Part shown: one piece after another, positions 1 through 47,955 of the stretch
Layout of the letters: each line of letters begins with the position of its first letter
Position numbering within the stretch: the stretch's first letter is position 1
Virus record (IMG/VR): IMGVR_UViG_3300045988_175607
Coordinates: 1 to 47,955 of that record
Length of the DNA: 47,955 bases
Direction: 5' to 3' (one strand)
Source of the DNA: a virus
The notes under the pieces: generated by a model
What the model saw: the letters and a program-made list of their open reading frames with translations, nothing else
Database searches by the model: none
Told to the model about the DNA's origin: nothing
Translations under genes and position numbers: made by a program

Positions 1-8665: not shown

Positions 8666-9847
8666 AAGAGATAGTCTGGCCCTTAACTACTTTTCCTAAG
8701 ACCATGGGGGTTGCGAGTTTTGCTCGCAGCTAACGAGGGAGTCTAAATCTTAAAAGTTTTGGTGAACTTTGGTTAATTCATAAAATTTAATTTTTATATA
8801 TAATAACAAAAGTTTTAAGACATGATAATCTCGTGGGAAAGGAAATATAATGAGCATAGGAATTTATAAATATTAGAATAAACTTAATAATAATATTTAT
8901 ATTGGTTAGAGTAGTAATATTGAAAAGCGATATTCATAGCATCTCTATGATTCTACTTATCGTCCAGAAAAAGGTACTGGGGTAGATATTGCTATTCATA
9001 AATATGGAATTGAAAATTTTACTTTTGAAATTATTGAAGAATGTTCTTTAGATGTTATCAATGAACGAGAAAAATATTGGATAAATTATTACGATTCATA
9101 TAACAATGGCTATAACAGAACTATTGGAGGAGACTCTTTAAAAGGGGAAAATCATCCGCGGGCCATTTTAACTGAACAAGAAGTATGGCTATTGCGTGAA
9201 GCTTATGGACAAGGTTTATAGAGAAATAAAGCTTTTAAACCTTTTTTGGAGCGAGGAATTTCTGAACGATGCCTTATAAAAGTTTGGAATTGTGAAACTT
9301 GGCCTAATGTTCATACTGACGTCTATACTAAAGAAAATAAAATATTGCACAAAAAACAAGTTGGACATAGTGAAGATTAGGTTGGATTATCTTCATATGA
9401 TAGAGCTATTAAACAAGAAGAAATTAATGCTTGGCTAAATGATTATAATCAAGGCATGACAATTAATGCGCTTTCAAAAAAATATAATCGTGATAATGGA
9501 ACAATAGAAAAATATATTGCTAATCCATAGGCAATTACAAAAGTAAAATATAAAGGCAGAACAATAAAAAATATTGAAACAGGGAAAATATTTAAATCTA
9601 TTAGTTCTGCTGCCAAATGGGCACAGTGTGGAGCAACAACATTAACGCGACATTTAGCTGGAGATAAAGTTGCTGGAATAGTGCCTGAATTATTAATTCC
9701 TGCTCATTGGGAAGAAATTTTCTAATCCTGTATCGACTATTCCCTTTGTAGGGAAGTACTGGTGTTATTGGTACACACTGGGAAACGGTAGTTTGCATTT
9801 TAATGCAAAAGAAATAGTCAGTACCATTAGAAATAATGGATTATACG
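8666..9847 (+). ncRNA. group I-type intron (family A) in gyrB with a GIY-YIG homing endonuclease ORF
   Basis: 5' exon ends in U, intron ends in G. 3' core cgactattccc...gggaag...aaagaaatagtcagtaccattagaaataatggattatacg is collinear with the nrdD intron 1 3' core. Splicing gives RNKG-L-GEQDSHELGECLLEP, matching GyrB RYKGLGEM...TMDP. Confidence 0.7.
8850..9725 (+). CDS. GIY-YIG homing endonuclease with C-terminal NUMOD/HTH modules; 6 in-frame TAG codons
   Basis: MSIGIYKY-Q-NKLNNNIYIG-Q-SSNIEKRYS-Q-HLYDS, ...GIENFTFEIIEEC...EREKYWI. The frame is open from 8850 to the TAA at 9723 only if TAG is sense. Confidence 0.75.
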
Positions 9848-10035
9848 TAGGTGAACAAGATTCGCATGAGTTGGGTGAATGTCTGCTTGAACCTGCAACC
9901 CGCAATGTTCAACAGATAACAGTAGAAGACGCTATTGAAACTGAAAAACTTTTTGAAGTTTTTATGGGGCCAAGCACCCAGCCGCGCAAAGAATATATAT
10001 TAAAATATAGTGAGGAAGCAAACGATGTCTATTGA
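9848..10035 (+). CDS. gyrB: gyrB exon 2 (conserved GyrB C-terminus)
   Basis: GEQDSHELGECLLEPATRNVQQITVEDAIETEKLFEVFMGPSTQPRKEYI aligns to GyrB ...EQLWETTMDP...V.DA...LF..LMGD.VEPRR.FI. Confidence 0.7.
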
Positions 10036-12367
10036 TATTACAAAAGAGTTACATCAAAATTTTATAGATTTTGCATATGAAGCAAATAGTCAACGAGCTT
10101 TCCCCGATGCGCGAGATGGCTTAAAACCAGGACAACGGGCGTGTCTTTGGGAATTTTATTCTAAAGGCTATTCTTCGACAAAACCTCACGTAAAAAGTGC
10201 TAAAGTTGCTGGGGGTGTAATAGCTGACTGGTGGCCGCACGGAGACCAGGCTATATACGACACATTTGTAAGAATGAGTCAGTCGTGGATTAATAACATT
10301 CCAGAAGTAGATTTTCATGGATCAAATGGTAATCAAGTCATTGGCCCTGAAGCTGCTTCTTCACGATACACAGAGGCTAGACTTAATGCCGCAATTGAGC
10401 AAGGCATGTTTGAGGGCATTAAAAAGAAGAATGTCCCCATGATACTCAACTTTTCAGAAGATAAAGAATGGCCTGAAGTGCTTCCCGCAGTATTGCCCCG
10501 ACTGTTAATTAATGGCTCTCAAGGTATTGGAGTGGCAGTAGCTAATCATTGGTCATTATTTAATCTTAAAGAAACCGCTGAACTTATTAATAAATATGTT
10601 TCTTCTGGAATATTGGATACTGAAAATTATTATCCTGATTATCCAACAGGTGGAATAATAATTAATAAGAAAGAAATTTCAGCAATTTACTCAACTGGCA
10701 AAGGTAAAGTTATTATTCGCGCAAAAACTGAAATTAAAGATAATAATATTTTTGTTTCAGAACTTCCTTATCAAACCTATGTTGAACCTTTGATTACAAA
10801 AATTAAAGAGCTGGTTGAAAAAGAAGAAATAACTGGTATAGAAGATATTATTAATAAGAGTGATAAAAAACATTTGCTTATAGAAATACAATGTTCTAAA
10901 GCGCCTTTAACGGTTTTGAATAAACTTTTTGCAGCAACTGATTTACAAAAAAGTTTTAGTATTAATCAATGCGCTCTTGTAAGTAAAACACCTAAGCTTT
11001 TGAATCTTAAACAATATCTTGATTTATATATAGAACATAATCTGCTTTGTATAAAACGAGAGAATGAATTTGAAATCGCAAAAGCTAAAGAACGCAAAGA
11101 AATTGTCGAAGGCCTTGTCAAAGCACTTGAAGATATAGATAACATAATTGCACTTATTAAGAAATCTGATAGTAGCACCGATGTACAAAGTAAACTTGAA
11201 CAAAAATATCAGTTCACGCCTAATCAAAGTAAAGCCATTGTTTCTATGCGTCTTGGCACTCTTGCACGACTTGAAGCAATAGAGCTTAATCAAGAACTTA
11301 AAAATTTAATTAGTAATATTGAAAAATATGAAAATATTATTCAAAATACTAATGAACAAAAAACAATTTTTTTAACTCGACTTCAAAAATTAGCTGATAA
11401 ATTTGGCTCTCCAAGAAAAACTAAAGTTGAACAAATAGAAACTCCAGTAGAAGAAAAAGAAATAGCTTATGTTGAACCAGAAAAATGTGTTGTTGTAATG
11501 ACTGAAGCTGGAACTATTAAGCGCATTCCTACATCTTCTTTTAAAGCGCAACGCCGCAATGGTAAAGGCATAAAAACACAAGCTGAAATAACTAGCGCAG
11601 TAATTAGAACTAATACAATTGATTCTCTTATGATTTTTACTAACCAAGGCAGAATGTATCGTTTGTTGGTAAATGATATTCCAGTAGGGACAAATACCTC
11701 AGCAGGACAAGCTATAAAATCTCTTGTAGCAATGGAACCGAATGAAGAGCCTGCAACAATGTATTCAATTTATCGCGATACTGAAGCTAAATATGTTTTC
11801 TTTACAACTAAAAATGGTACAGTAAAGAAAACTGAATTGGATGAGTATATAAAAACAAAGAAGAAAAGTGGTATTGGTGCAATTAGTTTGCGCGAAGGCG
11901 ATGAATTAGTATCTGTAACCTTGATTAAGGATGAACCAATTAGTCTTATTACTGCTAATGGATATATGCTTAATTTTAAATCTAAAGAAGTTGCTCCCAC
12001 ATCTCGAATGACCATTGGCGTTAAAGGTATTAATTTGTCGGCAGGAGATTATGTCATTGCAGGAATGGCGATTCGCGATATAAATGATAATATTGCGGTA
12101 TTTGCTGAACATGGAGTTGGCAAACGTATGCCTAAAGAGGTCATAATTCTTGGTACACGTGGAACTAAAGGGTTAATTTGTTATAAACCCACCGTCTCTT
12201 CAGGAAGATTGGTTGCCGCAGCACTTATTTCTGATGAAGATAATGTATTAATTATAGGAGATAAAACTTCAATATGTATTGCAGGAAATGAGATTCCTAT
12301 TGTAAGTAAAACTTCTATCGGCAATATATTAATCAAAGGAAAAATAATATCAGTTACAAAAGTATAA
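10025..12367 (+). CDS. gyrA: type II topoisomerase subunit A (GyrA / T4 gp52-like)
   Basis: 780-aa ORF with GyrA N-terminal motifs (RDGLKPGQR, AAMRYTEARL-like); RBS gaggaag upstream of the ATG at 10025. Confidence 0.85.
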   Translation: MSIDITKELHQNFIDFAYEANSQRAFPDARDGLKPGQRACLWEFYSKGYSSTKPHVKSAKVAGGVIADWWPHGDQAIYDTFVRMSQSWINNIPEVDFHGSNGNQVIGPEAASSRYTEARLNAAIEQGMFEGIKKKNVPMILNFSEDKEWPEVLPAVLPRLLINGSQGIGVAVANHWSLFNLKETAELINKYVSSGILDTENYYPDYPTGGIIINKKEISAIYSTGKGKVIIRAKTEIKDNNIFVSELPYQTYVEPLITKIKELVEKEEITGIEDIINKSDKKHLLIEIQCSKAPLTVLNKLFAATDLQKSFSINQCALVSKTPKLLNLKQYLDLYIEHNLLCIKRENEFEIAKAKERKEIVEGLVKALEDIDNIIALIKKSDSSTDVQSKLEQKYQFTPNQSKAIVSMRLGTLARLEAIELNQELKNLISNIEKYENIIQNTNEQKTIFLTRLQKLADKFGSPRKTKVEQIETPVEEKEIAYVEPEKCVVVMTEAGTIKRIPTSSFKAQRRNGKGIKTQAEITSAVIRTNTIDSLMIFTNQGRMYRLLVNDIPVGTNTSAGQAIKSLVAMEPNEEPATMYSIYRDTEAKYVFFTTKNGTVKKTELDEYIKTKKKSGIGAISLREGDELVSVTLIKDEPISLITANGYMLNFKSKEVAPTSRMTIGVKGINLSAGDYVIAGMAIRDINDNIAVFAEHGVGKRMPKEVIILGTRGTKGLICYKPTVSSGRLVAAALISDEDNVLIIGDKTSICIAGNEIPIVSKTSIGNILIKGKIISVTKV

Positions 12368-12439
12368 AATATTGCTTTTGTGTGAAAAATATTATATAAT
12401 ATTATTGTAATAAAAAAGAGGGGGCTGAAAATATAAAAA

Positions 12440-14359
12440 ATGCAAGATTTAATTAATCGATTAAATGAAGCTACTAAAGCTTATGATAAAGGCCATCCTA
12501 TTATGTCTGATGTAGAATGGGATGAACTATATTTTCAACTTCAAAAAATGGAAAATGAGTCAGGTATAATTTTACCTGACTCACCTACTCATTCTATATA
12601 TTATCAAAATATAACTCCTCTTAAAAAAGTAACTCATAATCATCCTATGCTTTCTTTGGAAAAAACTAAAAGCACGGATGAAATAATAAAATTTTGTGGT
12701 AAAAAAGATATGTTAATAATGAATAAGTTAGATGGGTTAACTTGTTCATTAAGGTATCTTAATGGTAGGCTTGTTTCCGCAGAAACAAGAGGCAATGGAT
12801 TGGTTGGAGAAGATATTCTTCATAATGCTTTAGTTATCTCGTCAATTCCAAAATCTATAAATTATACAGAAGAGCTTATCGTTGATGGAGAAATCATTAT
12901 TAAGTATGATGATTTTGTGAATTTTCAAGACGACTATAAAAATCCACGAAATTTTGCCGCAGGTAGTATTAGGTTACTTGATAGTCAAGAATGCGCAAAA
13001 CGCAAATTGACTTTTATCGTTTGGGAAGTTATAAAAGGTTTCGAAGATATTAATAGCTTATCTAAAAGATTAGTAGCTGTTAAAAATTTAGGTTTTACAA
13101 TTGTTCCTAATGTATTAATGGCTGGCGAACTTAATATGTATGATGAGTGTTCTGCTTTATTACAGAAAATGGCAAAAGCCAAATCATATCCAACAGATGG
13201 ATTAGTATTCAAGTTTGATGATATATCTTATGGGCGATCTTTAGGCTTTACGGCGCATCATAATAATAATGCAATGGCATTTAAATTTTATGATGATGTT
13301 TATCCTACTACTTTAATCGATATAGACTGGACAATGGGGCGATCGGGCCAACTTACACCGGTTGCAGTATTTGAACCTGTGGAAATTGAAGGAACTGAGG
13401 TTACACGCGCAAGTCTTCATAATCTTAGCGTAATGATTGATACTTTAGGTGGAGCATGGAGAGGTAGGCCTATACAAGTTTATAAGGCAAATCTAATTAT
13501 ACCCCAAATTATAAAAGACAATTTAAATATTAAGAAGCCTGCCGAAATTCCTTTTATTGAATTACCAACTATTTGCCCCATTTGCGGCGAGTTACTTAAA
13601 AATACTGGCGATAATTTGATTTGTGAAAATCCTAATTGTGAGGGCCAGTTAATTAATAGACTTGATCATTTTTGTGGCAAAAAAGGCTTAGATATAAAAG
13701 GTCTATCAAAGGCAACTCTGGATAAATTGCTTAATTGGAATTGGGTTAATTCATTTGTAGATATTTTTAATTTAAAGGAACATCGGAATGAATGGATAAA
13801 AAAGCCTGGATTTGGTGAAAAATCCGTTGATAATATACTTGCCGCAATAGATCAAGCAAAAACTACTTCTTTGGAAAAGTTTATTGCTGCTATTGGAATA
13901 CCTCTTATTGGACACACTGTATCAAAAGAATTAGTTAAGTATATAGAGTCATATTCTGATTTTAGAAATAAAGTACAGAGTCATTTTGATTTTTCTGTAA
14001 TTAATGGATTTGCAGAAAATAAAACTGCTAATTTATTAAATTTCGATTACGAAGAAGCTGATAAAGTTGCTGCTTTATTGATTTTTAGTAATCAAGAAGT
14101 TCAAAAAGAAAATAATGATTTATTAAAAGATATGGTAATAGTTATTACTGGTTCTTTAGAGACTTTTAAAAACCGCAATGAGCTTCAACAAATTATTGAA
14201 GAACATGGTGGTAAAGTAACTGGAAGTATCAGTAAAAAAACTTCCATATTAATTAATAATGATATAAATTCTACATCAAGTAAAAATAATACTGCAAAGA
14301 AACTTGGAGTTCCTATTTTAACGGAAAAAGAATTTATTGAAAAATATTTGAATTTTTGA
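12440..14359 (+). CDS. ligA: NAD+-dependent DNA ligase
   Basis: KxDG adenylation motif (MNKLDGLT), Zn-finger Cys cluster (CPICGELL...CENPNCEGQ), HhH and C-terminal BRCT-like region; 639 aa. Confidence 0.85.
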   Translation: MQDLINRLNEATKAYDKGHPIMSDVEWDELYFQLQKMENESGIILPDSPTHSIYYQNITPLKKVTHNHPMLSLEKTKSTDEIIKFCGKKDMLIMNKLDGLTCSLRYLNGRLVSAETRGNGLVGEDILHNALVISSIPKSINYTEELIVDGEIIIKYDDFVNFQDDYKNPRNFAAGSIRLLDSQECAKRKLTFIVWEVIKGFEDINSLSKRLVAVKNLGFTIVPNVLMAGELNMYDECSALLQKMAKAKSYPTDGLVFKFDDISYGRSLGFTAHHNNNAMAFKFYDDVYPTTLIDIDWTMGRSGQLTPVAVFEPVEIEGTEVTRASLHNLSVMIDTLGGAWRGRPIQVYKANLIIPQIIKDNLNIKKPAEIPFIELPTICPICGELLKNTGDNLICENPNCEGQLINRLDHFCGKKGLDIKGLSKATLDKLLNWNWVNSFVDIFNLKEHRNEWIKKPGFGEKSVDNILAAIDQAKTTSLEKFIAAIGIPLIGHTVSKELVKYIESYSDFRNKVQSHFDFSVINGFAENKTANLLNFDYEEADKVAALLIFSNQEVQKENNDLLKDMVIVITGSLETFKNRNELQQIIEEHGGKVTGSISKKTSILINNDINSTSSKNNTAKKLGVPILTEKEFIEKYLNF

Positions 14360-14408
14360 AAAAAATAAGATATAATTATACTTGTAAAAATTAAGGAAAA
14401 AGAATTTA

Positions 14409-14603
14409 ATGAAGCGAAAAGAACTCAAGAATTTTGCTAAACAAATTGTTGAAGCGGAAAAAATTATTGAGGCTAATGAAGATAAATAGAAAGTTTATCA
14501 AGCATAGCAAAAAGTAATGGATATTACTAATCGCCTTGACTCTTTAGACGATATATTACTTCTTGATGAATTGGTTCAAGAAATAATGAATAAAAATTCT
14601 TGA
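14409..14603 (+). CDS. possible small protein (64 aa) readable only with 2 TAG as sense
   Basis: ATG 14409 ... TGA 14601 with TAG at two positions; low-complexity coiled-coil-like. Confidence 0.25.
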
Positions 14604-14628
14604 CAAATCAAAATTTTTTTGATATAAT
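14600..14628 (+). promoter_or_regulatory. strong sigma70-like promoter TTGACA-17-TATAAT
   Basis: ttgaca 14600-14605, tataat 14623-14628. Confidence 0.6.
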
Positions 14629-14701
14629 TATTACACAAGCTAAAAAGTGCTTAACAAAAAATAAAAAATAAAACTTATATATTTAGGAGATTTTAATTAT
14701 T

Positions 14702-14971
14702 ATGGCAATGAAAGAGAACAGCATCAAGGTTCTTAATTATCTTAAGAGTATAAATGGTCAGAATGTAACTTCTGCTGATGTAGCTGAGGCTCTCGGCTTT
14801 GAGAAGCGTTCTGTTGATGGTATTTTTACCAGCGCTATACAGCGCAAGGGTCTGGGCGTTCGCACTCCTGCTGAAGTTGAGCTTGAAGACGGCACACATA
14901 AGAGTGTGAAGTTTCTTAGTCTGACTGCAGCGGGCATGGCTTTTGATCCCACTGCGGAAGATGCTGAGTAA
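14702..14971 (+). CDS. small DNA-binding-like protein; locally GC-richer codon usage suggests high expression
   Basis: 89-aa ORF; RBS aggag; strong promoter upstream and terminator downstream. Confidence 0.6.
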   Translation: MAMKENSIKVLNYLKSINGQNVTSADVAEALGFEKRSVDGIFTSAIQRKGLGVRTPAEVELEDGTHKSVKFLSLTAAGMAFDPTAEDAE

Positions 14972-14985
14972 TTAGTAATATAAAT

Positions 14986-15016
14986 AAAAAGGGGTAATTT
15001 TTACCCCTTTTTCTTT
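14986..15016 (+). terminator. rho-independent terminator
   Basis: ggggtaa-ttt-ttacccc followed by a T run. Confidence 0.8.
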
Positions 15017-15019
15017 TAT

Positions 15020-15988
15020 ATGCCTTTTTTATTTTGTATATTAGGACTATTTCTTGGCGGTTTAATTATTTACCTTATACTGTCACCAAAAGTTCAAAAG
15101 ACTTAGCAGTATAATTCAGATATTGAAAAACTAAATAATAGCTTATCAACTAAGAAATAGGATTTAGAAAATAATATAAAAGAGCTTCAGATTGGCGTAT
15201 CTTCACTCCAAACAAAGAAAAAAGAAATTGAATCAAGCATTTCTTCTTTGGAGCAACAAGCTACTCAATCTGGAGAAGTATTTTTAAAACAACAATTACA
15301 ACTTGCGAAAGAAAAATTAGATAATACTACTCGAATTTTAGAAAAAGCTTATCAAGATGCTGAAGAAGAGTACAAAGAAGAATATTTAGAAACTTTAAAG
15401 AATTATTCTAAAGAATTTTTAAATCTTGAAGAAAGCAATCAAAAAAAGCTTTTAGAGTTACAGACTCAAGTTGCAGAATATCAGGCTAAGGCGACTGCAG
15501 CTGCTGAGGCCGCAAAGCGCGAAGAAGAGAAACGATTAAATATAGATTTTTATCGTTGTATGCTTACTCCAGTAGACATAGAAGAAATTGCGGCAATACG
15601 TTCAGTAGCGCATTTATTGCGCGACCCCGAACCTATTAATAAAGTGATTTGGAAAGTTTATTATGAAAAACCTTATACTGATTTAATAGGGCGAGTAATT
15701 GGCTCAGGTGTTCATTGCGGCATTTATAAAATTACTAATATTGAAAATCAGAAGTGTTATATCGGCCAAGCGGCTAACCTAGCCGATCGATGGCGTTAGC
15801 ACATTAAACGCGGCATAGGGGCTGAGCCCGCCACGCGCAATAAGCTGTACCCCGCAATGCAAGAAATTGGAGTAGAAAATTTTACTTTTGAAGTAATAGA
15901 AGAGTGTGATCGTTCGCTTTTGGACGAACGAGAAGATTATTGGCAAGATTTTTATAAAGCAAAAGAATTTGGATATAGTATAAAATAA
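15020..15988 (+). CDS. membrane-anchored coiled-coil protein with C-terminal T5orf172/GIY-YIG-like nuclease domain (DUF4041-T5orf172 architecture); 3 TAG sense codons
   Basis: N-terminal TM segment LFCILGLFLGGLIIYLIL, long coiled coil, then GIYKITNIENQKCYIGQAANLADRWR-Q-HIKRG...ENFTFEVIEEC...EDYWQ. In-frame TAGs at 15104, 15158 and 15797. Confidence 0.6.
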
Positions 15989-15989
15989 T

Positions 15990-16811
15990 ATGAAATTTGA
16001 AAATATACATGTATATAATTTCCGAGACGCTTTACGCGGAATGAGAAACCCTAAGAATTCATGGGATAGAAGTGACAGCGAATGGGGTATATGTTATGAT
16101 AGCGGACGTGATTGCATTTTAGATAAAATGATTAAATTATATCACGCTCCCGAACTTCTTTTAGCTAATCAAGAAGTTATTAATCAATGGCGAAAAGATT
16201 ATGCCCATGATGTTTTTATTGATAAGAATGAAATAAACGGAGCATATCTTTATCAAATCATTGGTCCTAATGATATGAAATTAGCACAAACTCTTATACA
16301 AGCTGGTCCTGAACATCGTAAATTTTTGAGGCAAATAATGGTATCGGTTGACATTACAGCGCCATTATACTGGCTAAAAGAATTTGATACTTATCGTGTA
16401 GGCGTTACTGCAAATTCAACTTCAACAATGCACAAGCTTACAAGTAAGCCTATTACTTTAGATTGTTTTGAGATTGATGATTATAATTCCGAAGTAATGA
16501 ATGAAATTGAAACTGGTTTGAATGAGTCTGCAACAAAGACTATTATTGATATTTGTGAATCATTGCGCCAAAAATATCTTGAGACAAAAGATAAGAGGTA
16601 TTGGAAAGAGCTTGTACGTTGGTTGCCAGAGGGTTGGTTGCAAACGCGCACTGTCACTATGTCTTATGAAAATTTGATAAATATTTATCATCAAAGAAAA
16701 AATCATAAACTTAATGAATGGTCTGGCGCCGACGATCCTAATAATGATAATTTTATACAGTTTATACGTCAATTGCCTTATGCTTCTGACTTAATTCTTT
16801 TGGAGAGTTGA
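15990..16811 (+). CDS. ThyX-like (flavin-dependent thymidylate synthase fold) protein with non-canonical active-site motif
   Basis: Aligns to the ThyX core (TAPLYWLKEFDTYRVGVTANSTSTMHKL vs [28 protein letters not shown]), but RHR and S..S.RY are replaced. Confidence 0.5.
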   Translation: MKFENIHVYNFRDALRGMRNPKNSWDRSDSEWGICYDSGRDCILDKMIKLYHAPELLLANQEVINQWRKDYAHDVFIDKNEINGAYLYQIIGPNDMKLAQTLIQAGPEHRKFLRQIMVSVDITAPLYWLKEFDTYRVGVTANSTSTMHKLTSKPITLDCFEIDDYNSEVMNEIETGLNESATKTIIDICESLRQKYLETKDKRYWKELVRWLPEGWLQTRTVTMSYENLINIYHQRKNHKLNEWSGADDPNNDNFIQFIRQLPYASDLILLES

Positions 16812-16836
16812 TTTTTTTATTAAAATAAAGTATAAT
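16808..16836 (+). promoter_or_regulatory. promoter TTGATT-17-TATAAT followed by ATATATAT
   Basis: ttgatt 16808-16813, tataat 16831-16836. Confidence 0.5.
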
Positions 16837-16868
16837 ATATATATCAAATGTGAAAAGGAAAAATAAAA

Positions 16869-17231
16869 ATGTCTAAAAAGAGTGAATTTCTAAAATTTTT
16901 AAATGAACTATTGGTAACTGCTCCAGAAGAAACAATAAATAAAATGAGTGATGATGTAAAAAATTATATTGAGTTTTTGACTAAAGAAAACGATATTGAA
17001 AAACCTCTTTTCACAGAAAATGGAAAAAAGATTCTTGTTTATATGCGAGAAAATCAAAACGTACCTCTTATGAAGGCGCGCGATATTGCGGAAGGTATGG
17101 AAATTTCTTCTAAAACAGTGTCGGGCGCAATTCGTAAGTTGGTTAGCGATGGATATGTAGAAAAGGTAGGCCAAGACCCTACAGTTTATACTTTGACAGA
17201 AAATGGAAAGAATATTGAAATAGGAGAATAA
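16869..17231 (+). CDS. winged-helix transcription regulator-like protein
   Basis: 120 aa; C-terminal wHTH-like ARDIAEGMEISSKTVSGAIRKLVSDGYVEK. Confidence 0.55.
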   Translation: MSKKSEFLKFLNELLVTAPEETINKMSDDVKNYIEFLTKENDIEKPLFTENGKKILVYMRENQNVPLMKARDIAEGMEISSKTVSGAIRKLVSDGYVEKVGQDPTVYTLTENGKNIEIGE

Positions 17232-17241
17232 AAACTAAATT

Positions 17242-18168
17242 ATGGCTAAGAAAATGACTAATGTATCACATATTGAGGGCTACCTTTATCAGCATGATCT
17301 TGCACTCAAGACTGTCGCTAATAAGGAATCAAAGAATTATGGTACAGAATTTATTTCTGGTACAATAGATATAGCTACAAATGATGCAATGACTAATATA
17401 GTCCAGATTCATTTTACCTTTGTAACTCCTACTACTTCTACTGGTAAGTCTAATGCCACTTATAATATGTTGAAAAATATTTTGGATGGTAAGATTGGTA
17501 CTTATATGCAGGATGGTAAAGATGGCGCTGGTAAGCTGAGTGTGGATTCTGCTATTGCGCTTAATGAGTTCTATACTGATAGAAATGGTAAAGAAGAGCT
17601 TGTTAGCGTAAAGCGCAATGAAGGCGGTTTTGTTCATAATGCTGATTTTCTGAATGATAATGAGGAAAAGCGTGCAACTTTCAGAGAGGATATGGTAATT
17701 ACTAATGTTACTCATGTTGATCCTGACGAAGAGCGCCAGATTCCTGAGCATTGTCTTGTAAAGGGTTACATATTTAACTTTAGGAACTCTATTATGCCCG
17801 TTGAGTTTACTTGTAAGCATCCGGAGGGTATAAAGTATTTTGAGGGACTTGATCTTCCTATGTTTACTCTGGTGGAAGGCAAGCAAGTATCTGAGGTTAT
17901 AGTGCGCACCATAGTTGAGCAGAGTGCCTTTGGTGAAGATAGTGTGCGTGAGGTTAGGTCTTCTCGTAAGGGTTTTGAAATAACTCGTGCAAATCCTCAG
18001 CCTTATGATTGGGATAGTGAGGAAACTGTTACTGTTGCTGAAATTAAGGAGTTTTTGGCTCAGCGTGAAACTGACCTTGCAACCATGAAGCGTCGTAGTG
18101 ATGAATGGAAGGCTCAGCAGAATGCCAATAAAGCTCCTGTAACTAATAATGGTGGATTTAATTTCTAA
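17242..18168 (+). CDS. abundant early protein, possibly a phage ssDNA-binding or annealing partner of the Sak4-like ATPase
   Basis: 308 aa; GC-richer codons; position immediately upstream of the Sak4-like gene. Confidence 0.35.
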   Translation: MAKKMTNVSHIEGYLYQHDLALKTVANKESKNYGTEFISGTIDIATNDAMTNIVQIHFTFVTPTTSTGKSNATYNMLKNILDGKIGTYMQDGKDGAGKLSVDSAIALNEFYTDRNGKEELVSVKRNEGGFVHNADFLNDNEEKRATFREDMVITNVTHVDPDEERQIPEHCLVKGYIFNFRNSIMPVEFTCKHPEGIKYFEGLDLPMFTLVEGKQVSEVIVRTIVEQSAFGEDSVREVRSSRKGFEITRANPQPYDWDSEETVTVAEIKEFLAQRETDLATMKRRSDEWKAQQNANKAPVTNNGGFNF

Positions 18169-18186
18169 TAAGGAGATAAAATAATT

Positions 18187-18261
18187 ATGGGACTGAAAGA
18201 TATTAAGCCGCATCAGGTTAGTCGAAACTTGAAGGGATATTCTGTATTCTTTTATGGAGAG
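18187..18261 (+). CDS. Sak4-like RecA-fold ATPase, exon 1
   Basis: RBS aggag; MGLKDIKPHQVSRNLKGYSVFFYGE supplies the first half of Walker A (G-E + PKSGKTT). Confidence 0.6.
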
Positions 18262-18584
18262 AAGTAAAAAGGCTCTCCCTATATAGTAATATATAGTAAA
18301 AAACTCTTGGAAAAACAGGAAGGCTGTAAAATGCTAACCCGAGCGGAAGTTATTGAGTAACGTTGATAACACGCGCAACGCATAGGTTTGAAACTTAATC
18401 TTAATTAAGAATATAAATTTAACCCACGAGCCAAGGGCGCCTATCTTGTTAAAGATAGGATGAAGAGATATGCTGAACCAGATTGGAATTGACTAATCAA
18501 TATTTAAAGATTATACCACGTCTTTAGAGAATGAAGGAAACTTCTGGAATTAAAGGATAAAAAGCCTTTAAGATAACAAATATG
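18262..18584 (+). ncRNA. ORF-less group I-type intron (family B) in the Sak4-like gene
   Basis: Family-B core elements ggaaggctg...atgctaacccgagcggaag, gcaacgcatag, cccacgagcc, agatatgctgaac, hairpin taaagg-ataaaaag-ccttta, 3' end gataacaaatatg. The joined product gives a canonical Walker A GEPKSGKTT. Confidence 0.6.
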
Positions 18585-18872
18585 CCAAAAAGTGGTAAAA
18601 CAACTATTGCAACCCGCTTCCCGCGGGCATTGCTTCTAGCCTTTGAAAAAGGATATAATGCACTCCCTGGGGTCATGGCTCAGCCCATAAATAGCTGGGG
18701 TGACTTCAAGAAAGCTCTCACAGAGTTGAGAGACCCGGACGTACAGTCCATGTTCGAGACCGTGATTCTCGACACCGCGGACATCGCATACAGCTACTGC
18801 GAGAAGTACATCTGCAGTCGTGAAAGCGATCAGAAGAATACTTACGAAACTGTTGCTGATATACCTTACGGT
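18585..18872 (+). CDS. Sak4-like ATPase, exon 2
   Basis: PKSGKTTIATRFPRALLLAFEKGY...DTADIAYSY...ADIPYG. Confidence 0.65.
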
Positions 18873-19954
18873 AAAATCTTTGCCGCTTATTAATGGTAAC
18901 ATTAATCAGAAAATCGTAGTAAAAAACTGGAACTCTGAAATGGGAATCAGAGCGGAAGGTCAGGTTTAAAAGCCTTACCACGCACAACGCATAGAAAAAT
19001 TAAACATTAGAGGAGGATTGCCTCGGCATGGGGAAATCAATAAAATTAACATTAGAGCAGGAACAACAGATAATTTATAATTATACTGTTTTAAAACAGG
19101 GCCAAAAAAAAGCGGGAGCTTTTATTCCGGTAAGTGATCATATTGTTAAAAAAGTTTTAAATAAACACAATATTCCTATTAAAACTCTTCAAGAAACTAA
19201 TGCCAATAAATATTATATTAATCATGATTTTTTTAAGGTACAAAATGAAGATATGGCTTATTGGTTAGGAATTTTAGGTTCTGATGGTTGTATTAGTTCT
19301 ATGGAAAATCAAATTTATATAGAATTGCAACGACAAGATAAAGAACTTTTAGAAAAATTAAATGCAATTATAGAGAATCAGCGCCCCGTTAAAGATTATG
19401 AAACCGCTCGAGGTTATGAAAACAGTAAATTATATTTTTATTCTAAAGAAATAAAAAATGATTTAGCTCAATATCATATAATACCTAATAAAACTTATAA
19501 TCCAGAGTATCGTTTTCCAGAAAAATTAAAGTCTCAATATATTAAAGATTATATTAGAGGATTGTTTGATGGAGATGGAAGTATTAAACAAGGGACTTCA
19601 ATTACTTGGCAAGTTGATACAGGTTCTTATGATATTGCAAAAAAAATTGTTGAATTTTTTGCAAAATATGATATTGAATTACAAATTTCTTTTTTACCCA
19701 AAAAAAATGTAACTATATATAGGGTATATGGTTATACTAAACAAAAAGTTCAAAAAATTTATAATTTACTTTATAATACACAGTCAACACTTTATCTAAG
19801 ACGTAAAAAAGAAAAATTTGAAGAACTCCTTAAATGATATAGTTTTCCACGAGACTACGACATCTTATGCATTAAGATGAAAAGATATGCTGAACTTATA
19901 CGAATAAAAAGTATAAGAACTAAAAGATAAAAAGCTTTTAGGATAACAAAATTG
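18873..19954 (+). ncRNA. group I-type intron (family B) with a LAGLIDADG homing endonuclease ORF
   Basis: 5' aaaatctttgccgc..., cagagcggaagg, gcaacgcatag; 3' ttccacgagact, agatatgctgaac, hairpin cttatac/gtataag, hairpin taaaag-ataaaaag-ctttta, gataacaaaattg then exon. Confidence 0.65.
19028..19837 (+). CDS. LAGLIDADG homing endonuclease (two motifs)
   Basis: WLGILGSDGCIS and IRGLFDGDGSIKQ. Confidence 0.8.
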   Translation: MGKSIKLTLEQEQQIIYNYTVLKQGQKKAGAFIPVSDHIVKKVLNKHNIPIKTLQETNANKYYINHDFFKVQNEDMAYWLGILGSDGCISSMENQIYIELQRQDKELLEKLNAIIENQRPVKDYETARGYENSKLYFYSKEIKNDLAQYHIIPNKTYNPEYRFPEKLKSQYIKDYIRGLFDGDGSIKQGTSITWQVDTGSYDIAKKIVEFFAKYDIELQISFLPKKNVTIYRVYGYTKQKVQKIYNLLYNTQSTLYLRRKKEKFEELLK

Positions 19955-20578
19955 AAAGGTTATACAATGGCGCAGGATGAGTTTGACACATGCATCCGTA
20001 AAATTCTCCAGTTGAATTATGGTCTTGTTCTTATTAGCCATTCGACTGAAAAGACTTTTACTAATGAAAAGGGCCAAGAGGTATCAAAGATAGTGCCTAC
20101 TCTTGATAAGCGCGCTCGCCTTGTCTGCGAGAGAACTTGTGATATAATAGGTTATTCTCGTTCTATCGATACCGATGATGGTAATAAGACTATTTTGTTT
20201 ATGCGTGGCACCCCTCGCTTTGTTGCAGGCAGCCGCTTCCGCTTCACTCCTGATTTTATTGAGTTTTCTTATGATAACTTGGTAAATGCAATTGCGGAGG
20301 CCATAGACAAGGAAGCCGCAGCTTCAAACGGTACTCTTGTTACTGATGAAAAGACTCAGGTAGTAAGTCAGGAAGAGACTTATGATTTTGAAGCTCTTAT
20401 GAAAGAGTTCCAAGATCTGGTTGGTATTCTGATGCAGAAAGATCAGGGCAATGCTATAAAGATTACTCAAATTGTTGATAAACATTTGGGTAAGGGCAAG
20501 AAGGTTGGCGATTGTACTGCCGAACAGGCTGCAATTATTGATCTTATAGTTCATGATATAAAGGCTCTGAATAAGTAA
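19955..20578 (+). CDS. Sak4-like ATPase, exon 3
   Basis: KGYTMAQDEF...LVLISHSTEK...continues the RecA-fold core; frame open from the intron end. Confidence 0.65.
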   Translation, partial: KGYTMAQDEFDTCIRKILQLNYGLVLISHSTEKTFTNEKGQEVSKIVPTLDKRARLVCERTCDIIGYSRSIDTDDGNKTILFMRGTPRFVAGSRFRFTPDFIEFSYDNLVNAIAEAIDKEAAASNGTLVTDEKTQVVSQEETYDFEALMKEFQDLVGILMQKDQGNAIKITQIVDKHLGKGKKVGDCTAEQAAIIDLIVHDIKALNK

Positions 20579-20588
20579 ATAAATATAA

Positions 20589-20625
20589 ACCCGAAGTATC
20601 TTGTACTTCGGGTTGATTTTTATTT
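20589..20625 (+). terminator. rho-independent terminator
   Basis: acccgaagta-tcttg-tacttcgggt followed by a T run. Confidence 0.8.
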
Positions 20626-20641
20626 AAAAATATAGTATAAT
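20613..20641 (+). promoter_or_regulatory. promoter TTGATT-17-TATAAT followed by ATATATAG
   Basis: Same architecture as 16808 and 27488. Confidence 0.5.
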
Positions 20642-20654
20642 ATATATAGAAAAA

Positions 20655-21344
20655 ATGTCGAAAGGGAGGGAGAAGAAAATCGCACATCAAGTTCTTTGTT
20701 TTTATTGTAATAAAAACTTTGATAGAGATAAAGAAGAATATGTTCAAATTCGTTCGCGAAGATATGCTCATGCAGCCTGCTATTTAAGAGAGCGAGAAAA
20801 AAAACAAGATAAAACCCCCCCATTAGAAATTATTGACCCATTAGATAAAGTTGAATGTGCTTATTGCCATCAACAAATGTCCAAAAGCAAAGATGATGTA
20901 ATTAAAATTTCTGAGCGCAAATACGCGCATAAACATTGTGCGGAAATTGAGTCAAAGCGAGAATTAACTGATAAAGAAAAATTAGAGCGATATATAATGC
21001 AAATGTTTAATACTGACTATGTGCCGCCGCGTATTAGAAAGCAAATTGACAAATATATAGCAGAATTTAATTATACTTATTCTGGCATTTTAAAATCTTT
21101 GCAGTATTTTTATGAAGTTAAAAATGGCGATATAACAAAAGCAGGAGAAAGTATTGGTATTGTTCCATATGTTTATCAACGAGCTTATGAATATTATTAC
21201 AATATTTGGCTCGCGCATCAAAAGAATGAAACAAAAACAATTGAAGTTTATCAGCCAAAAGTGATAGAAGTAGTAATTGAAAGACCTAAGCGAAAAATTA
21301 AAAGAAGAAAATTATTTTCTTTTTTAGATGAGGAAAAAGAATAA
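20655..21344 (+). CDS. hypothetical protein with two CxxC...H...C zinc-ribbon-like units
   Basis: 229-aa ORF; RBS gggaggg. Confidence 0.55.
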   Translation: MSKGREKKIAHQVLCFYCNKNFDRDKEEYVQIRSRRYAHAACYLREREKKQDKTPPLEIIDPLDKVECAYCHQQMSKSKDDVIKISERKYAHKHCAEIESKRELTDKEKLERYIMQMFNTDYVPPRIRKQIDKYIAEFNYTYSGILKSLQYFYEVKNGDITKAGESIGIVPYVYQRAYEYYYNIWLAHQKNETKTIEVYQPKVIEVVIERPKRKIKRRKLFSFLDEEKE

Positions 21345-22873
21345 TGGCAAGTAAATATATTGATGCAGTAAGCATTATGCAAGTTATTGGTTGTGTTTTT
21401 AATAATCCTGCGCTTTTGGATTTCACTGATAAATACACAATTACTGACAATGATTTTCCCGATGATTTTCATAAAACAGTTTTTGGCGCAATATATAAAC
21501 TTCATGAGTCTGGCGTTAATACAATTTCTCTGGAAACAATTAATGACTTTCTTGCGGGACGACCTAAAAGTGAAGGCATTTTTAAACAGCAAAAAGGCGA
21601 AGAATGGCTTCTAAGAGTTTCTGATACTTGCACTCCCGCAGCTTTTGATTATTATTATAATAAACTTAAAAAAATGTCATTATTGCGGGCATATGATAAT
21701 TATGGTATTGATGTAAAATTTATCTATGACCCAACTAATGTTTTAGATATAAAAAAGAAACAAGCTCAAGAAGAAAAACTTGATAATCTAACTTTGGAAG
21801 ATATTGCCAATGAAGTTGATAAACGAATAGACAATATTCGTATGGAATATGTTGATGATGAATTTGGTGAAGCTTCTCAGGCTGGAGATAATATTTTTGA
21901 TTTAATTAATAATCTTAAAGAGCATCCTGAAGTAGGCGTGCCACTTTACGGCCCTCTGATTAATACTGTTACTCGTGGAGCTAGGTTAAAGAAGTTCTAT
22001 TTGCGGAGTGCTCCAACTGGCGTAGGCAAAACCCGAAGTATGATTGCAGATGCGTGTTATATTTCTTGTAATAAAATTTATGATGAAAATTTTGGATGGA
22101 TTCGGTGTGGTTCCTCTGAGCCAACTTTATTTATTACCACTGAGCAAGAATTAGAAGAAATACAAACTATGATGTTGGCATTTATTTCTAATGTTAATGA
22201 AGAACACATACTTAATGGTAAATATGATGGTAATGAAGAAGAGCGAGTTTTTGAAGCTGCAAAAATACTTCAAAATGCTCCATTATATATAGAAGAACTT
22301 CCAGATTTTTCATTGCAGGATATTGAAGATCGCATACGTCGAAATATACGCGACCATGATGTTAAGTATATTTTTCATGATTATGTGCATACAAGTATTA
22401 AAATTCTTGAAGAAATAACTCGTCGCAGTGGAGGGGTTAAACTTCGAGAAGATAATATTTTATTTATGCTTTCAATTCGGCTCAAAGACTTGTGTAATGA
22501 ATATGGAGTGTTTATTATGTCAGCAACCCAGCTCAACTCGGATTATACAGAGTCGCGAACACCAGACCAGAACCTTCTTCGTGGTGCTAAGTCAATTGCA
22601 GATAAGGTAGACTATGGTGCTGTTATACTTGGGGTTAAAGAAGAAGACCTCACCGCATTAGAGCCTGTTCTTGCATCAAATCTTTTTGAACGTCCCACAA
22701 TAAAAATTTCAATTTATAAAAATCGCCGTGGTCGATATAAAGGAATATATTTGTGGTGTAAAGCAGATTTAGGTTGTTGTCGCATTCAGCCCATGTTCGC
22801 AACCGGATATGATTATGAAATAATTAATATAGATGATACAAAAATAATAATAGATGAGCCAAGTGCTTTTTAA
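21344..22873 (+). CDS. dnaB: replicative DNA helicase, DnaB family
   Basis: Walker A SAPTGVGKT; RecA-like C-terminal domain; 509 aa. Confidence 0.85.
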   Translation: MASKYIDAVSIMQVIGCVFNNPALLDFTDKYTITDNDFPDDFHKTVFGAIYKLHESGVNTISLETINDFLAGRPKSEGIFKQQKGEEWLLRVSDTCTPAAFDYYYNKLKKMSLLRAYDNYGIDVKFIYDPTNVLDIKKKQAQEEKLDNLTLEDIANEVDKRIDNIRMEYVDDEFGEASQAGDNIFDLINNLKEHPEVGVPLYGPLINTVTRGARLKKFYLRSAPTGVGKTRSMIADACYISCNKIYDENFGWIRCGSSEPTLFITTEQELEEIQTMMLAFISNVNEEHILNGKYDGNEEERVFEAAKILQNAPLYIEELPDFSLQDIEDRIRRNIRDHDVKYIFHDYVHTSIKILEEITRRSGGVKLREDNILFMLSIRLKDLCNEYGVFIMSATQLNSDYTESRTPDQNLLRGAKSIADKVDYGAVILGVKEEDLTALEPVLASNLFERPTIKISIYKNRRGRYKGIYLWCKADLGCCRIQPMFATGYDYEIINIDDTKIIIDEPSAF

Positions 22874-22891
22874 AGAAAGGAAATAAAAACA

Positions 22892-23074
22892 ATGAGTGGT
22901 TATATGACAACCGGCAAGCCTTTTGAATATATTATGTCTACTGAGATGGCGAAAGGAATTCTGAAGGGTCGCCAAGGTGATGACAAGCGAGTTCCTAATC
23001 AGAAGTTTCTTTGTGATTATGTAAACCGTGAATGTGGTCTTATGGGAGTTTGTGTAAAAGTTATAGTGAAGTAA
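22892..23074 (+). CDS. hypothetical small protein
   Basis: 60-aa ORF with RBS. Confidence 0.4.
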   Translation: MSGYMTTGKPFEYIMSTEMAKGILKGRQGDDKRVPNQKFLCDYVNRECGLMGVCVKVIVK

Positions 23075-23075
23075 A

Positions 23076-24182
23076 ATGTTAGTCTTTGATAAACATGAAA
23101 TAAAAAATTCTTTATCAACTGAAGACATTTTTAACTTATTACAAGAGTGGGGGGGAGAGCCGGAGTATACCTCTTTCGGCATTATCTCCTCTACTATTTG
23201 TCATAATTTGCCCGGTGAAGGCAGTCGAAAATTATATTTTTATGAGAATAGTGGATTATTTAAATGTTATACTGAATGCGATTCCACTTTTGATATATTT
23301 GAATTAACGATTAAAGTTGCATCAATTCAAGCAAGCAAAGTTTTTGATCTAAATGATGCTGTTCGCTATATAGCTTATAAAATGGGTTTAAGCGGACGTG
23401 AAGAATCTTCTGAGCAAACTGAAATTCCAGAAGATTGGAAATTTTTGGCCAATTATGATAGAATTAATGCAATTAAAATTAATAATAAAACTACAATTGA
23501 ATTAAAACCTTATAATGAAAATATTTTAACACATTTTAACTATGACGTTAAATTAACGCCTTGGTTAAAAGAAAATATTTCGCAAAAAGTATTAAAGGAA
23601 TGCCACATTGGTTTTTATCCAGGAGGAGATCAAATAACCATTCCTCATTATAATATTAATGGGGAGTTTGTCGGTTTGCGCGGTCGCGCAATGTGTAAAG
23701 ATGAATGCGAAAGATATGGAAAATATCGTCCATTAAATATAAACGGTACTCTTTACACTCATCCTCTTGGAATGAACCTTTATAATTTAAATTTAAGCAA
23801 AGAAAATATTCAAAATAGCAAAACCGCAATTATATTTGAATCTGAAAAGTCTTGTTTAAAAATGCGATCTTATTTTGGGCCTGAAAGCGATATTTCTGTA
23901 GCATGTTGTGGCAGTAGCCTTTCAGTTCATCAGATGGATTTACTTTTGGACTTAGGTGTTAATGAAGTTATCATTGCATTTGATAGACAATTTCAAACAA
24001 TTGGAGACAAAGAATTTAAGCATTTGACTACGAATTTAACCAAGCTATATAATAAATATAAAAATTTAACTTCTATTTCTTTTATTTTTGATAAGGAAAT
24101 GATAACAAATTATAAAGATAGCCCAATTGATTGCGGCAAAGATATATTTTTACATTTATTAGATGAAAGGATTAGTTTATGA
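23076..24182 (+). CDS. dnaG: DNA primase (DnaG-like: CHC2 zinc finger plus TOPRIM)
   Basis: CHNLPGEGSRKLYF...CYTECD zinc finger; TOPRIM IIFESEKS...VIIAFDRQ. Confidence 0.8.
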   Translation: MLVFDKHEIKNSLSTEDIFNLLQEWGGEPEYTSFGIISSTICHNLPGEGSRKLYFYENSGLFKCYTECDSTFDIFELTIKVASIQASKVFDLNDAVRYIAYKMGLSGREESSEQTEIPEDWKFLANYDRINAIKINNKTTIELKPYNENILTHFNYDVKLTPWLKENISQKVLKECHIGFYPGGDQITIPHYNINGEFVGLRGRAMCKDECERYGKYRPLNINGTLYTHPLGMNLYNLNLSKENIQNSKTAIIFESEKSCLKMRSYFGPESDISVACCGSSLSVHQMDLLLDLGVNEVIIAFDRQFQTIGDKEFKHLTTNLTKLYNKYKNLTSISFIFDKEMITNYKDSPIDCGKDIFLHLLDERISL

Positions 24183-24187
24183 AGTAA

Positions 24188-25926
24188 TGGAATATCAATT
24201 AATAGCACCAAGAAATAAATAGTATGCCGCGATTGAACAAGTTTTAATTAATCGAGGCATTTCTCCTTAGAATATATCTCATTATTTACGAACCAGTGAA
24301 GAAGATAATTTAAACCCTTCATCTATAATGAATATGCATGAAGGTGCAGTTATGTTAATTCAACATGTTATAAATAATGACCCCATCTTTGTGACCGTAG
24401 ACTCAGATTGTGACGGCTATACATCTGCGGCTACATTAATGAATTATTTAAACATGGCTTTTCCTTATTATACTGCACATTATGTTTCATATGCAATGCA
24501 TAAAGGGAAACAGCATGGCGTTAATTTAGATTATGTTCCAAAAGGAACTAAATTAGCAATAATACCTGATGCTGGCAGTAACCAATATGAAGAGCATAAA
24601 ATATTAAAAGAACAGGGTATTGATGTTTTAGTTATTGACCATCATATTGCTGAAAAAGTATCTGAATATGCTTGTGTAATTAATAATCAACTTTGCGATT
24701 ATCCAACAAAATCATTATCCGGCGTTGGTATGGTTTATAAGTTTTGTTCTTATATTGATAGTTTAATGGGGCAGCATTTTGCAGAAGAGCTTGCCGATTT
24801 AGTGGCTTTAGGTTTAGTGGCAGATATGATGGATTTGCGCGATCTTGAAACGCGCTATCTTATTACAAAAGGAATCCAAAATGTAAAAAACCCTTTTATG
24901 AAAGCTATGACTGAAAAGCAAGAATATTCAATTTCTAAAGCTGGTGGTCTTTGCCCTTTTTCAATAGCTTTTTATATTGCACCTTTAGTAAATGCAGTAA
25001 CTCGCACTGGCACTCAAGAAGATAAAGAGCTTTTATTTAAAAGCATGTTAGATGCTTATGCTTATAAAAAAGTTCCTTCTACTAAGCGAGGTTGCAAGGG
25101 GCAAGAGGAAACAATAGTTGAACAAGCTGTACGAATGTGCGGTAATGTTAAAAATCATCAAACTAAAATACAAGATGAATGTGTTGCGTTAATTGAAGAT
25201 ATTATTCAAGAAGAACAATTATTAAATAATAAACTTTTAATTATCCCTTTAGATAAAGAAAGCACAATGGATTCTAATTTAACGGGCTTAATTGCAAATA
25301 AATTAATGGCTAAATATCAACGTCCAGTTGCTATTTTAAATGAAAGAATTTCTCCAGAAGGAAAAATAACTTATGAAGGCAGCGGTCGTGGCTATGATAA
25401 ATCTAAATTAAAAGATTTCAGAGGGTTTGTGCGGGATTCAGGTCTTGCGCTTTATGCAGAGGGACATGAAAATGCTTTCGGACTAGGGTTCACGCGAGAA
25501 AGCCTACCGTAGTTTATTCAATATTCTAACGATGTTTTAAAAGATTTCGATTTTTCACCATGTTATCTTGTTGATTTTATTTACAATGAAAATTTTATTA
25601 ATTGTGAAGAAATTTTAGACATAGCTCGTTGGTATGATTTATGGGGTCAAAAAATGGATGAGCCATTAATTTGTTTGCAAAGAATAAAAGTTAATAAAAA
25701 TAATGTTGATTTAATGGCTAAAGGCACATTAAAAATAACTATAAATGATGACTTAACAGTTATTAAATTTGGTTCTAATGAAGAAGAATATGCTAATCTT
25801 TGTCCTGAAGTTGGCTATCAAATAATTAATATTATCGGAAAATGTAGTTTTAATAATTATACTGATAAAGCGCAAATTAAATTAGTTGATTATGAAATTG
25901 TTGATAATATGAGGTATTATTTTTAA
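24188..25926 (+). CDS. recJ: RecJ-like DHH/DHHA1 ssDNA exonuclease; full length only with 3 TAG codons read as sense
   Basis: N-terminal AIEQVLINRGIS-Q-NISHYL...DSDCDGYTSAA, DHH (VIDHHI); after the TAG at 25510 the frame continues 138 codons through an OB-fold-like C-terminus to the TAA at 25924. Confidence 0.75.
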
Positions 25927-25927
25927 A

Positions 25928-26284
25928 ATGGATACAAATAAAACTTTAACAGATTATATTTGGAAAGATGTAGTTCCAATGGATATAGAAACTTTAATTA
26001 ATAAAAGTGCTGAATATTTGGTGGCTTTTGGTGCAAATGCAAATGCTGCAACAGAAGCAATTTCAAAAATGTGTAGTAAAATGCAGGGCATCACTTCCGA
26101 TGAAGTTGCTGAAATAACTAATAAAACTTTGTTAAAGATGAATGAAGAGACTGACTTCATTGGGGCGCAGACGGCAGATTGGGAAGACCTCGCGGAAATT
26201 TTTAATGGAATTGATTCAATATCAGATAAAGATATAATTTTAAATGATAAGATTTTTACAGTAGATTTAAAGGATTTAATATAA
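25928..26284 (+). CDS. hypothetical acidic protein
   Basis: 118-aa ORF. Confidence 0.45.
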   Translation: MDTNKTLTDYIWKDVVPMDIETLINKSAEYLVAFGANANAATEAISKMCSKMQGITSDEVAEITNKTLLKMNEETDFIGAQTADWEDLAEIFNGIDSISDKDIILNDKIFTVDLKDLI

Positions 26285-27486
26285 ATGATATTAACAAAAA
26301 AACAAGAGGAAGGATTGAAGATTGCCGTAGCCCGATATAAGAGTAATGAATCTTACACTTGTATCGCTGGCTACGCCTAACTGGAAGTGGCAAATCTACA
26401 CTTGTGACTTTCATTATTGCAGCGCTTGGGGTTGATCCTCATGAAGATGTGGCTTATGTCGCATTTACTGGTAAAGCCGCAACGGTACTTGCACAAAAAG
26501 GTTGCCCAAATGCCATTACTGCTCATAAACTCTTATATGATGCTTGTCAGCAACCCGATGGGAGCTATATCTTTATTCCAAAAGAGGAATTGGACAAAGA
26601 TTTTAAAGTAATCGTAGTTGATGAAGTTTCAATGTTGCCTGTTGGAATGTGGGAACAATTACTAAGTCATCATGTATATATTTTGGCTCTTGGAGATCCA
26701 TTTCAGCTCCCGCCAATTTTAAAAAACGATGATAACCATGTCTTAGAGCATCCTCATGTTTTTCTTGATGAAATAATGCGGCAAGCGCAAGAAAGTGAAA
26801 TTATTCGCTTTTCAATGCATATTCGAGATGGTAAAAGCATTTCAAGCTATCACGCTGATAATAAAGAGGTAATGATTTTATCGCCTAAAGACTTATATAA
26901 AGACGTTTATTTATGGGCTGACCAAGTACTATGTGCAACAAATGATAAACGTATTGAAGTAAATAATTTATTTAGAGAATATAAAGGTTTTGGGGCAGAA
27001 CCAGAAATTGGAGACAAAATTATTGGTTTACATAATCGTTGGGAGTTTTGTTCCAGAGATGGTAGAGATATGCCATTAACTAATGGAACTATTGGTACTA
27101 TTACTTCTTTTAGAAAAAAATCAATTTGGTTGCCACGATATGTTAGCTCCTTTCCTTATTTATATATGTATACTAATATGGATGCTGAAGATGGTTCTAT
27201 ATTTAAAAATATACCAATAGATTATCTCTGTTTAAAAGAGGGCAAGCGCACTTTAACTGAAAAACAATTAATGATGATGAAGAGAAGCAAGAGATTTCCT
27301 TACGGCCCTCCTTATGATTTTGCTTATGCCTACGCGATTACTTATTGGAAAGCGCAAGGAAGTCAGTGGGATAAAGTTTTAGCTCTTGAAGAAGGGCATC
27401 CTTTTGATAGGGAAACACACGTTAAAGCTATATACACAGCAGTTACACGAGCTTCCAAAAAATTAGTATGGGTTAAAAGGTATTAA
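26285..27486 (+). CDS. Dda/RecD-like SF1 helicase; N-terminal 31 codons in frame 0, remainder in frame -1 (break at 26377)
   Basis: MILTKKQEEGLKIAVARYKSNESYTCIAGYA (frame A, stops at TAA 26378) then LTGSGKSTLVTFIIAALG...AFTGKAA (Walker A, helicase motifs) in the -1 frame. Confidence 0.6.
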
Positions 27487-27487
27487 A

Positions 27488-27516
27488 TTGATATATAAAA
27501 TATTATATGGTATAAT
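27488..27516 (+). promoter_or_regulatory. promoter TTGATA-17-TATAAT followed by ATATATAG
   Basis: ttgata 27488-27493, tataat 27511-27516. Confidence 0.5.
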
Positions 27517-27545
27517 ATATATAGAAAAAAATGGAAGGAGGGAGA

Positions 27546-47955: not shown

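What the first reader, a model, noticed from the sequence alone, without database searches (positions are those of the whole stretch)
8666..9847. gyrB split by a GIY-YIG-carrying group I-type intron; the intron 3' end mimics the exon 1 terminus and the exon ends on the first T of an apparent TAA
The conserved GyrB C-terminus (…LFEVFMG…PRKEYI) is 1.2 kb downstream of an apparent TAA stop. Splicing between U8665 and G9847 recreates codon TTA and gives RNKG-L-GEQDSHELGEC, matching GyrB [8 protein letters not shown]..TMDP. The unspliced message would make a C-terminally truncated topoisomerase ending exactly at the splice point. The last 30 nt of the intron (attagaaataatgga) nearly repeat the exon 1 end (atcgaaataaaggg), which could serve as a P1/P10 guide mimic or a homing footprint.
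Basis: partly seen in the sequence, partly recalled or inferred. Interest (0 to 1): 0.7.

Follow-up and report, generated by a model that had tools for sequence, protein, structure and literature searches.

The report
Self-splicing intron inside phage gyrB
The phage gyrase B gene is interrupted by an ordinary mobile group I intron, like the phage T4 td intron, whose homing-endonuclease gene is readable only if the stop codon TAG is read as glutamine.

Summary
gyrB exon 1 ends at U8665, 8666-9847 (1182 nt) is an insert, and joining U8665 to U9848 restores ...NRNKG-L-GEQD..., a 642-aa GyrB. Its Pfam C-terminal domain and its alignment to solved GyrBs run across the junction.

The insert is a group I intron with a T4 td/IA2-like core. 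The same intron sits at the same gyrB codon in 8 other phage contigs, 5 of them without the ORF. In my hand-drawn structure 97.7% of cells pair and 33 of 69 pairs show compensatory changes. P1 covaries with the synonymous Gly codon. An independent family model scores the window at 107.7 bits and also recognises the T4-type td intron.

The "intron 3' end mimics exon 1" idea fails. That sequence is the P9 hairpin with a GAAA loop, and the resemblance is at chance level and absent in orthologs. The TAA at the splice site is a known, common phage-intron feature.

These are sense codons (Gln), used in homing-endonuclease (HEG) genes and other genes of this phage but nearly absent (one TAG) from about 5,800 replication-gene codons. 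Recoded intron endonucleases in early genes have been described before.

Verdict: a new member of a known kind, of modest interest.

The parts
6925..8665 (+). gyrB exon 1 (580 codons plus the first base of the Leu codon)
   Evidence: ORF list. Pfam hits HATPase_c, DNA_gyraseB and Toprim.
8665..8667 (+). In-frame TAA straddling the 5' splice site (T|AA). It stops ribosomes at the intron border on unspliced RNA.
   Evidence: Sequence. GGGT|AAGAG, or an equivalent, is conserved in 8 of 9 orthologs.
8666..9847 (+). Group I intron (1182 nt), with a T4 td/IA2-like core
   Evidence: Structure counts on 9 orthologs. Family CM R1: 107.7 bits, E=1e-20, at 9728-9851. Sub-threshold Rfam Intron_gpI: 27.2 bits, E=1.4e-4.
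8660..8684 (+). P1: exon AAGGGU (8660-8665) pairs with the internal guide GCCCUU (8679-8684). U8665.G8679 is the wobble pair at the splice site. An inner extension pairs 8667-8669 with 8675-8677.
   Evidence: helix 1. Column 6-24 covaries with the synonymous Gly codon: GGG/GCCC, GGA/GUCC in L053, GGC/GGCC in L025.
8686..8694 (+). P3 5' strand (ACUACU + UUU). It pairs with 9783-9785 and 9787-9792.
   Evidence: helix 2: 4 pairs with double changes. Paralogous introns have AUACU/GGUAU and AUGCU/GGCAU. Family-wide test: 67 of 86 against 46 +/- 4 for shuffled partners.
8695..8708 (+). Hairpin X (CCUA/UGGG). Its loop ACCA (8701-8704) kisses the P7.2 loop UGGU (9769-9772).
   Evidence: Stem covariation seen directly: CCGC/GCGG, CCUAU/AUAGG, CCCGU/GCGGG. 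Kissing pairs: CG in 5 and UA in 4 orthologs (helix 4). Family-wide: 66 of 86 against 33.7 +/- 3.3.
8710..8730 (+). Hairpin A (GUUGCGAG/CUCGCAGC), directly upstream of J3/4 (UA)
   Evidence: helix 5: 4 of 6 pairs have double changes. L001 has UUAAAAUAU/AUAUUUUAG.
8733..8834 (+). P4-P5 domain. P4 is ACGAG (8733-8737) with CUCGU (8830-8834). P5 is GUC (8741-8743) with GAU (8824-8826). The P5a extension pairs 8748-8761 with 8807-8820. The P- and Q-like elements are UAACGAGGGA and AAUCUCGUGG.
   Evidence: helices 6-7. P4 is ACGGG/CCCGU in paralogous introns. P5a covaries between the window and L001. The same P/Q elements occur in T4 td.
8836..8846 (+). P6 (GG 8836-8837 with CC 9727-9728) and P6a 5' strand AGGAAAU (8840-8846), which pairs with AUUUUCU (9717-9723). 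P6a sequesters the endonuclease Shine-Dalgarno sequence.
   Evidence: helix 8. P6a complementarity read, with different sequences in L001 (AGGAU/AUCCU), L053 and L007.
8850..9725 (+). GIY-YIG homing endonuclease gene (291 codons) in the P6 loop. It has in-frame TAG at 8874, 8907, 8937, 9219, 9378 and 9528 (codons 9, 20, 30, 124, 177, 227), read as Gln.
   Evidence: (I-TevI catalytic domain 1MK0, E=5e-10).
9734..9821 (+). P7 with its inserts. P7 is CGACUAU (9734-9740) with AUAGUC (9814-9819) plus G9821, with A9820 bulged. P7.1 is 9741-9754. P7.2 is 9759-9781. The P3 3' strand is 9783-9792. P8 is 9793-9808. J8/7 is AAGA.
   Evidence: helices 9-12. P7 changes UA to CG in L053. R1 alignment. Same layout as T4 td.
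9824..9839 (+). P9 hairpin CCAUUA-GAAA-UAAUGG.
   Evidence: helix 13: 100% of cells paired, 4 of 6 pairs with double changes.
9847..9847 (+). Terminal intron guanosine (omega-G) at the 3' splice site
   Evidence: Invariant G followed by UAGG in all 9 orthologs.
9848..10035 (+). gyrB exon 2 (TA + 61 codons + TGA). It overlaps the gyrA start at 10025.

Best explanation
Positions 8666-9847 are a mobile group I intron in the phage gyrB gene.

Splicing (inferred; no RNA data here):
- The pre-mRNA folds into a T4 td-like (IA2-type) ribozyme.
- An external guanosine bound in P7 attacks after U8665, which is held in P1 by the U.G wobble.
- The freed exon 1 then attacks after the terminal G9847.
- This joins ..AAAGGGU to UAGGUGAA.. 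and restores the universally conserved GyrB motif KGLGE and a 642-aa subunit.
- On unspliced RNA the TAA that straddles the splice site stops ribosomes before they enter the ribozyme.

The endonuclease:
- The P6 loop carries an I-TevI-like GIY-YIG homing endonuclease gene.
- By analogy with I-TevI (inferred), the enzyme cuts intron-less gyrB alleles at this conserved site, so that repair copies the intron in.
- Its ribosome-binding site is paired in P6a.
- Its frame holds six TAG codons that this phage reads as glutamine, while its replication genes avoid TAG almost entirely.
- The enzyme is therefore probably made only late, once TAG suppression is active. This keeps translation from disturbing splicing of an early gene (inferred).
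For: Junction:
- Pfam DNA_gyraseB_C spans the junction.
- The junction aligns with RYKGLGEM of solved GyrBs.

Orthologs:
- The same intron is at the same codon in 9 phage contigs with GC from about 32% to about 60%. Five lack the ORF (239-333 nt) and four carry one.

Structure on alignment A2:
- 97.7% of 606 cells pair, against 83.4% in shuffles (0 of 500 reach the observed value) and 34-44% in the slid controls.
- 33 of 69 pairs carry compensatory changes.
- The P1 guide covaries with the synonymous Gly codon, and P7 with its partner strand.

Family model:
- CM R1 was built without the window, its close relatives, or three of the gyrB-site orthologs.
- It gives 107.7 bits, E=1e-20, at 9728-9851, and 37 bits, E=8e-7, on the T4-type td intron.
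- The P, Q, R and S elements and the bulged P7 match td.

Endonuclease:
- Pfam GIY-YIG 33.8 bits against a cutoff of 22.6.
- I-TevI catalytic domain, E=5e-10.
- The residues that match I-TevI's catalytic set (my recollection of I-TevI) are invariant in 65 homologs: Y6, Y17, R27, E74, N89.

TAG = Gln:
- In L001, 4 of the 6 TAGs align with CAA at the DNA level.
- Gln stands at these positions in homologs.
- Pfam RuvC, GIY-YIG and RecJ_OB matches run across TAGs in other window genes.
- None of 20 window genes checked ends in TAG, and replication genes carry only one TAG in about 5,800 codons.
Against: - No RNA or biochemical data, so splicing and endonuclease activity are inferred.
- Rfam RF00028 reaches only 27.2 bits (gathering score 50) on the window and 20 bits on an ORF-less ortholog. 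The same model also misses the proven T4-type td intron.
- The layout differs from td. There is no P2, and two hairpins sit between P3 and J3/4.
- No suppressor tRNA is in the 48-kb window.
- Some Gln residues in database homologs are themselves TAG codons translated as Q by the gene caller, so that count is partly circular.
- P10 is weak (5 pairs, 3 of them wobble) and is not supported by covariation.
Confidence: 0.88

Rival explanations
1. The intron ribozyme is functional but the endonuclease gene is a decaying pseudogene. On this reading the six TAGs are true stops and no enzyme is made.
For: Under the standard code the frame stops after 8 codons. ORF-less orthologs show that the endonuclease gene is often lost from this intron. 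No suppressor tRNA is in the window.
Against: - All six interruptions are TAG. There is no TGA, no TAA and no frameshift over 291 codons.
- Four of them align with CAA in L001. Two fall on positions that are Gln in 64 of 65 and 65 of 65 homologs.
- The catalytic residues are intact.
- TAG also interrupts RuvC, RecJ-like and other domains in the window, and no gene checked ends in TAG.
- A relative, L128, has TAG at two of the same codons.
Confidence: 0.06
2. gyrB is a truly split gene, as in T4 genes 39/60 separated by mobA. The 580-aa product and a separately translated C-terminal fragment (ORF 9793-10035, TTG start) would assemble without RNA splicing.
For: An 80-aa ORF covering exon 2 exists. 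T4 topoisomerase II works from separate gp39 and gp60 pieces (my knowledge; the PDB match 8yo3 is listed). Public gene callers annotate the truncated 594-aa GyrB as a gene in related contigs.
Against: - The putative fragment would start inside P8 with 18 intron-encoded residues. No ribosome-binding site was noted upstream of its TTG start on reading (no formal scan was run).
- The break falls inside the invariant KGLGE motif.
- A conserved, covarying ribozyme with a U.G splice site and a terminal G occupies the gap, even in ORF-less copies of 239-333 nt, where nothing else would explain the insert.
Confidence: 0.03
3. The RNA is a group I intron, but it depends on a protein cofactor (a host chaperone, the ribosome, or the intron-encoded protein) and does not self-splice on its own.
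For: T4 introns need translation and chaperones for efficient splicing in vivo (PMC3984707). The window copy has long AT-rich inserts in P5a and P6 that could hinder folding.
Against: The core and the tertiary contacts (kissing loops, GAAA L9) are complete and conserved. ORF-less orthologs lack any intron-encoded protein yet keep the same structure.
Confidence: 0.1

Closest known systems
Phage T4 td intron with I-TevI (group IA2)
   Same: - Coding-gene intron in a DNA-metabolism gene, with a GIY-YIG endonuclease ORF in the P6 loop.
- An in-frame stop right after the 5' splice site (td starts UAA...).
- Similar P, Q, R and S elements, a bulged P7, P7.1/P7.2 and a GAAAC-P3' junction.
- An endonuclease N-terminal domain homologous to I-TevI.
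- The endonuclease ribosome-binding site is hidden in intron structure, and expression is delayed (Gibb & Edgell 2010, cited in PMC3984707).
   Different: - The host gene is gyrB, not td.
- There is no P2 between P1 and P3.
- Two extra hairpins lie between P3 and J3/4, and one of them kisses an enlarged 9-nt P7.2 loop. td's P7.2 loop is 4 nt.
- There is no P9.1/P9.2.
- The delay of endonuclease synthesis would use TAG recoding rather than a late promoter. A late promoter was not tested here.
Recoded group I intron endonuclease in an early gene of TGA-recoded 'Agate' gut phages (Borges et al., bioRxiv 10.1101/2021.08.26.457843)
   Same: An intron-encoded homing endonuclease sits inside an early, standard-code gene and carries in-frame reassigned stop codons. 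The authors propose that this blocks its synthesis until late in infection.
   Different: There the reassigned codon is TGA, read as Trp. Here it is TAG, read as Gln. The host gene and intron structure are not given in the text I read. The present case adds structural sequestration of the ribosome-binding site.
T4 topoisomerase II genes 39/60 (mobA insertion and the gene 60 50-nt bypass)
   Same: A selfish endonuclease element interrupts the GyrB-equivalent subunit of a phage type II topoisomerase.
   Different: T4 solves the interruption at the protein and translation level, with separate subunits and ribosome hopping. Here continuity is restored at the RNA level by splicing.
Intron-rich gut jumbo phages (Jug phages, PMC12880540) and Twort-type multi-intron genes
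   Same: Many short group I introns and homing endonucleases split essential replication genes such as nrdD, polymerase and terL. Splicing is supported by metatranscriptomes for many of them. This window likewise has two more introns in nrdD, and relatives have 2-3 introns in gyrB.
   Different: gyrB is not among the genes reported as split in the text I read. This genome is about 160-180 kb and TAG-recoded.

Membership tests
Group I intron | P1 helix between the exon 1 end and an internal guide sequence, with a U.G wobble at the 5' splice site | tested here: met
   U8665.G8679 is UG in 9 of 9 orthologs. The neighbouring pair covaries with the synonymous Gly codon: GC in 7, AU in 1, CG in 1.
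Group I intron | Terminal intron guanosine (omega-G) before the 3' splice site | tested here: met
   G9847 is invariant in 9 orthologs, and only this G restores the reading frame and KGLGE.
Group I intron | Conserved core P3-P9 with the P3/P7 pseudoknot and a bulged P7 (the G-binding helix) | tested here: met
   Thirteen helices, 97.7% of cells paired, 33 pairs with double changes, 0 of 500 shuffles as high. P7 is C-GACUAU / AUAGUC-A-G, as in td.
Group I intron | Score at or above the Rfam RF00028 gathering threshold (50 bits) | tested here: not met
   27.2 bits on the window and 20.1 bits on ORF-less L002. None of 18 family loci passes. Control: the T4-type td intron is not found either, so this test has little power for ORF-bearing introns like the window copy. 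The ORF-less copies failing it is not explained by that control.
Group I intron | Homology to an experimentally proven self-splicing intron | tested here: met
   Family CM R1 hits the T4-type td intron 3' core at 37.1 bits, E=8e-7. The P and Q elements are shared.
Group I intron | GTP-dependent self-splicing | not testable with these tools
   Needs an in vitro transcript or RNA from infected cells.
Subgroup IA2 (T4 td / Twort type) | P7.1 and P7.2 hairpins between P7 and P3' | tested here: met
   Helices 10 and 11 have 4 and 6 pairs with double changes.
Subgroup IA2 (T4 td / Twort type) | P2 hairpin between P1 and P3, with the P3 5' strand directly before J3/4-P4 (as in td) | tested here: not met
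   Only AA separates P1 from P3. Two covarying hairpins (8695-8708 and 8710-8730) lie between P3 and the UA before P4. The layout is the same in all family members inspected.
GIY-YIG homing endonuclease (I-TevI-like) | GIY-YIG catalytic domain with the residues that match I-TevI's catalytic Tyr/Arg/Glu/Asn (my recollection of I-TevI) | tested here: met
   PF01541 scores 33.8 bits against a cutoff of 22.6. 1MK0 matches at E=5e-10. Y6, Y17, R27, E74 and N89 are invariant in 65 homologs. All of this holds only with TAG read as sense.
GIY-YIG homing endonuclease (I-TevI-like) | Site-specific cleavage of the intron-less allele | not testable with these tools
   Indirect evidence only: copies with and without the ORF occur at the same site, and an intron is present or absent at a second gyrB site.
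TAG-to-Gln recoded phage | In-frame TAG inside conserved domains of several genes, aligned with Gln in relatives, and TAG not used as a terminator | tested here: met
   RuvC profile positions 2-144 run across 5 TAGs, and RecJ_OB lies downstream of a TAG. CAA in L001 aligns with 4 of the 6 TAGs. None of 20 genes checked ends in TAG.
TAG-to-Gln recoded phage | Phage-encoded suppressor tRNA(CUA) or release-factor control | tested here: inconclusive
   There are no tRNA genes in the 48-kb window. The rest of the roughly 160-kb genome was not available.

The most novel reading that the evidence does not exclude
The intron belongs to a large phage intron family. The family's peripheral architecture may be an undescribed variant of the IA2 class:
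- there is no P2;
- two hairpins are inserted between the P3 5' strand and J3/4;
- the loop of the first hairpin forms a covarying 4-bp kissing contact with an enlarged P7.2 loop.

This architecture may explain why the Rfam group I model misses the family, including its ORF-less copies. In this recoded phage it is combined with a two-layer delay of endonuclease synthesis: the Shine-Dalgarno sequence is buried in P6a, and TAG codons are unreadable early in infection.
Probability: 0.25. Interest if true: 0.45.

Novelty: new member of a known kind. Interest (0 to 1): 0.32.

Why it matters
- **Annotation.** Gene callers truncate GyrB at the splice-site TAA in this phage lineage (594-aa products in related ENA contigs). 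Under the standard code they shatter the endonuclease gene.
- **Host-gene range.** This adds gyrB to the DNA-metabolism genes colonised by mobile group I introns. I found no paper reporting a phage gyrB group I intron in three literature searches.
- **Intron turnover.** The lineage shows gain, endonuclease loss and multi-site invasion, with 1 to 3 introns per gyrB.
- **Recoding hypothesis.** It gives a TAG=Gln example of the published idea that stop-codon recoding gates synthesis of an intron endonuclease inside an early gene.
- **Detection.** The covariance model and alignment could help detect a phage intron family that Rfam currently misses.

None of this changes current understanding of splicing or homing.

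Tried and rejected
- **Rfam scans** of the window, of ORF-less orthologs and of 18 family loci gave no hit at the gathering score. I rejected this as negative evidence after the T4 td control also failed.
- **My first P7 guess** (GUACUG/CAGUAC) was dropped because L002 and L003 do not keep it. P7 is GACUAU/AUAGUC.
- **My first P4 guess** (CCAUGGG/CUCGUGG) was dropped. CCAUGGG is the 3' half of hairpin X, and P4 is ACGAG/CUCGU.
- **Extending P3 with UUUCC/GGGAA** competes with hairpin X, whose stem covaries. Only the UUU/AAA part was kept.
- **P10** (UAGGU 9848-9852 with GUCUG 8674-8678) is possible, but it has three wobble pairs and the two divergent orthologs do not support it. Left open.
- **The exon 1 mimic** was rejected (P9 covariation).
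- **blastn against 50,697 phage records** found no close relative of the locus. It found one partial intron match, in Enterococcus phage VRE9_3.
- **A first regex for the P7.2 loop was wrong** and was replaced.
- **Promoter scan** of the intron: TTCATA-16-TATAAT at 8777-8804 in the P5a insert. Sixteen sites were found against 7.5 +/- 3.4 expected in this AT-rich DNA, so I do not treat it as evidence.
- **Literature searches** for an L7.2 contact or for P3-P4 inserts found nothing usable.
- **Translational bypass and intein readings** do not fit. A 1182-nt gap with stops in all frames is too long for bypass, and there are no intein motifs.
Full report
**1. What is in the sequence**

The gyrB ORF starts at 6925 and runs to a TAA at 8665-8667. 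The conserved GyrB C-terminus is encoded 1.2 kb downstream, at 9848-10035, overlapping the gyrA start at 10025.

Removing 8666-9847 joins ..AAA GGG U to UA GGU GAA.. and gives ..NRNKG-L-GEQDSHELGEC..

Two tests show the join is correct:
- Pfam DNA_gyraseB_C matches profile positions 2-62 of 63 over residues 571-631, straight across the junction at residue 581.
- phmmer aligns 'inrnKGLGEqdshelgecllep' with '[22 protein letters not shown]' of solved gyrase B chains.

The insert holds one long frame, 8850-9725. Its N-terminus is a GIY-YIG domain, but it is interrupted by six TAG codons and by no other stop.

**2. Is it a group I intron?**

Rfam gives nothing at its gathering score. At the E-value threshold it gives a 27-bit Intron_gpI hit on the 3' part. 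I therefore looked for relatives.

*Relatives.* A 162-kb IMG/VR contig (L001) is colinear with the window at 88.6% identity and has the same insert. A pattern from the 3' core, and a second pattern from the P4-P5 region, recovered the same element at exactly the same gyrB codon (..KG|LGE..) in seven more contigs. These contigs range from about 32% to about 60% GC. In five of the nine copies the element is only 239-333 nt and has no ORF.

*Structure.* From these nine copies I derived the structure by hand:
- P1: exon AAGGGU with guide GCCCUU, U.G at the splice site.
- P3.
- Two hairpins that I call X and A.
- P4 (ACGAG/CUCGU), P5 and P5a.
- P6 and P6a, with the ORF in the loop.
- P7 (C-GACUAU / AUAGUC-A-G, with a bulge), P7.1 and P7.2.
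- P8.
- P9 with a GAAA loop.
- A terminal G.

*Pair counts on alignment A2.*

| Measure | Observed | Control |
|---|---|---|
| Cells forming a standard pair (606 cells) | 97.7% | 83.4% in column shuffles (0 of 500 as high); 34-44% with 3' partners slid by 1-3 columns |
| Pairs with a change on both sides | 33 of 69 | 16.6 +/- 2.4 in shuffles |

Three covariations stand out:
- The P1 guide follows the synonymous Gly codon: GGG/GCCC, GGA/GUCC, GGC/GGCC.
- P7 changes U-A to C-G in L053.
- A 4-bp loop-loop contact between hairpin X and the P7.2 loop switches between ACCA/UGGU, AUCA/UGAU and ACCG/CGGU.

*Independent model.* I built a covariance model of the 3' domain from 42 other members of the family. 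It excludes the window, its close relatives L001 and L004, and the gyrB-site orthologs L002, L003 and L053.
- It scores the window at 107.7 bits, E=1e-20, at 9728-9851.
- It also hits the 3' core of a T4-type td intron, the textbook self-splicing IA2 intron, at 37 bits, E=8e-7.
- The td sequence shows the same P, Q, R and S elements and the same P7 layout.

*Control for the Rfam miss.* Rfam's model does not find that td intron even at E<=0.01. Its failure on an ORF-bearing copy like the window's therefore says little. The control does not explain why ORF-less copies also fall short (20 bits on L002).

**3.

*(a) The intron 3' end mimics exon 1.* The stretch in question, 9824-9839, is the P9 hairpin CCAUUA-GAAA-UAAUGG.
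- In orthologs it keeps pairing with different sequences, for example GCCGCUA/UAGCGGA. Four of its six pairs covary.
- Those orthologs' exon 1 ends look nothing like it.
- In the window the likeness needs an indel plus mismatches.
- Ungapped matches to the exon end with up to 3 mismatches occur 12 times, against 8.8 expected, and the intron site is not one of them.

I reject the claim.

*(b) The exon ends on the T of a TAA.* This is true, and it is conserved in 8 of 9 orthologs. In L025 the stop comes five codons later. It is also a well-known property. td starts with UAA, and the review PMC3984707 describes in-frame stops after the upstream exon as a common device that stalls ribosomes so the intron can fold.

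**4. The endonuclease and the TAG codons**

*The enzyme.* With TAG read as an amino acid the ORF is a 291-aa protein.
- It passes the Pfam GIY-YIG cutoff.
- Its first 90 residues match the I-TevI catalytic domain at E=5e-10.
- More than 500 full-length homologs exist. Y6, Y17, R27, E74 and N89 are invariant among 65 of them that I aligned. By my recollection these correspond to I-TevI's catalytic residues.

*Evidence that TAG is a sense codon, Gln.*
- In L001 the orthologous gene is open in the standard code, and 4 of the window's 6 TAGs align with CAA.
- In 65 homologs, Gln is the most common residue at codons 9 and 20, and stands at codon 30 in 64 and at codon 177 in all 65.
- Caveat: some of those Q residues are themselves TAG codons translated as Q by the database's gene caller. 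L128/P0002 shows this. The DNA-level comparisons are therefore the stronger evidence.
- Elsewhere in the window, a RuvC match covers profile positions 2-144 across five TAGs, a RecJ_OB domain lies downstream of a TAG, and a second GIY-YIG domain spans a TAG.
- None of 20 genes checked ends in TAG.
- The replication genes (gyrB, gyrA, ligA, dnaB, primase, helicase, dnaE, nrdD, recJ-like), about 5,800 codons, contain a single TAG, in the recJ-like gene. The endonuclease uses TAG for 6 of its 12 Gln-type codons.

*Ribosome-binding site.* The endonuclease Shine-Dalgarno sequence, AGGAAAU at 8840-8846, pairs with AUUUUCU at 9717-9723 to form P6a. The equivalent stems in L001, L053 and L007 have different sequences.

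*Mechanistic reading (inferred).* The endonuclease is kept silent while the early gyrB message is being spliced. Structure hides its ribosome-binding site, and its TAG codons are unreadable until the phage's suppression system is on.

This idea is already published for a TGA-recoded intron endonuclease in an early gene of Agate phages (Borges et al.). It also echoes the delayed translation of I-TevI (Gibb & Edgell 2010, cited in PMC3984707).

**5. Context and turnover**

The window is a replication module: gyrB, gyrA, NAD ligase, DnaB, primase, RecJ-like, helicase, DnaE and NrdD. It is rich in selfish elements.
- nrdD is split by two more introns.
- DnaE has a weak intein match.

In relatives, gyrB carries further introns of the same family at ..AADA|DPDG.., in the Toprim acidic motif. 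L004 has one there with a TAG-containing GIY-YIG gene, L003 has one without an ORF, and L003 has a third intron cut by the contig end. The window has none at that site.

This mix of copies with and without the ORF, and of occupied and empty sites, is the expected signature of homing, endonuclease loss and re-invasion.

**6. How it compares with what is known**

It works like T4 td/I-TevI and is related to it. It is not a canonical IA2 intron in one respect.
- In td, P2 lies between P1 and P3, and the P3 5' strand directly precedes J3/4.
- In this family P2 is missing, and hairpins X and A lie between P3 and J3/4.
- X kisses a 9-nt P7.2 loop. Family-wide, the complement of the loop 4-mer is present in the X region in 66 of 86 non-redundant introns, against 33.7 +/- 3.3 with shuffled partners.
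- The family is large.

I could not check whether this layout is already catalogued in the specialised group I databases.

I found no report of a group I intron in a phage gyrB. Introns in many other phage replication genes are commonplace.

**7. Verdict**

The finding is real, and its main interpretation is right. The "mimic" embellishment is wrong, and the TAA is ordinary. The overlooked TAG-recoded endonuclease is the most interesting detail, but it has a published precedent. This is a new member of a known kind, of modest interest.

Noticed in passing
window 8874, 8907, 8937, 9219, 9378, 9528 (HEG); 40721-41218; 25510-25512; 14984-15988; 39138-47955: This phage reads TAG as a sense codon (Gln). 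The evidence is the six TAGs in the intron endonuclease, five in a RuvC-like gene, one joining the two halves of a RecJ-like gene, and many in ORFs at 39-48 kb on both strands. Replication genes carry only one TAG, and no gene checked ends in TAG.
   Followed up: yes
window 34595-35114 and 35691-36781: The anaerobic ribonucleotide reductase gene nrdD is split by two more group I introns.
- The first (..PCMG|CRSFLTP..) belongs to the same family (R1: 72 bits, E=3e-13) and holds a 110-aa ORF at 34644-34976.
- The second (..NSYH|VPVFEE..) starts with an in-frame TAA. It holds a 234-aa ORF (35903-36607) with no Pfam match, and model R1 does not detect it.
   Followed up: partly
window about 29300-30270, within dnaE 27703-32760: The 1685-aa DNA polymerase III alpha homolog has a sub-threshold Pfam Intein_splicing match over residues 533-855 (29.7 bits, cutoff 35.8). 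This suggests an intein.
   Followed up: no
L004 about 1675-2744; L003 (- strand) about 9648-9392 and 10817-10778: Related phages carry additional introns of the same family in gyrB at ..AADA|DPDG.., the Toprim acidic motif. The L004 copy has a GIY-YIG gene that also contains in-frame TAGs (YIG*SN). L003 has three introns in one gyrB. The window has no intron at that site.
   Followed up: partly
window 8686-8730 and 9759-9781; loci L002-L126: Family-wide architecture: there is no P2, two hairpins lie between P3 and J3/4, and a covarying 4-bp kissing contact links the first hairpin's loop to a 9-nt P7.2 loop (UAUUGRUAC). T4 td lacks all three features. I do not know whether this layout has been described.
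   Followed up: partly
L127 (T4-type td locus), L002, and 18 IMG/VR loci: Rfam RF00028 misses this whole intron family at its gathering score. It also fails to report the T4-type td intron at E<=0.01.
   Followed up: yes
L128-L131 (ENA and Logan contigs of 160-178 kb and 5.4 kb): Public gene calls in related contigs list GyrB as a truncated product of 589-594 aa that ends at the splice site (480 aa in L130). They translate the intron endonuclease with TAG as Q. As a result, Gln counts in database homologs are partly circular evidence for the recoding.
   Followed up: yes
window 8744-8747 with 8821-8823, and 9830-9833: The P5 internal loop (5'-UCUAAA..CAUGA-3'; UCUAAG..UAUGA in L004) resembles the 11-nt GAAA-tetraloop receptor, and L9 is GAAA. 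Orthologs with GUGA or GCAA in L9 (L087, L025, L007) have a continuous P5 helix instead. This rests on my own knowledge of the receptor motif and was not tested.
   Followed up: no
window 8777-8804: The AT-rich P5a insert holds a promoter-like TTCATA-16-TATAAT just upstream of the endonuclease gene. The P5 region is long (82-97 nt) only in three of the four ORF-bearing copies (window, L001, L053). The scan is barely above the chance level.
   Followed up: no
window 14984-15988: A free-standing GIY-YIG endonuclease domain is fused to a long coiled-coil or transmembrane-like N-terminus. It has in-frame TAGs, one of them in the YIG-Q motif. It lies between ligA and the next gene.
   Followed up: partly
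window 4855-4864 (+), 15045-15054 (-), 40382-40492 (+): Further S-element-like motifs (AGATATAGTC, AGAAATAGTC) and a weak R1 hit (E=0.28). These could mark degenerate or divergent introns.
   Followed up: no
L006 = Enterococcus phage VRE9_3, PP680569.1, 136602-136729 and 137521-137631: An isolated, sequenced phage carries two introns recognised by the family model (109.6 and 39.1 bits), next to annotated homing and HNH endonucleases. One of the two was used to build the model. The record annotates only tiny hypothetical ORFs there.
   Followed up: partly

Follow-up and report, generated by a model that had tools for sequence, protein, structure and literature searches.

ThyX-fold proteins with a replaced active-site motif occupy the thymidylate-synthase position beside DHFR genes and may be divergent thymidylate synthases

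To our knowledge, thymidylate synthesis is thought to have just two solutions, ThyA and ThyX, and both enzymes are major drug targets. A gene of the virus record IMGVR_UViG_3300045988_175607 (IMG/VR), analysed here within a stretch of 47,955 nucleotides (the window), raises the question of what is done by a protein that has a predicted ThyX fold and in which the residues that define ThyX have been exchanged for others. The initial annotation of this locus offered two answers, non-canonical base synthesis and an inactive paralogue.

The gene encodes a protein of 273 aa at exactly 15990..16811 (+), beginning with ATG and ending with TGA, at the bounds that the initial annotation had given, and the protein is the long form of its family that occurs in phages. 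Near its N-terminus lies the family motif ALRGMRNPKNSW (residues 14-25; 16029..16064, +), recognised by conservation in an alignment of 254 non-identical relatives drawn from phages, chromosomes and metagenomes, in which R19 is found in every ungapped member (94%, the rest being gaps) and S24 in 93%. The variable helical insertion at residues 31-90 (16080..16259, +), with helices predicted at residues 37-56 and 61-75 in the structure model, is confined to the phage long forms. It shows no conservation in the family alignment A1, and the whole stretch is missing from the chromosomal forms of ~205 aa, in which every motif is present.

By sequence, the signal for a relationship to ThyX is by itself near chance. 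Pfam Thy1 (PF02511) matched residues 97-238 of the window protein with an E of 0.005 and 17.0 bits, below the gathering cutoff of 24.8 bits, and NCBIfam gave no match to this protein. A search of PDB sequences with a 31-sequence family profile (A1) returned no ThyX, and the hhalign comparison of the family profile with a 31-sequence ThyX profile (P 0.095, 152 collinear columns) was non-significant, as was that with a single ThyX sequence. Weak Thy1 matches were obtained for 9 of 77 diverse family members (best E 3e-4), and one distant member, P0186, passes the Thy1 threshold with 29.3 bits, being the only family member to do so. Residues 302-362 of P0186 are a fusion to DUF3310, a phage domain of unknown function. 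The structure was predicted with AlphaFold2 as a monomer (pLDDT 82, pTM 0.75), with low confidence at residues 139-145, exactly the motif loop. When this model was searched against PDB with Foldseek, all of the top 50 matches were ThyX, and in a viral structure library three uncharacterised relatives ranked first and annotated phage ThyX proteins next. The ThyX fold that had originally been assigned by eye is confirmed by the predicted structure, far beyond chance. Since the hhalign probabilities are non-significant, the case for homology to ThyX is made by the fold and by P0186 as a bridging member, and the window protein is probably a distant homologue of ThyX.

The hhalign alignment was used to locate the counterparts of the ThyX active-site elements. 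The segment EHRKFLRQI (residues 108-116; 16311..16337, +) replaces H53-E-T-P-F-E-H of ThyX, with a two-residue insertion and the added near-invariant K111 and R114. D-T-Y-R (residues 133-136; 16386..16397, +) falls in the slot of the R78-H79-R80 triad of T. maritima ThyX, A-N-S-T-S-T-M-H-K (residues 141-149; 16410..16436, +) in that of the S-x-R-Y motif stretch, and S-Y-E-N-L-I-N-I-Y-H-Q-R-K-N-H-K-L-N-E-W (residues 225-244; 16662..16721, +) corresponds to the helix N163...N169...R174...H178...E182. Residue by residue, T134-Y135-R136 is paired with R78-H79-R80, and N142-S-T-S145-T-M147-H148 with N85-E-L-S88-G-R90-Y91, so that S88 of ThyX is retained as S145, M147 takes the place of R90 and H148 that of the Y91 lid; the further pairs are D95/D41, P125/P69, K130/R74 and E131/Q75 and, in the C-terminal helix, N/S225 with N163, R236 with R174, H239 with H178 and E243 with E182. 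The replacement of RHR by TYR and of S.RY by S.MH, as read in the initial annotation, is upheld by this alignment. The ThyX motif RHRxxSxxxxSxRY is absent and its family version is TY(K/R)xxTxxNS(T/C)STMH, which retains from it just the second Ser and, in the triad, the third basic residue, while the helix pattern N163/N169/R174/H178 is mostly retained.

The functional meaning of these exchanges can be read from work on ThyX, in which dUMP is held by the first Arg of RHR, the Arg and Ser of the motif and the R174 equivalent, and the motif Tyr serves as a lid (PMC6514825). R174 activates dUMP, and S88, R90 and Y91 help methylene transfer, a step that is slowed in their mutants and by more than 100-fold in Y91A (PMC8316439). 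Of the five residues with a documented part in holding dUMP, the family has lost two, the RHR triad's first Arg and the S-x-R-Y motif's Arg, and R210, the equivalent of R147, is conserved in just 50% of the 254 members. With these two arginines and the Tyr lid gone and the R147 equivalent kept in only half of the family, the substrate could differ from that of ThyX. The dUMP-activating Arg174 and the neighbouring His178 (T. maritima numbering) are both present in the sequence alignment, as R236 and H239.

Across the 254 members, R236 and H239 are conserved in 100%, Y135, S143, S145, M147 and H148 in 99% each, R193, Y226, E243 and W244 in 98% each, T221 in 97%, K111, R114 and R220 in 96% each, T134 in 95% and K136, like R19, in 94% (position 136 being R in 2%), and position 225 is N in 78%. 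Some 25 polar residues are 94-100% conserved and cluster on the ThyX active-site elements. R19, K111, R114, R193 and R220 are new invariant basic residues of the family, and no conserved cysteine nucleophile was found in the family alignments. The window protein has all invariant family positions save for the variants K136R and N225S. A near-invariant replacement motif together with new invariant basic residues points to a maintained active site and not to a pseudo-enzyme, and the window protein is very probably an enzyme. The inactive paralogue envisaged in the initial annotation is therefore not borne out, the replacement residues being 94-100% conserved in the 254 members, and it is also opposed by the persistence of the gene as a single chromosomal copy in hundreds of species.

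The window protein is a full-length member of PHROG 6721 (E 9e-54, residues 2-270). A first search for relatives returned at least 8,000 matches, with no functional name among the matches listed, and an exhaustive profile search gave 4,285 clusters at 50% identity. The family is present in GTDB genomes of at least 597 species, the carriers among the matches listed being chiefly Clostridia, Lachnospiraceae, Ruminococcus, Oscillospiraceae, Erysipelotrichia, Selenomonadales, Treponema and Gastranaerophilales, and in at least 567 IMG/VR viral contigs. The carrier phages in GenBank infect Clostridium, Enterocloster, Clostridioides, Fusobacterium and Desulfovibrio, all of which are strict anaerobes, and the family appears to be confined almost wholly to anaerobes and their phages. 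All annotated phage copies in GenBank are labelled 'hypothetical' (the other records are without annotation), the chromosomal copies in RefSeq are named 'hypothetical protein', and two UniProt entries bear the automatic name 'Thymidylate synthase complementing protein'. Literature searches found nothing on such a ThyX-like phage family or on a third thymidylate synthase, and nothing about this family in the literature on organisms without both thyA and thyX. The family is large and previously unnamed, and its size and its link to DHFR had gone unseen in the initial annotation.

The chromosomal neighbourhoods of the ~205-aa form include ABC-F - family - DHFR, TatD - SDR - family - YabE and dnaN - recF - gyrB - family. 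DHFR is adjacent to the family gene in seven genome loci (L023, L024, L026, L028, L061, L074 and L075), separated from it by one gene in L084 and in its vicinity in L010, and the genome loci with this link span Clostridia, Selenomonadales and Treponemataceae. A DHFR-anchored set was also assembled from 80 metagenome loci holding close relatives of the family-linked DHFRs. The gene beside DHFR in these loci is ThyA in 53 (54 when L190, a truncated ThyA fragment, is counted) and the family gene in 20, and just one informative locus has neither beside DHFR. In 15 of the 20 family-DHFR pairs both genes run in the same direction, either 1-35 bp apart or with ORFs that overlap slightly (L191); the other five pairs are divergent. 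Dereplication at 90% DHFR identity left five ThyA-linked versus at least eight family-linked lineages, and a neighbour-joining tree of the DHFRs places the ThyA-linked clade amid branches linked to the family. The family gene occupies the thymidylate-synthase position in operons, and its interchange with ThyA upstream of DHFR argues for the same pathway step and possibly for the same need to recycle DHF. The two are not strictly exclusive, since ThyA lies within 5 kb of the family gene in three loci.

The operon of one lineage reads DHFR - family - DHFR - NfnA-like - NfnB-like, near which a divergent ThyA is found in some strains and a transposase-like gene instead in others, with identical flanks. 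A pair of PyrK/NfnA-like (~298 aa) and GltD/NfnB-like (~462 aa) genes follows DHFR in many family-linked loci (L176, L179-L183, L172, L194, L198, L200, L061 and L074), and this pair is absent from all ThyA-linked loci examined. Organisms with ThyX usually lack DHFR (folA), the ThyX product being THF (PMC1971073). This independence from DHFR is not seen in the family, whose gene adjoins DHFR in 20 metagenome and seven genome loci.

Among other phages, two arrangements recur, a cassette of dUTPase - small ORF - family - guanylate-kinase-like kinase, and the order NrdD - NrdG - x - x - family - x - dUTPase. Fusions to dNMP kinases, each of a different family, are seen in two members, P0133 (T4-type DNMK) and P0181 (guanylate-kinase-like kinase). 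No canonical ThyA or ThyX was found within 10 kb in 168 family-anchored loci (88 genome/phage and 80 IMG/VR), and four complete carrier phage genomes have neither by tblastn (E <= 10); PMBT24, which lacks both, does encode NrdDG, dUTPase and dNMP kinase. No glycosyltransferase, hydroxymethyl-pyrimidine kinase or similar follow-on gene is recurrent among the neighbours. In P0192, P0220 and P0240 (400-419 aa), the middle of the family domain is interrupted by an in-frame HNH/NUMOD4 homing endonuclease. These inserts, together with the GIY-YIG gene upstream of the gene in the window, mark the family gene as one that homing endonucleases target often, which in other phages is also true of thymidylate synthase and nrd genes. 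Several IMG/VR phages carry the family gene as two abutting in-frame ORFs with a single stop between them (L094 9979-10860, L095 7548-8168, L100 1698-2594 and L108 2241-3053), which suggests stop-codon reassignment there.

The surroundings in the phage analysed here differ from the cassettes with dUTPase and kinase. The gene belongs to an SPbeta-like replication module, in which GyrB, GyrA, LigA, a small ORF and a GIY-YIG gene (broken here) precede it and a winged-helix protein, YorF, AAA_24, YorH, DnaB, primase, DHH exonuclease, SF1 helicase and DnaE follow it, and this arrangement is repeated in most of the closest IMG/VR loci. The degenerate GIY-YIG homing-endonuclease gene directly upstream (15248..15988, +, in the pieces 15248-15799 and 15857-15988; Pfam GIY-YIG) is unbroken in the sister contigs L001, L003 and L004 (322 aa). 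Downstream are the winged-helix protein (16869-17231, +; Pfam), whose gene adjoins the family gene in 35 of the 38 phage loci that have it, and the YorF-family protein (17242-18168, +; PF27337 YorF). A Pfam search further located a guanylate-kinase-like kinase (32732-33337, +), NrdD in at least three pieces (33422-37162, +) and NrdG (37150-37632, +); neither the window nor the 10 kb on its left yielded a dUTPase. The nucleotide-metabolism neighbourhood described in the initial annotation therefore holds in part: NrdD, NrdG and the kinase exist, but they lie 16-21 kb downstream, and its dUTPase was not found. A dut/kinase cluster around the gene was accordingly rejected for this window, the immediate neighbours being replication genes; related phages do have such a cluster. 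No canonical ThyA or ThyX was found in 58 kb of this phage (the window and 10 kb to the left).

Several other features of this phage were recorded. The same protein occurs on contigs of 176-238 kb. No GenBank phage was matched in a megablast with 20 kb of the window, PADLOC gave no defence-system match, and Rfam gave no group I or II intron at the gathering threshold in the window. Gene interruption is common, with gyrB in two pieces (6925-8667 and a C-terminal piece at 9793-10035, the gap being occupied by a GIY-YIG ORF in sister contigs), AAA_24 (18582-20578) interrupted by a LAGLIDADG ORF at 19028-19837 and whole in L004 (328 aa), the DHH exonuclease split (24328-25926) and of 579 aa in L003/L004, and DnaE (27703-32760) with an intein-like insert. 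Neighbouring radical SAM proteins are encoded at 1800-3125 and 3431-4816, one of them similar to PapB/SPASM-type peptide maturases; small ORFs surround and separate the two genes, and the pair may be a phage RiPP-maturation cassette. GC skew and AT skew flip sign near 42 kb of the window, where the coding strand changes from + to -, and this point is a module boundary by skew and strand switch. In the 10 kb to the left of the window (L252), an 813-aa protein at 2277-4718 matches the shoulder domain of major vault protein (PF11978), and its gene lies near an RNA ligase, a polynucleotide kinase/phosphatase-like pair (AAA_33 and Metallophos) and a PIN-PhoH protein.

Regarding what the enzyme does, we lean modestly towards a divergent thymidylate synthase of the ThyX superfamily. 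The exchange with ThyA beside DHFR, the dUTPase/kinase cassettes and the dNMP kinase fusions make a thymidylate synthase the simplest reading, and by analogy with these contexts the family probably catalyses the conversion of dUMP to dTMP. Our leaning is no stronger because the nucleotide-binding residues are changed, ThyA is nearby in three loci and kinase linkage equally fits a modified dNMP; the location of the gene of this window in a replication module, away from dut and the kinase, also counts against it. As a thymidylate synthase, the protein would be a functional enzyme of a deeply divergent ThyX-superfamily branch, methylating dUMP to dTMP with methylene-tetrahydrofolate (putative substrate, product and cofactor), and the dTMP would feed replication of an AT-rich SPbeta-like phage in an anaerobic host. 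His148 may stand in for Tyr91, either as the lid or as the general acid, and phosphate binding may have passed to the new basic residues.

It is possible, if unlikely, that the family represents a third mechanistic type, in which a ThyX fold without the RHR triad for flavin and dUMP phosphate would use methylene-THF as the donor of both carbon and hydride and would release dihydrofolate. The coupling to DHFR, which is unlike ThyX, and the loss of RHR leave room for a DHF-releasing and possibly flavin-independent mechanism, and such a ThyA-like mechanism would explain the wiring to one or two DHFR genes and to the NADPH-regenerating NfnAB-like pair, the swap with ThyA and perhaps the confinement to anaerobes.

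Action on another pyrimidine or with another C5 group (hydroxymethyl-dUMP, 5-methyl-dCMP, or UMP methylation as in PolB), including supply of a non-canonical phage base, is decidedly unlikely. The nucleotide-contacting motif is indeed remodelled (T for R78, M for R90 and H for Y91), and PolB, described as a neofunctionalised ThyX paralogue that methylates UMP and still also dUMP, shows that a change of substrate is possible on the ThyX fold (PMC5954106). A fusion to a T4-type DNMK would fit as well, and the dNMP kinase fusions are compatible with a modified dNMP in some phages, which they do not by themselves exclude. The T4-type DNMK kinase class also handles hydroxymethyl-dCMP. However, the same invariant residues occur in a chromosomal gene of at least 597 species, beside DHFR, gyrB and tatD, wholesale base replacement is unexpected in the carrier bacteria, the family trades places with ThyA beside DHFR, and the recurrent neighbours include no base-modification follow-on gene. 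The proposal of non-canonical base synthesis in the initial annotation is thus unlikely, the same motifs being found in a housekeeping context in Clostridia, Erysipelotrichia, Selenomonadales and Treponema, and the ThyA slot beside DHFR in such contexts points instead to ordinary thymidylate supply.

An enzyme of folate or flavin chemistry that has given up nucleotide substrates, such as an alternative dihydrofolate/folate reductase or another folate-interconverting enzyme on a ThyX scaffold, is very unlikely. It would explain the DHFR and NfnAB-like neighbours, including the operons with one or two DHFRs and the NfnA/NfnB-like NADPH oxidoreductase pair, and would suit the loss of the arginines that bind the dUMP phosphate; a DHFR-like side role has been proposed for M. 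tuberculosis ThyX (PMC3352284). Against it, the Arg174 and Ser88 equivalents are invariant, the dUTPase/dNMP kinase cassettes and kinase fusions point to a deoxynucleotide product, and the gene is carried by small phages without any folate genes (XP41-N3). A non-catalytic ThyX-like protein, serving to regulate by binding nucleotides, to assist replication or, as a decoy, to poison the ThyX tetramers of the host, is highly improbable: the canonical motif is gone and this phage clade embeds the gene in a replication module by winged-helix and YorF genes and not by metabolic genes, but the conservation of the ~25 polar residues on active-site elements, the single-copy chromosomal gene beside DHFR in bacteria, the fusions to kinases and the many host and phage carriers without a canonical ThyX gene nearby to poison all speak against it.

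With a divergent thymidylate synthase as the preferred reading, a family that counts its members in the thousands, among anaerobes of the human and animal gut and the phages of these anaerobes, appears to occupy the thymidylate step with a rebuilt active site, and current annotation pipelines leave it unannotated. If this is true, metabolic reconstructions of gut Firmicutes would change, both where a thymidylate synthase seems to be missing and in the logic of DHFR dependence, with a bearing on the predicted sensitivity of the microbiome to antifolates and fluoropyrimidines. A common 'hypothetical' phage gene would gain a name, and the family would be a natural experiment in the rebuilding of the ThyX active site, possibly with flavin-independent chemistry on that fold.

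Compared with known systems, the family resembles ThyA in its operon slot immediately upstream of DHFR, which is interchangeable between related lineages, but differs from ThyA (PF00303-type) in having no similarity in sequence or fold and no catalytic Cys. PolB (PDB 4p5a) is a ThyX paralogue of the polyoxin antibiotic cluster, whereas the family has another motif set and a housekeeping or phage-replication context. PHROG 6721, which includes the window protein, is an entry without annotation in which the ThyX fold and the DHFR and chromosomal links are unrecorded. With ThyX (Thy1 PF02511, EC 2.1.1.148) the family has the fold in common, but it differs by the new N-terminal RNPxxSW motif, by K111/R114 and the two-residue insertion in the H53-H59 segment, and by a tight coupling to DHFR and an apparent restriction to anaerobes, ThyX organisms being typically without DHFR. 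Falling below the Pfam threshold, lacking the defining motif RHRxxSxxxxSxRY and departing from the rule of DHFR independence, the family is a variant inside the ThyX superfamily and not a ThyX.

What the first reader, a model, noticed from the sequence alone, without database searches (positions are those of the whole stretch)
18187..20578. Sak4-like recombination ATPase gene in three exons: an ORF-less intron splits the Walker A box and a second intron carries a LAGLIDADG endonuclease
Exon 1 (25 codons) ends ...FFYGE and exon 2 begins PKSGKTT, so the Walker A GEPKSGKTT exists only after removal of the 323-nt ORF-less intron (18262-18584). The ATG at 18582 called as a start by ORF finders is actually the intron terminal ...AUG with omega-G. 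The second intron (18873-19954) separates IPYG from KGYTMAQ and encodes a two-motif LAGLIDADG enzyme. The exon 1 / intron 1 junction apparently follows a G rather than the usual U, which is unusual for group I introns and worth checking.
Basis: partly seen in the sequence, partly recalled or inferred. Interest (0 to 1): 0.75.

Follow-up and report, generated by a model that had tools for sequence, protein, structure and literature searches.

The report
Two self-splicing introns split a phage recombination gene
A phage gene for a Sak4-like DNA-annealing ATPase is cut into three pieces by two related group I introns, which is ordinary for large phages, except that the first intron lacks the U·G pair that normally marks the cutting site, and comparison with relatives shows this is a maintained feature.

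Summary
Exons 18187-18261, 18585-18872 and 19955-20578 join into a 328-aa AAA_24 / Sak4-like protein. Uninterrupted alleles at 97-99% identity read GGAGAG|CCAAAA and TACGGT|AAAGGT, so the inserts are exactly 323 nt and 1082 nt.

Both inserts belong to one group I intron family (P1-P9.1, P3/P7 pseudoknot, terminal G). Its core 20-mer occurs in 65 viral contigs. Covariation support is strong: 90.7% of cells paired and 44 of 58 pairs with compensatory changes. Rfam misses the family (13.6 bits against a cut-off of 50). Intron 2 carries an intact two-motif LAGLIDADG gene in the P7.1 loop.

Intron 1 really does follow a G. G18261 pairs with C18273, so there is no U·G. At this same site (Y-G-x|P-K-x-G-K-T-T), six lineages with a codon ending in U have U·G. 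Three lineages with GAG (Glu) have G-C, and the guide sequence changes to match.

Splicing itself is inferred, not shown. A precedent for splicing after G exists (group B IStrons).

Verdict: known kind of element, with an unusual splice-site variant. The window also holds two more introns of this family and signs of TAG-to-Gln recoding.

The parts
18170..18175 (+). Shine-Dalgarno-like AAGGAG, 11 nt upstream of the true start codon
   Evidence: Read from the sequence.
18187..18261 (+). Exon 1: 25 codons, MGLKDIKPHQVSRNLKGYSVFFYGE. Its last six bases, GGAGAG, form the 5' strand of P1.
   Evidence: It is colinear with the intron-less alleles L001-L003.
18262..18584 (+). Intron 1: group I, 323 nt, no ORF. 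Helices in window coordinates: P2 18279-85/18290-96; P3 18304-10/18431-37; P4 18316-19/18338-41 (one A x C mismatch); P5 18322-24/18333-35; P6 18343-45/18372-74; P6a 18350-55/18364-69; P7 18380-84/18469-73 plus 18378/18474 across a bulged C; P7.1 18385-88/18421-24; P8 18440-47/18452-59; P9 18478-82/18543-47; P9.1 18550-56/18565-71; terminal G at 18584.
   Evidence: The pair list is and the family covariation. The MFE fold is (z = -2.99). Exact absence from intron-less alleles is shown.
18271..18278 (+). Internal guide sequence GGCUCUCC. CUCUCC (18273-78) pairs with exon 1 GGAGAG (P1, six Watson-Crick pairs, with G18261-C18273 at the splice site). GG (18271-72) can pair with CC of the Pro codon at 18585-86 (P10).
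   Evidence: The guide sequence co-varies with the exon across nine lineages.
18585..18872 (+). Exon 2: 96 codons, PKSGKTT...VILDTAD...IPYG. It holds the rest of Walker A and the Walker B-like hhhhD motif.
18873..19954 (+). Intron 2: group I, 1082 nt. P1 is CGGU|AAA-AUC-UUUGCCG (18869-18885) with a canonical U18872·G18882. The 5' core is 18913-18996 (GCAUAG at 18989-94). The 3' core is 19843-19904. The P9.1 tail is 19918-19954, with the terminal G at 19954. P10 is the UUU of the guide region pairing with AAA at the start of exon 3 (19955-57).
   Evidence: The P1 stem was also picked up independently.
19028..19837 (+). LAGLIDADG homing endonuclease gene, 269 aa, with motifs YWLGILGSDGC and YIRGLFDGDGS. 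It sits in the P7.1 loop of intron 2, with GGAGG upstream of the ATG and a TGA stop.
   Evidence: Pfam LAGLIDADG_3, two stretches, E 8.3e-10. phrog_4645 endonuclease, E 3.5e-40, residues 4-267.
19955..20578 (+). Exon 3: 207 codons plus stop, KGYTMAQDEF...KALNK. The TTG at 19952 used by ORF finders lies inside the intron tail.
20588..20624 (+). Terminator-like hairpin (12 pairs) followed by a T-run, 10 nt after the stop codon

Best explanation
The region encodes one 328-aa Sak4-like (AAA_24, SPbeta YorG-type) ATPase in a large gut phage. The gene is interrupted by two related group I introns of one widespread phage intron family.

Inferred mechanism. After transcription each intron folds into the P3-P9 ribozyme core. 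Its guide sequence pairs with the end of the upstream exon (P1). A free guanosine attacks the 5' splice site. The terminal G of the intron then occupies the G-site in P7, and the exons are ligated. This restores the Walker A box GEPKSGKT (junction 1) and the invariant YG|KG motif (junction 2).

Intron 2 is a complete mobile unit. Its LAGLIDADG enzyme, encoded in the P7.1 loop, presumably cuts intron-less alleles near TACGGT|AAAGGT and drives homing.

Intron 1 is the ORF-less form of a site-1 intron that elsewhere (L004, L087) carries its own LAGLIDADG gene. It is 100% identical in alleles that differ at 29% of synonymous sites, so it has spread recently.

Intron 1 uses a Watson-Crick G-C pair (G18261-C18273) at the cleavage site instead of the near-universal U·G wobble. 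The upstream codon is GAG (Glu) and cannot end in U. The guide sequence has changed from G to C at the position that faces -1.

Shown here: exact junctions, the fold supported by covariation, the presence/absence polymorphism, and the co-variation of guide sequence with exon. Inferred: that splicing occurs, its efficiency, and the endonuclease's activity.
For: 1. The joined exons match AAA_24 end to end and phrog_124 Sak4-like. Thousands of homologues, including 97-99% identical uninterrupted ones, read FFYGEPKSGKTT and IPYGKGY.

2. Intron-less, intron-1-only, intron-1-with-endonuclease and third-site alleles exist in nature. They define the junctions to the base.

3. The family structure is well supported. 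90.7% of cells are paired, against 31-40% with slid partners. 44 of 58 pairs show compensatory changes. The covariation score is 0.625 against at most 0.165 for the slid controls, and 0 of 500 shuffles reach it. The P3/P7 pseudoknot is included, and P7 is invariant with a bulge next to a G-C pair. Intron 1's own pairs are listed.

4. The MFE fold recovers P1, P2, P5, P6/6a, P8 and P9.1 on its own, with z = -2.99.

5. The site-1 series runs as follows, giving exon bases and then guide bases. U·G type: GGAGAU/GUCUCC (two lineages), GGACCU/GGGUCC, GGUGGU/GCCACC, GGAGCU/GGCUCC, GGGGCU/GGCCCC. G-C type: GGAGAG/CUCUCC (window and L140) and GGUGAG/CUCACC (L075/L087/L170).

6. The terminal G is constant while the base before it varies.

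7. L004 and the window share P1 and P9 but have a fully compensated, different P3.

8. The intron is 323/323 identical between the window and L005. The exon identity tract runs from 27 nt upstream to 29 nt downstream of the site. Overall pS is 0.295 and pN 0.013.

9. A far more diverged homologue (L092) has introns at the same two sites.

10. Splicing after G has been shown experimentally in group B IStrons (PMC4227781).
Against: - No RNA data: splicing was not observed.
- U·G is described as critical and 'completely conserved' (PMC11835236). From my own knowledge, mutating it in model ribozymes lowers first-step activity (Barfod and Cech 1989; Doudna et al. 1989; Strobel and Cech 1995). A G-C site might therefore splice poorly.
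- Because intron 1 spread recently, the strong purifying selection on the exons (pN/pS 0.04) does not prove that the interrupted allele is functional.
- Intron 1 has an A x C mismatch in P4 (18317/18340), and its P10 is only 2 bp.
- Rfam's group I model scores 13.6 bits against a cut-off of 50.
Confidence: 0.85

Rival explanations
1. Intron 1 is a dead or poorly splicing insertion. In phages that carry it, the Sak4-like gene is inactivated, or is expressed only as an N-terminally truncated 304-aa protein from the ATG at 18582.
For: - There is no U·G at the 5' splice site.
- One P4 pair is mismatched.
- The intron spread recently, so exon conservation is uninformative.
- Gene callers do produce the 304-aa ORF.
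Against: - The G-C arrangement is kept in three lineages whose host proteins have diverged, and the guide sequence has changed to match the exon (GGUGAG/CUCACC).
- Core helices are compensated between site-1 variants.
- There is no Shine-Dalgarno sequence before 18582.
- The 304-aa product would lack strand beta-1 and the first Gly of the P-loop.
- The ligated junction is perfectly complementary to the guide sequence over 8 nt.
- Splicing after G has a precedent.
Confidence: 0.08
2. Intron 1 splices at a nearby U instead, for example after U18255 or U18265. This would give a protein that differs from the intron-less allele by a small deletion or insertion in the P-loop.
For: A weak alternative P1 can be drawn for U18255 (UUAU with GUAA) and for U18265 (AGU with GCU), by inspection of the sequence.
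Against: - After U18265 the frame breaks unless the intron ends in A.
- After U18255 the Gly-Glu of GEPKSGKT would be deleted.
- Homologues invariably keep G-x-P-K-x-G-K-T.
- The insert is exactly the 323 nt missing from intron-less alleles.
- The guide sequence pairs perfectly with GGAGAG and co-varies with it.
Confidence: 0.03
3. The junction is slid by one base: exon 1 ends at A18260, and the intron runs from G18261 to U18583.
For: The DNA alignment alone cannot tell G|...G| from A|G...U|G.
Against: - The intron would end in U here and in C in L087, while a G is constant at the assigned terminal position in every family member.
- The -1 base would still not be U.
Confidence: 0.02

Closest known systems
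Multi-intron genes of large Firmicute phages: Twort orf142 with three group I introns (Landthaler and Shub 1999, cited in PMC11878797), and Bastillevirinae DNA polymerase and terminase genes with two or three introns (PMC11878797)
   Same: - Several related IA-type group I introns sit in one phage gene.
- They insert at highly conserved motifs.
- Homing endonuclease genes lie in peripheral loops.
- ORF-less derivatives exist.
- Presence and absence vary between related phages.
   Different: - The host gene here is a Sak4-like AAA_24 ATPase. My two-term full-text search for 'group I intron' with 'Sak4' returned one paper, which I did not open.
- The family is missed by Rfam at its gathering score.
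- One intron lacks the U·G pair.
Group B IStrons, e.g. BcISt1 of Bacillus cereus (PMC4227781)
   Same: - An IA2-like ribozyme with helices between P7 and P3'.
- The 5' exon ends in G.
- This was established there, as here, by comparison with element-free alleles, and there it was confirmed by RT-PCR.
   Different: - In IStrons a U·G pair is still present, shifted by one base, so that U is the first intron base. The window intron starts with A, and -1 is in a Watson-Crick G-C pair. Only L140 has U at +1.
- There is no IS element here. Mobility is by a LAGLIDADG gene.
- The intron sits inside a protein-coding frame.
The recA group I intron of Bacillus phage 0305phi8-36, which encodes I-Bth0305I (PMC3239194)
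   Same: A phage recombination ATPase gene interrupted by a group I intron that carries a homing endonuclease.
   Different: - A different ATPase family (RecA, not Sak4/AAA_24).
- A different endonuclease family.
- A single intron.
- As far as I read, no report of an unusual splice site.
SPbeta YorG and the Sak4 family (Pfam AAA_24, phrog_124)
   Same: - The same protein family.
- The same gene neighbourhood: YorF, this gene, YorH, then a DnaB-type helicase.
   Different: Cultured relatives have the gene uninterrupted: Enterococcus phages VRE9, EF1, EF5 and H1 at 48.6% identity, and SPbeta/phi3T at 31%.

Membership tests
Group I intron (intron 1, 18262-18584) | P1 helix between the end of the 5' exon and an internal guide sequence | tested here: met
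   GGAGAG (18256-61) pairs with CUCUCC (18273-78). The MFE fold recovers it. Guide and exon co-vary across nine lineages.
Group I intron (intron 1, 18262-18584) | [quoted passage not shown] | tested here: not met
   The -1 base is G18261, paired with C18273. The same holds in L004-6, L075/L087/L170 and L140. The literature treats this feature as near-universal rather than absolute, with C and G exceptions (PMC4227781).
Group I intron (intron 1, 18262-18584) | Conserved core P3-P9 in the canonical order, with the P3/P7 pseudoknot | tested here: met
   90.7% of cells paired and 44 of 58 pairs with compensatory change. P3 is 99% paired, with 5 of 6 pairs co-varying. Intron 1's own pairs are.
Group I intron (intron 1, 18262-18584) | G-binding site: a G-C pair in P7 next to a bulged nucleotide | tested here: met
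   G18380-C18473, with bulged C18379 and the pair A18378-U18474. This is invariant in all 22 sequences. It is shown at sequence level only.
Group I intron (intron 1, 18262-18584) | Terminal guanosine at the 3' splice site | tested here: met
   G18584. A G is constant at this position across the family while the preceding bases vary.
Group I intron (intron 1, 18262-18584) | P10 pairing between the guide sequence and the start of the 3' exon | tested here: inconclusive
   Only 2 bp (GG 18271-72 with CC 18585-86). The GG is, however, present in all site-1 introns.
Group I intron (intron 1, 18262-18584) | Score above the Rfam RF00028 gathering threshold | tested here: not met
   13.6 bits against a cut-off of 50. 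There is no gathering-level hit anywhere in the window. This reflects the model's seed set, not the fold.
Group I intron (intron 1, 18262-18584) | Guanosine-dependent self-splicing | not testable with these tools
   This needs in vitro transcription and splicing, or RT-PCR.
Group I intron (intron 2, 18873-19954) | P1 with U·G, the conserved core, the terminal G, and exact absence from intron-less alleles | tested here: met
   U18872·G18882 lies in a 7-bp P1. The core profiles hit at E 2.4e-18 and 3.4e-16. The terminal G is 19954. L001-L006 read TACGGT|AAAGGT.
Subgroup IA (IA2-like) group I introns | Extra helices P7.1/P7.2 between P7 and P3' | tested here: inconclusive
   One co-varying stem, with an inner hairpin in some members, lies between P7 and P3' (97% paired). 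No subgroup-specific models were available for a formal assignment.
LAGLIDADG homing endonuclease (ORF 19028-19837) | Two LAGLIDADG motifs in one chain, full length relative to the family | tested here: met
   Pfam LAGLIDADG_3, two stretches. phrog_4645, residues 4-267 of 269.
LAGLIDADG homing endonuclease (ORF 19028-19837) | Cleaves the intron-less allele at or near the insertion site | not testable with these tools
   This needs an enzyme assay. A PDB sequence search gave no informative relative.
Sak4-like / AAA_24 ATPase | Profile match above the curated cut-off, with an intact Walker A | tested here: met
   AAA_24 at 138.7 bits against a cut-off of 27, profile 2-195 of 195. phrog_124, E 7.9e-49. 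GEPKSGKT is formed only across junction 1.
Sak4-like / AAA_24 ATPase | ssDNA annealing or recombination activity | not testable with these tools
   The function rests on the family annotation only.
Group B IStron-type 5' splice site | 5' exon ends in G, with a U·G pair shifted to the first intron base, and an IS element inside the intron | tested here: not met
   G at -1 is met. The +1 base is A in the window (U only in L140). There is no IS element. So the window intron resembles this class but is not a member.

The most novel reading that the evidence does not exclude
A natural lineage of group I ribozymes splices accurately with a Watson-Crick G-C pair at the cleavage site and no wobble pair. 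The pair switches between U·G and G-C according to the codon it sits behind. If so, the wobble pair is not a strict requirement in this family. Current intron censuses require a U, so they would systematically miss such introns. Possibly the strong 6-bp P1, or a LAGLIDADG maturase-type helper, compensates.
Probability: 0.6. Interest if true: 0.65.

Novelty: new variant of a known kind. Interest (0 to 1): 0.55.

Why it matters
Group I introns with homing endonucleases in phage genes are well known, so the three-exon gene is not a surprise in itself. Three points give it some value.

- The first is annotation. This intron family is missed by Rfam at its threshold. Gene callers therefore emit false 304-aa, 292-aa and 103-aa proteins, which now populate public protein databases.

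- The second concerns the splice site. The site-1 series is a natural test of the U·G rule. At one insertion site, lineages whose codon ends in U use U·G. Lineages with GAG use G-C, with a matching change in the guide sequence. The newest intron database discards every candidate without a U (PMC11835236). Introns of this type are therefore invisible to it, and the claimed complete conservation is partly circular.

- The third is experimental. The series offers ready-made constructs for asking how much the wobble pair contributes in a phage IA-type ribozyme.

Tried and rejected
- **Rfam.** At gathering threshold it found nothing in the window. With permissive filters it gave only a 13.6-bit group I hit.
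- **Megablast against annotated phages.** The locus gave no match.
- **PDB sequence searches.** Neither the ATPase nor the endonuclease gave an informative hit.
- **First pair count.** It was invalid because P3 and P7 form a pseudoknot and were mis-nested. Intron 1 is also one column out of register with the family. I redid it with separate brackets on a compact reference.
- **Automated splice-site caller.** I built one from open-frame continuity plus P1 pairing. It was too noisy in AT-rich sequence and I abandoned it. P1 was then read by hand, and later through a junction-specific pattern.
- **Readings rejected.** I rejected a stand-alone 304-aa protein, splicing at U18255 or U18265, and a one-base slide of the junction. 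I also rejected a one-base-shifted wobble as in IStrons. It fits L140 but not the window, where +1 is A. In all site-1 introns the G facing +1 is the first base of the conserved GG that can form P10.
- **In-frame read-through.** It cannot bridge either intron even if TAG is read as sense, because both frames hit TAA (18265 and 18891).
Full report
**Observation.**
The sequence is as described.
- An ATG at 18187, preceded by AAGGAG, opens 25 codons ending ...FFYGE. The frame then meets TAA.
- From 18585 the frame PKSGKTT...IPYG runs to 18872 and again meets TAA.
- From 19955 KGYTMAQ... runs to the stop at 20578, which is followed by a terminator-like hairpin.
- The ORF at 19028-19837 encodes 269 aa with two LAGLIDADG stretches.

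**The joined protein.**
The three pieces joined give 328 aa. They match Pfam AAA_24 as a single stretch over profile positions 2-195 of 195 (E 2.8e-40). They also match phrog_124, 'Sak4-like ssDNA annealing protein' (E 7.9e-49). The neighbours are YorF-like, YorH-like and a DnaB-type helicase, which is the SPbeta yorF-yorI arrangement. The closest cultured relatives are Enterococcus phages of 134-142 kb at 48.6% identity. Their gene is uninterrupted and is annotated Sak4-like.

**Junctions.**
A protein search returned uninterrupted 328-aa homologues at 97-99% identity that read FFYGEPKSGKTT and IPYGKGYTMAQ. It also returned many 304-aa entries beginning MPKSGKTT and 292-aa entries beginning with translated intron tail. 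These are gene-caller artefacts of interrupted alleles. DNA of these variants shows a natural polymorphism:
- L001-L003 have no intron.
- L005 and L006 have only the 323-nt intron at site 1.
- L004 has a 1114-nt site-1 intron with a LAGLIDADG gene.
- L007-L009 have an unrelated group I intron at a third site (EKG|YNALPG).

Intron-less alleles read GGAGAG|CCAAAA and TACGGT|AAAGGT, so the inserts are exactly 18262-18584 and 18873-19954. The only ambiguity at site 1 is a one-base slide, which would make the intron end in U.

**What the inserts are.**
The two inserts share blocks (GAGCGGAAG, CACGCNCAACGCAUAG, CCACGAG, GAUGAARAGAUAUGCUGAAC) and a tail GAUAACAAAWWUG|. The 20-mer occurs in 65 IMG/VR contigs.

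I aligned 22 non-redundant members and tested an explicit structure: P2, P3, P4, P5, P6, P6a, P7, P7.1, P8, P9 and P9.1, with P7 pseudoknotted over P3. The results:
- 90.7% of cells are paired, against 31-40% when partners are slid.
- 44 of 58 pairs show compensatory changes.
- The covariation score is 0.625 against at most 0.165 for the slid controls.
- No shuffle out of 500 reaches these values.
- P7 (GCAUA/UAUGC, with a bulged C and an A-U beyond it) is invariant. It supplies the G-C pair expected for the guanosine site.
- The stem between P7 and P3' is the position of P7.1/P7.2 in subgroup IA. It is where the endonuclease genes sit.

An unconstrained MFE fold of intron 1 recovers P1, P2, P5, P6/6a, P8 and P9.1 (z = -2.99). 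Rfam's group I model reaches only 13.6 bits, so standard annotation would miss the family.

**The 5' splice site of intron 1.**
Intron 2 has a textbook P1, CGGU|AAA-AUC-UUUGCCG, with U18872·G18882. Intron 1 does not. GGAGAG pairs with CUCUCC (18273-78), so -1 is G18261 paired with C18273, and no U·G exists. The ligated junction GGAGAG|CC is perfectly complementary to the guide GGCUCUCC over 8 nt.

I collected site-1 introns through their 3' junction, leaving the 5' side free. At the same codon boundary (Y-G-x|P-K-x-G-K-T-T) the series, read by hand, is:

| Lineage | Codon 25 | Exon -6..-1 | Guide | Pair at -1 |
|---|---|---|---|---|
| L093/L095, L132 | GAU (Asp) | GGAGAU | GUCUCC | U·G |
| L096/L101 | CCU (Pro) | GGACCU | GGGUCC | U·G |
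| L097 | GGU (Gly) | GGUGGU | GCCACC | U·G |
| L092 | GCU (Ala) | GGAGCU | GGCUCC | U·G |
| L164 | GCU (Ala) | GGGGCU | GGCCCC | U·G |
| window, L004-6 | GAG (Glu) | GGAGAG | CUCUCC | G-C |
| L140 | GAG (Glu) | GGAGAG | CUCUCC | G-C |
| L075/L087/L170 | GAG (Glu) | GGUGAG | CUCACC | G-C |

The guide sequence follows the exon at every position, including -1. A Glu codon cannot end in U. The three G-C lineages sit in host proteins that have diverged. Two of them (L004 and L087) carry LAGLIDADG genes; L004's has an in-frame TAG. L004 and the window share P1 and the 3' domain but have a fully compensated, different P3. The terminal G is constant while the base before it varies, which argues against the slid junction.

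**Mobility.**
Intron 1 is 323/323 identical between the window and L005/L006. The exons differ at 29.5% of synonymous sites and 1.3% of nonsynonymous sites. The identity tract runs from 27 nt upstream to 29 nt downstream of the site. This is the pattern of recent homing or recombination with short co-conversion. It also means that exon conservation cannot be used as proof that the interrupted allele is functional.

A much more diverged homologue (L092) has introns of this family at both sites. Its site-2 intron has the same P1 and P10 as the window's.

**Literature.**
- The 2025 intron database calls the U-G pair completely conserved and rejects all candidates without U (PMC11835236).
- Tourasse et al. 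state that the last exon base is 'virtually always a U (or exceptionally a C)'. They showed by RT-PCR that group B IStrons splice after G, with the U·G shifted by one base (PMC4227781). The window intron has G at -1 but A at +1, so it is a different solution. L140, with U at +1, could use the IStron geometry.
- Multi-intron phage genes and a recA intron are documented (PMC11878797, PMC3239194).
- A two-term full-text search for 'group I intron' with 'Sak4' returned one paper, which I did not open.

**Verdict.**
The element is a known kind: phage group I introns, one with a LAGLIDADG homing endonuclease. The host gene is new for this kind of element, and the intron family is poorly covered by standard models. 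The 5' splice site is unusual, and comparative evidence indicates it is maintained rather than accidental. Splicing was not observed. I put the probability that intron 1 is removed precisely after G18261 at about 0.8.

Noticed in passing
window 43731-44527, minus strand: A third intron of the same family (797 nt) in a small Gly/Asn-rich gene that starts at 44623. It has a canonical P1, CUUGGU| with guide GCCAAG. Its P7.1 loop holds an HNH endonuclease gene starting at 44367. Read through an in-frame TAG as Gln, the ORF matches phrog_59 as one stretch, residues 1-158, E 1e-49.
   Followed up: partly
window 39064-40524, plus strand: A fourth, more diverged intron (1461 nt) in a dUTPase gene (exons 38818-39063 and 40525-40728). 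The joined product matches Pfam dUTPase as one stretch. The P1 is canonical, GUCGGU| with guide GCCGAC. A large ORF with several in-frame TAGs lies in the P1 loop, upstream of the core.
   Followed up: partly
window 39900-40180 and 43500-45300; also L001 codon 10, L075 and L096: There are signs that TAG is read as a sense codon, probably Gln. Several reading frames carry in-frame TAG. Allele L001 of the Sak4-like gene has TAG where all others have CAG (Gln10), and L075 likewise. The HNH profile aligns straight across a TAG. No tRNA gene lies in the window.
   Followed up: partly
L007-L009 (relatives), between the codons EKG and YNALPG of the same gene: A third insertion site in this gene holds an unrelated group I intron (about 1.07 kb) with a 264-aa LAGLIDADG gene near its 5' end. 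It has U at -1 and ends ...GUUAAG|. Further relatives (L028, L020/L032/L049) carry a family member one codon downstream of site 1 (GEP|K, GEA|K) with U·G.
   Followed up: partly
L057 (IMG/VR contig), about 5744-6100: Another family member appears to splice after C (GGGGC|GAAUACUU, guide GCCCU). I judged this by comparing exon frames with L011, which has an intron 5 nt upstream in the same gene. L081 (GGAGG|CU...AACCUCC) may be a further non-U case.
   Followed up: no
whole window: Rfam at gathering threshold reports no RNA family at all, although the window holds four group I introns. Public protein databases contain many truncated 'proteins' (304, 292 and 52 aa) produced by calling genes across these introns.
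   Followed up: yes
L003 4755-6233; L001/L003 upstream, about 378-806: In relative L003 the DnaB-type helicase is called as 426 aa plus a 44-aa fragment instead of 509 aa, which may mean another insertion there. L001 and L003 carry a GIY-YIG gene upstream of the module that L002 lacks.
   Followed up: no
Staphylococcus phages S-CoN_Ph8 and S-CoN_Ph2 (hits H8, H9): The Sak4-like gene is annotated as two adjacent genes, and the tblastn match comes in two pieces. This may be a frameshift or a small interruption.
   Followed up: no

What the first reader, a model, noticed from the sequence alone, without database searches (positions are those of the whole stretch)
18466..18584. Four-copy intron 3' module with compensatory base changes: AGAUAUGCYGAAC, hairpin 1, then a hairpin with an invariant AUAAAAAG loop, then G(R)UAACAA(R)WUUG at the splice site
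Copies at 18466-18584, 19876-19954, 40457-40524 and minus-strand 43731-43800. The second hairpin stem covaries while its loop is invariant: taaagg/ccttta, taaaag/ctttta, taagag/ctctta, ggataaa/tttatcc. Hairpin 1 also changes sequence but keeps pairing (cttatac/gtataag, cttata/tataag, ctatcac/gtgatag, plus a long insert in copy 1). Upstream shared elements (CGGAAGG, GCAACGCAUAG, UCCACGAG) confirm one intron lineage (family B) in four genes. In the one junction anchored by protein homology (dut ANSVG|IIDADY) the exon starts right after the terminal G.
Basis: seen in the sequence. Interest (0 to 1): 0.7.

Follow-up and report, generated by a model that had tools for sequence, protein, structure and literature searches.

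The report
Group I intron 3' ends, four copies
The four repeats are the 3'-terminal domains of four related self-splicing group I introns that interrupt three genes of a phage; this intron lineage is real, common in phages of Bacillota and already annotated in a few cultured phages, so the finding is correct but ordinary.

Summary
The same module occurs four times: J8/7-P7' (AGAUAUGCYGAAC), hairpin 1, hairpin 2 with loop AUAAAAAG, and a G(R)UAACA...UUG tail. A covariance model finds no fifth copy. The hairpins are real RNA helices. In 105 modules (3 from the window, 102 from IMG/VR), 94% of cells pair and 13 of 14 pairs show compensatory changes.

The modules are the 3' domains (P7', P9.0, P9, P9.1, omega-G) of subgroup IA group I introns. 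A 66-sequence core alignment supports P3, P4, P5, P6/6a, P7, P7.1, P8, P9 and P9.1, including the P3/P7 pseudoknot. Splice junctions are fixed by protein homology, by an intron-less allele in a close relative, and by P1/P10 pairing.

The four introns sit in three genes, not four: two in a Sak4-like ATPase, one in dUTPase and one in a late gene. Three carry unrelated homing endonuclease genes.

The lineage is known. The JCL1032 terminase intron and the AR9 gyrase introns are annotated members, and 161 GenBank phage records match.

Points of modest interest:
- Rfam RF00028 misses the lineage (13-17 bits against a threshold of 50).
- The L9.1 loop is almost invariant (RYAAAAAR).
- L9 and P5 co-vary as modules.
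- Intron 1 has G-C instead of the near-universal U.G at its 5' splice site.

The parts
18262..18584 (+). Intron copy 1 (323 nt, no ORF) in the Sak4-like AAA_24 ATPase gene, between exons 18187-18261 and 18585-18872. Helices: P1 18256-18261 with IGS 18273-18278; P10 18271-18272 with 18585-18586; P2 18279-18296; P3 18304-18310; P4-P5 18316-18341; P6/6a 18343-18374; J6/7+P7 18375-18384; P7.1 18385-18424; CACGAG 18425-18430; P3' 18431-18437; P8 18440-18459.
   Evidence: The junction FYGE|PKSGKTT is identical to Enterococcus phage VRE9_4 Sak4. The intron-less allele L326 reads GGGGAG|CCAAAAAG. Helix coordinates come and the core covariation.
18460..18584 (+). 3' module of copy 1: J8/7 18460-18468; P7' 18469-18474; J7/9 GAA 18475-18477; branched P9 18478-18547 (three hairpins, the last capped by GAAA); P9.1 18550-18571 (loop AUAAAAAG 18557-18564); tail GAUAACAAAUAUG 18572-18584, with omega-G at 18584.
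   Evidence: MFE of the P9 insert -14.2 kcal/mol, three-hairpin junction.
18873..19954 (+). Intron copy 2 (1082 nt) in the same ATPase gene, between exons 18585-18872 and 19955-20578. A LAGLIDADG homing endonuclease ORF (19028-19837) sits in the P7.1 loop. P1 is CGGU 18869-18872 with GCCG 18882-18885; P10 is UUU 18879-18881 with AAA 19955-19957.
   Evidence: Junction PYG|KGY and the intron-less allele. Pfam LAGLIDADG_3, E 8e-10. Coordinates.
19880..19954 (+). 3' module of copy 2: J8/7 19880-19885; P7' 19886-19891; P9 19895-19917; P9.1 19920-19941 (loop 19927-19934); tail 19942-19954, with omega-G at 19954.
   Evidence: (85.2 bits).
39064..40524 (+). Intron copy 3 (1461 nt) in the dUTPase gene, between exons 38722-39063 and 40525-40728. 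An endonuclease-like ORF (39168-40283) with 6 in-frame TAG codons lies in the P1 loop. P1 is GUCGGU 39058-39063 with GCCGAC 40290-40295. The core runs 40302-40461.
   Evidence: Junction ANSVG|IIDADY; the Pfam dUTPase match spans it. The weak Rfam RF00028 alignment assigns P3-P7. Coordinates.
40450..40524 (+). 3' module of copy 3: J8/7 40450-40455; P7' UAUGCC 40456-40461; P9 40465-40487; P9.1 40490-40511 (loop 40497-40504); tail 40512-40524, with omega-G at 40524.
   Evidence: (79.5 bits).
43731..44527 (-). Intron copy 4 (797 nt) in a Gly/Asn-rich late gene with no Pfam match, between exons 44624-44528 and 43730-43030. An HNH/NUMOD (I-HmuI-like) endonuclease ORF (44367-43882) sits in the P7.1 loop. 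P1 is CUUGGU 44533-44528 with GCCAAG; P10 is AAUCU with GGAUU.
   Evidence: ORF continuity ..GAW|W-IIILF. Pfam HNH_3/NUMOD. The same insertion site is used in L006, L067 and L264. Coordinates.
43731..43804 (-). 3' module of copy 4: J8/7 43804-43799; P7' 43798-43793; P9 43789-43768; P9.1 43765-43744 (loop AUAAAAAG 43757-43750); tail 43743-43731, with omega-G at 43731.
   Evidence: (86.2 bits).

Best explanation
Each copy is the 3'-terminal domain of a subgroup IA group I self-splicing intron.

Assignment of the module:
- AAAAGA(UA) is J8/7.
- UAUGC plus the next Y is the 3' strand of P7, the guanosine-binding helix. It pairs with R-bulge-GCAUA in the 'GCAACGCAUAG' element.
- GAA is J7/9. Its two A's can pair with the UU before omega-G to form P9.0.
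- Hairpin 1 is P9. Its loop docks on P5.
- Hairpin 2 is P9.1. Its A-rich 8-nt loop (RYAAAAAR) most likely makes a peripheral tertiary contact that braces the core.
- GAUAACA...UUG is the single-stranded 3' tail. It ends in omega-G, which occupies the P7 G-site in the second step of splicing.
- The 3' exon pairs with the internal guide sequence (P10).

Shown here: the helices, the pseudoknotted core topology, the splice junctions, P1/P10 complementarity and the L9/P5 module co-variation. Inferred: actual self-splicing, the role of P9.0, and the partner and role of the L9.1 loop.

The introns spread by homing. Three of the four carry unrelated endonuclease genes in peripheral loops, and a close relative of the phage has intron-less alleles.
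For: Hairpins: 94% paired, 13 of 14 pairs with compensatory changes in 105 modules.

Whole core, 66 sequences: P3, P4, P5, P6, P6a, P7, P7.1, P8, P9 and P9.1 are 93% paired. 46 of 55 pairs show double changes, and the covariation score is 0.632 against at most 0.131 for slid controls.

The extra P7 pair switches A-U to G-C without exception: AU 40 and GC 26. GCAAC always goes with GCUG (93/93) and GCAGA always with GCCG (30/30).

The weak RF00028 alignments place the elements exactly as P3-P4-P5-P6-J6/7-P7...P3'-P8-J8/7-P7'.

The layout of the 3' domain equals that of the Twort orf142 IA2 introns: GAUAUAGUCUGAAC - P9(GAAA) - AAG - P9.1 - GUAACAUAAUUG.

Junctions: protein homology, an intron-less allele at 97% amino-acid identity, and P1 and P10 in all four copies (read from the sequence).

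L9/P5 co-variation: the 6-nt L5 UGARAU goes with the 8-10-nt L9 GAAnnnAA in 36 of 37 cases. A P5 extension starting UAAR, including canonical CCUAAG..UAUGG receptors, goes with an L9 GAAA tetraloop in 23 of 23.

Homing endonuclease genes: LAGLIDADG, HNH/NUMOD and a third type.

Annotated members of the same lineage: JCL1032 terL (joined CDS) and AR9 gyrA (joined CDS).
Against: - No splicing data exist for this phage.
- Rfam RF00028 scores only 13.6 and 17.1 bits (threshold 50), and there is no hit in gathering mode.
- Copy 1 lacks the U.G wobble at the 5' splice site (G-C instead), which is expected to impair the first step.
- The P7 core pairs and P9.0 are invariant, so they are not tested by covariation.
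- The family alignments were gathered with patterns that fixed P7' and, for most sequences, the L9.1 loop. Conservation of those two strings is therefore partly by construction.
Confidence: 0.93

Rival explanations
1. The four modules are remnants of introns that no longer self-splice, so the host genes are either broken or need a trans factor. This applies above all to copy 1, which has G-C instead of U.G at the 5' splice site.
For: Copy 1 ends its 5' exon in G. No splicing data are available. Copy 1 carries no endonuclease gene.
Against: All core helices of all four copies are intact and fit the family model.

The G(-1) site, with identical P1 and P10, is kept in three independent metagenome assemblies. 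One of these (L350) has a diverged core with compensatory P3/P3' changes and a homing endonuclease gene.

The exons keep a 97% identical, full-length ATPase reading frame.
Confidence: 0.05
2. The repeats are stand-alone regulatory or structural hairpin elements (terminators, REP-like repeats or protein-binding sites) and not parts of introns.
For: There are two adjacent hairpins, and an A/T-rich context.
Against: Each copy lies exactly at the point where a conserved protein reading frame resumes. Each is preceded at a fixed distance by P8, P3', P7.1 and P7, with long-range covariation to upstream strands. There is no T-run after the hairpins. The module is found in more than 200 distinct introns elsewhere.
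Confidence: 0.01
3. They belong to another intron or ribozyme class (group II, or a new class) rather than group I.
For: There is no Rfam hit at the gathering threshold.
Against: The helix order, the P3/P7 pseudoknot, the J8/7 AAGAUAU motif, the bulged P7, the terminal G, P1/P10 and the Twort-like layout are all group I features. There is no GUGYG start and no domain V.
Confidence: 0.01

Closest known systems
Lactobacillus phage JCL1032 terminase-large-subunit intron and Bacillus phage AR9/PBS1 gyrase introns (annotated as joined CDS in GenBank)
   Same: These belong to the same lineage. JCL1032 has GAGCAUAG - P7.1 (UGAA..AUAUAAU) - CCACGAG - P3' - P8 - AAAAUAUAUGCCGAAC - P9 - P9.1 with loop AUAAAAAG - CGAUAACA..AUG. 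The AR9 introns carry the GGAUAAAAAGCC hairpin.
   Different: They sit in other host genes and other phages. AR9 has an extra segment between P7' and P9. Sequence identity to the window copies is only about 70-77%.
Staphylococcus phage Twort orf142 introns (subgroup IA2; crystal structure of I2, cited in bioRxiv 10.1101/2021.08.11.455951)
   Same: Both have the J6/7 GCAAC + P7, extra helices between P7 and P3', the UGAAC joiner, P9 with a GAAA loop, P9.1 with an 8-9-nt A-rich loop, a (G)UAACA..UUG tail and a GNRA L2.
   Different: - Twort P7 is GACUA/UAGUC; here it is GCAUA/UAUGC.
- Twort has P7.1 plus P7.2 and ACUCGAAAU; here there is a single P7.1 (sometimes with a nested P7.1a) and CCA(C/A)GAG.
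- L9.1 is AGUAACGAA in Twort and AUAAAAAG here.
- Twort scores 64-101 bits with RF00028, whereas this lineage is not detected.
Phage T4 td / nrdB / nrdD (sunY) group IA2 introns
   Same: These are phage group I introns in nucleotide-metabolism genes, mobile through homing endonucleases, with a P9-P9.x 3' extension ending GAACAUAAUG (from memory). A sunY-like intron with a 33-nt stretch identical to T4 is present in this same window.
   Different: The core sequence family is different (canonical GACUA/UAGUC, P7.1/P7.2).
Streptococcus thermophilus phage 2972-type terminase intron
   Same: It has the same 3' layout, CCACGAA before P3', and P9.1 with an A-rich loop AUAAAGAG.
   Different: It has the canonical P7 GACUA/UAGUC and a longer P7.1/7.2 region. 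It was annotated as two separate terminase ORFs.

Membership tests
Group I intron | Conserved core helices P3-P8, P4-P6 and P7 in the canonical order, with the P3/P7 pseudoknot | tested here: met
   66-sequence alignment: 93% of cells paired, 46 of 55 pairs with compensatory changes, every helix supported.
Group I intron | P7 guanosine-binding helix with a bulged nucleotide, flanked by J6/7 and J8/7 (S element AAGAUAU) | tested here: met
   R-bulge-GCAUA pairs with UAUGC-Y. The outer pair is A-U in 40 sequences and G-C in 26, with no exception, and 123 of 123 in the wider set. The five inner pairs are invariant and so untested.
Group I intron | Terminal G (omega-G) immediately before the 3' exon | tested here: met
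   All four copies: 18584, 19954, 40524 and 43731, fixed by protein homology and the intron-less allele.
Group I intron | P1 formed by the 5' exon and the internal guide sequence, with a U.G wobble at the splice site; P10 with the 3' exon | tested here: inconclusive
   P1 and P10 are present in all four copies. U.G is present in copies 2, 3 and 4. Copy 1 has G-C: the IGS GG|CUCUCC pairs with 3'-exon CC and 5'-exon GGAGAG.
Group I intron | Rfam RF00028 gathering score (50 bits) | tested here: not met
   13.6 and 17.1 bits for copies 1 and 3. No hit in gathering mode. 15 compact family members and AR9 also went undetected, while the Twort controls scored 64-101 bits. This reflects the model's coverage, not the fold.
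Group I intron | Guanosine-dependent self-splicing | not testable with these tools
   Needs in vitro transcription and splicing, or RNA from infected cells.
Subgroup IA | Extra helix or helices (P7.1, with P7.1a or P7.2) between P7 and P3' | tested here: met
   P7.1 is 99.4% paired, with 4 of 5 pairs compensatory. Longer forms carry a nested hairpin, and the endonuclease ORFs of copies 2 and 4 sit there. No separate P7.2 was seen, so the choice between IA1 and IA2 is left open.
Mobile (homing) intron | Intron-encoded homing endonuclease, and intron-plus and intron-minus alleles of the same site | tested here: met
   LAGLIDADG and HNH/NUMOD ORFs and a third endonuclease-like ORF. Both ATPase sites are empty in relative L326. 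Endonuclease activity was not tested.

The most novel reading that the evidence does not exclude
This lineage may be an unrecognised and very abundant subclass of IA group I introns in phages of Bacillota. Its marks are P7 GCAUA/UAUGC, a single P7.1 with a UGAA...AUAUAAU loop, CCA(C/A)GAG, and L9.1 RYAAAAAR. Standard annotation (Rfam) systematically misses it. On this reading, its nearly invariant L9.1 loop makes a tertiary contact not yet described, and one member (window copy 1 and its relatives) splices with a G-C pair in place of the near-universal U.G wobble at the 5' splice site.
Probability: 0.25. Interest if true: 0.5.

Novelty: new member of a known kind. Interest (0 to 1): 0.3.

Why it matters
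The practical value is for annotation. Three genes of this phage (a Sak4-like ATPase, dUTPase and a late gene) are read correctly only after the four introns are removed. The same lineage splits terminase, tape-measure, ribonucleotide reductase and other genes in hundreds of viral and bacterial contigs.

Rfam's group I model does not reach threshold on it, so gene callers report fragments. The R1 model and the core alignment made here could be used to find these introns.

For RNA biology there are three testable points:
- The two alternative L9/P5 docking modules.
- The almost invariant A-rich L9.1 loop.
- An intron kept in several phages without the U.G wobble.

None of this changes what is known about how group I introns work.

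Tried and rejected
- Rfam at gathering threshold on the whole window gave no hit. In E-value mode on the whole window it gave only noise. Only short stretches gave weak RF00028 alignments.
- A megablast of 18 kb against GenBank phages found no close relative.
- I looked for a partner of the L9.1 loop by testing its variants against J7.1/3 (C/A), the P7' type and the L7.1 type. No association was found. The loop is too invariant for covariation, and no complementary U-rich element exists in the core.
- I considered an alternative 5' splice site for copy 1 (UUUUAU|GG with GUAAAA as guide). It was rejected because it would shorten the Walker A loop and contradicts the intron-less allele.
- A literature search for the sequence strings found nothing relevant. 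The Twort structure paper is not in the library.
- An exact search of IMG/VR for copy 1's P1-P2 gave 0 hits. A degenerate search of metagenomes gave 3.
- About half of the genome contigs pattern hits and about half of the 15-mer IMG/VR hits were chance matches without the module, and were discarded.

Full report
**Observation.** The module consists of AGAUAUGCYGAAC, a first hairpin, a second hairpin with loop AUAAAAAG, and a tail G(R)UAACA..UUG. I built a covariance model (R1) from 105 modules and ran it over the window with filters off. It returned the three copies that were in its training set at 79.5-86.2 bits. Copy 1 was not in the training set. It came back in two pieces (39.3 bits, E 1e-5, and 22.7 bits) because its first hairpin carries a branched insertion. 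Nothing else scored above 18.3 bits (E 0.16). There are therefore exactly four copies.

**Are the hairpins real?** Four sequences are too few to decide this, so I scanned IMG/VR with GATATGCYGAAC-N(22-50)-ATAAAAAG. In the resulting 105-sequence alignment (A2), 94.0% of cells form standard pairs and 13 of 14 pairs show changes on both sides. The covariation score is 0.718, against 0.04-0.15 when the 3' partners are slid by 1-3 columns, and no shuffle out of 500 reached the observed value. The stems were not part of the search pattern, so this is an independent test. The flanking strings and the loop were fixed by the pattern. A second scan anchored only on AAAGATATGCTGAAC showed what the loop looks like without that constraint. 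AUAAAAAG is the majority, with AUAAAAAA in 17, ACAAAAAG in 3 and GUAAAAAG in 1, giving RYAAAAAR.

**What it is.** Short-stretch Rfam searches gave weak alignments to RF00028 (13.6 and 17.1 bits; threshold 50). These place the upstream elements as P3-P4-P5-P6-J6/7-P7 and the module's start as J8/7-P7'. I tested that assignment on a 66-sequence alignment of whole cores (A3). It contains window copy 3, copies 2 and 4 with their ORFs cut out, and 63 compact IMG/VR introns. I wrote the structure with P3 and P7 as a pseudoknot.
- Overall, 93.0% of cells pair, 46 of 55 pairs have compensatory changes, and the score is 0.632 against at most 0.131 for slid controls.
- Each helix is supported: P3 95%, P4/P5 96%, P6 85%, P6a 88%, P7.1 99%, P8 82%, P9 93% and P9.1 96%.
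- The five inner P7 pairs (GCAUA/UAUGC) never vary.
- The outer P7 pair, separated by a one-base bulge as in other group I introns, is A-U in 40 sequences and G-C in 26, with no exception.
- In the wider set of 201 distinct family members, GCAAC always goes with GCUG (93/93) and GCAGA always with GCCG (30/30).

A hairpin (P7.1) lies between P7 and P3', which is the mark of subgroup IA. The 3' domain has the same layout as the Twort orf142 introns, which are subgroup IA2 (bioRxiv 10.1101/2021.08.11.455951). That layout is P7'-UGAAC-P9(GAAA)-AAG-P9.1 (8-9-nt A-rich loop)-(G)UAACA..UUG.
- AAAAGA(UA) = J8/7
- UAUGC-Y = P7'
- GAA = J7/9, with a possible P9.0 to the UU before omega-G
- hairpin 1 = P9
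- hairpin 2 = P9.1
- terminal G = omega-G

**Splice junctions and host genes.** Copies 1 and 2 both interrupt one gene, a Sak4-like AAA_24 ATPase (Pfam E 3e-40). The spliced protein aligns end to end with the Enterococcus phage VRE9_4 protein, and the sequence is identical across junction 1 (FYGE|PKSGKTT). A close relative in IMG/VR (L326; 97% amino-acid and 90% nucleotide identity) has the gene uninterrupted. It reads GGGGAG|CCAAAAAG and TACGGC|AAAGGG at the two sites. Copy 3 interrupts dUTPase at ANSVG|IIDADY, and the Pfam match spans the junction. Copy 4 interrupts a Gly/Asn-rich late gene on the minus strand. There the frame is restored as ..GAW|W-IIILF, and the same site is occupied in other contigs. 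All four introns have a P1 and a P10 that fit these junctions. The lineage therefore sits in three genes, not four.

**Endonuclease genes.**
- Copy 2 carries a LAGLIDADG ORF in the P7.1 loop.
- Copy 4 carries an HNH/NUMOD ORF in the P7.1 loop.
- Copy 3 carries a third, unrelated endonuclease-like ORF in the P1 loop. It has only a weak, sub-threshold DUF5889 match.
- Copy 1 carries none.

**How the module works.** Group I chemistry is established knowledge. P7 binds exogenous G and then omega-G, and P9 and P9.x are peripheral braces. Two steps get support from the data here. First, P7' pairs with the upstream GCAUA element, as shown by the covariation above. Second, the P9 loop interacts with P5, because the two elements co-vary as modules. 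A 6-nt L5 UGARAU goes with an 8-10-nt L9 GAAnnnAA in 36 of 37 sequences. A P5 extension starting UAAR goes with an L9 GAAA tetraloop in 23 of 23; in several members this extension is the canonical 11-nt receptor CCUAAG..UAUGG. Copy 1's enlarged P9 folds into three hairpins, the last capped by GAAA. The role of the almost invariant L9.1 loop is inferred only. It is probably an A-minor type contact with an invariant part of the core. I found no complementary sequence, and no association of the rare loop variants with other variable positions.

**Comparison with what is known.** The lineage is not new.
- The terminase intron of Lactobacillus phage JCL1032 is annotated as a joined CDS. It has the same GAGCAUAG, P7.1 loop, CCACGAG, AUAUGCCGAAC, P9, P9.1 with AUAAAAAG, and tail.
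- The two AR9 gyrase introns, also a joined CDS, carry the GGAUAAAAAGCC hairpin.
- A consensus query matches 161 GenBank phage records: Streptococcus, Staphylococcus, Bacillus, Clostridium and Clostridioides phages and a crAss-like phage.
- About 60 genuine modules were found in bacterial genomes, mainly Bacillaceae, Selenomonadales and Clostridia. In Bacillaceae they sit inside a ribonucleotide reductase-like gene.
- Earlier work placed prophage introns of the Bacillus cereus group that resemble a JCL1032 intron (there the tape-measure gene) in subclasses IA1 or IA2 (PMC2504315). Recent work notes that phage IA introns are heterogeneous and poorly covered by the Rfam and GISSD models (PMC11878797).
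- I confirmed that coverage gap. RF00028 finds the three Twort introns at 64-101 bits, but none of 15 compact family members and not AR9.

**Unusual detail.** Copy 1 ends its 5' exon in G, not U. The guide sequence GG|CUCUCC pairs without interruption with 3'-exon CC plus 5'-exon GGAGAG, so a G-C pair replaces the U.G wobble at the cleavage site. This is not an assembly error. Three independent metagenome contigs have the same P1. One of them (L350) has a diverged core with compensatory P3/P3' changes, an endonuclease ORF and the same G|CCAAAAAG 3' junction. Whether this intron splices efficiently cannot be decided here.

**Verdict.** These are new members of a known kind, namely phage subgroup IA group I introns. 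Interest is modest and lies in the Rfam blind spot, the L9/P5 module co-variation, the invariant L9.1 loop and the wobble-less copy 1.

Noticed in passing
18256-18278 and 18585-18586 (window); L348, L349, L350: Intron copy 1 has G instead of U as the last 5'-exon base. The guide GG|CUCUCC pairs contiguously with 3'-exon CC and 5'-exon GGAGAG, giving G-C in place of the U.G wobble. The same P1 is kept in three metagenome contigs, one of which has a diverged core and an endonuclease ORF. The intron-less allele reads GGGGAG|CCAAAAAG.
   Followed up: partly
about 34590-35100 (+), nrdD region: A second, canonical IA2 intron family is present. GACTATCCCTGATGAATGTAAGGGAGTAGGGT (34994-35026) is 100% identical over 33 nt to the phage T4 nrdD (sunY) region, with AGATATAGTC at 35076. 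An ORF lies inside at about 34629-34976.
   Followed up: partly
4855, 8667, 9810 (+) and ORFs 5359-6306, 8829-9725, 14984-15988, 24106-25926: There are further S-element-like strings (AGATATAGTCAG, AGAGATAGTCTG, AGAAATAGTCAG) near endonuclease-like ORFs. The 48-kb window probably holds eight or more group I introns.
   Followed up: no
whole window; minus-strand genes 41800-47955; ORFs 39168-40283, 8829-9725: In-frame TAG codons occur in the late genes and in several intron ORFs, and once in dUTPase. Most plus-strand early genes have none. This pattern suggests a phage with TAG recoded to an amino acid.
   Followed up: no
IMG/VR loci, e.g. L003, L006, L010 (P7.1 loop); window 40399-40412: The P7.1 loop UGAAAAGAUAUAAU of many family members repeats the J8/7-P7' string UGAAAAGAUAUGCU over 11 bases. 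The reason is unknown.
   Followed up: no
alignment A3, columns 41-75 and 283-292: Two alternative L9/P5 module pairs co-vary. UGARAU goes with GAAnnnAA (36/37). A UAAR-type, 11-nt-receptor-like P5 extension goes with a GAAA tetraloop (23/23).
   Followed up: yes
L326 (IMGVR_UViG_3300045988_177309), L264 (Clostridium sp. SUG910 MAG, 175 kb), L350 (OLGE01000017.1, 174 kb): Close relatives of the window's phage are contigs of about 160-175 kb. One is binned with a Clostridium MAG. The relatives differ in which intron sites are occupied, and both ATPase sites are empty in L326.
   Followed up: partly
L325 (Streptococcus phage 2972, record positions 2119-2404): The terminase large subunit is annotated as two separate ORFs flanking a sister-lineage group I intron (P7 GACUA/UAGUC, L9.1 AUAAAGAG). 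The intron itself is not annotated in that record.
   Followed up: no
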